Below, piece by piece: positions 1 to 64,000 of a stretch of 64,000 nucleotides of DNA. Under the pieces are notes generated by a model. It was not told the origin of the DNA. It ran no database searches and was given only the letters and a program-made list of their open reading frames with translations. Source of the DNA: Escherichia coli (GTDB taxonomy: Bacteria; Pseudomonadota; Gammaproteobacteria; Enterobacterales; Enterobacteriaceae); the NCBI RefSeq assembly GCF_045037415.1, contig NZ_CP173438.1; one strand, given 5' to 3'. The position numbers and the translations under genes are program-made. Positions within the stretch are counted from its first letter, which is position 1; every line of letters begins with the position of its first letter.

Positions 1-384
1 AAATTCAGTTACTCCTTTACGAACGTTTTCGATATCGCTTTGCGTACCCATGAGTTCAAAGCGGTACAGCCACGGCACGCCGCATTTCCGGGCAATCACA
101 TCTCCGGCGCGGCCATATGCCTCACCAAAGTTGCGATTACCCGAAGCAATAACGCCGCGCAGCAACGCCCGGTTATGCTCGTCGTTTAAAAAGCGAATGA
201 CCTGTCGTGGCACCGCGCCAGCCGTACCGCCGCCGCCGTAAGAGGGCACGATCAGGATGTAAGACTCGTCTACCTGAATCCGTTCCCGCTCATTGAGCGG
301 GATGCGCACCGCGGGCAGCCCTAAACGTTCGATAAAACGCTGCGTATTTTCGGAGCTGCTGGAAAAGTAGACGAGCTGGCTCAT
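1..384 (-). CDS. nrdI: NrdI flavodoxin-like protein of the class Ib ribonucleotide reductase operon; partial, 3' end cut by window edge
   Basis: Reverse-strand translation from ATG at 384 gives [24 protein letters not shown]..., which I recognise as NrdI; its start overlaps the nrdH stop (TCATG at 381-385). Confidence 0.9.
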
Positions 385-626
385 GCACTGGCCGCGTGTG
401 GCGCTGGATGCAGACGATTGATCATGTCCGGGCGGAAACCAGACCAGCTAAGATCGCCTGCAATCACAACCGGCAACTGACGAAAGCCCTGAGCACGCAG
501 CGCTTCTGCCGCTTCAGGAACGCGATCGACATTAATCATTTCAAAATCAAAGCCCCGGTTTTCCATCGCCCGTTTAGTGGCGTGGCACTGAACGCAATCG
601 TTACGAGTGTAAATAGTAATGCGCAT
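381..626 (-). CDS. nrdH: NrdH glutaredoxin-like redoxin
   Basis: 81-aa [37 protein letters not shown]... with the CVQC redox motif; recognised as NrdH. Confidence 0.95.
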
Positions 627-697
627 GATTCGTATTTCCGTTTAAAATGAAGATACGGCGCGATGATACGCGTCGGGTTGTCTCTCTGTTGATACAG

Positions 698-744
698 AGA
701 TACTAGATGTAGTTGAAAAAAGATTCAACCACACAATATATAGC
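698..744 (-). promoter_or_regulatory. Candidate NrdR-box pair in the nrdH promoter region
   Basis: Two AT-rich imperfect palindromes (around 698-713 and 729-744, centres about 31 bp apart) upstream of nrdH; resemblance to NrdR boxes is from memory of the motif, not a scored match. Confidence 0.3.
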
Positions 745-810
745 AAATAATGGTCAGGGTTACCCTGGGGCGAGCGTGACGGGGTAGGGGGATTTTTGTG
801 ATTCACCAGG

Positions 811-841
811 CAAAAAGAAACCCCGAAGCCAGGCTTCGGGG
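811..841 (-). terminator. Rho-independent terminator downstream of ygaM
   Basis: GC-rich hairpin CCCCGAAGCC-AGG-CTTCGGGG at 821-841, followed on the minus strand by a T-run (A-run 811-820 on plus). Confidence 0.55.
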
Positions 842-872
842 TCAAAGACGCGTATTTATTATCATTTTTGCA

Positions 873-1202
873 CTACGATTTGCGCATGCTTAACAGTGCG
901 CCGATAAAAATACCCACCGCTGCCGCTGTACCCACACTACACCAGGGTCTTTCACGAACAAAAGAATCCGCGCAGCCAACGGCATCGCGCGCGGCTTGCT
1001 GGACGCGAGTACGACCATGCATTCGCGCCCTGGTTTCTTTCAGTAGAGCCTGCGCTTTACTACGAGCGGCTTCGGCTTCCCCTTTGGCGTCGCTGCCCCA
1101 GGACTTCAATACAGATTCGAGACTGTCAGCTAATTGATTGACATCATTCTGGATATCCTGCACGCCATCATCAACGTCGTTGCGGTTCGGTCGGTTAAAC
1201 AT
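873..1202 (-). CDS. ygaM: YgaM, ElaB-family membrane-anchored ribosome-binding protein (DUF883)
   Basis: ORF 873..1214 translates to MGDHMFNRPNRNDVDDGVQDIQ...; start placed at the internal Met (MFNRP) to give 109 aa. Start choice is uncertain. Confidence 0.85.
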   Translation of the reverse strand: MFNRPNRNDVDDGVQDIQNDVNQLADSLESVLKSWGSDAKGEAEAARSKAQALLKETRARMHGRTRVQQAARDAVGCADSFVRERPWCSVGTAAAVGIFIGALLSMRKS

Positions 1203-1353
1203 ATGATCCCCCATTAGAATTCGATGTAATTTTCAGTGTAGACCATAATTTTCTTAACTGAGGTTCATCGCGGCTTTATGGACTTTTCTGAAAGCGTTGT
1301 GAATGCGCAATCAGGTAAGGTAGGCCCGCGGTTGATAATAACGAGGATCAAAT

Positions 1354-1698
1354 ATGTATTTACGACCAGACGAGGTGGCGCGCGTACTTGAAAAAGTCGG
1401 TTTTACTGTCGATGTGGTAACCCAGAAAGCGTATGGTTACCGCCGTGGGGAAAATTATGTCTATGTTAATCGCGAAGCGCGAATGGGACGTACCGCCCTG
1501 GTGATTCATCCAACATTAAAAGAACGTAGTTCAACACTGGCTGAACCCGCTTCCGATATTAAAACTTGCGATCATTACCAGCAATTTCCGCTCTATTTAG
1601 CGGGTGAACGTCATGAGCATTACGGTATCCCGCATGGCTTTAGTTCGCGTGTTGCGCTTGAACGTTATTTGAATGGTTTATTTGGCGAAGCCAGTTAA
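1354..1698 (+). CDS. ygaC: YgaC, DUF2002 family protein
   Basis: 114-aa [25 protein letters not shown]...; recognised as YgaC. Confidence 0.85.
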
Positions 1699-1700
1699 AG

Positions 1701-1726
1701 ACGCGACTGGCGATGCCAGTCGCGAA
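1701..1726. terminator. Candidate bidirectional terminator hairpin between convergent ygaC and alaE
   Basis: Inverted repeat GCGACTGGC-GAT-GCCAGTCGC sits between the two stop codons. Confidence 0.4.
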
Positions 1727-1734
1727 AAGAAGGG

Positions 1735-2184
1735 TCAGGCTTTTACCTGCTGGTAACGGCTGACTTTAAACAGTCGGCGGCAATAATCGAGGAAGTAGCC
1801 ATAAACCGCCCCCATCAACATCGAAACAACGATGTTTGAACTGACTGCCGCCATAATCTGATGCCAGTCTGCGCCCACCACTAACAAGATCGCCACATAC
1901 ACCGGTGACTGGAACGTCACATAAGCCAGGATATCCGCCAGATTTTTTATCCAGCCTGACGGGCTAACTTTGCGTGCCGCGCGCATAAACAGATCGCGGT
2001 ACATACCGTATGGCCATGCAATTAAGATGTTCACCGGAATCGCTACCAATCTGGAATAAAAAGACTGTTCGAAGCTCATTCCGGAGAGGAAAACTTCAAT
2101 ACACATGTTCACGACAGAACAGTAAACAACCATCGCGAACGTATCTGCAACTGCATGACGCAAGCGTGACTGCGGTGAGAACAT
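1735..2184 (-). CDS. alaE: AlaE L-alanine exporter
   Basis: 149-aa hydrophobic [38 protein letters not shown]...; recognised as AlaE (YgaW). Confidence 0.9.
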
Positions 2185-2851
2185 GCTAATGCTCCTTAAT
2201 AAAAGCGTAATGGGATGTTAATGGAGATGAAAGCAGTGGATCTCATTGCCATCTGCATTTTTGCATAGCGTATATCGCTGGCTATGACTAATCAATTAGT
2301 GAAAAATTTTCATTTAATCTGTTTTTGTAGATAAAATATTCCGTAACGGCGCGTTTTTTGTACATTGTGGATTTTTACATGCCGATATGATTTATTTTTA
2401 ATTAAATCAATTGGATATGTGCTTGCCTTTATTTTCACTCATGAAGGTTTGGGGGTGAGGTAACGCTATAAGCGTAGAGAATTCGGTGTATGTAGTGACC
2501 GGGTCATTTTCAGCATTTTTTATGACAGATAATGTACATTGACAGCAGAAAGCACCAGTGATAGATGTTTTCTTTTATTCGGTTGAATTGCATTTTTATT
2601 CACTTTGGTTTTGTCAGGCTTGCGGAATTAGCGAGCAGAGAGAGCCGCTCTGTTCACCAATAACCGAAATTACTCATCAAAATGGCTAATATATAATCTT
2701 GAAATTATTCTGAGAGTTTCAGAAAATAACAGCTGAAATAATCTCGTGCAGGACTGTAAATAGATTAAATTTTGTGGAAATATAATAAGTGATCGCTTAC
2801 ACTACGCGACGAAATACTTTTTTGTTTTGGCGTTAAAAGGTTTTCTTTATT

Positions 2852-3256
2852 ATGTCCGTAATGTTACAAAGTTTAAATAACATTCGCACCCTCCGTGCGA
2901 TGGCTCGCGAATTCTCCATTGACGTTCTTGAAGAAATGCTCGAAAAATTCAGGGTTGTCACTAAAGAAAGACGTGAAGAAGAAGAACAACAGCAGCGTGA
3001 ACTGGCAGAGCGCCAGGAAAAAATTAGCACCTGGCTGGAGCTGATGAAAGCTGACGGAATTAACCCGGAAGAGTTATTGGGTAATAGCTCTGCTGCGGCA
3101 CCACGCGCTGGTAAAAAACGCCAGCCGCGTCCGGCGAAATATAAATTCATCGATGTTAACGGTGAAACTAAAACCTGGACCGGTCAGGGCCGTACACCGA
3201 AGCCAATCGCTCAGGCGCTGGCAGAAGGTAAATCTCTCGACGATTTCCTGATCTAA
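2852..3256 (+). CDS. stpA: StpA, H-NS paralogue nucleoid-associated protein and RNA chaperone
   Basis: 134-aa [36 protein letters not shown]...; recognised as StpA. Preceded by a long AT-rich intergenic region. Confidence 0.95.
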
Positions 3257-3302
3257 TTACTGAGGCCGGATGTCGCTGCTATGGCGCGTCCGGCGTCGCT
3301 GC

Positions 3303-3827
3303 TCAAGCTCGTTGGTTCCACGGCATCTTATCTAACAACCTTGCCATTCCACAAAAACCACTAATTCCTGCAAGCAGTAACCCAGCACCAACAAAGCCGC
3401 TTAATAAGAAGAAAACGCTATTTACGGTATAACCCAGTACAACGCCGATTAATATTAAACCACCCGCGGCGATTTGCACCTGGCGCATTAACGGTAAGGG
3501 TTGGGATTTATTTACCGCTACTGGCAATCCTGCTTTTTTCCAGCCATCAATCCCATCTTCGAGTAAAAAGATTTCTGCGGGGGCGGCAATCGCTGCTAAT
3601 TTATCAGCGTTATTACTGGTGCGTTTACCTGCCTGGCAGTGGAATATAATTTGCTCGCGACGTAATTTAGGCGGAAGACCTGACTGTTCCAGTACGGATA
3701 ATGGAGCCAGATCTGCTTCAGGAATATGTTCACGAAGATATTCATCAGCATCACGAATATCGATTAACTTTGCGCCGCGTGCGATTAATTCTTGTGCATC
3801 ATGCGGCGAAATGGTTGTCAAAGCCAT
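3303..3827 (-). CDS. ygaP: YgaP, membrane-anchored rhodanese (thiosulfate sulfurtransferase)
   Basis: 174-aa [33 protein letters not shown]... with the active-site context FHCQAGKRT and a hydrophobic C-terminus. Confidence 0.9.
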
Positions 3828-3836
3828 AGTGACTCC

Positions 3837-4136
3837 TTACGGACAATAGACATTTTTCAGGGTGGCGATAATGGCATTTACCGCCTCATTTTTAATGGAA
3901 TATAGAATGCGTTGGGCATCCCGTTGGCAGTCGATAAGCCCTTCGCCCCGCATACGAGCGAGATGCTGTGATGTCGCAGAGGCACTCAGTCCGGTAATGC
4001 GCGTCAGCTCTCCCGCGCTGGTGCCGGGGGAACCGCTAAGCATACACAGAATCAGCAATCGTTTAGGGTGGCTCATTGATTTCAATAAGGCCGCTGCCTG
4101 TTCGGCACTGGCCTGTAATTGTGCGAGTTCAGTCAT
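3837..4136 (-). CDS. ygaV: YgaV, ArsR/SmtB-family transcriptional regulator
   Basis: 99-aa ORF with a helix-turn-helix region (LTRITGLSASATSQHLARMRGEGLI); lies immediately upstream of ygaP in the same orientation. Confidence 0.9.
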   Translation of the reverse strand: MTELAQLQASAEQAAALLKSMSHPKRLLILCMLSGSPGTSAGELTRITGLSASATSQHLARMRGEGLIDCQRDAQRILYSIKNEAVNAIIATLKNVYCP

Positions 4137-4318
4137 AGTTGTTTAAGTATTTTCTAAATTAAGTAAACTCTAAACTAAGTGTGCAACATATACCAGCATC
4201 AGCAGCGTAAATGAGAGTAAAAGCGTACGCTGAAACTGGCAGGCTCCGCTAAAATTACTACGCTTAAGAGATAAAATCTCTTTTTAAACAATGAGTAATT
4301 TTCTTATAGGGAGTACAT

Positions 4319-4477
4319 ATGGGTTTCTGGAGAATCGTCATCACCATCATTCTGCCGCCGCTCGGCGTGCTGCTCGGTAAAGGGTTCGGTTGGGCGTTCA
4401 TTATTAATATTCTGCTGACACTGCTTGGCTATATCCCCGGTTTGATTCACGCGTTCTGGGTGCAAACCCGCGATTAA
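4319..4477 (+). CDS. yqaE: YqaE, Pmp3/UPF0057-family small membrane protein (52 aa)
   Basis: Not in the ORF track because it is under 60 aa. ATG at 4319 follows a GGAG Shine-Dalgarno; translation MGFWRIVITIILPPLGVLLGKGFGWAFIINILLTLLGYIPGLIHAFWVQTRD; stop TAA at 4475-4477. Confidence 0.85.
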   Translation: MGFWRIVITIILPPLGVLLGKGFGWAFIINILLTLLGYIPGLIHAFWVQTRD

Positions 4478-4560
4478 ACCTGTGCTCACCCCCGCGGCGT
4501 TAACGCGCCGCGTTCCTCTGCTACACTTTCTGAGTGTTTCCGTTAACGAATGAGGTAGCT

Positions 4561-5010
4561 ATGGGTCTGTTCAATTTTGTGAAAGATGCCGGAGAAAAAC
4601 TCTGGGACGCGGTTACAGGTCAGCACGATAAAGACGATCAGGCGAAGAAGGTGCAGGAGCATCTGAACAAAACCGGTATACCTGATGCCGATAAAGTGAA
4701 CATTCAAATTGCCGACGGCAAAGCGACGGTCACTGGTGACGGCTTAAGTCAGGAGGCGAAGGAGAAAATCCTTGTTGCGGTGGGGAATATTTCCGGTATT
4801 GCCAGTGTCGATGATCAGGTGAAAACGGCGACACCAGCCACTGCCAGCCAGTTTTATACCGTTAAGTCTGGCGACACTCTGAGTGCCATTTCCAAACAGG
4901 TCTACGGTAACGCTAATCTGTACAATAAAATCTTCGAAGCGAATAAACCGATGCTAAAAAGCCCGGATAAAATTTACCCGGGGCAAGTGTTGCGTATTCC
5001 TGAAGAGTAG
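4561..5010 (+). CDS. ygaU: YgaU/Kbp, BON and LysM domain potassium-binding protein
   Basis: Translation from the internal ATG at 4561: [27 protein letters not shown]..., with a C-terminal LysM-like [18 protein letters not shown] segment. Confidence 0.9.
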
Positions 5011-5673
5011 TTAATTGCCAGCCATCGCCTGCTGGATAATGGGAATTGGCGTCAGTAAATGCTGGCGCATTAACTCACTGGCGCGCGCGGTATCTCGCGC
5101 CAGTACCGCCGCAGTCAGGGTCTGGTGCTGATCGTGTTTATCTTCCAGCATTTCCACCGAAAGCACTGTTCGCCGCAGCCAGATAAATCGATAACGCGCT
5201 GCCAGATCAAACAACCGTTCACGCATTTGCAGCAAATAGTAAGAACCACAGCCCGCCACAATTGCAGTATGAAACGCCTGATGACGCAGATCCCACTCAT
5301 CAAGCATTTTCTCACTGGCGTCACAGGCCTCAAGCTTACTGAGCAGATGCGCTTTTGCGAGAACGTCTGCCTCCCATTCATCGCCACCGCGGGCAATCGC
5401 CAGACTCACCAGCATCGCTTCCATATTGGCGCGGGCGTCGAAAATATCGAGCAGCTCCTGCTCTGACATAGACGCCACCCGATACCCTTTTTGATTCACC
5501 ACCGTGACCAGTCGTTCTGCCACCAGTTGCGAAAGTGCTTCCCGCAACGGCCCAACGCCAAGTGCATAACGCGATGTCAGCAAACTCATCCGTAATTTTT
5601 CATCCGGCTGAAAATTGCCGCGAATAATATCGTTCTTCAGCCAGCGATAGCCATCCAGAGAGGTAATGGTCAT
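5011..5673 (-). CDS. csiR: CsiR (GabC), GntR-family repressor of the csiD-gab operon
   Basis: ORF 5011..5691; start placed at MTITSLDGYRWLKNDIIRGNF... to give 220 aa. Confidence 0.9.
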   Translation of the reverse strand: MTITSLDGYRWLKNDIIRGNFQPDEKLRMSLLTSRYALGVGPLREALSQLVAERLVTVVNQKGYRVASMSEQELLDIFDARANMEAMLVSLAIARGGDEWEADVLAKAHLLSKLEACDASEKMLDEWDLRHQAFHTAIVAGCGSYYLLQMRERLFDLAARYRFIWLRRTVLSVEMLEDKHDQHQTLTAAVLARDTARASELMRQHLLTPIPIIQQAMAGN

Positions 5674-5693
5674 GGTGTGACTCCTGATCATTA

Positions 5694-7094
5694 TCAGCGC
5701 GTATTATGAATGGGTGTTTTTTGCCACATTATCAGCTTTTTCCAGCGAGCCATAATTGGCACGGTACAGATAATCCCAATCGCTAATAAGCCGGTGGAGA
5801 TCACTTCTAACTGTTGCGCCGGGCGGAATAGCATCACTACCAACACAAAGGTAATAAAGCCGATGACCAGCCAGGTGAGCCACGGATAAAGCCACATCCG
5901 CAGGCGAATTTCGCTTCCTTCTGCTCGCAGAATTTTGCGCATCCGCAATTGTGAAACGGCGATGACTAAATAAACCAGCAGGGCGATAGCGCCGGAGCTG
6001 TCGATCAGAAATTTAAACACCTTCGCAGGCGCGTAATAGTTCACCACCACCGTTAAGAATGCCGCGCTGGTGGAGAGTAACACCGCTACGTACGGGGTTT
6101 TACTGCGGTTGATTTTACCCATTACCGCGGGAGCATCACCGCGACGGCTTAAGGAGTAGAGCATCCTGGAAGCGGTATACAGCGCCGAGTTCAGGCAACT
6201 GGTTACGGAAAGTAATATCACGCAGTCCATGATTAATTTCGCATGAGGAATATTGAGCAATTCCAGAACCGAGCGATAAGAACCAACGGCTTTCAGCCCT
6301 GGCATATTCCACGGGATTAATGCAACAACGACAAAAATAGAACACAAATAGAAAATAGAGATACGCCAGATAACCGAGTTGGTGGCGCGAACAATATGTT
6401 TTTCCGGCGTGTCGGATTCCGCGGCGGCAATGGTGACAATTTCTGCGCCCATAAACGAGAACATGGTGATCAACATCGCGCTTAATACCGCACCGAAGCC
6501 GTTGGGCATAAAGCCGCCGCTATCCCACAATCTTGAAATCCCGCTCACGTCGGCATACGGGTAAAAACCGCTAATTGCGACGGCACCAAGGAAAATAAAG
6601 GCCAGGATAGCGATGACTTTACACAGCGCCAGCCAGAACTCAAATTCGCCGTAGTTTTTAACGCTTAATAAATTACTGCCGGTTAAGGCGAGGGTAATGA
6701 CGAGGGAAAATAACCAGATGGGAATGCCTGGAACCCATGAGTGCAGGATCATGGCGGCGATGTTGGCTTCAAGTGGGATAACCAGTACCCAAAACCACCA
6801 GTACAACCAGCCGATGGTATAGCCCGCCCAGCGGCCAATGGCTTTATCGGCATAGGTGGAAAACGAACCGGTATCGGGCGTGGCAACCGCCATTTCCGCC
6901 AACATCCGCATAATCATAACCACCAGTAATCCGGCGAACAGATAGGCCAGTAATACCGCCGGGCCCGCTTCGGCGATGGCGACGCTGGAACCGACAAACA
7001 GACTTGCGCCGATAACACCGGCAATAGACAACATGGTGACGTGGCGTGACTTCAGCCCGCCGCCTAACTCATGTGGTTGCGATGATTGCCCCAT
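5694..7094 (-). CDS. gabP: GabP, gamma-aminobutyrate permease (APC family)
   Basis: The track ORF is N-terminally extended; start placed at MGQSSQPHELGGGLKSRHVTMLSIAGVIGASLF... to give 466 aa. Confidence 0.95.
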   Translation of the reverse strand: MGQSSQPHELGGGLKSRHVTMLSIAGVIGASLFVGSSVAIAEAGPAVLLAYLFAGLLVVMIMRMLAEMAVATPDTGSFSTYADKAIGRWAGYTIGWLYWWFWVLVIPLEANIAAMILHSWVPGIPIWLFSLVITLALTGSNLLSVKNYGEFEFWLALCKVIAILAFIFLGAVAISGFYPYADVSGISRLWDSGGFMPNGFGAVLSAMLITMFSFMGAEIVTIAAAESDTPEKHIVRATNSVIWRISIFYLCSIFVVVALIPWNMPGLKAVGSYRSVLELLNIPHAKLIMDCVILLSVTSCLNSALYTASRMLYSLSRRGDAPAVMGKINRSKTPYVAVLLSTSAAFLTVVVNYYAPAKVFKFLIDSSGAIALLVYLVIAVSQLRMRKILRAEGSEIRLRMWLYPWLTWLVIGFITFVLVVMLFRPAQQLEVISTGLLAIGIICTVPIMARWKKLIMWQKTPIHNTR

Positions 7095-7182
7095 CCTGAA
7101 TCCTCTCGAAAGTGTGTCACTTGGGAGAGCGCCCCGACATTTCCCGCGTCGGGTCACGCGTTTAATTGTTATTGGTTCTTTT

Positions 7183-7323
7183 TGCCGGAGAGCGGCTCCG
7201 CCTTATCCGGCCGACATAGATTTATTCCTGTTCACGTACAGATTGTCGGATGCGGCGTAAACGCCTTATCCGACCTGGATTCTCGTAGGCCGGACAAGCC
7301 GCAAAGCGTCGCCTCCGGCATGG
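7183..7323. repeat. REP/BIME cluster: three repetitive extragenic palindromic units between gabT and gabP
   Basis: GCCGGAGAGCGGCTCCGCCTTATCCGGCC, GTCGGATGCGGCGTAAACGCCTTATCCGACC and an inverted GGCCGGACAAGCCGCAAAGCGTCGCCTCCGGC copy, all matching the enterobacterial REP family. Confidence 0.75.
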
Positions 7324-7330
7324 TGCGGTG

Positions 7331-8611
7331 CTACAGCTTCGCCTCAGCAAAACACTGGCTGATGATCTCCAGACCCTGACGGATCTGAGCGTCCTCAATG
7401 GTGAGCGGTACAAGGATGCGCAGCACGTTGTAATACGGGCCGCAGGAGAGAAGAATCAGACCCTTATCGCGGGCGCGTGCCACGATCTCGGCGGTGAGTT
7501 TTGCGTCCGGTTTGCTGTGATCGCCATCTTCAAACAGCTCGATGGCGATCATCGCCCCCAGACCGCGTACGTCGCCGATCTCCGGGTGTTTTTCGGCTAT
7601 CGCCAGCAATCCGTCTTTCAGCTTCTGCCCCAGAACGTTGGCTTTTTGCAGCAGATTTTCCTGCTCGAACACCTTCAACACTTCCAGCGCCGCTACGCAG
7701 GCAATCGGGTTACCGGCATAGGTGCCACCCAGTCCGCCCGGTGCGACGGCGTCCATCACTTCCGCGCGCCCGGTGACGCCCGCCAGCGGGAAACCGCCTG
7801 CGATCGATTTCGCAAAGGTGGTGAGATCTGGTGCCACGCCCATTTGCTCCATCGCAAACAGCGTGCCGGTACGCCCTGCGCCGCTCTGCACTTCATCGGC
7901 AATCAGCATGATCCCGTGCTCGTCACACAGCGCGCGTAAACGCTGCATAAAGGCTGGCGTCGCGGCGTAGAAACCGCCTTCGCCCTGAACGGGCTCAATC
8001 ACGATGGCGGCGATATCTTCCGGCGCGGCGTCATTTTTGAAGATCCGGTGGATGCTGGCGATAGCGTCATCCTCGCTTATGCCGTGCAGCGGGCAAGGAT
8101 AAAGCGCGCGATAAACATGACCCGGCATCAGCCCCATGCCCGCAGAGTACGGATTCACCTTGCCGGTCAGCGCCAGCGTGTAATGCGTGCGCCCGTGATA
8201 CGCACCGCTAAAGGCGATAGTACCGCTACGTTTAGTGGCGGCGCGGGCGATTTTCACCGCATTTTCCACCGCTTCGGAACCGGTCGTAACCAGCAGAGTT
8301 TTCTTGGCAAAATCGCCCGGCACCTTCTGATTCATAATCTCGCACAGCTCCAGATACGGCTCGTAGGCCAGCACCTGGAAGCAGGTGTGCGACAGTTTTT
8401 TCAATTGCGCTTCCACCGCCGCAACCACTTTCGGATGCAGGTGCCCGGTATTGAGCACCGCAATCCCGCCCGCGAAATCAAGATACTCACGGCCTTCAAC
8501 GTCCCACACCCGGCAGTTTTCCGCGCGGTCAGCGAAAATCGGGTGAATTTGCCCAACGCCACGGGGAATCGCCTGACTGCGGCGCTGCATTAACTCTTTA
8601 TTGCTGATCAT
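7331..8611 (-). CDS. gabT: GabT, 4-aminobutyrate aminotransferase (PLP-dependent)
   Basis: ORF 7331..8617; translation ...ISNKELMQRRSQAIPRGVGQIHPIFADRAENCRVWDVEGREYLDFAGGIAVLNTGH...; start taken at the second Met for 426 aa. Confidence 0.95.
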   Translation of the reverse strand: MISNKELMQRRSQAIPRGVGQIHPIFADRAENCRVWDVEGREYLDFAGGIAVLNTGHLHPKVVAAVEAQLKKLSHTCFQVLAYEPYLELCEIMNQKVPGDFAKKTLLVTTGSEAVENAVKIARAATKRSGTIAFSGAYHGRTHYTLALTGKVNPYSAGMGLMPGHVYRALYPCPLHGISEDDAIASIHRIFKNDAAPEDIAAIVIEPVQGEGGFYAATPAFMQRLRALCDEHGIMLIADEVQSGAGRTGTLFAMEQMGVAPDLTTFAKSIAGGFPLAGVTGRAEVMDAVAPGGLGGTYAGNPIACVAALEVLKVFEQENLLQKANVLGQKLKDGLLAIAEKHPEIGDVRGLGAMIAIELFEDGDHSKPDAKLTAEIVARARDKGLILLSCGPYYNVLRILVPLTIEDAQIRQGLEIISQCFAEAKL

Positions 8612-8624
8612 TCGCATTCTCCAG

Positions 8625-10073
8625 TTAAAGACCGATGCACATATATTTGATTTCTAAGTAATCTTCGATGCCATACTTCGAACCTTCACGACCCAGACCC
8701 GAGGCTTTAATGCCGCCGAACGGGGCCACTTCATTGGAAATAATGCCGGTGTTGATGCCGATGATGCCGTACTCCAGTGCTTCGCCCACGCGGAAGACGC
8801 GGCTTAAATCACGGGCGTAGAAATAGGCTGCAAGTCCAAATTCGGTGTCATTGGCTTGCGCAATCACATCGGCTTCATCTTTAAAACGGAACAGCGGGGC
8901 GAGGGGGCCAAACGTCTCTTCTTTCGACACTTTGGCGTTAGCCGGAACGTCTACCAGAATGGTCGGCTGGAAGAAGTTACCGCCGCGTTCATGTGCTTTA
9001 CCGCCGCAAACCACGCGCGCGCCTTTCTCCAGCGCATCAGCAATATGCTCTTCCACTTTTGCTACCGCTTTTTCATCGATCAACGGCCCGATGGTGACGC
9101 CTTTCTCCAGCCCGTCGCCGATGTGCAGTTTGCTCACCGCCTGCTGCAATTTTTCGGCAAAGCGGTCATACACGCTGTCCTGCACATACAGGCGGTTGGC
9201 GCAGACGCAGGTTTGCCCGGCGTTACGGAATTTCGAGGCCAGCGCGCCTTCCACGGCTTTATCGAGATCGGCATCGTCAAAGACAATAAACGGTGCGTTG
9301 CCGCCCAGCTCCAGCGACACTTTTTTGATGTCTTTCGCGCACTGTTCCATTAACTGACGGCCAATTTCGGTCGAGCCGGTAAACGACAGCTTGCGCACCA
9401 GCGGGTTGCTGGTCAGTTCGTTACCGACCGCGCCCGCCGAACCGGTGACCACGTTAAACACGCCAGCCGGAACGCCCGCGCGAATCGCCAGTTCTGCCAG
9501 CGCCAGCGCAGAGAACGGCGTCTGACTGGCGGGCTTCAGCACCATGGTGCAGCCAGCCGCCAGCGCCGGACCAGCTTTACGGGTAATCATCGCCGCCGGG
9601 AAGTTCCATGGCGTGATAGCCGCGGTGACGCCAATCGGCTGCTTGATCACAATCAGGCGTTTATCGGCCTGATGACCGGGAATGGTGTCGCCATAAATAC
9701 GTTTGCCTTCTTCAGCAAACCACTCAATAAATGAGGCGGCGTAGCTGATTTCGCCTTTCGCTTCAGCCAGTGGTTTGCCCTGTTCGAGGGTCATCAGGCG
9801 CGCTAAATCGTCCTGATGCTCCATCATTAAATTGAACCAGTTGCGCAGAATGTTGGCGCGTTCTTTGGCAGTGAGCGCACGCCAGGCGGGCAGGGCGCGG
9901 CTGGCGGCGTCGATAGCGGCGCGGGTTTCATCAGCGCCCATTTTCGGCACGCTACCCAGCTTGTCGCCGTTCGCCGGATTGGTGACGTCGATGACCTCGC
10001 CATTGTTGGCGTCCAGCCATTCCCCGTTAATCAACGCCTGCTGGCGGAATAAGTTACTGTCGTTAAGTTTCAT
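8625..10073 (-). CDS. gabD: GabD, NADP-dependent succinate-semialdehyde dehydrogenase
   Basis: 482-aa ORF MKLNDSNLFRQQALINGEWLDANNGEVIDVTNPANGDKLG...; aldehyde dehydrogenase family. Confidence 0.95.
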   Translation of the reverse strand: MKLNDSNLFRQQALINGEWLDANNGEVIDVTNPANGDKLGSVPKMGADETRAAIDAASRALPAWRALTAKERANILRNWFNLMMEHQDDLARLMTLEQGKPLAEAKGEISYAASFIEWFAEEGKRIYGDTIPGHQADKRLIVIKQPIGVTAAITPWNFPAAMITRKAGPALAAGCTMVLKPASQTPFSALALAELAIRAGVPAGVFNVVTGSAGAVGNELTSNPLVRKLSFTGSTEIGRQLMEQCAKDIKKVSLELGGNAPFIVFDDADLDKAVEGALASKFRNAGQTCVCANRLYVQDSVYDRFAEKLQQAVSKLHIGDGLEKGVTIGPLIDEKAVAKVEEHIADALEKGARVVCGGKAHERGGNFFQPTILVDVPANAKVSKEETFGPLAPLFRFKDEADVIAQANDTEFGLAAYFYARDLSRVFRVGEALEYGIIGINTGIISNEVAPFGGIKASGLGREGSKYGIEDYLEIKYMCIGL

Positions 10074-10098
10074 CGCTACATCCTGTTTTCAAAGGTTA

Positions 10099-11364
10099 TT
10101 AATTAAATGCGGCGTGTAAGGCATCCACACTACGTGCCGCTCGCAGCGTGCGTCCGGGGTTACTCTGGCTTGCCAACAGCGTTTGTACCTTGCTGACAAT
10201 ATGCGCACCAATAGGAATTGCTGATGTCGCTGCCGGGGAGGGCGCATTACAGGTGTGGATCGTGCGCGGGGTGGTGACAAACAGAAAATCGTCAATCAGC
10301 TTGCCGTCCGGCGATACCGCCTGCGCCCGCACACCGGGGGGCCAGGGCTGGAGATCGCTTAACGAAAGCCGGGGACAATACTTTTGCACCAGCCGCAGAT
10401 AGCCGCTTTTGCACAGCGAGTTTTTCATCTCGCCCAGTCCTGAGCGTAGATGGTTTTGCAGCACCCGGCGAATCCCCGACGAGCCTAAAATCTCCAGCGT
10501 GTCACTAAATGAGAAGTCGCGCTTGCGGTAGCCTTCGCGTTTGAAAGCCAGCACCGCGTTTGGCCCGACGGTCACGCTGCCGTCGATCATGCGGGTGAGA
10601 TGCACGCCCAAAAACGGCATTGCCGGGTCGGGAATGGGGTAAATCAGGTGGTTAACAATCTGGTTATGCTCTGGCGCAAGGCGGAAATACTCGCCGCGGA
10701 ACGGGCAGATAATAAAGCCCGGTTCGAGGCCGAGCATTTTCACCAGCCGGTCAGCCATCAGCCCGGAACAACTAATCAGCGTCGATGCTTCATATTCACC
10801 GCCCTGACGGGTACGTATCACCACGCCGTTTTTATGCTCACTGAGGGCGCTGACTTCGGCGTTATAAATAATCTCACCACCTCTGGCCTGGAAGATTTTT
10901 GCCATCGCCGCCGTCACTTCGCGGTAGCTGACAATGCCGCTGGACGGCACAAAAATGCCGCCAAGCCCGGTGATATTCGGTTCACGCTCGCGCAGCTCCT
11001 CGGCGTTTAACCACTCGCGCTCGATCCCGTTTGCCGCCGTGCGTTTCCATAACGCATTCATCCGTTCCATTTCGAGTTCAGACGTGGCGACCAGCATCTT
11101 GCCGCAGTTGTCGTAGCGAATGCCGTTTTGATCGCAAAAGACTTTAGTGGCGCGGTTCCCCGCCAGGCAAAACTGCGTCTTCAGGCTACCGGGCGTGTAA
11201 TAGACTCCGGCATGGATCACGCCGCTGTTGTGGCCCGTCTGGTGACAGGCAGGGCCGGACTCTTTTTCCAGCAACGCAATGCGGGCGTCAGGATAGATAT
11301 CAATCAGTTGCATGGCGGTCGACATGCCGATGATGCCGCCGCCAATAATCACAAAATCATACAT
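10099..11364 (-). CDS. lhgO: LhgO (YgaF), L-2-hydroxyglutarate oxidase/dehydrogenase (FAD)
   Basis: The track ORF extends 22 codons upstream; start placed at MYDFVIIGGGIIGMSTAMQL (Rossmann FAD-binding motif), 20 bp after the csiD stop. Confidence 0.9.
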   Translation of the reverse strand: MYDFVIIGGGIIGMSTAMQLIDIYPDARIALLEKESGPACHQTGHNSGVIHAGVYYTPGSLKTQFCLAGNRATKVFCDQNGIRYDNCGKMLVATSELEMERMNALWKRTAANGIEREWLNAEELREREPNITGLGGIFVPSSGIVSYREVTAAMAKIFQARGGEIIYNAEVSALSEHKNGVVIRTRQGGEYEASTLISCSGLMADRLVKMLGLEPGFIICPFRGEYFRLAPEHNQIVNHLIYPIPDPAMPFLGVHLTRMIDGSVTVGPNAVLAFKREGYRKRDFSFSDTLEILGSSGIRRVLQNHLRSGLGEMKNSLCKSGYLRLVQKYCPRLSLSDLQPWPPGVRAQAVSPDGKLIDDFLFVTTPRTIHTCNAPSPAATSAIPIGAHIVSKVQTLLASQSNPGRTLRAARSVDALHAAFN

Positions 11365-11383
11365 CCGCTCAATTCCTTTGCGC

Positions 11384-12560
<1,177 letters not shown>

Positions 12561-12879
12561 ATATTAAGTGTGCTTATACTCTTTTTCGAACTGGTGGCAT
12601 TTGTTTAAATGCTATTTAAACTGCTTTTTCAGAGTTCAACTTACTGAGTTCCGTGTCGACTAATGTGAGTAAGATCAATCGCATCCAACCTATGTTACTT
12701 GATGGCATCGATAACAATATTAATGAACATACAGATTCCGGGAAGGCTGGCTATGGGGGCAAATTATTCTCTTTCTGGAAACGGGTAAATAACAGTGACC
12801 ATTTGTCGAGAAGCTGATACTGAGCTGAGGGATACTGTATATGTCTGGACTGTAATTGGATGAATTCTATTCAGGGCGG

Positions 12880-12904
12880 GTCAGGACCAATAAAAAAGCC
12901 CGCA
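12880..12904 (-). terminator. Rho-independent terminator downstream of ssrA
   Basis: On the minus strand GCCCGC-UGAU-GCGGGC is followed by UUUUUUA; about 140 nt past the mature tmRNA 3' end. Confidence 0.55.
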
Positions 12905-13044
12905 TCAGCGGGCTTTAATGTCATAGGGAGTCGCGACTCCGTTGCGTATCCTTTTTTGTCTCCTCACCGTCTGGTCGGTGTCCTGCTGAGACTTATAACT
13001 TCCTGTTTTTGTTGGTGTAGTCCTTACACCGTCCAATCATTATT

Positions 13045-13407
13045 TGGTGGAGCTGGCGGGAGTTGAACCCGCGTCCGAAATTCCTACATCCTCGGTACTA
13101 CATGCTTAGTCAGTCTTTACATTCGCTTGCCAGCTGCGGACGGACACGCCACTAACAAACTAGCCTGATTAAGTTTTAACGCTTCAACCCCAGGCAGGGC
13201 TTCCACGCGATCTCTTTTGGGTTTGACCTCTCTTGATCCCCGTCCTAAGAGCGGAGGCTAGGGAGAGAGGGCTCTAAGCAGGTTATTAAGCTGCTAAAGC
13301 GTAGTTTTCGTCGTTTGCGACTATTTTTTGCGGCTTTTTACGAGGCCAACCGCCCCTCGGCATGCACCTTGGGTTTCGCAAATCCCGTCGAATCCAGAAT
13401 CAGCCCC
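13045..13407 (-). ncRNA. ssrA: tmRNA (SsrA, 10Sa RNA), 363 nt
   Basis: Minus strand reads GGGGCUGAUUCUGGAUUCGACGGG ... CUCCACCA with the tRNA-like acceptor/T-arm; internal tag reading frame GCAAACGACGAAAACTACGCTTTAGCAGCTTAA (ANDENYALAA-stop) lies near 13283-13315. Confidence 0.97.
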
Positions 13408-13621
13408 AATGTGTAACGGTAAGTATACCAGATTTATGAGCAGCATGACTAGCCCAAAAGGCGTTATCATCCTGGAATTAGCGCCTGCATAGTATGATTT
13501 TTTTTCGATTAAGCAATGGGATGGCTACATCTGTGTCAGATTTGACAGTCGACAAGATGTTCATTCGCGCCACCGGATAGGGAGGCGCGGTGAGGATTTG
13601 ATTAGTATCGCTTATATAGGT

Positions 13622-14104
13622 TTAACGATGGGCGTTTTTCATGATACGCGCTTTATCCACCTGCCATTCGCGTTCTTTGATATCTGAACGTTTATCGTGC
13701 TGTTTTTTACCTTTGGCGACGCCGATTTTCACTTTGCACCAGGCATTTTTCCAGTACAGGGAGAGCGCCACTACGGTATAGCCTTCTCGATTTACGCGAC
13801 CGTACAATGAGTCCAGTTCGCGCTGGTTGAGAAGTAACTTGCGGGTACGGGTAGGATCGCACACCACATGCGTGGAGGCCACAGCCATTGGCGTGATGTT
13901 AGCGCCAAACAGAAATGCCTCTCCGTCACGCAGAAGGACGTAGCTGTCGCTGATATTGGCTTTTCCTGCACGCAGGGATTTAACCTCCCAGCCTTGCAGG
14001 GCAAGTCCCGCTTCGAACTCTTCTTCGATAAAGTATTCGTGACGGGCGCGCTTGTTAAGCGCGATGGTCGCTGAACCAGGTTTATGTGCTTTTTTCTTCG
14101 TCAT
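13622..14104 (-). CDS. smpB: SmpB, SsrA-binding protein
   Basis: 160-aa [50 protein letters not shown]...; recognised as SmpB. Confidence 0.95.
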
Positions 14105-14235
14105 AAGCGTCGTGAATCATCGGTAATCTGAAATCGAAAACACCCCATATCAATCCTGCGGGGGACAAGGCTCTATCTTAGCATGATCCCGATGTTACCC
14201 AGCGCCGGGATAGCGTTTTTTTTACAGCAGGATAA

Positions 14236-14712
14236 ATGATATTATTTGTTGGATTTTTGTTGATGGAAATTGTTATGCCTCAGATTAGCCGGACCGCACT
14301 GGTACCCTACAGCGCGGAGCAAATGTATCAGTTAGTGAATGACGTTCAGTCTTATCCTCAGTTTTTACCAGGGTGCACTGGAAGCCGGATTCTGGAGTCC
14401 ACTCCTGGGCAGATGACCGCTGCGGTAGATGTGTCTAAGGCTGGGATCAGCAAAACGTTTACAACCCGCAACCAGTTGACCAGTAATCAAAGTATTCTCA
14501 TGAGTCTGGTTGATGGACCGTTTAAGAAATTGATAGGCGGTTGGAAGTTTACGCCGTTGAGCCAGGACGCGTGCCGTATTGAGTTTCATCTCGACTTTGA
14601 GTTTACCAATAAGTTGATTGAACTCGCCTTTGGTCGTGTGTTTAAAGAGCTGGCAGCTAATATGGTGCAGGCTTTTACTGTTCGTGCAAAAGAGGTCTAC
14701 AGTGCCAGGTAA
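14236..14712 (+). CDS. ratA: RatA/PasT, SRPBCC (polyketide cyclase-like) protein
   Basis: 158-aa ORF ...[34 protein letters not shown]...; the start could be the downstream Met. Confidence 0.85.
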
Positions 14713-14992
14713 AATTGCCGTTGAGGTGGCTTATGCGCTACCTGAGAAGCAGTACCTGCAGCGCGTGACGTTGCAGGAGGGCGCGACGGTTGAAGAAGCT
14801 ATTCGCGCCAGTGGTTTGCTGGAATTGCGTACCGATATCGATTTAACTAAAAACAAAGTCGGCATTTACAGCCGTCCGGCAAAACTCAGCGATATTGTGC
14901 ATGATGGCGATCGGGTGGAGATTTATCGTCCTCTCATTGCCGATCCGAAAGAGCTTCGCAGGCAACGAGCAGAAAAATCAGCGAATAAATAA
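14702..14992 (+). CDS. ratB: RatB/PasI (YfjF), RnfH-family small protein
   Basis: In-frame part of track ORF 14618..14992; start placed at GTG 14702 ([27 protein letters not shown]...), overlapping the ratA stop by 11 nt. Start codon is uncertain. Confidence 0.75.
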
Positions 14993-15053
14993 CAGACAGA
15001 AAAAAGGTGCTCATTGAGCACCTTTTTTAACGTCTTTGAGAGCAACTTTATTA

Positions 15054-15395
15054 TTAGTTACCACTCAGCGCAGGTTTGTTATCAATGTTGGTCAACACAC
15101 CGCTACTGTTAAAGGTCAGCGTCAGCGTTTGCTGCGTTACACCTTCATGACCAGGTTGCTGGCGGAAGACATAGAACCAGGTATTTGTACCAAATGGATC
15201 GGACATCAGCGGTGTACCCAATGCGTACGCAACTTGTTGTTGCGTCATGCCAACACGTATTTTGGATACGTCGTTAGCGGTCAGATAGTTCCCCTGGTTG
15301 ATGTCAGGACGGTAAACCACTCGCTCCAGAGTGGAACAGCCTGCGGTCAACATCAATAGTACTGCTGCTGCAGCAGTCAGCGTTTTACAGCGCAT
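15054..15395 (-). CDS. bamE: BamE (SmpA), outer-membrane lipoprotein of the BAM complex
   Basis: 113-aa [38 protein letters not shown]... with a lipobox (LTAGC). Confidence 0.95.
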
Positions 15396-15543
15396 AGTGA
15401 TTTGATTCCTTTTCGGGCCCGAGCAGTACGTGGCTCATCTGTAATATGCCGATGATAATAGACCTTTCATCACTTTAAAACCTTTTGCTTTCCGGTCTTA
15501 CGGCGTTTTGCTGTTTACTCTGACCGTGAAGCAGGAAAAAAGT

Positions 15544-17205
15544 TTACGCCGCAAGCAGTTCTTTCGCATTCGCCAGTGTGTTACGTGTGACTTCACTGCC
15601 ACCAAGCAGGCGCGCCAACTCTTGTAACCGCGCTTTTTTATCCAGGGATTGCATATGCGTTTCTGTCATCGCACCATCGGTTTCTTTGCTGACAAAATAG
15701 TGTTGATGACCATATCCCGCGACTTGTGGCAGGTGGGTAACACACATCACCTGAGTTGATTCGCCAAGTTGACGTAGCAGTTTGCCGACAACTGCCGCTG
15801 TTGGGCCGCTAATCCCTACATCCACTTCATCAAAAATCAGTGCTGGGGTTTCCATTTTACGCGCGGTAATGACCTGGATTGCCAATGCGATGCGGGACAA
15901 CTCACCACCGGATGCGACTTTGGCAATAGGCTGCATTGGCTGACCTGGGTTGGTGGTTACCCGAAACTCAATACGATCAGCGCCGTCAGCGCCCAGGTGA
16001 TGCTCGTCAAATTTAACATCGATCGTAAACTGCCCATGTGGCATAGAGAGTGCATGCATACTATCGGTGATCAGCTGTGCCAACTCATTTGCATAATGCT
16101 GGCGTTGCTGGTGTAACGCGCGCGCCGTTTCCAGTGCCTGCTGATGATGTTTCGTTACCGCCAGCGCGAGCGTTTCTTGTGAGTCGGCCTGATCGTCCAG
16201 TTGCTGCTGTTCTTCCAGTAGCGACTGGTAATACTGTGGCAATGCCTCAGGGCTGACGTGATGTTTACGTGCCAGCGAAATCTGTTTTGAGATGCGCTGT
16301 TCAAGTTCAAACAGTCGGTTGGGATCGAGATCCAGACGATCGCAGTAGTGGCGTAGTTCATCACTGGCTTCAGCAATCTGGATGGTAGCCTCTTCCAGCA
16401 TATCAAGTACGCCGGACAGTTTGCTGTCCATGCCAATCAATTCGCTCACCAGTTGTTTAGCCGTGTAAAGTTGACTTTGCAGATTTGCGTCTTCACCGTC
16501 AGCCATTAATGCCAATGCATTCTGGCTGGTGGTCAGCAATTGACCGCTGTTCGCCAGACGTTTGTACTCTTCGTCGATTTGCTCAAACTCTCCAGGCTGC
16601 GGATTAAATTCGTTAAGTTCTTTTAATTGGTATTGCAGCAGCTCCGCACGGGCGGCGCGTTCCTGACTTAACTGCTGATGATGCGCGAGGTCACGGCAGC
16701 TTTGATGCCACAACTGATAACGTGCGGTCATTTCCTGGAGCTGAGAGGTTTCATTGGCATAGCCATCAAGCAGGAATTTTTGGTGCTCGGGTTTGGTGAG
16801 TAACTGATGAGCGTGCTGACCATGGATCTGAATCAGCAACTGACCCAGTTCGCGCAGTTGTGACAGAGGAACAGCTGTACCGTTGATGAAACCACGGGAG
16901 CGACCATCGCTGCTGATTACGCGACGAAGCAAACATTCATGCCCGTCTTCAAGCTGGTTTTCTTCCAGCCAACGCAGGGCCGCTGGCGTATCTTTCAGAG
17001 AAAAACGGGCGCACAGGTCGGCACGAGCAGCGCCGGTACGCACCATGTCGGCTTCAGCGCGACCACCGAGACAAAGGCCGAGGGCATCTATTGCAATAGA
17101 TTTACCCGCGCCGGTCTCGCCAGTTATTACGGTCATGCCGCTATGAAAATCAATCTCAAGCTCACGAACGATAGCAAAGTTGCTGATGGTCAGTTGTGCC
17201 AACAT
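15544..17205 (-). CDS. recN: RecN, SMC-like DNA repair ATPase
   Basis: 553-aa [45 protein letters not shown]... with a Walker A motif. Confidence 0.95.
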
Positions 17206-17231
17206 AGTTGTTTTCCTGTATGAAAAACCAT

Positions 17232-17273
17232 TACTGTTATTGTGTACAGTATAAACTGGTTTTATATACAGTA
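17232..17273 (-). promoter_or_regulatory. recN SOS operator: at least two LexA boxes
   Basis: Minus strand reads CTGTATATAAAACCAG (plus 17256-17271) and CTGTACACAATAACAG (plus 17234-17249), both matching CTGT-N8-ACAG, immediately upstream of recN. Confidence 0.75.
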
Positions 17274-17290
17274 AAGAGGCTGGCGTAAAA

Positions 17291-18169
17291 TTAGAATAAT
17301 TTTTTTGACCAGCCGAGCTTGGTGCTTAATGTATTGAAATAACTGTAATCTTTCGGATGAATCAGATTCAGATGGTAATCACAGCGACGAATCAGGACAT
17401 CTTCACCTTCCTGAATCGGAAGTGCTATCTGGCTGTCGCAACTGATTTCCAGGTCGTTACGGCGATGCGAAAAACGCAGACGGATCGTGCTGCTGCTGTT
17501 TATGACCAGTGGTCGTGCTGACAACGTATGCGGGAACATGGGCACCAGGGTAATCGCATCCAGAGAGGGTGTCAGAATAGGACCGCCCGCAGAGAGGGAA
17601 TATGCGGTGGAGCCTGTTGGCGTCGAAATAATCAGTCCATCGGAACGCTGCGAAAACGCAAAGATCTCGTCGATATACACTTCGAACTCAATCATATGCG
17701 CTACTTTGCCAGGATGAAGTACCACTTCGTTAATCGCCGTGCTGATGCGTTTCTGGCAATCTTGCTGACAGACTTGCGCTTCCAGCAAAAAACGTTTCTC
17801 GCTGATGTAGTGGCCTTCCAGCACATCGGCTAATTGTTGCTGGGCGTTATCGGGATCAAGGTCAGTCAGGAAACCCAGGTTGCCACGGTTGATTCCAATA
17901 ACTTTAATATCGTAGCGGGCGAGCGTGCGCGCCGCGCCCAGCATATTACCGTCGCCGCCAACGACAACCGCGAGATCAGCCTGTTGCCCAATCTCCGCGA
18001 GCGTGCCAGTTTTCACATTCTTCAGTTGCAGTTCGTGAGCGATTTGTTGCTCAACGATGACCTCGTAACCTTTTGTGCACAGCCAGCGGTAGAGCATTTC
18101 ATGTGTTGTCAGTGCAGTGGGGTGCCGTGGGTGTCCCACAATGCCAATACACTTGAAATGATTATTCAT
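17291..18169 (-). CDS. nadK: NadK, NAD kinase
   Basis: 292-aa [33 protein letters not shown]... with the GGDGN motif. Confidence 0.95.
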
Positions 18170-18217
18170 TTTTCCGAGGTCCTTGTTGCGAAGATTGATG
18201 ACAATGTGAGTGCTTCC

Positions 18218-18246
18218 CTTGAAACCCTGAAACTGATCCCCATAAT
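18218..18246 (+). promoter_or_regulatory. Sigma-32 heat-shock promoter of grpE
   Basis: CTTGAAA at 18218-18224 and CCCCATAAT at 18238-18246 match the sigma-32 -35 and -10 consensus with 13 bp spacing, about 45 bp upstream of grpE. Confidence 0.75.
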
Positions 18247-18258
18247 AAGCGAAGTTAG

Positions 18259-18885
<627 letters not shown>

Positions 18886-18938
18886 TTTCTGTTTTCGTAA
18901 TAAATCACGGTCCAGCATGCGAATGCCGGGCCGTTTTT

Positions 18939-20201
18939 TTACTCCGCCACACTCTCGCGCAGCGGTTTTACAGGAAAAACTTTTACCTGCTTAATCATAT
19001 TGTCCTGTACGTCGAGAATATCGATATCGTACTCGCCTATACGCACGCGGGTGCCTGCTACCGGAATCTCCTCCAGCGCTTCCAGAATGACGCCGTTAAC
19101 AGTACGAGCATCATCTTCCGGTAGATGCCAGTTAAAGGCTTTGTTAATTTCTCGCACGTTGGCGGTGCCATCGATAATCACCGACCCGTCGTTTTGCGGC
19201 GTGACCTCTTCGGCAAGTGTTGGCGACATCGACGTGGTGAAATCGCCGACAATCTCTTCGAGAATATCTTCGACCGTCACCAGCCCCTGAATGTCTCCAT
19301 ACTCGTTGACGACCAGGCCGACTTTCTTTTTGTTGCGCTGAAACTTCACCAACTGTGTGCTGAGCGGCGTACCCTCCGGGACAAAATAGATCTCGTCCGC
19401 GGCGCGTAGCATGGTTTCTTTGGTGAACTCTTTTTTCTCCGACATGAGTCGCCAGGCTTCACGCACACGCAGCATACTGATGGCGTCGTCCAGCGAATCA
19501 CGGTAGAGCACGATGCGCCCGTGAGGTGAGTGGGAGAGTTGGCGCAGAATCGATTTCCAGTCATCGTTGATATCAATACCGATAATTTCACTGCGCGGCA
19601 CCATGATGTCATCGACGGTCATCTTTTCCAGATCGAGTACCGACAGCAGCATATCCTGATTGCGACGGGAAATTTGTGACCGCGATTCGTGCACAATGGT
19701 GCGTAATTCTTCTTTGCTTAAAGAGCCACTAACCACGATATCGGTTTTGATGCCCATCATGCGCATTAACATGCGGGTAATAGCATTCAGCAACCAGACC
19801 AGCGGCATCATCAAAATTTGCAGCGGAGCCAGCAGAAAACTACTCGGATAAGCGACTTTTTCCGGGTACAGCGCGGCAATGGTTTTTGGCAATACCTCAG
19901 CAAAAACCAGCACGACAAAAGTCAGCACACCAGTCGCAATTGCCACGCCCGCATCGCCGTACAAACGCATTCCAACAATAGTGCCGAGCGCGGAGGCAAG
20001 AATATTGACCAGGTTATTGCCGATTAACACCAGGCTTATCAGGCGGTCTGGCTTACGCAGCAATTTTTCGACGCGTTTGGCCGAGCGATTACCCTGTTTC
20101 GCCATATGCCGCAGACGATAGCGGTTGAGGGTCATCATTCCGGTTTCGGACCCGGAAAAATAGGCTGAAATGACCACCATGATGATCAGAATAATGATCA
20201 A
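18939..20201 (-). CDS. yfjD: YfjD, CNNM/CorC-family membrane protein (DUF21, CBS pair, CorC_HlyC)
   Basis: 420-aa ORF with N-terminal transmembrane segments; recognised as YfjD. Confidence 0.9.
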   Translation of the reverse strand: MIIILIIMVVISAYFSGSETGMMTLNRYRLRHMAKQGNRSAKRVEKLLRKPDRLISLVLIGNNLVNILASALGTIVGMRLYGDAGVAIATGVLTFVVLVFAEVLPKTIAALYPEKVAYPSSFLLAPLQILMMPLVWLLNAITRMLMRMMGIKTDIVVSGSLSKEELRTIVHESRSQISRRNQDMLLSVLDLEKMTVDDIMVPRSEIIGIDINDDWKSILRQLSHSPHGRIVLYRDSLDDAISMLRVREAWRLMSEKKEFTKETMLRAADEIYFVPEGTPLSTQLVKFQRNKKKVGLVVNEYGDIQGLVTVEDILEEIVGDFTTSMSPTLAEEVTPQNDGSVIIDGTANVREINKAFNWHLPEDDARTVNGVILEALEEIPVAGTRVRIGEYDIDILDVQDNMIKQVKVFPVKPLRESVAE

Positions 20202-20245
20202 CGTAGTAGTAGAAATGTGTTCCAGGGGAAACTCCTTTTCTGGGT

Positions 20246-21037
20246 TTAGCTGATTAACTGCTGAAAAATTCGGCTGCCGAAGTAGGCCAGTGTCAGAATG
20301 ACTGCACCCGCAACGTTAAACCAGACGACGCGGCGTCCACGCCATCCTTCATGATAATGTCCCCACAGCAGCACAATATAGACAAACCACGCCACGATAG
20401 AGAGCACGGCCTTGTCGATATTTTCCATGCTAAATAAGTTGTGCATGTAGAACAGGCCAGTGCAAAGAGTGAGCGTTAGCAGCACCACGCCAATCTGCGT
20501 GATATGGAACATTTTACGCTCGATACTCATCAATGGCGGCATTTCCTGGTTAAACGCCAGCTTCTTGTTCTTCAGTTGGTAATCAATCCACGCCAGTTGC
20601 AGCGCGTACAGGGCAGCGATAATTAGCGTGGCATAGGAAAAAAGCGATAAGCCAATGTGCACCAGCATCCCCGGCGTTGCTTCCAGATGGGTGATGTATT
20701 CATTGGGCATAAAGGTCGCCAGCGCTAGGTTGATAAGCGCAAAGGCATAGACAATGGGTAGCAACAACCAGCCACGATTGCGAGAAGCCACAATGGTCAT
20801 TACCGTACAGATCATCAAACTGACCAATGAACCAACGTTCAGCAGGCTGAGGTTTTGTCCGCTATCACCGTCGGGCAGGATGCGGGCTTCCAGAGCGATT
20901 GCGTGGCAGACCAGCGCGATGACCGCAGAAATAATAGCCATGCGCCGCCAGCCGCCGTTTTTTTGCAGCAGACCGGGAACAATCAGCGCAAGACTGACGG
21001 AGTAGGCGACAAGCGCGAGCAGAGCAAAAACGGGCAT
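20246..21037 (-). CDS. ypjD: YpjD, inner-membrane protein of the cytochrome c assembly (CcsA-like) family
   Basis: Track ORF 20246..21112; start placed at MPVFALLALVAYSVSLALIVPG... to give 263 aa. Start is uncertain. Confidence 0.85.
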   Translation of the reverse strand: MPVFALLALVAYSVSLALIVPGLLQKNGGWRRMAIISAVIALVCHAIALEARILPDGDSGQNLSLLNVGSLVSLMICTVMTIVASRNRGWLLLPIVYAFALINLALATFMPNEYITHLEATPGMLVHIGLSLFSYATLIIAALYALQLAWIDYQLKNKKLAFNQEMPPLMSIERKMFHITQIGVVLLTLTLCTGLFYMHNLFSMENIDKAVLSIVAWFVYIVLLWGHYHEGWRGRRVVWFNVAGAVILTLAYFGSRIFQQLIS

Positions 21038-21203
21038 AGTAATGTCGACAGTTTGAGCAATAAGAAAGAGAAGCAGTATAGCGTCAGGTGAACGCTGCTC
21101 CAACCGTTGCATAACAACAAAGACGCCTTCATGTTATACTGCGGCAAAATACTGATGATGTGTCGCGATTGCGGCCAACCGTTTCCACCCCAGGCGAGAG
21201 ACA

Positions 21204-22565
21204 ATGTTTGATAATTTAACCGATCGTTTGTCGCGCACGCTGCGCAATATCAGTGGCCGTGGACGCCTCACTGAAGACAACGTAAAAGATACGCTGCGCG
21301 AAGTGCGCATGGCGCTGCTGGAGGCTGACGTCGCTCTGCCGGTAGTGCGTGAGTTTATCAATCGCGTAAAAGAGAAAGCGGTTGGTCATGAAGTTAATAA
21401 GAGCCTGACGCCGGGGCAGGAGTTCGTCAAAATTGTCCGTAACGAACTGGTTGCGGCGATGGGCGAAGAGAACCAGACCCTGAACCTGGCTGCGCAACCG
21501 CCTGCGGTCGTGCTGATGGCGGGCCTGCAAGGTGCCGGTAAAACAACCAGCGTTGGTAAACTCGGTAAGTTCCTGCGCGAGAAGCACAAGAAGAAAGTAC
21601 TGGTGGTTTCTGCCGACGTCTATCGCCCGGCGGCAATCAAACAGCTTGAGACGCTGGCAGAGCAGGTGGGCGTTGATTTCTTCCCTTCTGATGTTGGTCA
21701 GAAGCCGGTAGATATCGTTAACGCGGCGCTGAAAGAAGCCAAACTGAAATTCTACGACGTGCTGCTGGTGGATACTGCCGGTCGTCTGCACGTTGACGAA
21801 GCGATGATGGACGAGATCAAACAAGTCCATGCGTCGATTAATCCGGTTGAAACCCTATTTGTGGTCGATGCCATGACCGGTCAGGATGCGGCCAATACGG
21901 CAAAAGCATTCAATGAAGCGTTACCGCTTACCGGTGTAGTGTTGACCAAAGTGGACGGCGATGCCCGCGGCGGTGCGGCGCTCTCTATTCGTCACATCAC
22001 TGGCAAACCGATCAAGTTCCTCGGTGTTGGCGAGAAAACCGAGGCGCTGGAGCCATTCCATCCGGACCGTATTGCCTCCCGTATTCTCGGCATGGGCGAC
22101 GTACTGTCACTGATCGAAGATATCGAAAGCAAAGTTGACCGCGCGCAAGCTGAGAAATTAGCCAGCAAGCTGAAAAAAGGCGACGGCTTCGATCTCAACG
22201 ACTTTCTTGAGCAGCTGCGCCAGATGAAAAATATGGGCGGCATGGCTAGCCTGATGGGCAAGCTGCCGGGCATGGGGCAGATCCCGGATAACGTCAAGTC
22301 GCAGATGGACGATAAAGTGCTGGTGCGTATGGAAGCCATCATCAACTCGATGACGATGAAAGAGCGCGCTAAGCCAGAAATCATCAAAGGTTCGCGTAAG
22401 CGCCGTATCGCTGCCGGTTGCGGTATGCAGGTGCAGGACGTTAACCGTCTTCTGAAACAGTTCGACGACATGCAGCGCATGATGAAGAAAATGAAGAAGG
22501 GCGGGATGGCGAAGATGATGAGAAGCATGAAAGGGATGATGCCGCCGGGATTTCCTGGTCGCTAA
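21204..22565 (+). CDS. ffh: Ffh, signal recognition particle protein (SRP54 homologue)
   Basis: 453-aa ORF MFDNLTDRLSRTLRNISGRGRLTEDNVKDTLREVRMALLEADVALPVV... with a GTPase domain and Met-rich C-terminus. Confidence 0.97.
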   Translation: MFDNLTDRLSRTLRNISGRGRLTEDNVKDTLREVRMALLEADVALPVVREFINRVKEKAVGHEVNKSLTPGQEFVKIVRNELVAAMGEENQTLNLAAQPPAVVLMAGLQGAGKTTSVGKLGKFLREKHKKKVLVVSADVYRPAAIKQLETLAEQVGVDFFPSDVGQKPVDIVNAALKEAKLKFYDVLLVDTAGRLHVDEAMMDEIKQVHASINPVETLFVVDAMTGQDAANTAKAFNEALPLTGVVLTKVDGDARGGAALSIRHITGKPIKFLGVGEKTEALEPFHPDRIASRILGMGDVLSLIEDIESKVDRAQAEKLASKLKKGDGFDLNDFLEQLRQMKNMGGMASLMGKLPGMGQIPDNVKSQMDDKVLVRMEAIINSMTMKERAKPEIIKGSRKRRIAAGCGMQVQDVNRLLKQFDDMQRMMKKMKKGGMAKMMRSMKGMMPPGFPGR

Positions 22566-22623
22566 ATGACCTTATGCGACAGAGTTATTAACTGCTGATT
22601 GCATTTTCTCCAGAAATCAGTAA

Positions 22624-22950
<327 letters not shown>

Positions 22951-22968
22951 TCTGTCACGGTGGTCATG

Positions 22969-23517
22969 ATGAGCAAACAACTCACCGCGCAAGCACCTGT
23001 TGATCCCATCGTTTTGGGAAAAATGGGTTCGTCTTACGGTATTCGTGGGTGGCTCAGAGTGTTTTCTTCCACCGAAGACGCCGAAAGCATTTTTGACTAT
23101 CAGCCCTGGTTTATCCAGAAGGCGGGTCAGTGGCAGCAAGTCCAGCTGGAAAGCTGGAAGCACCACAATCAGGACATGATCATCAAGCTGAAAGGCGTTG
23201 ACGATCGTGATGCGGCGAACCTGCTGACGAATTGTGAAATTGTCGTGGATTCATCGCAGTTGCCTCAGCTTGAAGAGGGTGACTACTACTGGAAAGACCT
23301 GATGGGCTGCCAGGTAGTAACCACTGAAGGCTACGATCTCGGTAAAGTCGTAGATATGATGGAAACCGGATCTAATGACGTTCTCGTCATTAAGGCAAAC
23401 CTGAAAGATGCGTTTGGTATCAAGGAACGTATCGTACCGTTCCTCGATGGGCAGGTTATCAAGAAAGTCGATCTCACTACTCGTTCAATCGAAGTAGATT
23501 GGGATCCTGGTTTTTAA
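22969..23517 (+). CDS. rimM: RimM, 16S rRNA processing protein
   Basis: Start at [33 protein letters not shown]..., 182 aa; position in the rpsP-rimM-trmD-rplS operon. Confidence 0.9.
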
Positions 23518-23547
23518 ACCACCGGATAAACGGTAAAAGACGGCGCT

Positions 23548-24315
23548 ATGTGGATTGGCATAATTAGCCTGTTTCCTGAAATGTTCCGCGCAATTACCGA
23601 TTACGGGGTAACTGGCCGGGCAGTTAAAAATGGCCTGCTGAGCATCCAGAGCTGGAGTCCTCGCGACTTCACGTATGATCGGCACCGTACCGTGGACGAT
23701 CGTCCTTACGGCGGCGGACCGGGGATGTTAATGATGGTGCAACCCTTGCGGGACGCCATTCATGCAGCAAAAGCCGCGGCGGGTGAAGGCGCAAAGGTGA
23801 TTTATCTGTCACCACAGGGACGCAAGCTTGATCAAGCGGGCGTCAGCGAGCTGGCAACGAATCAAAAATTGATTCTGGTGTGCGGTCGCTACGAAGGTAT
23901 AGATGAGCGCGTGATCCAAACCGAAATTGATGAAGAATGGTCAATCGGCGATTACGTTCTCAGTGGTGGTGAGTTACCAGCAATGACGCTGATTGACTCC
24001 GTTTCCCGGTTTATTCCGGGAGTACTGGGACATGAGGCCTCGGCAACGGAAGACTCCTTTGCTGAAGGATTGCTGGATTGCCCGCACTATACGCGGCCTG
24101 AGGTGTTAGAAGGGATGGAAGTTCCGCCAGTGTTACTGTCGGGCAACCATGCCGAGATACGTCGCTGGCGTTTGAAACAGTCGCTGGGCCGTACCTGGCT
24201 TAGAAGACCTGAACTTCTGGAAAACCTGGCTCTGACTGAAGAGCAAGCAAGGTTGCTGGCGGAGTTCAAAACGGAACACGCACAACAGCAACATAAACAT
24301 GATGGGATGGCGTAA
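23548..24315 (+). CDS. trmD: TrmD, tRNA (guanine37-N1)-methyltransferase
   Basis: 255-aa [35 protein letters not shown]...; recognised as TrmD. Confidence 0.95.
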
Positions 24316-24353
24316 GCCCCCGAGATATCAGTTTACCCAGGATAAGAGATTAA

Positions 24354-24704
<351 letters not shown>

Positions 24705-24732
24705 GATTTCGCTTAAGCGACATCCTGTTAAG

Positions 24733-24764
24733 AAGGGCTGGCCAATTGGCTGGCCCTTTTTTTG
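24733..24764 (+). terminator. Rho-independent terminator of the rpsP-rimM-trmD-rplS operon
   Basis: GGGCTGGCC-AATT-GGCTGGCCC hairpin followed by TTTTTTT. Confidence 0.7.
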
Positions 24765-24780
24765 TCTGTTTGCTCGTGTT

Positions 24781-25263
24781 TTAAGGGGTTGTAATCACCA
24801 CTGCGACGCGGCGGTTTTCGGCGCGGCCCTGGGCGGTCTTGTTACTGGCTATGGGATATTTTTTTCCTAAACCCTGTGTGATGAGATTGCTGCGCGGAAT
24901 TTGTCCACCCATAGCCCATGCATCGGCCACGACATTCGCCCGTTTTAATGATAAGACTTCGTTGTAACTGTCTTCACCATAGTTGTCGGTGTGTCCATCC
25001 ATACGGGCATGTGTTAGCCCTGTCGAGGCCAATTTGGCTGCCATGGTTTGGATTTGTTGCTGGCTTTCCGGGAGCAATTTGTAGTCATTTTTTGCGAACA
25101 GAATGGCATCTGATAAGCCCAGCGACCAGTCGCCGGCGGATTCAGTAAATCCATAAGATTGCATAGCGGCGACTTGCTCAGGAGTAAACTTTCCCTGAGG
25201 GGACTGGCAGCCAGTAAGTATTAGCGAGGTGAAAATCAGGGGGGCTAGCAGGTGCTTTATCAT
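24781..25263 (-). CDS. yfiB: YfiB, OmpA-family outer-membrane lipoprotein (PAL-like)
   Basis: 160-aa ORF MIKHLLAPLIFTSLILTGCQSPQGKF... with a lipobox and C-terminal OmpA-like region. Confidence 0.9.
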   Translation of the reverse strand: MIKHLLAPLIFTSLILTGCQSPQGKFTPEQVAAMQSYGFTESAGDWSLGLSDAILFAKNDYKLLPESQQQIQTMAAKLASTGLTHARMDGHTDNYGEDSYNEVLSLKRANVVADAWAMGGQIPRSNLITQGLGKKYPIASNKTAQGRAENRRVAVVITTP

Positions 25264-25278
25264 ATCGATATATCCTTG

Positions 25279-26505
25279 TTATCTCACCAGTTTTTCGGCA
25301 CGCTGGTGTTTGGCCTGATACATATTGTGATCGGCAAGCTCTTGTAAATTTTCCGCAGAGGCGTGCTCAATGGTCATCGCGTAACCAATGCTTAATGTCA
25401 TGGTAGTTTGATGGCCATTATGAAGATCAAACGGGAGATTAAAAATTTGTGTCAGTGCTGAGCATATCTGCTGCACTTCAGATTCCGACTGTACATCATA
25501 GAGCACCATAGCGAATTCATCGCCGCCCAGGCGGTATGCTTTATGTCGCAGCCCGCCAAATTCAGCTAACCGTTTTGCTATTTCAATCAAGACTCTATCG
25601 CCCGTCGCATGACCCCAGGTATCATTGATATATTTGAAATTATCGCCATCAAGAAATAGTAACGCCGACGTTTTTCGGGCATCGGAATTGTTCATCAACG
25701 TGTTGATGCCGCTACGAAACGCTGCGCGGTTAGCCAGCCCGGTTAATGGGTCATGTAGCGCGGTACGTAGAAGCTGCGCATTTTTGGCCTGTAAACGAAG
25801 CTGCCACTCTTCCATTTCATCCAGCAGACTGTTGAAGTCGAGAGCGAAGCGGTGAAACTCAGCGATACGTTCTTCCGAAACTCGTCGGGAAAAATTGCGG
25901 TTAGAACGCACATCATGTACGACATCGGTGATATTTTTCAGCGCTTCCACCAGGCCATTGTGCAAATGGCGGGTGAGGGTAATTGCGATGCCTGATGCCA
26001 GCAGAATACAACCGGTCAGGACAGCGAGCGAAAACCAGATAAAATGGCTGATTGAACTGTCGCGAGCAGTTAAGCGTACTTCGCCAATGGTTTCACTATT
26101 GTGACGAATCGGCTGAATGATGGGGGCAGGGAAGAGCCAGTGGCTTATGAAATTGCTGAAAGTATCGCCTGGTTCCTTATGGGTGTAATGCCAGGATGCC
26201 AGAATATTTTGCTGCTTATCACGCACTTCTGCAGTTGAAAATTGGCCTTGCTGGCCCAGCGCTGCCAGTGTTTCAGTTGCTGCAGGGCCATCGGCAAAAA
26301 CGACAGCTGCTTCCAGACTGTAAGTCATTGTTGCTGCTGTCAGTGCCAGGTTTTTTTGCGCGTATTGTTTCAGGGTTAGCACTGACGTCACGGAAAGCAG
26401 CAGCCAGATCAGCGTCATAGTGATAAATATGCTGGTCATGCTGATGTTGCGTAATGCTCTTTTAAACGTGGGGCGCTTATGAAGAGAATTATCGTTATCC
26501 ATCAT
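25279..26505 (-). CDS. dgcN: YfiN/DgcN, membrane diguanylate cyclase (GGDEF)
   Basis: 408-aa ORF with N-terminal transmembrane/periplasmic region and a C-terminal GGDEF domain (RLGGDEF motif). Confidence 0.9.
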
Positions 26506-27013
26506 TTTTCTTCCGTGCGAGCATTAAGACATCCGGGTTGACCTTTACACCGCTACGCGATAAGGCATCCAGGTTTACGGCAAATCTGACGTCATTATTG
26601 TGGATGATCAGACAAAAGGCGCTACCAATAATGCACTCGGTATTTTGTTCGGCAATTAATAATAACGCCTTTGACGGATATTGTTCGGTTAATTCCATCT
26701 GGAATGTCGGTGACTCGTTGCCAAAATAAAAACCATTGCAGCCTGAAATTATCGCCTCTTGTTGAGTATGAATGATGACAGGCAGATAAGGTAAAGATGT
26801 AGCAGCATTTTCTTGTAAGGCGGTACTAAAACGTGAAGATGAAAAGATACATAACTTTGGTGGCCCTGATAGCCCAGGCCAGCGGGTGTAACTGACAATA
26901 CCGGAAACCATCATACGCACGTTTTTCGCAACGTCAGAAGGTTCCTGAGCGAGTATTGGTGCTCCCGTCAGCAGGAGAATCAGCAGTAAGAACAGTCGGT
27001 GAGAAAAACGCAT
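26495..27013 (-). CDS. yfiR: YfiR, periplasmic inhibitor of YfiN
   Basis: 172-aa [27 protein letters not shown]... with a signal peptide; its start overlaps the yfiN stop by 11 nt. Confidence 0.9.
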
Positions 27014-27159
27014 TCAGGGATCCTCACCATCTTCGCTCGAAATGCATCGATATTTTTTCAGAATGCTCATTAAAATATCATCCTTTCATGCGGTCGTCAT
27101 CAATGTGAGAAATAAAACATAATGAGTAAAATCTCATGCTTAATTTATTTTGGGGGTAA

Positions 27160-27525
27160 TTAATTTAATCGTATTGTGCTGGCATTTTCATCAGCCCCTT
27201 TTCGCCATACTTCATGCAGTTGGCTGGCATTTTCAACATTATTGCAGCTGGCAGGAAAGCTTTTACCAGAAAGCCCCCGGGCATAAGTAAAATCGGTCTG
27301 GCAAGTTTTCTTTTGCCCTTCGGCATATCCTTTAAGGTATAGACCGCGATCCGCCTGTGAATCGCTAAATGCATCGTCATCTTTAATGGCGCTGCCCGAT
27401 ATCGCATCTTCCATACCAACATCATACCAGTCGGTGCTGGTCAAGGTTGGCGCGTGAGTATAAGGATCAATCTGACATCCGCTAACCAGTAAAGCCAACA
27501 AGGGGGCGATAAATTTTTTCATCAT
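27160..27525 (-). CDS. yfiL: YfiL, DUF2799-family lipoprotein
   Basis: Track ORF 27160..27543; start placed at MMKKFIAPLLALLVSGCQIDPY... (lipobox LVSGC). Start is uncertain by a few codons. Confidence 0.8.
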   Translation of the reverse strand: MMKKFIAPLLALLVSGCQIDPYTHAPTLTSTDWYDVGMEDAISGSAIKDDDAFSDSQADRGLYLKGYAEGQKKTCQTDFTYARGLSGKSFPASCNNVENASQLHEVWRKGADENASTIRLN

Positions 27526-27570
27526 TTCTTTCTCCTTTTTCAAAGCATAGCGGATTGTTTTTAAAGATGG

Positions 27571-27665
27571 TGTAAATTTATATATACAGAAATAAGGGTA
27601 AAAAGCGCGAATAAATTGCTTACGTAAAGAAATGTGTACGAAATATGGATTGAAAACTTTACTTT
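27571..27665 (+). promoter_or_regulatory. Candidate TyrR boxes in the aroF promoter region
   Basis: TGTAAATTTATATATACA at 27571-27588 matches TGTAAA-N6-TTTACA with one mismatch; further TGTA/TACA-containing segments lie at 27630-27665. TyrR control of aroF is known; exact box assignment here is tentative. Confidence 0.35.
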
Positions 27666-27734
27666 ATGTGTTATCGTTACGTCATCCTCGCTGAGGATCA
27701 ACTATCGCAAACGAGCATAAACAGGATCGCCATC

Positions 27735-28805
27735 ATGCAAAAAGACGCGCTGAATAACGTACATATTACCGACGAACAGGTTTTAATGACTCCGGAACAA
27801 CTGAAGGCCGCTTTTCCATTAAGCCTGCAACAAGAAGCCCAGATTGCTGACTCGCGTAAAACCATTTCAGATATTATCGCCGGGCGCGATCCTCGTCTTC
27901 TGGTAGTATGTGGTCCTTGTTCCATTCATGATCCGGAAACTGCTCTGGAATATGCTCGTCGATTTAAAGCCCTTGCCGCAGAGGTCAGCGATAGCCTCTA
28001 TCTGGTAATGCGCGTCTATTTTGAAAAACCCCGTACCACTGTCGGCTGGAAAGGGTTAATTAACGATCCCCATATGGATGGCTCTTTTGATGTAGAAGCC
28101 GGGCTGCAGATCGCGCGTAAATTGCTGCTTGAGCTGGTGAATATGGGACTGCCACTGGCGACGGAAGCGTTAGATCCGAATAGCCCGCAATACCTGGGCG
28201 ATCTGTTTAGCTGGTCAGCAATTGGTGCTCGTACAACGGAATCGCAAACTCACCGTGAAATGGCCTCCGGGCTTTCCATGCCGGTTGGTTTTAAAAACGG
28301 CACCGATGGCAGTCTGGCAACGGCAATTAACGCTATGCGCGCCGCCGCCCAGCCGCACCGTTTTGTTGGCATTAACCAGGCAGGGCAGGTTGCGTTGCTA
28401 CAAACTCAGGGGAATCCGGACGGGCATGTGATCCTGCGCGGTGGTAAAGCGCCAAACTATAGCCCTGCGGATGTTGCGCAATGTGAAAAAGAGATGGAAC
28501 AGGCGGGACTGCGCCCGTCTCTGATGGTAGATTGCAGCCACGGTAATTCCAATAAAGATTATCGCCGTCAGCCTGCGGTGGCAGAATCCGTGGTTGCTCA
28601 AATCAAAGATGGCAATCGCTCAATTATTGGTCTGATGATCGAAAGTAATATCCACGAGGGCAATCAGTCTTCCGAGCAACCGCGCAGTGAAATGAAATAC
28701 GGTGTATCCGTAACCGATGCCTGCATTAGCTGGGAAATGACCGATGCCTTGCTGCGTGAAATTCATCAGGATCTGAACGGGCAGCTGACGGCTCGCGTGG
28801 CTTAA
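27735..28805 (+). CDS. aroF: AroF, tyrosine-sensitive DAHP synthase
   Basis: Start at ATG 27735: [42 protein letters not shown]..., 356 aa. Confidence 0.95.
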
Positions 28806-28815
28806 GAGGTTTATT

Positions 28816-29937
28816 ATGGTTGCTGAGTTGACCGCATTACGCGATCAAATTGATGAAGTCGATAAAGCGCTGCTGAATTTATTAGCGAAGCGTCTGGAAT
28901 TGGTTGCTGAAGTGGGCGAGGTGAAAAGCCGATTTGGACTGCCTATTTATGTTCCGGAGCGCGAGGCATCTATGTTGGCCTCGCGTCGTGCGGAGGCGGA
29001 AGCTCTGGGTGTACCGCCAGATCTGATTGAGGATGTTTTGCGTCGGGTGATGCGTGAATCTTACTCCAGTGAAAACGACAAAGGATTTAAAACGCTTTGT
29101 CCGTCACTGCGCCCGGTGGTTATCGTCGGTGGTGGCGGTCAGATGGGACGTCTGTTCGAGAAGATGCTGATACTCTCGGGTTATCAGGTGCGGATTCTGG
29201 AGCAACATGACTGGGATCGAGCGGCTGATATTGTTGCCGATGCCGGAATGGTGATTGTTAGTGTGCCCATCCACGTTACTGAGCAAGTTATCGGCAAATT
29301 ACCGCCTTTACCGAAAGATTGTATTCTGGTTGATCTGGCATCAGTGAAAAATGGACCATTACAGGCCATGCTGGCGGCGCACGATGGCCCGGTGCTGGGG
29401 TTACACCCGATGTTCGGCCCGGACAGCGGTAGCCTGGCAAAGCAAGTTGTGGTCTGGTGTGATGGACGTAAGCCGGAAGCATACCAATGGTTTCTGGAGC
29501 AAATTCAGGTCTGGGGCGCTCGGTTGCATCGTATTAGCGCTGTCGAGCACGATCAGAATATGGCGTTTATTCAGGCTCTGCGCCACTTTGCTACTTTTGC
29601 TTATGGGCTGCACCTGGCAGAAGAAAATGTTCAGCTTGAGCAACTACTGGCGCTCTCTTCGCCGATTTACCGCCTTGAGCTGGCGATGGTCGGGCGACTG
29701 TTTGCTCAGGATCCGCAGCTTTATGCCGACATTATTATGTCGTCAGAGCGTAATCTGGCGTTAATCAAACGTTACTATAAGCGTTTCGGCGAGGCGATTG
29801 AGTTGCTGGAGCAGGGCGATAAGCAGGCGTTTATTGACAGTTTCCGCAAGGTGGAGCACTGGTTCGGCGATTACGCACAGCGTTTTCAGAGTGAAAGCCG
29901 CGTGTTATTGCGTCAGGCGAATGACAATCGCCAGTAA
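28816..29937 (+). CDS. tyrA: TyrA, bifunctional chorismate mutase / prephenate dehydrogenase
   Basis: 373-aa [57 protein letters not shown]...; recognised as TyrA. Confidence 0.95.
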
Positions 29938-29943
29938 TAATCC

Positions 29944-29977
29944 AGTGCCGGATGATTCACATCATCCGGCACTTTTT
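29944..29977. terminator. Bidirectional terminator between convergent tyrA and pheA
   Basis: Hairpin GTGCCGGATGA-TTCAC-ATCATCCGGCAC followed by TTTTT on plus and flanked by AT-rich sequence on the other side; sits in the 42-bp gap between the two stops. Confidence 0.7.
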
Positions 29978-29979
29978 CA

Positions 29980-31140
29980 TCAGGTTGGATCAACAGGCAC
30001 TACGTTCTCACTTGGGTAACAGCCCAATACCTTCATCGAACGGGTGATTTCCCCTAACTCTTTCAATGCTTTTTGCATTTCCGCTGATTCAAGATTGGCC
30101 TGAATATCCAGATAAAACATCTCTTCCCACGGATTACCGTGAATCGGACGTGATTCCAGACGGGTCATAATTAGACTGTGGTTGCGCAGTACCAGCAACG
30201 CTTCAACCAGTGCACCAGCTTGTTGTCCGGTCGCCATTAACAACGTCGTTTTCGCCGGAACCTGGTCAGAAACGTTAATGGCTTTACGTGCCAACACCAC
30301 AAATCGGGTGAAGTTTTGTCGCTGATTCGCTTCAATACGCTCCAGTACCTGCAAACCGTACAAAGTGCCGCCAGCTTCGCTTCCCAACGCAGCAACATGC
30401 GGTGATTTTGCCTGTGCAACCTTTTCCATTGCCGCAGACGTACTTTCGGTATATTCAATCTTCCAGTGCGGATAACGATTAAGGAATTTGCTGCATTGCT
30501 GGAACGGCTGCGGATGGCTGTAGACCGTATTGATGGTGGATAAATCAGTAGTGCCGGAGACCAACAAACAATGATCGATAGTTAACGTCATCTCGCCAAC
30601 AATCGACAAACTGGTATGTTGCAGCAGATCGTAAACGTCGTTTATGGCACCGGAGCTGGTATTTTCAATCGGTACGACGGCATAGTCGGCCTGGCCGGTT
30701 TCCACCTGATTAAAAATATCGGCAAATTTGGCGCAGCCACTTTCAATGAATTGCTCAAAGTGACGGGCAGCATACTGGCGCGCCGCAAGATGGGAATAAG
30801 AACCTTTGGGGCCGAGAAAAGCGATGCGTGCTGAGTGCGGATTAATTTTATTGAGATGTTGCTGGAGTAAAGCCTGCTGAGTTAATACGGAATCTTCAAT
30901 GATGAGCTGGAACAGGCGAGTAATGTAATGGGCGTCCAGATGGTGCGCTTTACCGAGCGTAATTAATCTTTCCAGCAAATCGCGTTCACGATCAATATCA
31001 CGTACCGGGCGATGCGAAAGCAGTTTGGCTTTTCCCACCTCGACGACCAGTTCGCGTCGCTCTGCCAGTAATGCTAATAATTTTTCATCCAGCGCGCTGA
31101 TTTTTTCTCGCAGCGCCAGTAACGGGTTTTCCGATGTCAT
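29980..31140 (-). CDS. pheA: PheA, bifunctional chorismate mutase / prephenate dehydratase
   Basis: 386-aa [51 protein letters not shown]...; recognised as PheA. Confidence 0.95.
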
Positions 31141-31162
31141 AGTGTTGCCTTTTTGTTATCAA

Positions 31163-31192
31163 TAAAAAAGGCCCCCCGATTTGGGAGGCCTT
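31163..31192 (-). terminator. pheA attenuator terminator
   Basis: Minus strand reads GGCCUCCC-AAAUC-GGGGGGCC followed by UUUUUUAU, between pheL and the pheA start. Confidence 0.75.
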
Positions 31193-31238
31193 ATTGTTCG
31201 TCTTCGCATTCTGTTTCACACGACGAAACGCCTCCCAT

Positions 31239-31286
31239 TCAGGGGAAGGTAAAAAAGAATGCGAAGAAAAACGGTGTGTGTTTCAT
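31239..31286 (-). CDS. pheL: PheL, phe operon leader peptide (15 aa, 7 Phe codons)
   Basis: Minus strand ATGAAACACACACCGTTTTTCTTCGCATTCTTTTTTACCTTCCCCTGA encodes MKHTPFFFAFFFTFP-stop; K-12 as I recall it has Ile at position 4. Confidence 0.9.
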   Translation of the reverse strand: MKHTPFFFAFFFTFP

Positions 31287-31389
31287 GTTTGTTTCCTTAA
31301 GTGACTTTAGTACAGTACCCGTACTGTTTTCACGCTGTCAACAAAAAACGCGCCCGAAGGCGCGTTGGCGATACACTCAATATAAAGGA

Positions 31390-31785
<396 letters not shown>

Positions 31786-32000
31786 TCAAAATGTGTGATG
31801 GAAATCTCATAATTTTGTCACTTTTTGTCAACGAATCTTTTTTGTGAGAAATCGCAGGAAGAGGTGTTTTTTTACTTGAGGAATATCTCAAAGCGGGCCA
31901 TATTTGATGAGATCGATAGTGACTAAATCGCTTCAGTTTCACAACTAACAGAATAAAAAAACGGCAGCTCAAGGCTGCCGTTTTGTGTTTCAGGTTTCTG

Positions 32001-32738
32001 TTATGTATTGCTGCTGTTTGCGGCGATGATTTTCGCTACTTTTTCAGCTTGCGCATTCATCTGCATCTGACGGTATGCATTTTCCATCAGCGGCAGCGCA
32101 TCACGCGTAGCCTGGGTATCCGGATAGTCGCGCAACATGCCTTCTACGCGGTTAACGACAGCAACCCATGCACCACGTTCTGTATAATACTCGGCAACGG
32201 AGTATTCATATTTCGCCAGACGATCTTTCAGGAATACCAGACGTTTGGTGGCATCGGTGGTGTACTGACTGTTCGGATAGCCGCGCACCAGTTTGGAAAA
32301 GTCACTAAACGCAGCTCGTGCATGTTGAGGATCGCGATCGCTACGGTCGACGCCAAAGAACCCTTGCAGTGCACTGTCATCGAGCGCCATATTGGTCAGG
32401 CCACGCATGTACATGACATAATCGATATTCGGATGGGTCGGGTTAAGGCGAATAAAACGATCGATGGCAGCCTGTGCTAACGGCAAATCGGCGTTTTTAT
32501 AGTAGGCGTAGATGAGATCCAGCTGCACCTGCTGCGAATACGGACCAAACGGATAGCGATTATCTAACGCTTCCAGTTGCGTTATTGCCTGTCTCCAGTT
32601 ACCGTCCTGCAGCTTTTGTTGTGCAGTCGCGTAAATTTCATTTGGCGGATTATCAGGTACTTCTTCCTTTGACCCCGAGCAACCCGCCAAAAACAGGCTT
32701 AGTGTGGCGGCTGCCACCAGATATTTCATGCGCGTCAT
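32001..32738 (-). CDS. bamD: BamD (YfiO), BAM complex lipoprotein (TPR)
   Basis: 245-aa [51 protein letters not shown]... with a lipobox. Confidence 0.95.
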
Positions 32739-32872
32739 GACGTTTTGACTTTCCTCAAAATGTAATACGGGAGATTCTCTGTTCCTGCTCCCGGTTAAGA
32801 CCAGCTACAATAGCACACTATATTAAACGGCAAAGCCGTAAAACCCCAACGATAAACGAAGAAGCAGTATAT

Positions 32873-33853
32873 ATGGCACAACGAGTACAGCTCACTGCAA
32901 CGGTGTCCGAAAACCAACTCGGTCAACGCTTAGATCAGGCTTTGGCCGAAATGTTCCCGGATTATTCACGTTCGCGGATAAAAGAATGGATCCTCGACCA
33001 GCGTGTGCTGGTTAACGGCAAAGTGTGTGATAAGCCGAAAGAAAAAGTATTGGGTGGCGAGCAGGTTGCCATCAACGCTGAGATTGAAGAAGAAGCGCGT
33101 TTTGAACCGCAGGATATCCCGCTGGATATCGTCTATGAAGATGAAGATATCATCGTTATTAATAAACCGCGCGACCTGGTGGTACATCCTGGCGCGGGTA
33201 ACCCGGATGGCACGGTACTGAATGCATTGCTTCATTATTATCCGCCCATTGCCGATGTACCGCGTGCGGGCATTGTCCATCGTCTGGATAAAGACACCAC
33301 TGGCCTGATGGTTGTGGCAAAAACCGTTCCGGCTCAGACGCGTTTAGTCGAATCTTTGCAACGGCGTGAAATTACACGTGAGTATGAAGCGGTGGCAATT
33401 GGTCATATGACCGCTGGCGGTACAGTAGATGAACCAATCAGCCGCCACCCGACCAAACGTACTCACATGGCGGTACATCCCATGGGTAAACCGGCGGTCA
33501 CTCACTATCGCATCATGGAACACTTCCGTGTGCACACGCGTCTGCGGTTGCGTCTGGAAACCGGACGTACGCACCAGATCCGCGTGCATATGGCCCATAT
33601 CACTCATCCGCTGGTGGGCGATCCGGTTTATGGTGGACGTCCGCGTCCGCCAAAAGGTGCTTCGGAAGCGTTTATCTCCACGCTGCGTAAGTTTGACCGT
33701 CAGGCGCTTCATGCAACCATGCTGCGTCTTTATCACCCGATCTCCGGCATCGAAATGGAATGGCATGCGCCTATTCCACAAGATATGGTGGAGCTGATTG
33801 AGGAGATGCGCGCCGATTTCGAAGAGCATAAGGATGAAGTGGACTGGTTATGA
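32873..33853 (+). CDS. rluD: RluD, 23S rRNA pseudouridine synthase
   Basis: 326-aa ORF with an S4 domain and the RluA-family motif HRLDKDTTGLMVVAK. Confidence 0.95.
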   Translation: MAQRVQLTATVSENQLGQRLDQALAEMFPDYSRSRIKEWILDQRVLVNGKVCDKPKEKVLGGEQVAINAEIEEEARFEPQDIPLDIVYEDEDIIVINKPRDLVVHPGAGNPDGTVLNALLHYYPPIADVPRAGIVHRLDKDTTGLMVVAKTVPAQTRLVESLQRREITREYEAVAIGHMTAGGTVDEPISRHPTKRTHMAVHPMGKPAVTHYRIMEHFRVHTRLRLRLETGRTHQIRVHMAHITHPLVGDPVYGGRPRPPKGASEAFISTLRKFDRQALHATMLRLYHPISGIEMEWHAPIPQDMVELIEEMRADFEEHKDEVDWL

Positions 33854-34581
33854 GTAAGCTGATTGTCCCGCAGTGGCCGCTGCCAAAAGGTGTTGCGGCT
33901 TGTAGCTCTACCCGTATCGGCGGTGTGAGCTTACCCCCGTATGACTCGCTCAACCTCGGTGCCCATTGTGGCGATAACCCGGATCACGTTGGGGAGAATC
34001 GCAAGCGACTTTTTGCTGCGGGCAATTTGCCTTCTAAACCGGTCTGGCTTGAGCAGGTACACGGCAAAGACGTGCTTAAGCTTATTGGCGAACCTTATGC
34101 CTCAAAACGAGCAGATGCCTCTTATAGCAATACGCCTGGCACGGTTTGCGCAGTGATGACTGCCGACTGCCTGCCCGTGCTGTTTTGCAATCGTGCGGGA
34201 ACGGAGGTCGCCGCCGCTCATGCTGGCTGGCGTGGACTGTGCGCAGGCGTGTTGGAAGAGACGGTTTCCTGTTTTGCTGATAATCCGGAAAATATTCTCG
34301 CCTGGTTAGGGCCGGCAATTGGGCCACGTGCGTTCGAAGTGGGGGCGGAGGTTCGCGAGGCGTTTATGGCAGTAGACGCCAAAGCGAGTACAGCTTTCAT
34401 TCAGCATGGTGATAAGTATCTGGCGGATATTTATCAGCTTGCCCGGCAGCGTCTGGCGAGCGTTGGTGTTGAACAAATTTTCGGCGGCGACCGTTGTACA
34501 TATACGGAAAATGAGACTTTCTTCTCTTATCGTCGCGACAAGACCACCGGTCGTATGGCAAGTTTCATTTGGCTGATATAA
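33850..34581 (+). CDS. pgeF: YfiH/PgeF, peptidoglycan editing factor (DUF152, purine nucleoside phosphorylase-like)
   Basis: 243-aa ORF MSKLIVPQWPLPKGVAACSSTRIGGVSLPPYDSLNLGAHCGD...; its start overlaps the rluD stop by 4 nt. Confidence 0.9.
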   Translation: MSKLIVPQWPLPKGVAACSSTRIGGVSLPPYDSLNLGAHCGDNPDHVGENRKRLFAAGNLPSKPVWLEQVHGKDVLKLIGEPYASKRADASYSNTPGTVCAVMTADCLPVLFCNRAGTEVAAAHAGWRGLCAGVLEETVSCFADNPENILAWLGPAIGPRAFEVGAEVREAFMAVDAKASTAFIQHGDKYLADIYQLARQRLASVGVEQIFGGDRCTYTENETFFSYRRDKTTGRMASFIWLI

Positions 34582-34643
34582 CCTAAAGAATCAAGACGAT
34601 CCGGTACGCGTGATTTTCTTTTCACATTAATCTGGTCAATAAC

Positions 34644-34672
34644 CTTGAATAATTGAGGGATGACCTCATTTA
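34644..34672 (+). promoter_or_regulatory. Sigma-32 heat-shock promoter of clpB
   Basis: CTTGAAT at 34644-34650 and ACCTCATTTA at 34663-34672 resemble the sigma-32 -35 and -10 elements, about 40 bp upstream of clpB. Confidence 0.6.
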
Positions 34673-34710
34673 ATCTCCAGTAGCAACTTTGATCCGTTAT
34701 GGGAGGAGTT

Positions 34711-37284
34711 ATGCGTCTGGATCGTCTTACTAATAAATTCCAGCTTGCTCTTGCCGATGCCCAATCACTTGCACTCGGGCACGACAACCAATTCATCGAA
34801 CCACTTCATTTAATGAGCGCCCTGCTGAATCAGGAAGGGGGTTCGGTTAGTCCTTTATTAACATCCGCTGGCATTAATGCTGGCCAGTTGCGCACAGATA
34901 TCAATCAGGCATTAAATCGTTTACCACAGGTTGAAGGTACTGGTGGTGATGTCCAGCCATCACAGGATCTGGTGCGCGTTCTTAATCTTTGCGACAAGCT
35001 GGCGCAAAAACGTGGTGATAACTTTATCTCGTCAGAACTGTTCGTTCTGGCGGCACTTGAGTCTCGCGGCACGCTGGCCGACATCCTGAAAGCAGCAGGG
35101 GCGACCACCGCCAACATTACTCAAGCGATTGAACAAATGCGTGGAGGTGAAAGCGTGAACGATCAAGGTGCTGAAGACCAACGTCAGGCTTTGAAAAAAT
35201 ATACCATCGACCTTACCGAACGAGCCGAACAAGGCAAACTCGATCCGGTGATTGGTCGTGATGAAGAAATTCGCCGTACCATTCAGGTGCTGCAACGTCG
35301 TACTAAAAATAACCCGGTATTGATTGGTGAACCCGGCGTCGGTAAAACTGCCATCGTTGAAGGTCTGGCGCAGCGTATTATCAACGGCGAAGTGCCCGAA
35401 GGGTTGAAAGGCCGCCGCGTACTGGCGCTGGATATGGGCGCGCTGGTGGCTGGGGCGAAATATCGCGGTGAGTTTGAAGAACGTTTAAAAGGCGTACTTA
35501 ACGATCTTGCTAAACAGGAAGGCAACGTCATCCTGTTTATCGACGAATTACATACCATGGTCGGCGCGGGTAAAGCCGATGGCGCAATGGACGCCGGAAA
35601 CATGCTGAAACCAGCGTTGGCGCGTGGTGAATTGCACTGCGTAGGTGCCACGACGCTTGACGAATATCGCCAGTACATCGAAAAAGATGCTGCGCTGGAA
35701 CGTCGTTTCCAGAAAGTGTTTGTTGCCGAGCCTTCTGTTGAAGATACCATTGCTATTCTGCGAGGCCTGAAAGAACGTTACGAGCTGCACCACCATGTGC
35801 AAATTACTGACCCGGCAATTGTTGCAGCAGCGACGTTGTCTCATCGCTACATTGCTGACCGTCAGCTGCCGGATAAAGCCATCGACCTGATCGATGAAGC
35901 AGCATCCAGCATTCGTATGCAGATTGACTCAAAACCAGAAGAACTCGACCGACTCGATCGCCGTATCATCCAGCTCAAACTGGAACAACAGGCGTTAATG
36001 AAAGAGTCTGATGAAGCCAGTAAAAAACGCCTGGATATGCTCAACGAAGAACTGAGCGACAAAGAACGTCAGTACTCCGAGTTAGAAGAAGAGTGGAAAG
36101 CAGAGAAAGCCTCGCTTTCTGGTACGCAGACCATTAAAGCGGAACTGGAACAGGCGAAAATTGCTATTGAACAGGCTCGCCGTGTGGGTGACCTGGCGCG
36201 GATGTCTGAACTGCAATACGGCAAAATCCCGGAACTGGAAAAGCAACTGGAAGCCGCAACGCAGCTCGAAGGCAAAACTATGCGTCTGTTGCGTAATAAA
36301 GTGACCGATGCCGAAATTGCTGAAGTGCTGGCGCGTTGGACGGGGATTCCGGTTTCTCGCATGATGGAAAGCGAGCGCGAAAAACTGCTGCGTATGGAGC
36401 AAGAACTGCACCATCGCGTTATTGGTCAGAACGAAGCGGTTGATGCGGTATCTAACGCTATTCGTCGTAGCCGTGCGGGGCTGGCGGATCCAAATCGCCC
36501 GATTGGTTCATTCCTGTTCCTCGGCCCAACCGGTGTGGGGAAAACTGAGCTTTGTAAGGCGCTAGCGAACTTTATGTTTGATAGCGACGAGGCGATGGTC
36601 CGTATCGATATGTCCGAGTTTATGGAGAAACACTCGGTGTCTCGTCTGGTTGGTGCGCCTCCGGGATATGTCGGTTATGAAGAAGGTGGCTACCTGACCG
36701 AAGCGGTGCGTCGTCGTCCGTATTCCGTCATTCTGCTGGATGAAGTGGAAAAAGCGCATCCGGATGTCTTCAACATTCTGTTGCAGGTACTGGATGATGG
36801 GCGTCTGACTGACGGGCAGGGGAGAACGGTCGACTTCCGTAATACGGTTGTCATTATGACCTCTAACCTCGGTTCCGATTTGATTCAGGAACGCTTCGGT
36901 GAACTGGATTATGCGCACATGAAAGAGCTGGTGCTCGGTGTGGTTAGCCATAACTTCCGTCCGGAATTCATTAACCGTATCGATGAAGTGGTGGTCTTCC
37001 ATCCGCTGGGTGAACAGCACATTGCGTCGATTGCGCAGATTCAGTTGAAACGTCTGTATAAACGTCTGGAAGAACGTGGTTATGAAATCCACATTTCTGA
37101 CGAGGCGCTGAAACTGCTGAGCGAGAACGGTTACGATCCGGTCTATGGCGCACGTCCTCTGAAACGTGCAATTCAGCAGCAGATTGAAAACCCGCTGGCA
37201 CAGCAAATACTGTCTGGTGAATTGGTTCCGGGTAAAGTGATTCGCCTGGAAGTTAATGAAGACCGGATTGTCGCCGTCCAGTAA
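34711..37284 (+). CDS. clpB: ClpB, AAA+ disaggregase chaperone (Hsp104 family)
   Basis: Start at [39 protein letters not shown]..., 857 aa, with two AAA+ modules (GEPGVGKT and GPTGVGKT Walker A motifs). Confidence 0.97.
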
Positions 37285-37289
37285 ATGAT

Positions 37290-37318
37290 AAAACGAGCCC
37301 TTCGGGGCTCGTTTTTGT
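37290..37318 (+). terminator. clpB rho-independent terminator
   Basis: AAACGAGCCC-TTCG-GGGCTCGTTT hairpin followed by TTGTCT. Confidence 0.7.
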
Positions 37319-37399
37319 CTATAAGTTAGACGGAAAAGACTATATTTAAGATGTTTTGCCTGAAAAATGAGCGAACGATAAAGTTTTTATATTTTTCGC

Positions 37400-37427
37400 T
37401 TGTCAGGCCGGAATAACTCCCTATAAT
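37400..37427 (+). promoter_or_regulatory. rRNA operon promoter P1
   Basis: TTGTCA -35 (37400-37405) and TATAAT -10 (37422-37427) with 16 bp spacing, GC-rich discriminator after the -10, AT-rich UP-like sequence upstream. Confidence 0.8.
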
Positions 37428-37518
37428 GCGCCACCACTGACACGGAACAACGGCAAACACGCCGCCGGGTGAGCGGGGTTCTCCTGAGAATTCCGGCAGA
37501 GAAAGCAAAAATAAATGC

Positions 37519-37546
37519 TTGACTCTGTAGCGGGAAAGCGTATTAT
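37519..37546 (+). promoter_or_regulatory. rRNA operon promoter P2
   Basis: TTGACT -35 (37519-37524) and TATTAT -10 (37541-37546), followed by a GC-rich discriminator. Confidence 0.75.
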
Positions 37547-37727
37547 GCACACCCCGCGCCGCTGAGAAAAAGCGAAGCGGCACTGCTCTTTAACAATTTA
37601 TCAGACAATCTGTGTGGGCACTCGAAGATACGGATTCTTAACGTCGCAAGACGAAAAATGAATACCAAGTCTCAAGAGTGAACACGTAATTCATTACGAA
37701 GTTTAATTCTTTGAGCATCAAACTTTT

Positions 37728-39269
<1,542 letters not shown>

Positions 39270-39354
39270 CCTTAAAGAAGCGTACTTTGCAGTGCTCACA
39301 CAGATTGTCTGATAGAAAGTGAAAAGCAAGGCGTCTTGCGAAGCAGACTGATAC

Positions 39355-39430
39355 GTCCCCTTCGTCTAGAGGCCCAGGACACCGCCCTTTCACGGCGGTA
39401 ACAGGGGTTCGAATCCCCTAGGGGACGCCA
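39355..39430 (+). tRNA. gltW: tRNA-Glu (UUC) in the 16S-23S spacer
   Basis: GTCCCCTTCGTCTAGAGGCCCAGGACACCGCCCTTTCACGGCGGTAACAGGGGTTCGAATCCCCTAGGGGACGCCA, 76 nt with encoded CCA. Confidence 0.95.
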
Positions 39431-39623
39431 CTTGCTGGTTTGTGAGTGAAAGTCACCTGCCTTAATATCTCAAAACTCATCTTCGGGTGATGTTTGAGAT
39501 ATTTGCTCTTTAAAAATCTGGATCAAGCTGAAAATTGAAACACTGAACAACGAGAGTTGTTCGTGAGTCTCTCAAATTTTCGCAACACGATGATGAATCG
39601 CAAGAAACATCTTCGGGTTGTGA

Positions 39624-42527
<2,904 letters not shown>

Positions 42528-42627
42528 ACAACGCCGAAGATGTTTTGGCGGAAGAGACATCGATAAGTAAGCTTGATAGCAGATTAAATCGACAGGTCAT
42601 AACGGGACGTGTTGATAAAACAGAATT

Positions 42628-42747
42628 TGCCTGGCGGCCGTAGCGCGGTGGTCCCACCTGACCCCATGCCGAACTCAGAAGTGAAACGCCGTAGCGCCGA
42701 TGGTAGTGTGGGGTCTCCCCATGCGAGAGTAGGGAACTGCCAGGCAT
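42628..42747 (+). rRNA. rrfG: 5S ribosomal RNA
   Basis: TGCCTGGCGGCCGTAGCGCGGTGGTCCCACCTGACCCCATGCCGAACTCAGAAG...GGGAACTGCCAGGCAT; 120 nt. Confidence 0.97.
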
Positions 42748-42758
42748 CAAATTAAGCG

Positions 42759-42790
42759 AAAGGCCCAGTCGGAAGACTGGGCCTTTTTGC
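42759..42790 (+). terminator. rRNA operon terminator
   Basis: AGGCCCAGTC-GGAA-GACTGGGCCT hairpin followed by TTTTTG, directly after the 5S gene. Confidence 0.8.
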
Positions 42791-43070
42791 ATATGTGCGG
42801 AATAAATGCCGGATGCGACGCTGGCGCGTCTTATACTCCCACATAAGCCAGATTCAACAGCGAATACGTCTTCCCCAAATTGCCCACTTCCATACTTCCT
42901 CCTTACCAGAAATCTATCCTTAAGCTCCTTAATAACCATTTTCCTGCTAACTAAATTCATGGTTAAGGTTGTATAATGATGCGCAACAAATGTATAACAT
43001 TTTCTTTACCAAAAAAAATAAACAAAAGCGACCGACAAAAGCATCGGATTACGGCAGGAGACATAATGGC

Positions 43071-44369
43071 ATGGCTGAAAGTACTGTAACGGCAGACAGC
43101 AAACTGACAAGTAGTGATACTCGTCGCCGCATTTGGGCAATTGTTGGGGCCTCTTCAGGTAATCTGGTCGAGTGGTTCGATTTCTATGTCTACTCGTTCT
43201 GTTCACTCTACTTCGCCCACATCTTCTTCCCTTCCGGGAACACGACGACTCAACTACTGCAAACAGCAGGTGTTTTTGCTGCAGGATTTCTGATGCGCCC
43301 AATAGGCGGTTGGCTGTTTGGCCGCATAGCCGATAAACATGGTCGCAAAAAATCGATGCTGTTATCGGTGTGTATGATGTGTTTCGGCTCACTGGTTATC
43401 GCCTGTTTGCCAGGCTACGAAACAATCGGTACCTGGGCTCCGGCATTATTGCTTCTCGCGCGTTTATTCCAGGGATTATCCGTTGGCGGAGAATATGGCA
43501 CCAGCGCCACCTATATGAGTGAAGTTGCCGTTGAAGGGCGCAAAGGTTTTTACGCATCATTTCAGTATGTGACGTTGATCGGCGGGCAACTGCTAGCTCT
43601 ACTGGTTGTCGTGGTTTTACAACACACCATGGAAGACGCTGTACTCAGAGAGTGGGGATGGCGTATTCCTTTCGCGTTAGGAGCTGTGTTAGCTGTTGTG
43701 GCGTTGCGGTTACGTCGTCAGTTAGATGAAACTTCACAACAAGAAACACGCGCTTTAAAAGAAGCTGGATCTCTGAAAGGATTATGGCGCAATCGCCGTG
43801 CATTCATCATGGTTCTCGGTTTTACCGCTGCGGGCTCCCTTTGTTTCTATACCTTCACCACTTATATGCAGAAGTATCTGGTAAATACTGCGGGAATGCA
43901 TGCCAACGTGGCGAGTGGCATTATGACTGCCGCATTGTTTGTATTCATGCTTATTCAACCAATTATTGGCGCGCTGTCGGATAAGATTGGTCGCCGTACC
44001 TCAATGTTATGTTTCGGTTCTCTGGCAACCATTTTTACCGTTCCTATTCTCTCAGCATTGCAGAACGTTTCCTCGCCTTATGCCGCTTTTGGTCTGGTGA
44101 TGTGCGCCCTGCTGATAGTGAGTTTTTATACTTCAATCAGTGGAATACTGAAGGCTGAGATGTTCCCGGCACAGGTTCGCGCATTAGGCGTTGGTCTGTC
44201 ATATGCGTTCGCCAATGCTATATTTGGTGGGTCGGCGGAGTACGTAGCGTTGTCGCTGAAATCAATAGGAATGGAAACAGCCTTCTTCTGGTATGTGACC
44301 TTGATGGCCGTGGTGGCGTTTCTGGTTTCACTAACATTGCACCGTAAAGGAAAAGGGATGCGGCTTTAG
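43071..44369 (+). CDS. kgtP: KgtP, alpha-ketoglutarate:proton symporter (MFS)
   Basis: Start at [41 protein letters not shown]..., preceded by an AGGAG Shine-Dalgarno; 432 aa. Confidence 0.95.
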
Positions 44370-44710
44370 TGACGGGTCAGTTGCCAGACGGTATAGCCGG
44401 TGCTTGCACCGGCGATATCCCAGGCAAAATCCTTCCAGCTCCAGCCGCTCCCCTCAGGGCGGCTATCCCAAAGCTCTTTTGACGCCCCCAGACTGACAGA
44501 GAACATCAATCCAAACATGGCACTGCGATCCCGGCTCATCCCCTGATGCTGTGAATATTCATTTCCGGCGGCGGAAAGCATCGCCGAGGCGATAAAGTGT
44601 TGAGCTTTATCCTGCCCGCTCCAGTTATCGTTAGCCATATGGCTGCATCCAGAAAGTAACAATAGCGAACAGACAAAAAGAATACGCAAAACGTGGCCTC
44701 CAAAAAACAA
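44366..44710 (-). CDS. yfiM: YfiM, DUF2279-family lipoprotein
   Basis: ORF with a lipobox (LLLSGCSHM); the start is uncertain, and the true protein may be a few residues shorter than the 114-aa track ORF. Confidence 0.8.
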
Positions 44711-44734
44711 ACCCCGTACAGGACGGGGTTGTGA

Positions 44735-46090
44735 TTACAGGATGCGGCTAATTAATCGGTCGATGCGGATACGGCGCAAACGGCGGATGAGTTTACGAAC
44801 CTTCACCGGATAATCGGCAATACTTTGCAGATCGCGGTAGTGCTTAACGATGGTGGTATGCTCGCGGATCAGATCCAGTTCTTTCTCTCGCTGTGGCGCA
44901 AGCTCCAGTTGCGGATCGTGGATCAAAATGGCGTTTTCCAGATCCAGACGCCAGGCGCGCGGGTTCAGGTTATTACCGGTGATCAAAATCCACTTATCAT
45001 CAACCCACATCCCTTTCAGGTGATAGGTGTTGTCGTCATCTTTCCATAACCGAACTACTAACTGGTCAGTGTTGACGTAATACTGTAAACGACTCAGGAA
45101 ACGACGCAGATTGATCTCATAGAGATAAGGCAATGCGCCAATTATCTTGAAAGGTTCATCTTCCGGAATGTAGAAGTCATTCGCGGTTTTATCACCAACA
45201 ATAATTTCGACCTTTTTCCCTTCGCGCAGCAACTGGATAATATTGCGCACAAGGATTGCTGGTAGGTTGAAGTAAGGTGTGCAGATGGTTAGTTTCTGCT
45301 CGGCACAAGGCATAAGATGGAAAATAGTCTTGTTCAACAGACTCGATTTCCCCAGCCCCACTAGCGGCGTTACGGAAAGCTGATCGTTGTCGGCATCGCC
45401 CTGGAAATGATAAGCGGCATCACGCAGCTCCTGGCGGAACAGGCGAATGTCGTTCTTGATTTCCGGGCTTTTTGGCCGATTAACATCATCCAGACGATTA
45501 ACGCCGCGGCCATTCATAATATTCTGTGTAACCCATTCAAACATAATGTCTGACATCTTACGGTTACGGATCAGATGATAACGGTCGTAGCGATATTTAT
45601 CGTGCTGATGCAGGTAAACATCGTTCAGGCTGGCACCGCTATAAAGTACGCTATCGTCGATGATAAAGCCTTTAAAGTGCAGAACACCAAGGGCTTCACG
45701 GGTATTGATTGGAACGCCATAAACCGGAACATTTACGCCCGGATTTTCCTGCGCCATGCGGCAGTACCAGTCAGCGTTAGTGTTAGATGCCGCAGCGCCA
45801 ATGCGTCCACGTTGTGCACGATGCCAGTCGACCAGCACCCGCACATCCAGTTCCGGACGCTGCCTTTTAGCCTCATACAACGCGTTCAGAATGCCTTTGC
45901 CACCGTCATCCTGTTCGAGATACAGGGCAACAATGCAAATGCGCTGCTTCGCGCTGGCTATTTTTTCCAGCAACGTCTCCCGGAAGTCGGCGGGAGCGTA
46001 AAAGAAATCGACATCATCAACTGATTGAGAAATCTTGGGTAGTTGGGCAAGGTGTTGTTGATGTTTATTACGCTTAAATTTTGACAACAT
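44735..46090 (-). CDS. pssA: PssA, CDP-diacylglycerol-serine O-phosphatidyltransferase
   Basis: Start at MLSKFKRNKHQQHLAQLPKISQSVDDVDFFYAPADFRE..., 451 aa; phospholipase D-like superfamily. Confidence 0.95.
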   Translation of the reverse strand: MLSKFKRNKHQQHLAQLPKISQSVDDVDFFYAPADFRETLLEKIASAKQRICIVALYLEQDDGGKGILNALYEAKRQRPELDVRVLVDWHRAQRGRIGAAASNTNADWYCRMAQENPGVNVPVYGVPINTREALGVLHFKGFIIDDSVLYSGASLNDVYLHQHDKYRYDRYHLIRNRKMSDIMFEWVTQNIMNGRGVNRLDDVNRPKSPEIKNDIRLFRQELRDAAYHFQGDADNDQLSVTPLVGLGKSSLLNKTIFHLMPCAEQKLTICTPYFNLPAILVRNIIQLLREGKKVEIIVGDKTANDFYIPEDEPFKIIGALPYLYEINLRRFLSRLQYYVNTDQLVVRLWKDDDNTYHLKGMWVDDKWILITGNNLNPRAWRLDLENAILIHDPQLELAPQREKELDLIREHTTIVKHYRDLQSIADYPVKVRKLIRRLRRIRIDRLISRIL

Positions 46091-46203
46091 CACAGTGCAT
46101 TTCTTCTCTGTTCATTGAAGGGTCCTCTGTGCAATGCAGACGACATAAGCGGGCAATAATAACACCAGTCCCGATTAAGTGGTCAACATTTCCAGTACCT
46201 TAC

Positions 46204-48864
46204 TCATGATTCCTCGCGCTGGGCAAGACTTAGCGTAAGCCCAACGATCCCCTCTTCGAGCTGGATATCAACGTTAAACCCGAGCTTGCGGGCCAGCGCC
46301 ACCATGCCACGATTGTTTGGCATCGTAATACCATTCAGACGTTGTAGTCCGTGATCTCGCGTATAGGTAATCAACTTTTCCATTAAGCGTCGACCTAAGC
46401 CTAACCCTTTAAGATCCGAGCGAACCAGTACGGCAAATTCGGCATCGATGTTATCAGGGTCGGAGATCGCACGTGTGACGCCGAGGATCTCTTCCGTTTG
46501 ATCAATTCGTCGTACCGCTACAAATGCCATTTCCCGATCGTAGTCGATCTGCGTCATGTTGGCTAAATCTTCATGGGTAAATTCGTTGATCTCGCTAAAG
46601 TAGCGGTAATAAAGATCTTCTTTGGTGACTCGCGAAATGAATTGCTGAAGCTGTGGCTCATCTTCTGGCAAAATCGGGCGGAACAAGCAGCGTTCACCGT
46701 TTTTCAATTCTACCCATTCTTCCAGCTGATGCGGATAAGGGCGCACAGCCAGTCGGCTCTCGTTATCACCTTCAAACGGCGCGATATCCAGCGTGACATC
46801 CAGCGCGGTAAATTCACTGCCAGAAGCCAGCAAAGGATGAATATCCAGACGCTGAATTTCCGGGCAATCGACAATCAAGTTGGAAACCTGCACCAGAAGC
46901 TGGCTCAAGCCTGCAACATCCAATGGGCGTAGCGCACTGCGCGCACGAATCTTTTTACTTTTGATCCCCTGAATAACCAGATAGCGGGCCAGGTTCATGT
47001 TCAGCGGCGGCAGTGCGACGACGGCTTGATCTTCAGGACGCCACTCCACACCGCCTTCACCCAGCATGATCAACGGCCCGAAAACCGGATCGTGCTCAAC
47101 CACAACCCGCAACTCCTGAGCGCCAGCACGGTTAGCCATACTTTGCACCAACAGGCCGTGGACCCGCGCCTGCGGCCAGGCCATTTTTACGCGATCGAAA
47201 ATAGCGTTTGCCGCTTGCTGGACTTCATTGGCTGTACGTAGGTAGAGCATGACGCCCTGAACTTCCGATTTATGTGGAATATCCGGCGAGCGCAATTTCA
47301 GTGCCACCGGATAGCCAATCTGTTCGGCAATATGTACCGCTTCGGTGCTATCACTGGCAATCCAGGTAGGGAGAGTATTCATACCATACGCTTGCAGGAT
47401 GGGCTGAACTTCATGGGTATCGAGCGACGTAGCCCCTTCGGCAATCGCCTGTTGCAACAGAAGATGCGCTTCTGCGGTATTGGAAGTCAGATTGCTGGGC
47501 AACGCCGGCGTTTCGCGTAGTTGCTTCTGATTACGCCGGTACTCGACCATATGCATAAAAGCAGTGATGGTTCCTTCCGGAGTACGGTAGGTCGGCAGCC
47601 CGGCTTCGCTGAATAAACGTCGTGCCTCTTGCGAGGAGTGCTCGCCGCACCAGTTCGTCAGCAAAGAGACATATTTGCTGCGGGGATGATGCTTTACCGC
47701 TTCAATTAATACTTGCGCGCTTTCTGTTGCGGGAGCAGCGGCGCTGGGCGAATGAATAACCATCAGCGCATCAAAATCCTGGCTGTGGAGCAGAATGTCC
47801 AGCGTTTTGACATAATGCTCGCTGCTGGCGTCATCGCGCAGATCGAGCGGGTTAGAGATTGCCACATGCCCTGGCAGTGCATCGCGCAGTTTCTGGCAGG
47901 TTTCTTCGCTTAGCGTTGCCAGCTTGCCATTGCGTGACCATAAGGCATCCAGCGCCAGCGCGGCAGGCGCAGCACCGTTGCTGATAATCATCAACCGGTC
48001 GCCACGCAGCGGGCGCATATGGCTAAGGGTTTCCACCGCCGAAAACAGTTCGTGGGTGTCCTGTACCCGCAACAAACCGGCACGCTGAATAGCTGCATCC
48101 CACGCCGGATCCATTCCTGCCGTGGTGTTCAACAGACGTTGAGCCGCCGGGCTACGTCCGCTTTTAATCACCAAAATCGGTTTATTGCGCGAGGCACTAC
48201 GGGCTGCCGAAACAAAGCGTCGCGCGTCGCTTAACTGTTCGAGATAGAGCAGGATGGCGCTGGTTTTACTGTCGCGCGCCAGATAGTCGAGCAATTCATC
48301 AACGTCGATATCCAGGCTGTCGCCGAGCGCAATAAAGTAGGAAAAGCCCATCTCACGCTGTTGCGCCCAGTCGAGGATGGTGTTGGAGACAGCAGCCGAT
48401 TGCGAAATAAACGCCAGCTTGCCGCGTTTAATCGGCACAGGCGAAAAGCTGGCATTCAGACCTTGCCAGGGAGCCAGTAAGCCCAGACTGTTTGGTCCTA
48501 GCAGGCGCATGTTATGGCGCAGGGCGCAGGCGCGGAGATCTTCGTGTTGCGATGCCGGGGCGGAAAGAATAATGCAGGTTTTACAGCCTTTCTCGCCGAG
48601 CTCTTCCAGAAGAGCAAGATTACGGCTGGCATTGGTACATAAAACCGCAAGGTCGGGTGTAAAGGGCAAGTTGGCAATATCCGGCCAGGCCAACACACCC
48701 AACACCGCTTTCCAGGCTGGCGTCACCGGGAGTACCGGTCCGTTAAAGCCTCCCGCCAGCAGGTTACGCATCATCAGGTAACCTGCGCGATTGGGTTTCA
48801 TCGATGCGCCAATTACCGCAATCGATTTTGGTCGCAGTAGTGCTTCCAGTCCTCGCTGACTCAT
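46204..48864 (-). CDS. patZ: PatZ (YfiQ/Pka), protein lysine acetyltransferase with acyl-CoA synthetase (NDP-forming)-like and GNAT domains
   Basis: 886-aa ORF MSQRGLEALLRPKSIAVIGASMKPNRAGYLMMRNLLAGGF... with a C-terminal GNAT region. Confidence 0.95.
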   Translation of the reverse strand: MSQRGLEALLRPKSIAVIGASMKPNRAGYLMMRNLLAGGFNGPVLPVTPAWKAVLGVLAWPDIANLPFTPDLAVLCTNASRNLALLEELGEKGCKTCIILSAPASQHEDLRACALRHNMRLLGPNSLGLLAPWQGLNASFSPVPIKRGKLAFISQSAAVSNTILDWAQQREMGFSYFIALGDSLDIDVDELLDYLARDSKTSAILLYLEQLSDARRFVSAARSASRNKPILVIKSGRSPAAQRLLNTTAGMDPAWDAAIQRAGLLRVQDTHELFSAVETLSHMRPLRGDRLMIISNGAAPAALALDALWSRNGKLATLSEETCQKLRDALPGHVAISNPLDLRDDASSEHYVKTLDILLHSQDFDALMVIHSPSAAAPATESAQVLIEAVKHHPRSKYVSLLTNWCGEHSSQEARRLFSEAGLPTYRTPEGTITAFMHMVEYRRNQKQLRETPALPSNLTSNTAEAHLLLQQAIAEGATSLDTHEVQPILQAYGMNTLPTWIASDSTEAVHIAEQIGYPVALKLRSPDIPHKSEVQGVMLYLRTANEVQQAANAIFDRVKMAWPQARVHGLLVQSMANRAGAQELRVVVEHDPVFGPLIMLGEGGVEWRPEDQAVVALPPLNMNLARYLVIQGIKSKKIRARSALRPLDVAGLSQLLVQVSNLIVDCPEIQRLDIHPLLASGSEFTALDVTLDIAPFEGDNESRLAVRPYPHQLEEWVELKNGERCLFRPILPEDEPQLQQFISRVTKEDLYYRYFSEINEFTHEDLANMTQIDYDREMAFVAVRRIDQTEEILGVTRAISDPDNIDAEFAVLVRSDLKGLGLGRRLMEKLITYTRDHGLQRLNGITMPNNRGMVALARKLGFNVDIQLEEGIVGLTLSLAQREES

Positions 48865-48895
48865 ACCGGTCTCCCGCAGAAGTGACCGAATGATT

Positions 48896-49594
48896 TTAAA
48901 CGCTTTCTAACTGTTCTGCTGTGATGCTTCCCGGATGTTGCGTTTTTCCTGCCAGATAGCGTGTTTTAAAGCGGGTAAAATGCTCGCCTAACCCTGTCGC
49001 CGCCCTGGTATCGCCGGCCATATCTAACAGTGCGATGGCTACCTCGGCAGTACAATATTGGCCTTCAGCCTGGGCTTCACGCAGGCGATAGGCAGAAAGC
49101 CGAGAAAGATCGACGGAAATGACGGGAAGATTATCCAGATACGGACTTTTACGAAACATCTTGCGAGCTTCTGGCCAGGTACCATCGAGCATGATAAATA
49201 GCGGAGGCTTATCGGCAGGTGGTGTGAAGATCACTTCCCGTTGCTCATCAGCATACGAAGCGGGAAAGACCACCATTGGCTGATAGTCTGGGTTTTGCAC
49301 CAGATCCAGCAAATCTTGCGAGGGTTCGGTACGCGACCATTGAAACGCAACGGTATCAGGCAAAATATCAGCAATCAGACGCCCGGTATTACTGGGCTTC
49401 ATTGGCTCGGTGTCGAACATCAGCAAACAGAAGTGACTTTTTGCTTGTGCTGGGGTAATTGTCGAACAGAGACATAATTTCTCTGGCAAAAGACAGCGTT
49501 GGCAGCGACGAACGCGATTACCGCGGGCAAGAAAAGGACGTGTTGCGCGCGCAATACGCTCGGCGCGTAACTGGAGAACAGCGTTTTCGGTCAT
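48896..49594 (-). CDS. yfiP: YfiP/TapT, DTW-domain tRNA aminocarboxypropyltransferase
   Basis: Track ORF 48896..49645; start placed at MTENAVLQLRAERIARATRPFLARGNRVRRCQRCLLPEKLCLC... (232 aa) with the Cys-rich N-terminus and DTW motif region. Confidence 0.85.
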   Translation of the reverse strand: MTENAVLQLRAERIARATRPFLARGNRVRRCQRCLLPEKLCLCSTITPAQAKSHFCLLMFDTEPMKPSNTGRLIADILPDTVAFQWSRTEPSQDLLDLVQNPDYQPMVVFPASYADEQREVIFTPPADKPPLFIMLDGTWPEARKMFRKSPYLDNLPVISVDLSRLSAYRLREAQAEGQYCTAEVAIALLDMAGDTRAATGLGEHFTRFKTRYLAGKTQHPGSITAEQLESV

Positions 49595-49662
49595 AAGAGA
49601 GCGTCGAAAAAACGCCATTGTCGCAGAGGAGAAAACGGGGCACAAGATGCGCCCCGGTAAGA

Positions 49663-50082
49663 TTAAAGAGATTCGTTCAGCCAGCTGTCGAACGGCGCTT
49701 TCGGTACTGCGCCATTAAGCATGTCGACAACCTGACCGTTTTTGAAAATCATGATCGTCGGTATACTACGAATTCCAAAGCGACTGCTCAATTCACGTTC
49801 AGCTTCGGTATTCACTTTCACAAAGCGCACTTTACCGCTACGCTCTTGCGCGACATCTTCAAAAATTGGTGCGAAATTACGGCAGGGGCCGCACCACGGT
49901 GCCCAGAAGTCGATCACCACAGGTAGATCATCTTTCAGCAATTTGTCGAGCGTTTCACCGGTCGCATTAATCACCTCTCCGTCAAACAAGTCGTGACCGC
50001 AGCGTCCGCATTTTGCCGCATCTTCGATCCGATCGTCGGGAATGCGATTGATGGCCTGACAATGGGTACAAACGGTATTCAT
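49663..50082 (-). CDS. trxC: TrxC, thioredoxin 2 with N-terminal zinc-finger extension
   Basis: 139-aa [36 protein letters not shown]... followed by the WCGPC active site. Confidence 0.95.
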
Positions 50083-50288
50083 AACTAACCTCGGGATGAG
50101 TAAGGAGACTTATCGGCAACGACGCCGGTATGTTTCTAATATGTTACATATTATCGGGGACATTGTTCCAGACAACAATCTGTTTTATTCAATGGGTATG
50201 ATAGACACAGGCTTTGGAACGAAATCATGGCGAACCGCGCGCACTTCGGGTAATCTGCGCGCTTCGCGCAGCGCTGGTGGAGAAAAGC

Positions 50289-51326
50289 ATGAACGATGAA
50301 ATGAAAGGTAAAAGCGGCAAGGTCAAAGTGATGTATGTCCGCAGTGATGATGATTCTGATAAACGTACCCACAACCCGCGTACCGGGAAAGGGGGCGGGC
50401 GTCCAGGAAAATCTCGTGCTGACGGTGGCCGTCGCCCCGCCCGCGATGACAAACAGAGTCAGCACCGTGACCGCAAGTGGGAAGATTCGCCGTGGCGCAC
50501 GGTTTCCCGCGCGCCGGGTGATGAGACGCCGGAAAAGGCCGATCACGGTGGCATCAGTGGTAAAAGTTTTATTGATCCGGAAGTTTTGCGTCGTCAGCGT
50601 GCGGAAGAAACCCGCGTCTACGGCGAAAACGCCTGTCAGGCACTGTTCCAGAGCCGTCCGGAAGCGATTGTTCGCGCCTGGTTTATCCAGAGCGTAACGC
50701 CACGTTTTAAAGAAGCCTTGCGCTGGATGGCGGCAAACCGCAAAGCGTACCATGTGGTGGATGAAGCGGAACTGACAAAAGCGTCAGGCACGGAACATCA
50801 CGGCGGCGTTTGCTTCCTGATCAAAAAGCGTAACGGTACAACCGTGCAGCAGTGGGTAAGCCAGGCAGGCGCGCAGGATTGTGTACTGGCCCTGGAAAAC
50901 GAATCTAACCCGCATAACCTGGGTGGCATGATGCGTAGCTGTGCGCACTTCGGCGTGAAAGGTGTTGTGGTGCAGGATGCAGCACTGCTGGAGTCTGGGG
51001 CGGCTATCCGTACCGCAGAAGGCGGCGCAGAGCACGTTCAGCCGATTACTGGCGACAACATTGTTAACGTGCTGGATGATTTCCGTCAGGCGGGTTACAC
51101 CGTAGTGACAACTTCCAGCGAGCAGGGTAAACCGCTGTTCAAAACCAGTCTGCCAGCGAAAATGGTACTGGTGCTGGGTCAGGAATATGAAGGGTTACCG
51201 GATGCCGCACGCGATCCGAACGATCTGCGCGTGAAGATTGATGGTACTGGCAACGTTGCCGGGCTGAATATCTCTGTCGCAACCGGCGTTCTTCTTGGCG
51301 AATGGTGGCGTCAGAATAAAGCCTGA
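50289..51326 (+). CDS. yfiF: YfiF, SpoU/TrmH-family RNA 2'-O-methyltransferase with a basic N-terminal extension
   Basis: Start at [41 protein letters not shown]..., 345 aa; SPOUT methyltransferase motifs in the C-terminal half. Confidence 0.9.
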
Positions 51327-51373
51327 TAAATCAGCCGGGTGGCAACTCTGCCATCCGGCATTTTCCCGCAAAT

Positions 51374-52063
51374 TTACTCACTCTCTGCCGGTAATACTGG
51401 CATCCAGTCAATCGGCGTCTCGCCACGTTGTTCCAGCCACTGATTTGCCAGCACAAAATGGTTGCAGCCAAAGAATCCACGATGCGCCGAAAGCGGCGAC
51501 GGATGCGGTGCTTTCAGTACATGATGGCGTTGCTTATCTATAATCGCCCCTTTCTTTTGCGCATGTGATCCCCACAACAAAAACACCACGCCTTCGCGAT
51601 GCTGATTTATGAGGCTGATGACTTTATCAGTAAACGTCTCCCAGCCGAGGCTGGCGTGGGAATGCGCCTGACCAGCGCGAACCGTCAAGACGGTATTGAG
51701 CAGCAGAACACCCTGACGCGCCCAGCTTTCAAGATAACCATGATTAGGGCGGGTGAAACCGGGAATAGTATTTTCCAGCTCTTTATACATATTCAGCAGT
51801 GACGGTGGTGTCGCAATGCCGGGGCGAACGGAAAATGCCAGACCATGCGCCTGTCCTGGTCCGTGATAAGGATCCTGACCGAGAATCACCACTTTAACGT
51901 CACCCAACTCCGTAAAGCGGAACGCGTTAAAGACATCTTTTTGTGGTGGATAGATAGTGACGCCGGACTGCCGCTCGCTGGCGACGGTCTGAAGGGTATT
52001 AAGAAAATAGGGTTGCTGCTTCTCTTCAGCCAGCACATCATGCCAGGTTAATTCGTTAGCCAT
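51374..52063 (-). CDS. ung: Ung, uracil-DNA glycosylase
   Basis: 229-aa [78 protein letters not shown]...; recognised as Ung. Confidence 0.97.
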
Positions 52064-52193
52064 CTCGCTCTCCTGCGAATCTTTAATCCGCCTAGCTTAA
52101 CTGCTTCTTTCTACAGAACAAAATCATGCTCATTTTATAGACAAAAAGACATGCAAAAAAATGTAAATTGGTAAAATTTCACATCTGCATAAG

Positions 52194-52260
52194 TTGATGT
52201 AAAACAATAAAATCCATTTGTGACCACACTTGATATGTGGTTTTTATTGATTTAAATCAA
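52194..52260 (+). promoter_or_regulatory. Two FNR-type sites in the grcA promoter
   Basis: TTGATTTAAATCAA at 52247-52260 is a perfect TTGAT-N4-ATCAA palindrome; TTGATGTAAAACAA at 52194-52207 has one mismatch; centres 53 bp apart. Confidence 0.75.
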
Positions 52261-52367
52261 AGAATCAAGGGTGTTTGAGGAGTATATATACACTCAAGCA
52301 ACAATGGTTTTACCAATTGGCCGCGACAGGCTGAACAAATCAAATAATTTTGCCGGGGAGGCATCAC

Positions 52368-52751
52368 ATGATTACAGGTATCCAGATTACTAAAGCCGCT
52401 AACGACGATCTGCTGAACTCTTTCTGGTTGCTGGACAGCGAAAAAGGCGAAGCGCGTTGCATCGTTGCGAAAGCAGGTTTTGCAGAAGACGAAGTGGTTG
52501 CAGTAAGCAAACTGGGTGACATTGAATACCGTGAAGTTCCAGTAGAAGTGAAACCAGAAGTTCGCGTTGAAGGTGGTCAACACCTGAACGTTAACGTTCT
52601 GCGTCGTGAAACTCTGGAAGATGCAGTTAAGCATCCGGAAAAATATCCGCAGCTGACCATCCGTGTATCCGGTTATGCAGTTCGCTTTAACTCTCTGACT
52701 CCGGAACAGCAGCGCGACGTTATCGCTCGTACCTTTACTGAAAGCCTGTAA
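52368..52751 (+). CDS. grcA: GrcA (YfiD), glycyl-radical autonomous cofactor
   Basis: Start at [46 protein letters not shown]..., 127 aa, with the C-terminal glycyl-radical motif RVSGYAV. Confidence 0.95.
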
Positions 52752-52806
52752 GGCTTAAGTAGCAAGTTACTAAGCGGAAGAGGGCGACCTCTTCCGCTTT
52801 TTTTCG

Positions 52807-53394
52807 TTAATAGAAAATGCGTACCGCGCAATAGACCAGCAACAGGGCAAGCACGATATTTAACTGGCGACCATACTGGCGAAACAATCGCTGAAACAGA
52901 TGCCCCGCCAGCGCCCAGCACACATTGCCAAACGTCCCAATCATCGCCAGCAAAACGCTGACGCCAACTACCCAGCTTAGCGCCTGTGTTTGCGGCAGAA
53001 CAAACGTCGACAGTGCCGTAACACCGTACAAAATGATTTTGACGTTCACAAACTGCAAAGCAAAGCTGGCCCAAAAGCTGATTGGTTTTGCCTGAAGTCC
53101 GTCTTCCTTTGTTGGGCTGGTGGCGATTTTCCACGCCAGCCAGACAATATATGCCGCCCCCGCCCAACTCAAAAGGTGTACCGCTGCCGGGTCAATCACT
53201 GCCAGTGAAAATGAAATGCCCGCACACAGTAACATCACAATCAAAAATCCCAGACTCATCCCTGCCAGCACACGGGTACTTTGACGAAATCCATGCGACG
53301 TAGCAGAGCTAAGGGCGAGAATATTGTTCGGTCCTGGCGTCATGGCGGTAATCAGGGTGTAAGTCCAAAAAGCACTTAAAAGGGTCGGTGTCAC
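52807..53394 (-). CDS. eamB: EamB (YfiK), LysE/RhtB-family cysteine / O-acetylserine exporter
   Basis: 195-aa hydrophobic ORF MTPTLLSAFWTYTLITAMTPGPNNILALSSATSHGF...; recognised as YfiK. Confidence 0.9.
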   Translation of the reverse strand: MTPTLLSAFWTYTLITAMTPGPNNILALSSATSHGFRQSTRVLAGMSLGFLIVMLLCAGISFSLAVIDPAAVHLLSWAGAAYIVWLAWKIATSPTKEDGLQAKPISFWASFALQFVNVKIILYGVTALSTFVLPQTQALSWVVGVSVLLAMIGTFGNVCWALAGHLFQRLFRQYGRQLNIVLALLLVYCAVRIFY

Positions 53395-53496
53395 TTGTTA
53401 TCTCCTCTGTTTTGGTAGACAGTACCCGACACGGAACATTTAAAAAAATGAATGTTTTTACATTCTAAATTCGATATTTTCGATAGGTTTGGGGTT

Positions 53497-54378
53497 ATGG
53501 ATCTGCGCCGTTTTATTACGCTTAAAACCGTGGTGGAAGAGGGTTCCTTTTTGCGAGCTTCGCAAAAATTGTGCTGTACACAATCGACGGTGACTTTTCA
53601 TATTCAGCAGCTTGAGCAGGAGTTCTCGGTACAATTGTTTGAGAAAATTGGTCGACGAATGTGCCTTACCCGCGAAGGAAAAAAGCTGCTGCCGCACATC
53701 TATGAACTTACCCGAGTGATGGATACGCTTCGTGAGGCTGCTAAAAAAGAGTCGGATCCGGACGGGGAACTACGCGTTATTTCAGGCGAAACGTTGCTCT
53801 CTTATCGAATGCCGCAGGTGTTGCAGCGTTTTCGGCAACGCGCTCCAAAAGTGCGTTTATCGTTGCAGTCGCTGAACTGTTACGTGATCCGTGATGCGCT
53901 ACTGAATGATGAGGCCGATGTCGGGGTTTTTTATCGCGTAGGGAATGATGATGCTCTGAACCGACGAGAGTTGGGTGAACAACCGCTGGTGCTGGTGGCT
54001 TCACCGCAAATTGCAGATGTCGATTTTACTGAGCCGGGAAGACATAACGCCTGTAGCTTTATTATCAACGAACCACAATGTGTCTTCCGGCAGATATTTG
54101 AGAGCACGCTGCGCCAGCGGCGGATCACGGTGGAAAACACCATTGAGCTTATAAGTATCGAAAGCATCAAGCGTTGTGTCGCGGCAAATATCGGAGTCAG
54201 TTACCTGCCGCGTTTTGCGGTAGTAAAAGAGTTGGAGTGCGGAGAATTAATTGAATTGCCTTTTGGCGAACAGTCGCAGACCATTACGGCAATGTGCGCT
54301 CACCATGCCGGAAAAGCGGTTAGCCCGGCGATGCACACTTTTATTCAGTGTGTTGAAGAGTGTTTTTTGCCGGGATAA
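53497..54378 (+). CDS. yfiE: YfiE, LysR-family transcriptional regulator
   Basis: Start at MDLRRFITLKTVVEEGSFLRASQKLCCTQSTVTFHIQQLEQEF... (LysR helix-turn-helix), 293 aa; divergent from yfiK. Confidence 0.9.
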   Translation: MDLRRFITLKTVVEEGSFLRASQKLCCTQSTVTFHIQQLEQEFSVQLFEKIGRRMCLTREGKKLLPHIYELTRVMDTLREAAKKESDPDGELRVISGETLLSYRMPQVLQRFRQRAPKVRLSLQSLNCYVIRDALLNDEADVGVFYRVGNDDALNRRELGEQPLVLVASPQIADVDFTEPGRHNACSFIINEPQCVFRQIFESTLRQRRITVENTIELISIESIKRCVAANIGVSYLPRFAVVKELECGELIELPFGEQSQTITAMCAHHAGKAVSPAMHTFIQCVEECFLPG

Positions 54379-54410
54379 AAACAATGCCGGGCTTAAACCC
54401 GGCATTGAGA

Positions 54411-55745
54411 TTACTCTTCTGTCGTTTGCGGTGGCACGCCCGTTCCGCTTGGTTTACGGCGCTTACCAATATTTTTAGTGTCGCGATGGCGTTTTTTCAC
54501 CCGCGGCTTCTCTTTCTCTTTAGCTTTTTTCTTCTCGGCACGTTTAGCCAACACTTTCTTCGATGGCTTGCCGGTCTGCTTCTCGCTTGGCGCACGCGTT
54601 TTCGGACGTAACTCATCAATTACGCGAGCTTTAATTGGCTCTTCAATATAACGGCCAACTTTGCCCAGCAGCAGATGGTCATGGGCTTCCACCAGCGAAA
54701 TCGCGGTGCCTTTACGACCGGCGCGCGCGGTACGTCCGATACGGTGCAAATAAGTATCGCCACTGCGCGGCATATCGAAGTTAAAGACGTGGCTGACGTC
54801 AGGAATGTCGATACCGCGCGCGGCAACATCGGTAGCAACCAGTACGTTTACGCGGCCTTCGGTCAAGCGTTTAATCGCTTCGTTACGCTTGCCTTGTACC
54901 ATCTCACCTTCGAGATAGCAGTTGTTGATGCCTGCTTCGCGCAGCCAGTTTGCCAGCTCATGCACACGCTCACGCTTACGCACAAACACAATTGAGCGGG
55001 TCGCTTCCGGCTGTTTTAACAGATGCACCAGCAACGCGGTTTTATGCTCAAGATCATCGGCGCGGTAATACCACTGATGAATTTTTTTGCGCTCACGGGT
55101 GGACGGATTGGCAGAAACTTCCACCGGATCTTCCAACAGACGCTCGGCAAAGTCCTGAATCGCATCGCCTTCCAGCGTTGCCGAAAAGAGCAGGGTCTGT
55201 TTACGCCAGCGCGTTTCGCCAGCAATATGTTCGATATCCTGGGCGAAGCCCATATCCAGCATACGGTCTGCTTCGTCGAGGATCAGCGTTTCAACCGCGC
55301 GGCAATCGAAGTTCTCTTCTTTTATGTATTGCAGCAGACGTCCGGTCGTGGCGACCACAATGTCCTGGTTTTCGCTGAACACTTCTGCGTGGTTCATATA
55401 GGCCACGCCGCCGGTGATGGTGGCAATATCCAGATGCGTATGTTTCGCCAGTTCGCGGGCATGATCGGCCACCTGCATCGCCAGCTCGCGAGTTGGGGTG
55501 AGGATCAAAATACGCGGCGGACCGGATTTCTTACGTGGGAAATCGAGCAGGTGCTGCAACGCTGGCAGCAGATACGCCGCCGTTTTACCGGTGCCTGTCG
55601 GCGCAGAACCGAGTACATCACGGCCATCGAGCGCAGGCGGAATGGCGGCAGCCTGAATGGCGGTCGGGCGAGTGAAACCTTTATCCTGGAGGGCTTCCAG
55701 CAGGCTTTCGTCGAGTTCAAGTTCGGAAAAAGTCGTTACAGTCAT
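54411..55745 (-). CDS. srmB: SrmB, DEAD-box ATP-dependent RNA helicase
   Basis: 444-aa [58 protein letters not shown]... with DEAD and SAT motifs and a basic C-terminal tail. Confidence 0.95.
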
Positions 55746-55876
55746 GTTCTACCTCTGTGTGGGGCGCTGATTATAGACGTTACGGCTGCAATCTTCATCT
55801 GTTTGTATGGATATCGCTTCTCGGGTATTGTTCTCACCCGGTGCTATCGCCGTTTTTCCTGCAAGGTTTTATTTTC

Positions 55877-58230
<2,354 letters not shown>

Positions 58231-58518
58231 TTAATTTACTAAACACTGTTTGGTCAGCATAACATCATGTTGTGCAAATAAACACCTGCTATTTTAATAT
58301 TTGTTACAGTGACTAAACACGCTGGCTCAGGGCGGCGAGAAAAAGAGAAGTTACTGGCTGGTGGAGGATTAGGTGGTGAAATAAAAAGGCCGTTGGGTTA
58401 CTCTTCAGGCAGTTAAATGGGCATTTCTACACAGATAATGCGATGTTCAGATTCTGTAGACTTATAATGATAGATAATGATCCGTCTACAGCATGACAAA
58501 CAAAAACAGATGCGTTAC

Positions 58519-58546
58519 GGAACTTTACAAAAACGAGACACTCTAA
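58519..58546 (+). promoter_or_regulatory. Sigma-E-dependent promoter (rpoE P2-like)
   Basis: GGAACTT at 58519-58525 and TCTAA at 58542-58546 with 16 bp spacing match the sigma-E consensus, about 85 bp upstream of rpoE. Confidence 0.7.
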
Positions 58547-58628
58547 CCCTTTGCTTGCTCAAATTGCAGCTAATGGAGTGGCGTTTCGATAGCGCGTGGA
58601 AATTTGGTTTGGGGAGACTTTACCTCGG

Positions 58629-59204
58629 ATGAGCGAGCAGTTAACGGACCAGGTCCTGGTTGAACGGGTCCAGAAGGGAGATCAGAAAGCCTTTAACTTA
58701 CTGGTAGTGCGCTATCAGCATAAAGTGGCGAGTCTGGTTTCCCGCTATGTGCCGTCGGGTGATGTTCCCGATGTGGTACAAGAAGCTTTTATTAAAGCCT
58801 ATCGTGCGCTGGATTCGTTCCGGGGAGATAGCGCTTTTTATACATGGCTGTATCGGATTGCTGTAAATACAGCGAAAAATTACCTGGTTGCTCAGGGGCG
58901 TCGTCCACCTTCCAGTGATGTGGATGCCATTGAAGCTGAAAACTTCGAAAGTGGCGGCGCGTTGAAAGAAATTTCGAACCCTGAGAACTTAATGTTGTCA
59001 GAAGAACTGAGACAGATAGTTTTCCGAACTATTGAGTCCCTCCCGGAAGATTTACGCATGGCAATAACCTTGCGGGAGCTGGATGGCCTGAGCTATGAAG
59101 AGATAGCCGCTATCATGGATTGTCCGGTGGGTACGGTGCGTTCACGTATCTTCCGAGCGAGGGAAGCTATTGATAACAAAGTTCAACCGCTTATCAGGCG
59201 TTGA
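58629..59204 (+). CDS. rpoE: RpoE, ECF sigma factor sigma-E
   Basis: Start at MSEQLTDQVLVERVQKGDQKAFNLLVVRYQHKVASLVSRYV..., 191 aa. Confidence 0.97.
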   Translation: MSEQLTDQVLVERVQKGDQKAFNLLVVRYQHKVASLVSRYVPSGDVPDVVQEAFIKAYRALDSFRGDSAFYTWLYRIAVNTAKNYLVAQGRRPPSSDVDAIEAENFESGGALKEISNPENLMLSEELRQIVFRTIESLPEDLRMAITLRELDGLSYEEIAAIMDCPVGTVRSRIFRAREAIDNKVQPLIRR

Positions 59205-59236
59205 CGATAGCGGGATACTGGATAAGGGTATTAGGC

Positions 59237-59887
59237 ATGCAGAAAGAACAACTTTCCGCTTTAATGGATGGCGAAACGCTGGATAGTGAGCTGCTTAACG
59301 AACTGGCTCATAACCCAGAAATGCAGAAAACCTGGGAAAGCTATCACTTAATCCGTGACTCAATGCGGGGTGATACTCCCGAGGTGCTCCATTTCGATAT
59401 CTCTTCACGCGTGATGGCCGCCATTGAAGAAGAGCCAGTACGTCAACCGGCGACATTGATCCCGGAAGCCCAGCCTGCGCCGCATCAATGGCAGAAAATG
59501 CCATTCTGGCAGAAAGTACGTCCGTGGGCGGCACAGCTTACCCAAATGGGCGTAGCAGCATGCGTATCGCTTGCAGTTATCGTTGGCGTCCAGCACTATA
59601 ATGGGCAATCTGAAACGTCCCAGCAGCCCGAAACGCCAGTATTTAATACACTGCCGATGATGGGTAAAGCCAGCCCGGTTAGTCTGGGAGTACCTTCTGA
59701 AGCGACCGCAAATAATGGTCAACAGCAGCAGGTACAGGAGCAGCGTCGTCGCATTAATGCAATGTTGCAGGATTACGAACTGCAACGCCGACTCCACTCT
59801 GAACAGCTTCAGTTTGAGCAGGCACAAACTCAGCAAGCCGCTGTACAGGTGCCAGGAATTCAAACTTTAGGAACGCAATCGCAGTAA
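59237..59887 (+). CDS. rseA: RseA, anti-sigma-E factor
   Basis: Start at MQKEQLSALMDGETLDSELLNELAHNPEMQKTWESYHLIRDSMRG..., 216 aa, with a central transmembrane segment and Gln-rich C-terminus. Confidence 0.95.
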   Translation: MQKEQLSALMDGETLDSELLNELAHNPEMQKTWESYHLIRDSMRGDTPEVLHFDISSRVMAAIEEEPVRQPATLIPEAQPAPHQWQKMPFWQKVRPWAAQLTQMGVAACVSLAVIVGVQHYNGQSETSQQPETPVFNTLPMMGKASPVSLGVPSEATANNGQQQQVQEQRRRINAMLQDYELQRRLHSEQLQFEQAQTQQAAVQVPGIQTLGTQSQ

Positions 59888-60843
59888 TGAAGCAACTTTG
59901 GTTTGCCATGTCATTAGTGACAGGTAGCCTGTTATTCTCTGCTAACGCCTTGGCCACTCCCGCGTCCGGGGCGTTATTACAGCAGATGAACCTGGCCAGT
60001 CAGTCACTGAATTACGAGCTGTCATTTATCAGCATCAATAAACAGGGTGTTGAGTCTCTGCGTTATCGACATGCACGCCTCGATAACCGTCCTCTTGCAC
60101 AATTGTTGCAAATGGATGGCCCGCGCCGGGAAGTGGTACAGCGCGGCAATGAAATCAGCTATTTTGAACCGGGACTTGAACCGTTCACGCTTAATGGCGA
60201 TTACATTGTTGATTCTCTGCCATCGCTCATCTATACCGATTTCAAACGCCTTTCTCCTTACTACGACTTTATCTCTGTCGGGCGCACGCGTATTGCTGAT
60301 CGTCTTTGCGAAGTCATTCGTGTGGTTGCCCGAGATGGTACACGCTACAGCTACATCGTGTGGATGGACACCGAATCGAAATTACCGATGCGGGTTGATC
60401 TCCTTGATCGCGATGGTGAAACGCTGGAACAATTTCGCGTGATTGCTTTTAACGTCAATCAGGATATCGGCAGCAGTATGCAGACGCTGGCGAAGGCAAA
60501 TTTGCCGCCGTTGCTTTCTGTTCCTGTTGGTGAAAAAGCTAAATTCAGCTGGACGCCAACCTGGCTGCCACAGGGTTTTAGCGAAGTTTCCAGTAGTCGA
60601 CGTCCGCTACCGACGATGGACAACATGCCTATCGAATCACGTCTCTATTCCGACGGATTATTCAGCTTCTCGGTAAACGTTAACCGCGCTACGCCATCGA
60701 GCACCGATCAGATGTTGCGCACCGGACGCAGAACCGTCAGTACAAGCGTACGTGATAACGCCGAAATCACCATTGTTGGTGAACTGCCGCCGCAAACGGC
60801 GAAACGCATTGCCGAGAATATTAAGTTCGGGACAGCGCAATGA
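59887..60843 (+). CDS. rseB: RseB, periplasmic regulator of sigma-E
   Basis: 318-aa ORF MKQLWFAMSLVTGSLLFSANALATPASGALLQQMNLA... with a signal peptide. Confidence 0.95.
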   Translation: MKQLWFAMSLVTGSLLFSANALATPASGALLQQMNLASQSLNYELSFISINKQGVESLRYRHARLDNRPLAQLLQMDGPRREVVQRGNEISYFEPGLEPFTLNGDYIVDSLPSLIYTDFKRLSPYYDFISVGRTRIADRLCEVIRVVARDGTRYSYIVWMDTESKLPMRVDLLDRDGETLEQFRVIAFNVNQDIGSSMQTLAKANLPPLLSVPVGEKAKFSWTPTWLPQGFSEVSSSRRPLPTMDNMPIESRLYSDGLFSFSVNVNRATPSSTDQMLRTGRRTVSTSVRDNAEITIVGELPPQTAKRIAENIKFGTAQ

Positions 60844-61319
60844 TCAAAGAGTGGGCTACCGTCGTCTCCTGGGAAAACGGGCAGGCGCTGGTCAGTTGTG
60901 ATGTTAAAGCCTCATGCAGCAGCTGCGCTTCACGCGCCGGTTGCGGTAGCCGTGTGTTGAATAAACTTGGCCCGCAAACCACGCATACCATTGTCGTACC
61001 CTGTGATGAGCCGCTAGTGCCGGGGCAAAAAGTGGAATTGGGGATCGCCGAAGGCAGCCTTCTTAGCTCCGCATTACTGGTTTATATGTCGCCGCTGGTG
61101 GGATTATTCCTCATCGCTTCGCTATTTCAGCTACTCTTTGCTTCTGACGTCGCAGCATTATGTGGTGCGATCCTCGGCGGTATTGGTGGGTTCCTGATTG
61201 CGCGCGGCTATTCGCGTAAGTTTGCTGCCCGGGCAGAATGGCAACCGATCATCTTAAGCGTGGCATTGCCGCCTGGCCTTGTGCGATTTGAAACATCTTC
61301 GGAAGACGCGAGCCAGTGA
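60840..61319 (+). CDS. rseC: RseC, membrane protein of the rpoE operon
   Basis: 159-aa ORF MIKEWATVVSWENGQALVSCDVKASCSSCASRAGCGSRVL...; its start overlaps the rseB stop by 4 nt. Confidence 0.9.
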   Translation: MIKEWATVVSWENGQALVSCDVKASCSSCASRAGCGSRVLNKLGPQTTHTIVVPCDEPLVPGQKVELGIAEGSLLSSALLVYMSPLVGLFLIASLFQLLFASDVAALCGAILGGIGGFLIARGYSRKFAARAEWQPIILSVALPPGLVRFETSSEDASQ

Positions 61320-61516
61320 TTTCACTGGCTTTGTTGCATTTTGCATAACAAATGCGAGGACGTTTCCATATACCACAATCCATACGGTATGAACATTTCC
61401 TCGCCTCAATGTTGTAGTGTAGAATGCGGCGTTTCTATTAATACAGACGTTAAGCTCAGAACAGCGACTTCTAAAAGCCTGGTTAACCGGGCATTAAGGC
61501 ACAATAATCATACTTT

Positions 61517-63316
61517 ATGAAGAATATACGTAACTTTTCGATCATAGCTCACATTGACCACGGTAAATCGACGCTGTCTGACCGTATTATCCAGATCTGC
61601 GGTGGCCTGTCTGACCGTGAAATGGAGGCGCAGGTTCTCGATTCCATGGATCTTGAGCGTGAGCGTGGCATTACCATCAAAGCGCAAAGCGTGACGCTGG
61701 ACTACAAAGCGTCTGACGGCGAAACCTATCAGCTTAACTTTATCGACACCCCGGGCCACGTAGACTTCTCCTATGAAGTTTCTCGTTCGCTGGCTGCCTG
61801 TGAAGGTGCATTGCTGGTGGTCGACGCCGGGCAGGGCGTAGAAGCGCAAACCCTGGCAAACTGCTACACCGCCATGGAAATGGATCTCGAAGTGGTGCCG
61901 GTACTGAACAAGATTGACCTGCCGGCAGCCGATCCTGAACGCGTGGCGGAAGAAATTGAAGATATCGTCGGCATCGACGCCACCGACGCGGTGCGCTGTT
62001 CAGCGAAAACCGGCGTTGGCGTGCAAGACGTTCTCGAACGCTTGGTGCGCGACATTCCGCCGCCGGAAGGCGATCCGGAAGGCCCATTGCAGGCGCTGAT
62101 TATCGACTCCTGGTTCGACAACTACCTGGGCGTTGTTTCACTTATCCGTATTAAAAACGGCACCCTGCGTAAGGGCGACAAAGTGAAAGTCATGAGCACC
62201 GAGCAGACCTATAACGCCGATCGTCTGGGCATCTTCACGCCGAAGCAGATTGACCGCACTGAACTGAAATGTGGCGAAGTAGGCTGGCTGGTATGTGCGA
62301 TTAAAGATATCCACGGCGCTCCAGTAGGCGATACCTTAACACTGGCGCGTAATCCGGCAGAAAAGGCGCTGCCTGGCTTTAAGAAAGTCAAACCTCAGGT
62401 ATATGCTGGTCTGTTCCCGGTAAGTTCCGACGACTATGAAGCCTTCCGTGACGCGCTGGGTAAACTCAGCCTGAACGATGCCTCACTGTTCTATGAGCCG
62501 GAAAGCTCCAGCGCGTTGGGCTTTGGTTTCCGCTGCGGCTTCCTTGGCCTGCTGCACATGGAGATCATCCAGGAACGTCTGGAACGTGAATACGATCTGG
62601 ATCTGATCACCACTGCGCCGACTGTAGTGTATGAAGTTGAAACCACGTCAAGAGAAGTTATCTACGTCGACAGCCCATCCAAGCTGCCAGCGGTAAATAA
62701 CATTTACGAACTGCGCGAGCCGATTGCAGAGTGTCACATGCTGCTGCCGCAGGCATATCTCGGCAACGTTATTACGCTGTGCGTAGAAAAACGCGGCGTG
62801 CAGACCAATATGGTTTACCACGGTAATCAGGTGGCGCTGACGTACGAGATCCCGATGGCGGAAGTGGTGCTCGACTTCTTCGATCGCCTGAAATCTACCT
62901 CGCGTGGTTATGCGTCTCTGGATTACAACTTCAAACGCTTCCAGGCGTCCGACATGGTACGTGTAGACGTATTAATCAACGGTGAACGTGTTGATGCATT
63001 GGCGCTGATCACCCACCGTGGTAATTCGCAAAACCGCGGTCGCGAGCTGGTGGAGAAGATGAAAGATCTGATCCCACGCCAGCAGTTTGATATCGCCATT
63101 CAGGCAGCGATTGGTACGCACATCATTGCGCGCTCCACCGTGAAACAGCTGCGTAAAAACGTACTGGCTAAATGTTATGGCGGCGATATCAGCCGTAAGA
63201 AAAAGCTGCTGCAGAAGCAGAAAGAAGGTAAGAAACGCATGAAGCAGATCGGTAACGTCGAGCTGCCGCAGGAAGCGTTCCTCGCCATTCTGCACGTCGG
63301 CAAAGACAACAAATAA
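61517..63316 (+). CDS. lepA: LepA (EF4), translational GTPase
   Basis: 599-aa [60 protein letters not shown]... with GTPase motifs. Confidence 0.97.
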
Positions 63317-63331
63317 CCCTTAGGAGTTGGC

Positions 63332-64000
63332 ATGGCGAATATGTTTGCCCTGATTCTGGTGATTGCCACACTGGTGACGGGCATTTTATGGTGCGTGGAT
63401 AAATTCTTTTTCGCACCTAAACGGCGGGAACGTCAGGCAGCGGCGCAGGCGGCTGCCGGTGACTCACTGGATAAAGCAACGCTGAAAAAGGTTGCGCCGA
63501 AGCCTGGCTGGCTGGAAACCGGTGCTTCTGTTTTTCCGGTACTGGCTATCGTATTGATTGTGCGTTCGTTTATTTATGAACCGTTCCAGATCCCGTCAGG
63601 TTCGATGATGCCGACTCTGTTAATCGGTGATTTTATTCTGGTAGAGAAGTTTGCTTATGGCATTAAAGATCCTATCTACCAGAAAACGCTGATCGAAACC
63701 GGTCATCCGAAACGCGGCGATATCGTGGTCTTTAAATACCCGGAAGATCCAAAGCTTGATTACATCAAGCGCGCGGTGGGTTTACCGGGCGATAAAGTCA
63801 CTTATGATCCGGTCTCAAAAGAGCTGACGATTCAACCGGGATGCAGTTCCGGCCAGGCGTGTGAAAACGCGCTACCGGTCACTTACTCCAACGTGGAACC
63901 GAGCGATTTCGTTCAGACCTTCTCACGCCGTAATGGTGGGGAAGCGACCAGCGGATTCTTTGAAGTGCCGAAAAACGAAACCAAAGAAAATGGAATTCGT
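63332..64000 (+). CDS. lepB: LepB, signal peptidase I; partial, continues past the window end
   Basis: ATG at 63332: MANMFALILVIATLVTGILWCVDKFFFAPKRRERQAAAQAAAGDS... with the catalytic-serine region IPSGSMMPTLLIGDF. Confidence 0.9.
   Translation, partial: MANMFALILVIATLVTGILWCVDKFFFAPKRRERQAAAQAAAGDSLDKATLKKVAPKPGWLETGASVFPVLAIVLIVRSFIYEPFQIPSGSMMPTLLIGDFILVEKFAYGIKDPIYQKTLIETGHPKRGDIVVFKYPEDPKLDYIKRAVGLPGDKVTYDPVSKELTIQPGCSSGQACENALPVTYSNVEPSDFVQTFSRRNGGEATSGFFEVPKNETKENGIR

Follow-up and report, generated by a model that had tools for sequence, protein, structure and literature searches.

An intact, ordinary copy of the yfiR-dgcN(yfiN)-yfiB operon in the core chromosome of Escherichia coli

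We analysed a stretch of 64,000 nucleotides of Escherichia coli DNA (assembly GCF_045037415.1, contig NZ_CP173438.1; the whole stretch is referred to here as the window), in which three adjacent genes, transcribed in the order yfiR, dgcN (also named yfiN) and yfiB on the minus strand, make up the locus described below. The initial annotation had reported three co-directional genes here, and their coordinates agree exactly between the open reading frames and the RefSeq annotation (Table 1). Strain SK1144, whose RefSeq annotation has yfiB, dgcN and yfiR in the same places, is 100% identical to the window across 24600-27250 and differs from its first 32 kb at only 4 positions. The gene context, taken from RefSeq and SK1144, is the canonical ffh-rpsP-rimM-trmD-rplS / yfiB-dgcN-yfiR-yfiL / aroF-tyrA arrangement. 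All three proteins are full length, each as long as its K-12 counterpart, and none of the genes carries a frameshift or internal stop; the earlier description of the module as intact therefore stands. We put the probability that this is the chromosomal yfiR-dgcN(yfiN)-yfiB operon of E. coli, intact, on the minus strand and transcribed as a single unit, at about 97%.

Table 1. Genes and other features of the yfi locus, with positions in the window
Feature	Position	Strand	Description and basis
yfiR	27013-26495	-	172 aa; open reading frame list, RefSeq yfiR
dgcN/yfiN	26505-25279	-	408 aa; open reading frame list, RefSeq dgcN
yfiB	25263-24781	-	160 aa; open reading frame list, RefSeq yfiB
yfiR/dgcN overlap, 11 nt	26495..26505	-	ATGATGGATAA; dgcN start codon(s) within the final codons and stop codon of yfiR
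dgcN-yfiB spacer, 15 nt	25264..25278	-	AAGGA ribosome-binding site; identical to K-12
yfiL-yfiR intergenic region, 146 nt	27014..27159	-	presumed operon promoter and 5' UTR; sequence
Hairpin between convergent rplS and yfiB	24730..24761		G+C-rich, 14-bp stem; terminator scan and sequence

We searched all complete E. coli genomes (n=5426) by megablast with positions 24600-27250 as the query. The locus was found in 5425 of the 5426, chromosomal every time, and in 5371 genomes at least 80% of the query was covered in one place. Identity to the query was at least 99% in 1034 genomes and 100% in many. The window here is core E. coli chromosome. Horizontal acquisition was considered and rejected, as there is no island-like break in base composition (G+C of 0.45-0.50 across the operon versus ~0.50 in the flanks). 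Plus-strand antisense open reading frames of 50-90 aa inside the operon were unsupported and were set aside, and no RNA family was placed within 24781-27159 when the whole window was scanned with Rfam.

The junction between the first two genes differs in one respect from its earlier description, in which the start of yfiR overlapped the stop of yfiN. The 11-nt overlap is real, and its sequence is identical in K-12, but the direction is reversed: it is the end of yfiR, with its TAA stop, that overlaps the beginning of dgcN (ATGATG). Read in the yfiR frame the junction is ...AAG AAA AAT GAT GGA TAA, while the dgcN frame reads ATG ATG GAT AAC. The two adjacent dgcN ATGs are preceded, at distances of 4 nt and 7 nt respectively, by a Shine-Dalgarno-like GGAAG element. 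Should translation of dgcN really begin at the second of them, the overlap would shrink to 8 nt. By homology, the overlap may couple the translation of dgcN to that of yfiR.

Upstream of the operon, a GAGGA Shine-Dalgarno sequence is positioned 8 nt before the yfiR ATG, and a consensus scan of the minus strand across 27014-27159 returned no promoter-like site. Searching the literature for experimental mapping of the yfiR promoter turned up only the statement that DgcN expression is sigma-70-dependent and occurs in all growth phases (PMC5897775); expression of yfi from its native promoter is described as weak (PMC4992967). At the other end of the operon, the hairpin listed in Table 1 makes a good intrinsic terminator of rplS, given its plus-strand T-run, and it is also the sole terminator candidate 3' of yfiB, for which the minus-strand U-tract is poor.

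The same consensus scan placed promoter-like sites on the minus strand within yfiR (26937-26910) and where dgcN meets yfiB (25287-25259). This would suit an arrangement in which the three genes are not one translationally coupled operon, yfiB or dgcN is transcribed from an internal promoter and the overlap is incidental. However, the promoter-like sites (7) are no more than those in shuffled sequence (5.6 +/- 2.4), and counts of promoter-like and terminator-like sites are, overall, likewise not above the shuffled expectation. The spacings of -11 and +15 nt, with a Shine-Dalgarno sequence for each gene and no internal terminator, are operon-typical. The yfi genes are also treated as one operon in PMC4992967 and PMC10127611, where the polarity of yfiR insertions on yfiN is a stated concern. 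We consider separate transcription highly improbable, and the locus is treated below as a single operon.

The identities of the three proteins were confirmed by the domain search that the initial annotation had proposed, which returned the expected DUF4154 in YfiR, CHASE8 and GGDEF in DgcN, and OmpA in YfiB. Each protein also scores above its curated NCBIfam equivalog cut-off, so the earlier naming of a YfiB lipoprotein, a YfiN/DgcN cyclase and a YfiR inhibitor was correct. Family-match E-values for the three range from 1e-17 to 1e-150, and chance is thus not an issue for the gene identities. The locus presents the tripartite YfiBNR/YfiRNB arrangement: adjacent, co-directional genes for a periplasmic protein of the YfiR type, a GGDEF cyclase in the membrane and a lipoprotein resembling OmpA. 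It belongs to this system by every criterion that can be applied to sequence, and nothing was found against the identification.

YfiR matches the Pfam family DUF4154 ('YfiR/HmsC-like') at 2.2e-30 and, with 167.3 bits (cut-off 85), the NCBIfam model NF053586 ('regulatory sequestration protein YfiR'). Its N-terminus is a typical Sec signal peptide of 22 residues, with cleavage before QE. The cysteines at positions 55, 92, 127 and 134 align to C71, C110, C145 and C152 of the Pseudomonas aeruginosa protein, so that both conserved pairs (C71-C110 and C145-C152 in P. aeruginosa) are present and are predicted to form disulfides. Four residues of P. aeruginosa YfiR (F151, E163, I169 and Q187) have been proposed as contacts to YfiN; F151 alone is identical here (F133), and I169 is conservatively replaced by L151. 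Since the proposed contact residues are mostly unconserved, details of the YfiR-YfiN interface may differ between the species.

YfiB matches Pfam OmpA across residues 55-151 (1.4e-17). It also clears the cut-offs of two NCBIfam models, with 229.6 bits for NF053585 ('outer membrane lipoprotein YfiB'; cut-off 128) and 346.7 for NF007424 (cut-off 155). A lipobox, LTGC, occupies residues 16-19 and is followed by Gln at +2, rather than the Asp associated with inner-membrane retention. The peptidoglycan-binding motif reads GHTDNYGEDSYNEVLSLKRA, and in the alignment with P. aeruginosa YfiB the residues N59, D93, G96 and R108 correspond to N68, D102, G105 and R117 of its peptidoglycan site. Towards the N-terminus, F39 and W46 are the equivalents of F48 and W55. 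Together, these features point to an OmpA/Pal-like outer-membrane lipoprotein with a predicted peptidoglycan-binding site.

DgcN reaches 501.8 bits with NCBIfam NF007423 ('diguanylate cyclase DgcN/YfiN'), for which the cut-off is 325. Pfam assigns CHASE8 to residues 45-146 (4.4e-33) and GGDEF to residues 249-403 (2e-43, covering model positions 1-159 of 161). Kyte-Doolittle peaks at ~20-46 and ~150-179 lie on either side of CHASE8, which fits a periplasmic sensor held between two transmembrane helices. The order along the chain is a first transmembrane segment (~21-45), a periplasmic CHASE8/PAS-like sensor (45-146), a second transmembrane segment (~151-179), a helical HAMP-like linker and the GGDEF domain (249-403). 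A HAMP domain has been assigned to YfiN by modelling (PMC3375315) and is also claimed in PMC4992967. Pfam HAMP was not detected in the linker (residues 166-245), even at E<=10; residues 169-243 gave weak NCBIfam matches (E ~5e-4) to the parts of BaeS and of another sensor kinase that carry HAMP.

The GGDEF active site is intact. The RLGGDEF motif noticed by the initial annotation was located at residues 325-331 and is not degenerate. The metal- and GTP-binding residues D286, D288, K291, N294, D303 and K399 are all present and are identical in the aligned P. aeruginosa TpbB, as is the retained stretch FLD286-G-D288-NFK291-YIN294-DTWGHATGD303. From these residues, the GGDEF domain of DgcN is predicted to be catalytically competent.

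A conservation check of the active site and the inhibitory I-site had also been proposed; the former is kept, while the latter is absent. At the position five residues upstream of GGDEF where RxxD would be found, residues 318-321 read GLRH, and there is no RxxD anywhere in the 408 residues. K-12 YfiN likewise has GLRH at this position, and alignment with TpbB sets RESD in P. aeruginosa against a 2-residue gap in the E. coli protein. Hwang and Harshey (2023, PMC10127611) reported that E. coli YfiN naturally has neither the primary nor the secondary I-site. In their work, changing GLRH to RxxD together with a second, Asn-to-Arg change rebuilt the I-sites and abolished growth arrest, which they ascribed to GTP depletion through run-away c-di-GMP synthesis. 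Because the K-12 sequence is the same and the absence has been published for E. coli YfiN, the missing I-site is the normal wild-type condition of E. coli DgcN and not decay.

The missing I-site might otherwise be taken as a mark of a degenerate, non-catalytic GGDEF protein that acts only as a scaffold or division inhibitor, a view to which the second, protein-interaction role of E. coli YfiN at the division site (PMC4992967) would also lend itself. However, I-site loss increases output rather than decreasing it, and the A-site motif and the metal and GTP residues are intact within a Pfam GGDEF domain matched end to end. Moreover, the K-12 protein, which is 98.5% identical, is active, and its phenotypes need its catalysis (PMC10127611). 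The probability of a non-catalytic protein is close to nil, and we retain the reading of DgcN as a putative active cyclase.

The closest well-characterised counterpart is the YfiBNR system of P. aeruginosa (YfiR, TpbB=YfiN and YfiB; PDB IDs: 4yn7, 4zhu, 4zhv, 4zhy, 4iob and 7a7e), which has the same three-protein architecture. The E. coli proteins match these structures at 1.1e-31 for YfiB (4zhv), 1e-16 for YfiR and 7.6e-29 for the GGDEF domain of TpbB/YfiN (7a7e). The two species share all four cysteines of YfiR and, in YfiB, the lipobox, the residues of the peptidoglycan site and the F48/W55 equivalents. By contrast, P. aeruginosa YfiN keeps the primary RxxD, several proposed YfiN-contacting residues of its YfiR are unconserved in E. 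coli, and E. coli YfiN has an additional cell-division-arrest function (PMC4992967). The sensor role of YfiB is established in Pseudomonas only, and that of E. coli YfiB would follow by analogy. By this comparison, the system probably works like that of P. aeruginosa, with the E. coli peculiarities of a missing I-site, an extra division role and a YfiB role taken from the analogy.

Homologous modules occur in two other species. Salmonella enterica yfiRN encodes a homologous YfiR-type inhibitor and a CHASE8-GGDEF cyclase, and yfiB is missing in Salmonella (PMC4992967). The Yersinia pestis HmsCDE system likewise has a YfiR-type inhibitor and a CHASE8-GGDEF cyclase, according to passages of PMC5550408 and the Pfam family name 'YfiR/HmsC-like'. 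The module had been called complete, and all three genes are indeed present, but this is only mildly informative given that almost all E. coli are the same and that Salmonella has no yfiB. Cyclases with an I-site, such as PleD, WspR and DgcA, are product-inhibited via RxxD, and DgcN does not belong with them.

The operon was compared with that of K-12 MG1655 (yfiR, b2603; dgcN/yfiN, b2604; yfiB, b2605). Gene order, protein lengths, the overlap, the dgcN/yfiB spacer and the flanking yfiL and rplS are alike, and the proteins are 97.5-99% identical. Across the three genes there are 52 DNA differences, 40 synonymous and 12 non-synonymous, consistent with ordinary purifying selection. The resulting 12 amino-acid substitutions comprise two in YfiR (A47G and M88I), six in DgcN (N9H, M31T, R109H, D111E, G137S and K386N) and four in YfiB (V6L, V10I, G103V and T128I). 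None falls at any functional residue examined, and the six in DgcN all lie outside the catalytic motifs. Divergence is higher in the yfiL-yfiR spacer than in the genes (~2-3%): 13 of 149 aligned columns differ (~9%), the spacer is 3 nt shorter here, and the yfiR Shine-Dalgarno sequence is GAGGA rather than the GGGGA of K-12.

These differences raise the question of whether the genes, though present, form a lineage-specific allele with an altered set-point, more or less active than that of K-12. The number of substitutions would allow for this, as would the placement of R109H, D111E and G137S within the CHASE8 domain of DgcN, of M31T in its first transmembrane segment, and of G103V within the N-x-x-L-S-x-x-R-A peptidoglycan-binding motif of YfiB; the upstream divergence, which takes in the yfiR Shine-Dalgarno sequence, is a further point in its favour. 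Against this, the allele is common, being shared at 99% identity or above by the 1034 genomes counted above, and the changes are mostly conservative and spare all of the motif, cysteine and peptidoglycan-site residues examined. P. aeruginosa YfiB has Lys where the K-12 protein has G103, which marks the position as variable, and the ratio of synonymous to non-synonymous changes is that of ordinary purifying selection. We therefore regard a functionally altered set-point as unlikely. In its more specific form, in which the upstream divergence, a stronger yfiR Shine-Dalgarno sequence, the DgcN sensor changes and YfiB G103V would give a basal expression or activation threshold different from that of K-12, we find it quite doubtful. 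The locus is best described as essentially the operon of K-12 and of uropathogenic E. coli (UPEC).

Experiments on K-12 and UPEC proteins, which are 97.5-99% identical to those encoded here, provide the account of YfiR-DgcN inhibition, redox input, I-site consequences and the division role that would carry over to this strain. [quoted passage not shown] At rest, the enzyme would be kept off by YfiR, which folds in the periplasm with disulfides introduced by DsbA/DsbB and would bind the periplasmic CHASE8/PAS-like domain of DgcN. Under reducing conditions YfiR would misfold and DgcN would be released, and loss of yfiR would act alike. Passages of PMC4992967 and PMC5897775 describe inactivation of YfiR and de-repression of DgcN in E. 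coli by reducing conditions or by loss of dsbA/dsbB. Release of DgcN would raise c-di-GMP, lower motility and increase cellulose and biofilm; CsgD-independent cellulose and reduced motility on de-repression are attributed to Hufnagel (2014) and Raterman (2013) in passages of the same two papers. A 2026 genome-wide E. coli screen for high c-di-GMP recovered a yfiR mutant (PMC13031359). As E. coli DgcN lacks an I-site for product inhibition, it would run unchecked once freed and could deplete GTP and arrest growth on gluconeogenic carbon sources.

On further envelope stress, active DgcN would move to the division site and block division, with YfiB dispensable; in E. coli, this relocation of YfiN is independent of YfiB (PMC4992967). 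In P. aeruginosa, genetics and structures support an envelope-stress relay through YfiB, in which YfiR is sequestered to release YfiN (PMC3375315, PMC4887326). By analogy, E. coli YfiB would bind peptidoglycan and switch the system on by capturing YfiR at the outer membrane, a step that homology suggests for this species. The initial annotation had described the module as a known envelope-stress to c-di-GMP relay; this holds for P. aeruginosa, where it runs via YfiB, whereas the inputs demonstrated by experiment in E. coli are reductive stress on YfiR and a YfiB-independent relocation of YfiN (PMC4992967).

The copy examined here is thus an ordinary one of an already well-studied operon, with nothing unusual about it, and the system it encodes is already known to be controlled from the periplasm and to make c-di-GMP. 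As a core-genome operon whose parts, P. aeruginosa homologue structures and physiology have all been published, it has little value as a discovery. [quoted passage not shown] It is this absence in DgcN that accounts for the published run-away c-di-GMP synthesis and GTP-depletion arrest on loss of YfiR. If the threshold were shifted from that of K-12, the change might add to differences between lineages in biofilm formation or persistence.

The yfi operon is transcribed from yfiR, encoding the periplasmic inhibitor, through dgcN, encoding the 408-residue diguanylate cyclase DgcN (YfiN), to yfiB, which encodes an outer-membrane lipoprotein. Compared with K-12 MG1655, the coding sequences of the three genes diverge by only ∼2–3%, less than the spacer between yfiL and yfiR, in which 13 of 149 aligned columns are changed, including a 3-nt indel. 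The Shine-Dalgarno sequence of yfiR also differs, reading GAGGA in the window and GGGGA in K-12. Directly upstream, yfiL is separated from yfiR by 146 nt, and no terminator was predicted in this interval; yfiL and the yfi operon may share a transcript. The length of YfiL is given as 127 residues from a TTG start in the open reading frame listing, and as 121 residues in the annotation. At the other end of the operon, the hairpin between rplS and yfiB looks like a good intrinsic terminator in the rplS direction only, and yfiB is therefore left with no obvious U-tract terminator.

Features flanking the yfi operon and RNA genes elsewhere in the window
Feature	Coordinates	Description
yfiL-yfiR intergenic region	27014-27159	Presumed yfi promoter and 5′ UTR
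yfiL	27160-27543	Same strand as yfiR; DUF2799 lipoprotein (NF008518, 201.6 bits)
Hairpin	24730-24761	14-bp stem; between convergent rplS and yfiB
ssrA	13045-13407	tmRNA (Rfam)
Phe leader	31162-31287	Rfam
RyfD	34592-34730	sRNA (Rfam)
rrn operon, full	37728-42745	16S, tRNA, StyR-44 spacer element, 23S, 5S (Rfam)
AsrC	60804-61635	Antisense RNA of rseC (Rfam)

Two adjacent ATG codons open dgcN (26499-26505), and an SD-like GGAAG is spaced 4 nt from one and 7 nt from the other; the overlap between yfiR and dgcN would be 11 nt if translation begins at the first ATG and 8 nt if it begins at the second. Within DgcN, residue 280 is a serine, and the closest asparagines are at positions 272, 273 and 289. 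The position of the secondary I-site (product-inhibition site) is named ‘N280’ by Hwang and Harshey (2023; PMC10127611), a mismatch that probably reflects different numbering in that study.

Away from the yfi locus, scanning the window against Rfam at the gathering threshold gave the five RNA loci tabulated here, and the tRNA inside the rrn operon is tRNA-Glu according to the RefSeq annotation. The Rfam rRNA coordinates are shifted by +2 nt relative to the annotation of E. coli SK1144, yet positions 1-32000 differ from that strain by only four SNPs and no indels, which implies a small indel between 32001 and the 16S start (within 32001-37727).

Among complete E. coli genomes compared by megablast, a contiguous copy spanning at least 80% of the query (24600-27250) is missing in ∼54 of 5425. 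In strain 3385 (NZ_CP029420.1; positions 2196-3491 of the extracted region), an IS1 insertion breaks yfiR into two pseudogene fragments, and the yfi alleles are, this insertion apart, 100% identical to those of the window. In this strain, the gene for the inhibitor of DgcN has been knocked out naturally.

Follow-up and report, generated by a model that had tools for sequence, protein, structure and literature searches.

The 129-bp spacer between yfiH and clpB, at positions 34582–34710 of the E. coli window analysed here (the whole stretch of DNA studied, 64,000 nucleotides), contains two known and overlapping features of the + strand. One is the heat-shock promoter of clpB, of the sigma-32 type, and the other is the ryfD gene, which encodes the small RNA RyfD, about 143 nt in length, and occupies positions 34589–34731 (Table 1). 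Both are already known from the reference annotation, in which ryfD is b4609, and RyfD is represented in Rfam as RF02768. We put the probability of the whole explanation, i.e. the promoter and the overlapping RNA gene together with a number of inferred steps that individually stand at, or slightly below, an even chance, at approximately 0.9. The spacer length given in the earlier note on this DNA was borne out by the yfiH stop codon TAA at 34579–34581 in the list of open reading frames and by the clpB ATG at 34711, from which the encoded protein begins with MRLDRLT. Window positions 34560–34760 are 100% identical to E. coli K-12 MG1655, and megablast located the region 34400–34900 in 5425 of 5426 complete E. 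coli genomes. An additional in-frame ATG is present at 34699, four codons 5' of the annotated clpB start and overlapping the Shine-Dalgarno sequence, and mechanical calling of open reading frames extends clpB to this codon (861 aa). It was rejected as the start of clpB, being situated inside the Shine-Dalgarno sequence while the K-12 annotation begins at the equivalent of 34711, and represents an annotation trap. The starts of grpE and clpB are 16419 bp apart in the window as opposed to 16535 bp in K-12 MG1655, and the window strain therefore carries a net indel of approximately 116 bp relative to K-12 in this interval, despite the complete identity at the ryfD locus.

Table 1. Features of the yfiH–clpB region, in window coordinates
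Feature	Position	Strand	Basis and details
yfiH (pgeF) CDS, upstream neighbour	33850..34581	+	List of open reading frames; annotation in RefSeq for identical sequence from E. coli
Putative sigma-70 promoter of RyfD	34555..34582	+	-35-like ATGGCA 34555-60, 16-nt spacer, extended -10 TGaTATAAC 34574-82; sequence and conservation
ryfD, 143-nt small RNA RyfD (K-12 b4609; Rfam RF02768 Ysr155_RyfD)	34589..34731	+	K-12 annotation via identical alignment; Rfam; fold
5' arm of RyfD terminal helix	34593..34616	+	34605 bulged; MFE and centroid folds, inverted repeat, alignment
clpB sigma-32 promoter	34644..34671	+	-35 CTTGAAT 34644-50, 13-nt spacer, -10 CCTCATTT 34664-71; published consensus
Small hairpin TGAGG-GATGA-CCTCA, internal RyfD stem-loop	34654..34668	+	In sigma-32 spacer and -10; terminator-like scan match
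UUAAUCUCCAGUAGC, complementary to lpp 5' UTR start (GCUACAUGGAGAUUAA)	34670..34684	+	10 bp, 1-nt bulge, 5 bp
Shine-Dalgarno-sequestering hairpin	34675..34705	+	CUCC 34675-78 with GGAG 34702-05; GUAGC 34680-84 with GUUAU 34696-700
Probable sigma-32 start of clpB (adjacent A, G)	34679..34680	+	Inferred placement; starts as quoted in PMC6941012
3' arm of RyfD terminal helix	34706..34728	+	Last clpB Shine-Dalgarno bases, spacer, AUG and codons 2-6; folds; nucleotide-invariant in 53 sequences
clpB CDS, downstream neighbour	34711..37284	+	List of open reading frames, K-12 annotation; first 21 nt overlapped by RyfD
Experimentally mapped RyfD 3' end	34731..34731	+	Term-seq (PMC7815308); = K-12 2734153(-), exactly the annotated 3' end

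In the K-12 RefSeq annotation, ryfD (b4609, 'small regulatory RNA RyfD') lies at 2734153..2734295(-), which corresponds to 34589–34731(+) of the window, and clpB (2731600..2734173) and yfiH (2734303..2735034) are found on the same K-12 strand. The earlier note had stated, with low certainty, that RyfD was mapped immediately upstream of clpB, within or overlapping the spacer, and had proposed that the K-12 coordinates be checked by alignment; the two genes were indeed found to adjoin and overlap on the same strand, and the statement is correct on the basis of the K-12 annotation, the identical alignment and the Rfam match, with the refinement that the gene extends 21 nt into clpB. A cmscan search against Rfam 15 matched RF02768 to positions 34592–34730 (+) with a score of 125.3 bits (gathering score 42; E 1.6e-28) over model positions 1–140 of 140, while other Rfam matches (group II intron D5, SPRY4-IT1 and SNORD104) were far under their thresholds and were taken as chance. 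The RNA of the window, b4609, RF02768 and the Yersinia Ysr155 are the same RNA: the sequence, position and strand are those of K-12, the model match is full-length, and no difference was observed. The first base of RyfD lies 8 nt past the yfiH stop codon, and the RNA covers 122 of the 129 spacer bases in addition to the first 21 nt of clpB, taking in the sigma-32 promoter and the entire 5' UTR of clpB. Since it contains the sigma-32 promoter in its entirety, RyfD cannot derive from the heat-shock transcript.

The yfiH-RyfD-clpB arrangement is the same in Y. pestis (PMC3672283) and in 55 related loci, which were collected by one scan of genome contigs with a search pattern in which 23 central bases were fixed and the arms of the terminal helix (described below) were free; conservation of those 23 bases is consequently circular. 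The loci represent 12 genera, namely Escherichia, Citrobacter, Enterobacter (one metagenome-assembled genome, MAG), Yersinia, Serratia, Rahnella, Rouxiella, Ewingella, Hafnia, Chimaeribacter, Pantoea and Edaphovirga, and the set of 55 contains neither Salmonella nor Klebsiella. The pattern recovered no locus from these two genera, though RyfD has been reported in Salmonella, and the central block there therefore differs at one or more of the fixed bases.

It was agreed with the earlier note that the sequence by itself does not prove a separate transcript, and support for such a transcript comes from published data. Term-seq (Adams et al. 2021, PMC7815308) mapped a 3' end at K-12 2734153(-), which was assigned to ryfD as primary and to clpB as internal and which scored 2.7e7 and 7.4e7 under two conditions, orders of magnitude above neighbouring 3' ends. 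In Y. pestis, Ysr155/RyfD is among the northern blot-validated sRNAs, with mapped ends 138 nt apart; it overlaps the clpB 5' end in the sense direction and belongs to a largely constitutive, Hfq-independent group of sRNAs, and attenuation or processing was proposed for it by Beauregard et al. (PMC3672283). The discrete short transcript for which the earlier note had suggested a search is thus on record on the basis of these two studies. We give next to no credence to the reading in which the spacer comprises nothing but the promoter of clpB and an uninterrupted 5' UTR; while it is correct that sequence alone cannot demonstrate a separate RNA, this reading is refuted by the strong discrete 3' end located 21 nt into clpB (PMC7815308), by the annotated 5' end, which precedes the sigma-32 -35 element by 55 nt, by the northern listing of the Yersinia homologue with its two mapped ends, and by recovery of the RNA in ProQ co-immunoprecipitation and SEC-seq.

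The manner in which the RyfD 3' end is generated was considered separately. No intrinsic terminator was called by the scan at 34731, where the terminal helix is followed by ACUAAUAAAUU and where there is no G+C-rich hairpin with a U tract, nor was a canonical terminator called by the scan between yfiH and clpB. The bicyclomycin (BCM) ratio at the RyfD 3' end is 1.28, which is a small effect (PMC7815308) and shows the Rho dependence to be weak. Cleavage by RNase III inside the duplex is unlikely to be the source of the RyfD ends, because both ends lie outside the terminal helix.

The second feature of the spacer, a sigma-32-like promoter beginning CTTGAAT that the earlier note had ascribed to clpB, was confirmed to be present, to exceed chance and to be conserved. 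When compared to the sigma-32 consensus, CTTGAA-N13-17-CCCCATNT as quoted in PMC4263515, the clpB promoter matches at 6/6 positions of the -35 element (CTTGAA) and at 7/8 positions of the -10 element (CCTCATTT against CCCCATNT); the -10 region is contained within ACCTCATTTA at 34663–34672, and the promoter ends 40 nt 5' of the clpB ATG. Two matches to CTTGAA-N13-15-CCNCAT were counted in the 64-kb window, where 0.11 would be expected, and two or more matches were obtained in 0/100 shuffles. The second match, CTTGAAACCCTGAAACTGATCCCCAT at 18218–18243 (+), is situated 49–74 nt 5' of the start of grpE (18292–18885, +), ending 49 nt before its ATG, and is presumably the known grpE heat-shock promoter; as grpE is also a heat-shock gene, both matches therefore precede heat-shock genes. 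TTGAA and those bases of the -10 element that the search pattern had left free are invariant in all 50 distinct homologues, from Escherichia to Yersinia, Serratia, Rahnella, Hafnia and Pantoea. Transcription of clpB is reportedly RpoH-dependent and heat-induced, as Kitagawa et al. and Squires et al. are said to have found in 1991. According to the primer extension data of Squires et al. 1991, as quoted in PMC6941012, transcription begins at adjacent positions, with A as the primary and G as the secondary start. The dinucleotide AG at 34679–34680 sits 8 nt past the sigma-32 -10 element and fits these data as the probable clpB start. The promoter resembles other E. coli sigma-32 (RpoH) promoters, such as those of grpE and dnaK, in its -35 CTTGAA, 13-nt spacer, -10 element and position less than 100 nt 5' of a heat-shock gene. 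Unlike those, the clpB promoter lies wholly within another RNA gene, and its DNA also forms two RyfD stem-loops.

RyfD is predicted to adopt a closed, multi-branch fold with a minimum free energy (MFE) of -52 kcal/mol (z -5.61), and 0/200 shuffled sequences were as stable. The reverse strand of RyfD reaches only -42.7 kcal/mol, and an antisense RNA was rejected on account of this poorer fold and of the annotation, the Rfam match and the Term-seq data, all of which are on the clpB strand. The fold is closed by a 23-bp terminal helix with one bulged base, in which, in both the MFE and centroid structures, 34593–34604 and 34606–34616 are paired with 34706–34728; its core is a perfect 10-nt inverted repeat (AAGACGATCC/GGATCGTCTT). 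The annotated ends of RyfD lie 4 nt before and 3 nt after the base of this helix. Within the closed structure, two small hairpins are positioned over the sigma-32 promoter, one over its -35 element and the other over its spacer and -10 element; the pairs of the latter (TGAGG-GATGA-CCTCA, alignment columns 73-77/83-87 in the RNAalifold analysis) are kept in 48–50 of the 50 sequences, this stretch being partly fixed by the search pattern. The pairs of the hairpin that sequesters the Shine-Dalgarno sequence are kept in 49–50 of the 50 sequences (with CUCC likewise partly fixed by the pattern), and the same helix is present in the Rfam consensus structure.

The terminal helix was examined in the homologues at the level of the alignment and of individual folds. 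RNAalifold retained the outer 11 bp of the helix in the alignment. Changes in the 5' arm are almost all pair-preserving and one-sided (A<->G opposite U, and C->U opposite G), with one disruptive change in Rahnella laticis and loss of the entire 5' arm in Rahnella rivi. RNAalifold detected no double-sided compensatory changes among the 50 distinct sequences, such covariation being impossible because the 3' arm never varies. As MAFFT misaligns the inner half of the helix owing to variable bulge lengths, folds of the individual sequences were used in place of the alignment for this part. By this approach, the 5' end was predicted to form 20–29 pairs with the start-site region in 49/50 distinct homologues, and the AUG was fully paired to the 5' arm in 46 of the distinct sequences. 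When the 5' 40 nt were shuffled as a control, which proved less discriminating than desired, 69 of 500 sequences (14%) still reached 20 pairs, and the mean MFE rose from -51 to -34 kcal/mol. In the Rahnella rivi locus (L041:2802-2947), the arm is replaced by a sequence beginning AATCAATACCCTTCACC, while the sigma-32 promoter and the invariant clpB start are kept; the MFE of its RyfD region is -28 kcal/mol as opposed to about -51 kcal/mol elsewhere, and this locus represents a natural loss-of-helix variant.

On the opposite side of the helix, clpB codons 1–6 (ATGCGTCTGGATCGTCTT, 34711–34731 region) are identical in all 53 distinct sequences from the 12 genera. Third-position entropy is 0 for codons 2–6, 1.23 bits for codon 7 and 0.9–1.9 bits for most later codons. 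The script had required ATGCGTCTGGATCGTCTT 3' of the pattern; this filter removed nothing, as the only loci lost were two truncated ones. Synonymous variation returns at codon 7, directly past the RyfD helix, and a weaker reduction continues to about codon 17. The terminal helix is conserved across the Enterobacterales and appears to impose the complete synonymous-site invariance of clpB codons 1–6, to which constraints on translation initiation could partly contribute.

The 5' end of RyfD may be accounted for by a candidate promoter overlapping the end of yfiH. An extended -10 element, TGaTATAAC, contains the yfiH stop codon TAA, and the annotated RyfD 5' end, A34589, is located 7 nt downstream; the -35-like ATGGCA upstream of it is a 4/6 match. 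The pattern TGNTATAAY is found once in the window against 2.7 expected occurrences and is thus not enriched by count, but 42/55 loci carry it at the homologous position. The surrounding block TGGCTGATATAACCTA, including the 4 nt past the yfiH stop codon, is nearly invariant across genera. Wobble entropy in the last yfiH codons is 0.14 (GCA), 0 (AGT) and 0.27 bits (ATA), as compared to 1.1–1.9 bits in the codons just upstream. Positions 34555–34585 (TGGCAAGTTTnATyTGGCTGATATAACCTA), which comprise the last nine or so yfiH codons, the stop codon and 4 nt, are conserved far past what the protein would need, and this conservation fits a promoter embedded in the end of yfiH. The default sigma-70 promoter scan of 34300–35000 called no promoter; it missed TGaTATAAC because the last base of this -10 element is C, where Y. 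pestis has TATAAT. The conserved extended -10 element at 34574–34582 is described as a putative promoter that probably drives RyfD, put forward on position and conservation only. A 20-nt inverted repeat with 75% complementarity (34500–34519/34560–34579) is also present in the 3' end of yfiH, where it overlaps the putative promoter, and may have arisen by chance.

Alternatively, RyfD may be carved from rluD-yfiH read-through or from longer clpB transcripts, with nucleases trimming these to the base of the helix. Both mapped ends are located 3–4 nt outside the base of the 23-bp helix, as would be expected from exonuclease trimming at a stable duplex, and the lack of a called terminator, whether between yfiH and clpB or at 34731, would suit such an origin, as would the imperfect -10 candidate that the scan did not call. 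Evidence against processing comes from the conservation of TGGCTGATATAACCTA through the stop codon and the following 4 nt, from an extended -10 element 7 nt before the mapped 5' end, present at the same place in 42/55 loci, and from the very high abundance of RyfD in Term-seq. We regard processing as doubtful, albeit a serious competitor to initiation at the putative promoter.

From these observations a mechanism was assembled in which the helix acts as a gate on clpB, and each of its four steps is, in our estimation, nearly as probable as its negation. RyfD would be a primary transcript of the putative sigma-70 promoter, whose conserved extended -10 element contains the stop codon of yfiH. 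The terminal helix would then define and protect both RNA ends and bury the clpB start, such that transcription from upstream would yield a stable short RNA and not a translatable mRNA. Transcription by sigma-32 would begin inside RyfD at about 34679 and give a transcript devoid of the 5' arm and the anti-Shine-Dalgarno sequence, from which clpB could be read and translated. Lastly, the released RNA would be bound by ProQ and act in trans, with the 5' end of the lpp mRNA as its best-supported partner, contacted via 34670–34684. Folding predictions bear on the second and third steps: to open 34699–34725, a transcript that begins at 34589 would require a predicted 29.5 kcal/mol as opposed to 13–15 kcal/mol for those starting at 34676–34680, and on these grounds a gate, bypassed by sigma-32 transcripts, was proposed. 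It counts against the mechanism that the Shine-Dalgarno sequence is still largely paired in the predicted folds of short sigma-32 transcripts as well. Taken as a whole, the notion that the helix constitutes a promoter-selective gate on clpB, whereby transcripts begun upstream, at the RyfD promoter or by yfiH read-through, would close over the clpB start through their 5' arm, acquire the 3' end 21 nt into clpB and give a ProQ-bound RNA that acts in trans on the lpp 5' end while sigma-32 transcripts escape, is tentative, and we consider it less likely than any of its individual steps.

A different function could be envisaged for the hairpin at the ribosome-binding site, namely that of an RNA thermometer which melts at high temperature and thereby permits clpB translation. 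This would suit a heat-shock gene whose Shine-Dalgarno sequence is paired with an upstream CUCC. Nevertheless, the anti-Shine-Dalgarno CUCC at 34675–34678 is upstream of the probable sigma-32 start at 34679–34680, and a start at this position would produce an mRNA that lacks both the CUCC and the 5' arm, so that the element would be absent from heat-shock mRNA. Furthermore, a 23-bp helix in a structure with a total fold energy of -52 kcal/mol is far too stable for melting at 42 °C, and no Rfam thermometer family (of the ROSE or fourU class) was matched. An RNA thermometer is consequently considered very improbable.

With regard to the proposed action in trans, the longest exact complement between RyfD and lpp is TGGAGATTAA. 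RNA duplexfold over-extends the RyfD-lpp pairing through long loops, and only the 15-bp core was used. The lpp segment involved, GCUACAUGGAGAUUAA, is one which we take to be the very start of the lpp mRNA. The computed complementarity agrees with a 2025 TRIC-seq preprint that reports a strong and specific contact of RyfD with the lpp 5' UTR (bioRxiv 10.1101/2025.09.11.675593), and a review cites RIL-seq chimeras that join RaiZ with both RyfD and lpp (PMC9438474). [quoted passage not shown]

We know of no loss-of-function phenotype of RyfD, and the RNA could be a stable by-product that itself has no function, its conservation arising only from the sigma-32 promoter, the clpB ribosome-binding site and coding constraints. 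Much of the RNA does coincide with promoter, 5' UTR and coding sequence, its genetic interactions were among the fewest when double deletions were screened (PMC9426594), and the phenotypes reported, i.e. lowered biofilm formation and swarming, were obtained by overexpression only (PMC4606813). Against this, the 5' arm at 34593–34616 is outside the promoter, UTR and coding sequence and yet maintains its pairing in 49/50 homologues while its sequence changes between clades. The synonymous sites opposite this arm are also frozen, and RyfD is among the most abundant ProQ ligands and has reported RNA partners. A by-product without function is thus judged unlikely, and more so than an origin of RyfD by processing.

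RyfD may be compared with two groups of known RNAs. It resembles 5'-leader and attenuation sRNAs (rnTrpL and the 5' UTR 3' ends found by Term-seq) in being a short, abundant sense RNA that ends before or just inside a downstream coding sequence, but it differs from these in that it has no evident ligand, leader peptide or canonical terminator, and in that the main clpB promoter lies inside the leader, so that the proposed escape would be set by the promoter used and not by an antiterminator. Similar to the ProQ/FinO-class sRNAs (SibA-E, RaiZ and FinP), RyfD is highly structured, Hfq-independent and, according to published data, abundant in ProQ co-immunoprecipitation; unlike the members of that class, it does not originate from a 3' UTR and is not antisense to a toxin gene. 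Neither the K-12 record nor the RyfD literature cited here describes the candidate promoter, the frozen synonymous sites or the terminal helix that covers the clpB start.

As a finding, the assignment of the spacer is of little weight, given that the promoter and the sRNA are already in the reference annotation and in Rfam, and its residual value is a cheaply testable hypothesis for an sRNA without an established function. The helix that buries the start codon, the frozen sites, the internal heat-shock promoter and the 15-base complementarity to lpp suggest that clpB is insulated from constitutive upstream transcription and that the by-product RNA is reused as a trans-acting RNA. If the proposed gate proves true, the five frozen synonymous sites in clpB codons 2–6 would be its evolutionary footprint in four families of the Enterobacterales, and the clpB locus would be linked to lpp, which encodes the most abundant envelope protein of the cell.

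Follow-up and report, generated by a model that had tools for sequence, protein, structure and literature searches.

The question raised by this locus is whether a Shine-Dalgarno (SD) sequence and a GTG codon lying within the coding sequence of clpB constitute a second translation start, from which an N-terminally truncated ClpB is produced, and how far such a start is conserved at the DNA level. The whole stretch of Escherichia coli DNA that was analysed, 64,000 nt in length, is called the window in the following. The gene and the region downstream of it contain these features:

34711..37284, + strand: clpB CDS, 857 codons plus stop, 95.6 kDa
37400-37427 and 37519-37546, + strand: two strong sigma-70-like promoters upstream of rrn
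37728-39269, + strand: 16S rRNA gene of the rrn operon
39355-39427, + strand: tRNA gene of the rrn operon, annotated as tRNA-Glu in an identical genome
39508-39616, + strand: StyR-44 match in the rrn spacer
39624-42527, + strand: 23S rRNA gene of the rrn operon
42630-42745, + strand: 5S rRNA gene of the rrn operon

The gene was identified as E. coli clpB. Positions 34600-37400 match several complete E. coli genomes with 100% identity; in these the gene is annotated as clpB (WP_001235102.1), and the region is present in 5425 of 5426 genomes. Most sequenced E. coli differ somewhat from the clpB of the window (95-99% DNA identity), and 653 of the 5425 genomes reach at least 99% identity to this strain when the 2.8-kb clpB region is searched. 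The gene order corresponds to that expected for the E. coli ortholog, rluD-yfiH-clpB-rrn, with rluD and yfiH upstream and the rrn operon, beginning with its 16S rRNA gene, downstream. At the protein level, two stretches match the Pfam family PF02861 (Clp_N, E 3.2e-28 for the ClpB protein), which is the double repeat of the N-terminal domain. They are followed by PF00004 (AAA, residues 203-336), PF17871 (AAA_lid_9, 342-442), PF07724 (AAA_2, 596-760) and PF10431 (ClpB_D2-small, 766-845). Thus, the protein has the two AAA+ modules, the ClpB-type lid and middle region and the D2-small domain of a ClpB/Hsp100 class I disaggregase. The rrn operon is complete and lies immediately 3' of clpB (37400-42745, + strand); a simple scan for a terminator between the clpB stop codon and the rrn promoters found none. 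Elsewhere in the window, Rfam matches correspond to tmRNA (ssrA; 13045-13407, - strand), the Phe leader (pheA attenuator; 31162-31287, - strand) and AsrC, the antisense RNA of rseC (60804-61635, - strand).

Full-length ClpB is initiated from a region in which three features overlap or follow each other closely:

34592..34730, + strand: RyfD (Ysr155_RyfD), Rfam match over the full model length, 125.3 bits versus a gathering score of 42, E 5.9e-27
34644..34672, + strand: putative sigma-32 (heat-shock) type promoter of clpB, a sequence reading, with CTTGAA at 34644-34649, 14 nt, and CCTCATTTA at 34664-34672
34701..34713, + strand: primary translation start, with the SD GGGAGGAG at 34701-34708 and ATG at 34711-34713, leading to full-length ClpB95

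The promoter candidate resembles the sigma-32 consensus, CTTGAA and CCCCATNT. The start of the CDS at 34711 is that of the annotation of identical genomes. Four codons 5' of it, an in-frame ATG at 34699 overlaps the primary SD (MGGV-MRLD), and a mechanical call from this ATG gives an open reading frame of 861 aa versus the annotated 857 aa. The RyfD match extends from the intergenic region between yfiH and clpB, across the putative sigma-32 promoter and the leader of clpB, into the first 20 nt of the CDS. With this extent, RyfD may represent little more than the 5' leader of clpB or a short product of that leader.

The internal site divides the gene as follows:

34711..35154, + strand: codons 1-148, Clp_N domain and start of the linker, present in the long isoform only (Pfam; PMC6168691)
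35143..35150, + strand: internal SD GGAGGTGA, in codons G145 (GGA), G146 (GGT) and E147 (GAA)
35155..35157, + strand: internal in-frame GTG initiator, codon 149, position and frame read here, experimental evidence published
35155..37284, + strand: ClpB80 short-isoform CDS, with NBD1, middle domain, NBD2 and C-terminal small domain

In the preliminary description, GGAGG had been placed at 35143-35147, 7 nt before a GTG at 35155. Direct reading and a script bear this out, GGAGG being followed by the spacer TGAAAGC (35148-35154, 7 nt) and GTG at 35155-35157. The frame check that had been proposed was run as well and gave (35155-34711)/3 = 148 exactly, an offset of 444 nt that makes the GTG codon 149 in frame. 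The complementarity to the 3' end of the 16S rRNA is longer than the GGAGG that was noted first and comprises the 8 nt of GGAGGTGA; their duplex with the anti-SD ACCUCCUUA has an energy of -10.6 kcal/mol, and the spacing to the GTG falls in the range of about 5-10 nt. GGAGG in SD position is found before just two of the in-frame ATG, GTG and TTG codons of clpB, namely the annotated ATG and codon 149. When all codon positions were scanned, the internal SD ranked second among the SD-like sites of the gene. The strongest of these sites, AGGAAGGGGG (about -11.5 kcal/mol; codons 42-44, Glu-Gly-Gly; 34832-34848, + strand), lies 5' of codons 46-48 and has no start codon, Val46 at the right distance being GTT. 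The peptide context EGGSV of this strongest site resembles GGESV at the real internal start.

An initiator GTG is decoded as fMet, and therefore the short isoform begins MNDQGAEDQ and not VNDQ. Of the N-terminus that had been given for it, the downstream residues NDQGAEDQ remain valid and the initial Val has to be replaced. The full protein has a predicted mass of 95.6 kDa, and Met plus residues 150-857 (709 aa) one of 79.9 kDa. Both values match the published names ClpB95 and ClpB80 (93 and 79 kDa), which supports the reading as an internal start. According to Pfam, the AAA-type domains start at approximately residue 180, and codon 149 falls between Clp_N and the first AAA module. This agrees with the published domain structure, in which residues 1-148 form the N-terminal domain and are followed by a short unstructured linker (PMC6168691).

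The production of a shorter, N-terminally truncated ClpB from an internal start, with which the site had been connected, is indeed known (PMC6168691, PMC6941012, Ribo-RET and mutagenesis in Salmonella). An alternative GUG start at codon 149 gives rise to truncated in addition to full-length ClpB in E. coli (PMC6168691, PMC6941012, citing Park et al. 1993). According to the citing papers, dual initiation goes back to Park et al. 1993 (J Biol Chem 268:20170), and, as this work is cited in bioRxiv 10.1101/520783 and PMC6941012, the short product of E. coli was lost when the internal start was mutated. With Ribo-RET, highly specific and well-defined peaks were obtained at the internal starts of infB, mrcB and clpB, all of which had been verified before (bioRxiv 10.1101/520783). 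In Salmonella, the exchange GTG445>CTT (Val149) led exclusively to the long form, and both forms remained after the exchange ATG427>CTT (Met143); the short form was approximately ninefold less abundant than the long one under the conditions used, and the short:long ratio rose under thermal stress and SPI-2-inducing conditions (PMC11005335). Short ClpB has also been called 'a minor product' (PMC8056383). Concerning its function, ClpB without the N-terminal domain shows higher basal ATPase and faster disaggregation of some substrates (PMC8056383), and ClpB95 and ClpB80 form hetero-oligomers with synergy and higher reactivation, as summarized in PMC6941012 from Squires 1991, Park 1993 and Nagy 2010. 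We are practically certain that the site in the window is the established, experimentally verified internal site of translation initiation in E. coli clpB, which is already known, and none of the observations speaks against this.

The proposed mechanism is as follows. The gene carries two SD-led starts in the same frame, and both would be used on a single heat-shock-induced, sigma-32-driven clpB mRNA. 30S subunits would bind either at the primary SD and ATG (34701-34713) or, as we infer, de novo at the internal SD (35143-35150). In the latter case, initiation would take place at the GTG codon 149 (35155), 7 nt 3' of GGAGG, and result in ClpB80. This product begins with Met-Asn-Asp-Gln, has a predicted mass of 79.9 kDa, lacks the substrate-binding N-terminal domain and keeps both AAA+ modules; the internal start removes the N-terminal domain at a domain boundary. 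According to the literature, ClpB80 and ClpB95 assemble into mixed hexamers with higher disaggregation activity. The anatomy of the site, the frame, the SD strength, the gene identity, the synonymous invariance and the co-occurrence of SD and GTG, the last two of which are described below, come from this analysis, and the initiation footprint, the loss of the short form upon mutation of the GTG and the function of the hetero-oligomers are taken from the papers.

Could the internal SD be regulated by RNA structure? A hairpin with an upstream CCACC stretch (35106-35113) would mask the SD and melt at heat-shock temperature, leading to a higher ClpB80:ClpB95 ratio in the manner of an RNA thermometer. 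In the minimum free energy fold of 121 nt, GGAGG is paired with this stretch, and the higher proportion of the short form in thermal stress and SPI-2-inducing conditions (PMC11005335) would fit. However, the 121-nt fold does not exceed shuffled sequences in stability (z = -0.86), the pairing partner of the SD shifts with the folding window, the SD being open in a window of 66 nt, and the predicted SD accessibility is nearly flat between 30 and 46 C. Moreover, any structure here would be opened by ribosomes arriving from the primary start. With such a z-score, window-dependent pairing and almost no temperature response, the masking hairpin was rejected as unsupported, and we consider it very unlikely.

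A more general objection to an internal start is that GGAGG could be a by-product of a conserved Arg-Gly-Gly motif in the linker, Gly being encoded by GGN, and the GTG a mere valine codon, so that the two would form a chance pair without initiation. The frequency of the pattern fits this view. On both strands of the window, GGAGG-N5-9-[A/G/T]TG was found 18 times versus 21.4 +/- 5.1 times in dinucleotide shuffles. The statement of the preliminary description that an SD plus start within a coding sequence is directly readable here must accordingly be toned down, as the motif is not diagnostic per se. Since the bare motif is as frequent as expected by chance, the site is identified by its context and by experiment and not by the pattern.

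The choice of codons points in the other direction. GGAGG is present because GGA was chosen for Gly145, and this codon is rare in clpB, where it accounts for 3 of 63 glycines with G145 among the three, yet it is fixed at this position in five enterobacterial genera. Codons 143-149, i.e. the stretch from Met143 over SD and spacer up to the GTG, do not change at all when E. coli, E. albertii, Citrobacter werkmanii and Enterobacter cloacae are compared, four species between which 457 of the 857 clpB codons (53%) vary synonymously. Ranked by synonymous variability among them, the 11-codon window 140-150 falls at the 2.4th percentile. The primary start has the longest invariant run in clpB, codons 1-13; there are four invariant runs of at least seven codons, so the seven-codon run at 143-149 is weakly unusual. 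Taken together, these comparisons suggest a modest signal of synonymous constraint on SD and start beyond the needs of the protein. Within E. coli, the 51 nt around the internal site are identical in 5377 of 5422 genomes (99.2%), and a variant that was sampled has Gly153 GGT>GGA as its sole change.

The second-longest invariant run in E. coli, E. albertii, Citrobacter and Enterobacter is located elsewhere and comprises the eight codons 705-712 (36823-36846, + strand). The third strongest SD-like site of clpB (-8.3 kcal/mol) falls in the same place, and the in-frame codon there is GTC. The invariance of codons 705-712 is probably caused by protein constraint in NBD2.

Data on the chance pair also come from a survey of 80 clpB loci from Gamma- and Betaproteobacteria, one genome per species, with 66-100% protein identity; the search peptide NDQGAEDQ is located just 3' of codon 149 and may slightly bias the sample. 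In line with a chance pair, Arg-Gly-Gly and Val149 are nearly universal as protein in these loci, and codon 149 is GTG in 37, GTC in 28, GTT in 10, GTA in 2 and ATT in 3 of them. The 37 GTG codons compare with 36.7 expected from the valine codon usage of each gene. Universal conservation of GTG149, being no commoner than codon usage predicts, was rejected.

Against a chance pair, the SD strength and the GTG co-occur across species. GGA at Gly145 is about twofold enriched in the survey (13 observed versus 6.3 expected). In the set of 77 species, from which three close E. coli relatives were left out, GTG149 is more frequent with GGA145 than without it (8 of 10 versus 26 of 67; Fisher p=0.019, kinship ignored). 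Where the SD is strong (at most -8 kcal/mol), GTG149 is found in 13 of 19 species versus 8.2 expected, kinship again ignored, and where it is weak, in 21 of 58 versus 27.2 expected, a weak SD being compatible with initiation. The SD energies of GTG and non-GTG species differ accordingly (Mann-Whitney p=0.004 for the 77 species, kinship ignored). Initiation was demonstrated by published mutagenesis (PMC11005335) and Ribo-RET (bioRxiv 10.1101/520783), and for E. coli and Salmonella the chance pair is refuted by the loss of the short form upon GTG>CTT. For the site in the window we give it a negligible probability, while it may apply to species that have GTC or GTT at position 149.

The internal start at GTG149 also has to be distinguished from a start at Met143 (ATG 35137). 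ATG is a better initiator than GTG, and an automatic caller of translation initiation sites assigned the Ribo-RET signal of Salmonella to this codon (PMC11005335). However, in the window the internal SD lies 3' of ATG143, and no SD-like sequence precedes it. Furthermore, of the two Salmonella exchanges described above, the one at Met143 left both forms and only the one at Val149 removed the short form (PMC11005335). Being without an SD here and excluded experimentally in Salmonella, a start at Met143 was rejected and has hardly any probability left. It is just as improbable that the short form stems from a transcript of a clpB-internal promoter or from cleavage of ClpB95 by a protease within the linker, although internal clpB transcripts 5' of the putative internal start were reported for Leptospira (PMC6941012) and an unstructured linker could be protease-sensitive (PMC6168691), since a scan limited to the sigma-70 type detected no such promoter in the first 444 nt of clpB, between 34711 and 35155, an internal transcript would use the same SD and GTG anyway, and a short form that depends on the very GTG codon is unexpected for proteolysis.

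With GTG149 as the start in E. coli, the survey also gives a picture of its distribution. SD and GTG are present together in the Escherichia-Salmonella-Citrobacter-Enterobacter group, in a member of the Pasteurellaceae, in one Alcanivorax, in one Xanthomonas and in several unclassified metagenome-assembled genomes. They are absent at least from the sampled Pseudomonas, Stutzerimonas, Photorhabdus and Legionella, from one of two Vibrio and from two of three Shewanella. GTT, GTC or GTA at position 149 without a convincing start in the linker was found in Photorhabdus, one Vibrio, one Shewanella, Legionella, Stutzerimonas xanthomarina and the sampled Pseudomonas (loci L005, L012, L013, L024, L052, L060, L062, L063 and L069). 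More generally, a search for an alternative SD-led in-frame start in the linker of species without GTG149 mostly revealed none with a decent SD.

A cautious reading of these data is that SD and GTG may be retained jointly in some lineages and missing from others. Going further, one could propose that the internal start of clpB is not generally conserved, with an SD-GTG pair that is patchy and kept or lost as a pair (a strong SD accompanies GTG at the homologous codon in only approximately 13 of 77 species), and that species having GTC, GTT, GTA or ATT and no alternative start would probably make full-length ClpB only. We put slightly less than even weight on this proposal. Val149 is conserved in the protein without conservation of the GTG, and thus arguments from protein alignments for a conserved internal site (PMC6168691) overstate the case.

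The site in the window is of interest mainly as a positive control, being a textbook internal start that was correctly recognized from the sequence alone. The two forms of ClpB co-assemble, together they disaggregate better than either form alone, and their ratio shifts under stress. Last but not least, a conserved Val149 is not the same as a conserved start codon, and claims on the conservation of internal starts need a check at the DNA level in each species. The patchy distribution of the SD-GTG pair at the DNA level is the only, and mildly, new element, and the rest has already been published.

In comparison with known systems, the site corresponds in all respects to the dual initiation of E. 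coli clpB (ClpB95/ClpB80, 93/79 kDa): locus, GTG at codon 149 and SD are the same, and nothing differs. The clpB pair of Salmonella Typhimurium (PMC11005335), whose start was demonstrated by changing GTG to CTT on the chromosome, shares the 15-mer GGAGGTGAAAGC-GTG and its peptide context with the window. A Salmonella mutagenesis oligonucleotide reads, when reverse-complemented, ATGCGCGGAGGTGAAAGC-GTG-AACGATCAAGGG around the start codon (PMC11005335 supplement). The Salmonella flanks differ from the window synonymously, namely at Q142 (CAA>CAG), R144 (CGT>CGC) and G153 (GGT>GGG). Within E. coli, infB (IF2 alpha/beta) and mrcB (PBP1b) resemble clpB in having an SD-led in-frame internal start that results in two N-terminal proteoforms and in showing Ribo-RET peaks. 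They encode other proteins with other domains, whereas in clpB initiation at the internal site takes away a complete globular domain, at a domain boundary. In other phyla, truncated ClpB arises, as in E. coli, from a start near the linker between the N-terminal domain and NBD1 in M. tuberculosis (GTG149), Synechococcus and Leptospira, the latter with an internal ATG (PMC6168691, PMC6941012, PMC8056383). The Leptospira clpB differs from that of E. coli in both start codon and SD, using AGGGAA plus ATG (PMC6941012).

Follow-up and report, generated by a model that had tools for sequence, protein, structure and literature searches.

The window analysed in this work, which is the whole stretch of 64,000 nucleotides, is derived from the Escherichia coli chromosome, and the tandem FNR boxes under study lie inside its 304-bp intergenic region (52064-52367) between ung on the minus strand and grcA on the plus strand. 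The grcA (yfiD) coding sequence occupies 52368-52751 (+), with its ATG at 52368, and encodes the 127-aa autonomous glycyl radical cofactor. This open reading frame carried the Pfam Gly_radical domain (E = 3.8e-19) and corresponds to grcA in the RefSeq annotation of E. coli SK1144, and the gene downstream of the boxes was accordingly identified as the one encoding GrcA. The ung-grcA intergenic sequence of SK1144 was 100% identical to that of the window over 305 bp (52064-52368), a length that comprises the intergenic region and the first base of grcA. A Shine-Dalgarno sequence, GGAGG (52357-52361, +), precedes the ATG and was kept across genera in a twelve-genus alignment (A2), and a terminator scan placed a strong intrinsic terminator with a 12-bp stem followed by a T-run at about 52772-52805 (+), downstream of the gene. 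The divergent neighbor ung (51374-52063, −), assigned from its open reading frame and annotation, provides context and lies outside the regulatory unit. Of 5426 complete E. coli genomes, 5425 contained the intergenic region. An Rfam search of the grcA leader matched no known RNA family; elsewhere in the window, it matched tmRNA (13045-13407, −), the pheL leader (31162-31287, −), RyfD (34592-34730, +), a complete rrn operon with tRNA and StyR-44 (37728-42745, +), and AsrC, antisense to rseC (60804-61635, −).

The proximal FNR box (FNR I), TTGATTTAAATCAA, is located at 52247-52260 (+); it is perfectly palindromic and follows the consensus TTGAT-N4-ATCAA at every position. The distal box (FNR II), TTGATGTAAAACAA, is located at 52194-52207 (+) and carries one mismatch to the same consensus, an A for T at position 11. 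The box centers, 52253.5 and 52200.5, are 53 bp apart. Sites within one mismatch of the FNR consensus numbered eight in the window. The expected number was 2.45 ± 1.47, and eight was not attained in any of 100 shuffles. Both boxes were then scored with an FNR matrix of symmetrized log-odds, built from 61 ChIP-bound sites of Myers 2013 (Table S6), from which the two yfiD sites had been excluded to avoid circularity. The proximal box scored 20.99 of a possible 21.7 bits and ranked first of the 63,987 positions in the window, while the weaker distal box scored 15.84 bits and ranked second. When 2 Mb of sequence were drawn from a Markov-1 null, scores equal to or above that of the distal box arose at 3.5e-6 per position, or about 0.22 per 64 kb, and the score of the proximal box was never reached. 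CRP-type half-sites, TGTGA-N6-TCACA, were not found at either box; both read TTGAT/ATCAA with a 4-bp spacer, the FNR-specific form. The next-best matches to the FNR matrix in the window were located at 32745-32758 (14.0 bits), 1134-1147 (13.9 bits), and 12665-12678 (13.6 bits). The first of these shares its sequence, on the opposite strand, with a predicted K-12 site labeled rluD/bamD (TTGAGGAAAGTCAA) that is not ChIP-bound in K-12, and the last lies approximately 380 bp from the tmRNA gene (ssrA); K-12 FNR ChIP peaks labeled ssrA and intA appear in Myers 2013.

Both 14-mers were base-for-base identical to the boxes of K-12 yfiD. In the PatSer scoring of Myers 2013, the K-12 proximal box scores 17.25, the highest value of all ChIP-bound predicted sites, and the distal box 13.87; both lie above the PatSer cut-off of ln p = -10.75, and both are marked at an FNR ChIP-seq peak, with coordinates 53 nt apart. 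K-12 coordinates (v2) were converted to window positions (w) by v2 = 2766839 − w, and the K-12 FNR ChIP-seq peak (2714605-2714607) mapped to 52232-52234, between the boxes. A single peak at this place does not prove the occupancy of both boxes, and for the motif closest to the center of the FNR peak, Table S5 of Myers 2013 has an ln p of only -5.75. In K-12, yfiD is activated by FNR, and its mRNA is about 9-fold higher anaerobically (Myers 2013, Table S12). At the published yfiD promoter, FNR is reported to activate from -40.5 and to down-regulate from -93.5 (Green 1998; Marshall 2001), and the down-regulation from -93.5 stands in the title of Green 1998. According to the citing literature, an FNR dimer bound upstream suppresses yfiD activation; mutation or deletion of the upstream box is described there as strengthening anaerobic activity, and the wild-type promoter as being most active under microaerobic conditions.

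These data bear on most of what the sequence-only reading had proposed. Its two FNR-type boxes at 52247-52260 and 52194-52207, 53 bp apart, were both present, and its suggestion that they be scored with a position weight matrix was borne out, since both boxes passed, with PatSer values of 17.25 and 13.87 in K-12 and the first two ranks in our independent scan. The gene, the factor, and the spacing that it named, grcA, FNR, and 53 bp, all match the published yfiD promoter, with boxes identical to those of K-12. Similarly, the roles that it assigned, activation from the proximal site and modulation from the distal one, agree with the published accounts, which give -40.5 as activating and -93.5 as down-regulating. 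The ung-grcA intergenic region is AT-rich and the FNR and CRP motifs are related, so it could be argued that the boxes are chance AT-rich palindromes, or CRP rather than FNR sites. Against this stand the first and second ranks of the boxes among the 63,987 positions, which far exceed the null expectation; the half-sites, which are TTGAT and not the TGTGA of CRP; the K-12 data, with a ChIP peak for FNR and expression that depends on it; and the invariance of the half-sites in about 60 species while the spacer drifts. The probability of a chance or CRP origin is close to nil, and this reading was effectively refuted by the statistics, the TTGAT half-sites, and the ChIP data. The locus is almost certainly the natural E. 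coli grcA (yfiD) promoter, an FNR-dependent class II promoter with a second, upstream FNR site.

The transcription start was transferred from K-12. Table S4 of Park 2013 lists an ArcA site at K-12 (U00096.2) 2714524-2714555 and gives it as -10/+22 of the yfiD start. The reverse complement of this K-12 32-mer was identical to window 52284-52315, and the identity places +1 at window 52294 (+). The leader from this start to the grcA ATG would be 74 nt long. Counted from the transferred start, the center of the distal box falls at -93.5 and that of the proximal box at -40.5, the position of class II activation; the latter value agrees with Myers 2013, in which the yfiD FNR site is tabulated at -40.5, and the former with the title of Green 1998. 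The sequence-only reading had asked that a mapped start leave the proximal site near -40.5, and the start transferred from K-12 does so. A -10 element, TATATA, lies at 52283-52288 (+), at a distance from the proximal box that is fixed across Enterobacterales: TATAnn was found at this distance in 63 of 65 Enterobacterales loci, with 1.8-1.9 bits per base. The K-12 σ70 ChIP-seq peak at 2714546 maps to window 52293. A σ70 consensus scan found no complete promoter upstream of grcA. None is expected at a class II activator-dependent promoter, because its -35 region is taken up by the activator site, and the proximal box indeed spans -47 to -34. The region therefore has the form of a class II FNR-dependent promoter, with an activator site over -35, a recognizable -10, and no consensus -35.

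Two further entries in the tables of Myers 2013 concern this region. The σ70 ChIP-seq peak at the yfiD/ung promoter is labeled aerobic-preferring (323 versus 224; Table S2), which contrasts with the anaerobic rise of yfiD mRNA; some rows of the table look inconsistent, and we give this label little weight. In addition, both FNR boxes overlap IHF ChIP-chip enrichment (Table S6), and inspection of the boxes by eye revealed no clear IHF consensus.

Just downstream of the start, an operator region for ArcA and PdhR was found. The ArcA binding region reported for K-12, from -10 to +22, corresponds to 52284-52315 (+), the 32-mer identical to that of Park 2013, and the ArcA ChIP peaks of K-12 correspond to 52302 and 52269 in the window. 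A putative PdhR-type operator palindrome, AATGGTTTTACCAAT, occupies 52303-52317 (+), that is, +10 to +24, and differs at one position from ATTGGT-N3-ACCAAT; it was the only match to this motif with at most one mismatch in the window. A PdhR-type box with at most two mismatches was located 56.5-57.5 bp from the FNR center in 49 of 65 Enterobacterales loci. PdhR repression of yfiD and involvement of ArcA have both been reported in the literature. The sources disagree on the effect of ArcA: Wyborn 2002, as summarized by Park 2013, has ArcA activating yfiD by disrupting FNR binding, whereas Table S7 of Park 2013 gives the effect at yfiD as negative ("-"). The literature describes yfiD as controlled by FNR, ArcA, and PdhR and as induced by pyruvate or low pH, and the pH signal is not assigned to FNR. 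The sequence-only reading had concluded from the preservation of both boxes that the anaerobic and acid-stress induction logic is intact. This held in part: all mapped elements from -100 to the ATG equal those of K-12, but an acid-stress logic does not follow from FNR boxes.

Next, sequence variation was examined within E. coli, in which the identity of the ung-grcA intergenic region ranged from 93.8% to 100% across the genome collection. Five diverged alleles were aligned, those of the window, K-12, an O157:H7 strain, AR_0061, and N96, the last being the weakest-ranked match. Both FNR boxes were invariant in all five, down to the most diverged allele at 93.8% identity, and no indels occurred, an invariance that rests on best, intermediate, and weakest-ranked alleles out of 5425 genomes. 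The window and K-12 differed at 14 of the 304 intergenic positions, none of them in a mapped element, and were fully identical from -29 to the ATG. The differences lay in the spacers (-30, -59, -67, and -73) and upstream of the distal box (-108 and -110, with single changes at -157 and -210), as well as in a hypervariable patch at 52143-52151 (-151 to -143), where the window reads AAAAAGACA and K-12 TTAAACGAG, with 6 of 9 bases different. N96 carries a third version of this patch, which belongs to an A-rich block with moderate conservation between genera. A terminator-like inverted repeat, ACCACA-N7-TGTGGT followed by a T-run, was also noticed between the boxes (52222-52242). It was polymorphic in E. 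coli and unconserved across genera, and judging from these comparisons it is probably a chance feature.

Conservation was then examined across species. One genome was taken per species, giving 80 grcA loci, and the 400 bp upstream of each was scored with the FNR matrix; the 65 non-Pasteurellaceae loci made up the Enterobacterales set, and a pair was defined as the best site plus an upstream partner of at least 9 bits. A box pair was found in 60 of the 65 Enterobacterales loci, with a spacing of 53 bp in 54 loci and 52 bp in 6; the species are related, and these and the other conservation counts are not counts of independent events. The pairs span Escherichia, Citrobacter, Enterobacter, Klebsiella, Kosakonia, Hafnia, and Edwardsiella, as well as Yersinia, Serratia, Dickeya, Pectobacterium, Brenneria, Rahnella, and Erwinia. 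In an anchored information profile and in the gapped alignment A2 of twelve genera, conserved footprints stood out at the distal box with its immediate flanks, the proximal box, the TATA core, the GGTTTTACC core, and the Shine-Dalgarno sequence. The spacer between the FNR boxes was unconserved in sequence and fixed in length. The proximal half-sites were invariant in all 60 species with a pair. In every one of the 60 pairs, the distal box was weaker than the proximal one, with mean scores of 14.7 and 19.6 bits, respectively. At position 11, 53 of the 60 distal boxes had the nonconsensus A, and all 60 proximal boxes had T.

It could be proposed that the distal box mainly serves the divergent ung promoter and has no modulating role at grcA. 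With 137.5 bp between it and the ung ATG downstream, the box is plausibly close enough for an activator to act, and ung was divergently adjacent in 65 of 65 Enterobacterales loci, so that synteny cannot separate ung from grcA as its target. Spacing, however, does distinguish them: across species, the distance from the distal box to the ung ATG varied from 112.5 to 299.5 bp (sd 29), whereas that to the proximal box was fixed at 52-53 bp. Moreover, the tables of FNR-dependent and O2-dependent operons in Myers 2013 do not contain ung (b2580), and the literature on yfiD describes changes in yfiD promoter activity upon mutation or deletion of the distal box. A main role of the distal box at ung is therefore highly improbable.

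Comparison with known systems places the promoter in the window next to that of K-12 yfiD (Green 1998; Marshall 2001; Wyborn 2002; Myers 2013). The two share the locus, the gene, both 14-mers, and the 53-bp spacing, together with the -10 element, the ArcA 32-mer, and the PdhR-type palindrome, and the K-12 allele differs from the window at the 14 intergenic positions given above, outside the mapped elements. Tandem CRP promoters (Lee and Busby 2012, mBio) likewise carry two dimers of the CRP/FNR family, with an upstream effect that depends on position. On this model, the upstream FNR box might be a synergistic second activator contact, as at many tandem CRP promoters, and not an attenuator. An upstream CRP site at -93.5 does raise activity, through AR1-αCTD contacts, and repression is seen only at -122.5 (Lee and Busby 2012). 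At yfiD, in contrast, upstream FNR represses, and αCTD is said not to be involved (Lee and Busby 2012). The literature on FNR at yfiD, so far as its titles and summaries extend, consistently gives suppression by the upstream dimer, including in the title of Green 1998, and describes a promoter that is stronger under anaerobiosis once the upstream box has been mutated or deleted. We regard a synergistic role of the upstream box as extremely improbable, and attenuation from -93.5 remains the reading adopted here.

Engineered melR-based promoters with two consensus FNR sites, built by Barnard, Green, and Busby in 2003, reportedly behave in the same sense: an upstream FNR dimer near -85 or -95 is said to repress a class II FNR promoter sharply. 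The repressing upstream position in these synthetic promoters matches the natural -93.5 of grcA. Unlike them, with their two consensus sites, the natural grcA promoter keeps a weaker upstream site. The E. coli ndh promoter also has two FNR sites, approximately 44 bp apart and upstream; both of them are repressing sites, and the class II activating position is occupied by neither. It differs from that of grcA, where the proximal site activates. In the literature, ndh is listed as FNR(-) and PdhR(-).

By analogy with K-12, the promoter would operate as follows. As O2 falls, [4Fe-4S]-FNR dimers would first fill the strong palindromic box at -40.5, and FNR bound there would bring in RNA polymerase at a promoter with a TATATA -10 but no usable -35. 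Under full anaerobiosis, with more active FNR, the weaker box at -93.5 would be filled too, and the upstream dimer would damp transcription; grcA output would then peak under microaerobic conditions. Redox and pyruvate inputs would be added by ArcA and by PdhR, a repressor that senses pyruvate, through an operator region from +10 to +24. In this scheme, we infer that the difference in affinity sets the order of filling, in which the strong proximal box is occupied first and the weak distal box follows once active FNR has risen further. The strong/weak asymmetry in 60 of 60 pairs is consistent with distal down-regulation and a microaerobic maximum. Occupancy, activation, down-regulation, and the microaerobic maximum are all carried over from the K-12 literature, and the window strain, with its identical elements, would be expected to behave in the same way.

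The tandem FNR promoter of grcA is thus already known, intact, and ordinary. The strain carries a well-characterized promoter that tunes GrcA, the repair protein of pyruvate formate-lyase, to microaerobic conditions, and the promoter is also of practical use as an oxygen-responsive part in metabolic engineering. What we add is modest, namely that the 53-bp spacing and the asymmetry of a strong proximal and a weak distal box extend across Enterobacterales, from Escherichia to Yersinia, Serratia, Dickeya, and Erwinia. As a pattern in compared sequences, this Enterobacterales-wide asymmetry and spacing supports the occupancy-order model proposed for K-12. Furthermore, the position-11 defect is kept within a conserved block, beside a freely drifting spacer, which points to selection for a weaker upstream site. 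With slightly more doubt than belief, we suggest a broader hypothesis: the distal box may be kept suboptimal by selection, such that the affinity gap, perhaps together with an overlapping ArcA site, sets the O2 threshold at which activation gives way to attenuation, and Pasteurellaceae may have built anew a two-box logic of related kind, with a spacing of 42-44 bp.

The Pasteurellaceae loci were inspected separately. In eight of them (L049, L052, L056, L057, L059, L064, L070, and L077), the region about 85-140 bp before the grcA ATG, which stands at position 1201 of the extracted loci, contained two FNR-like boxes with a spacing of 42-44 bp in place of 53 bp. The same eight loci shared a conserved extended -10-like element, TGATAAAAT, approximately 35-36 bp downstream of the center of the lower box, and a 13-bp palindrome, TTGAA-N3-(A/T)TCAA, between the lower box and this element. 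The arrangement of these motifs suggests that the Pasteurellaceae grcA promoter is wired differently. Among the other Pasteurellaceae loci, one had no box above the score cut-off, one had boxes 71 bp apart, and five had the upstream box only.
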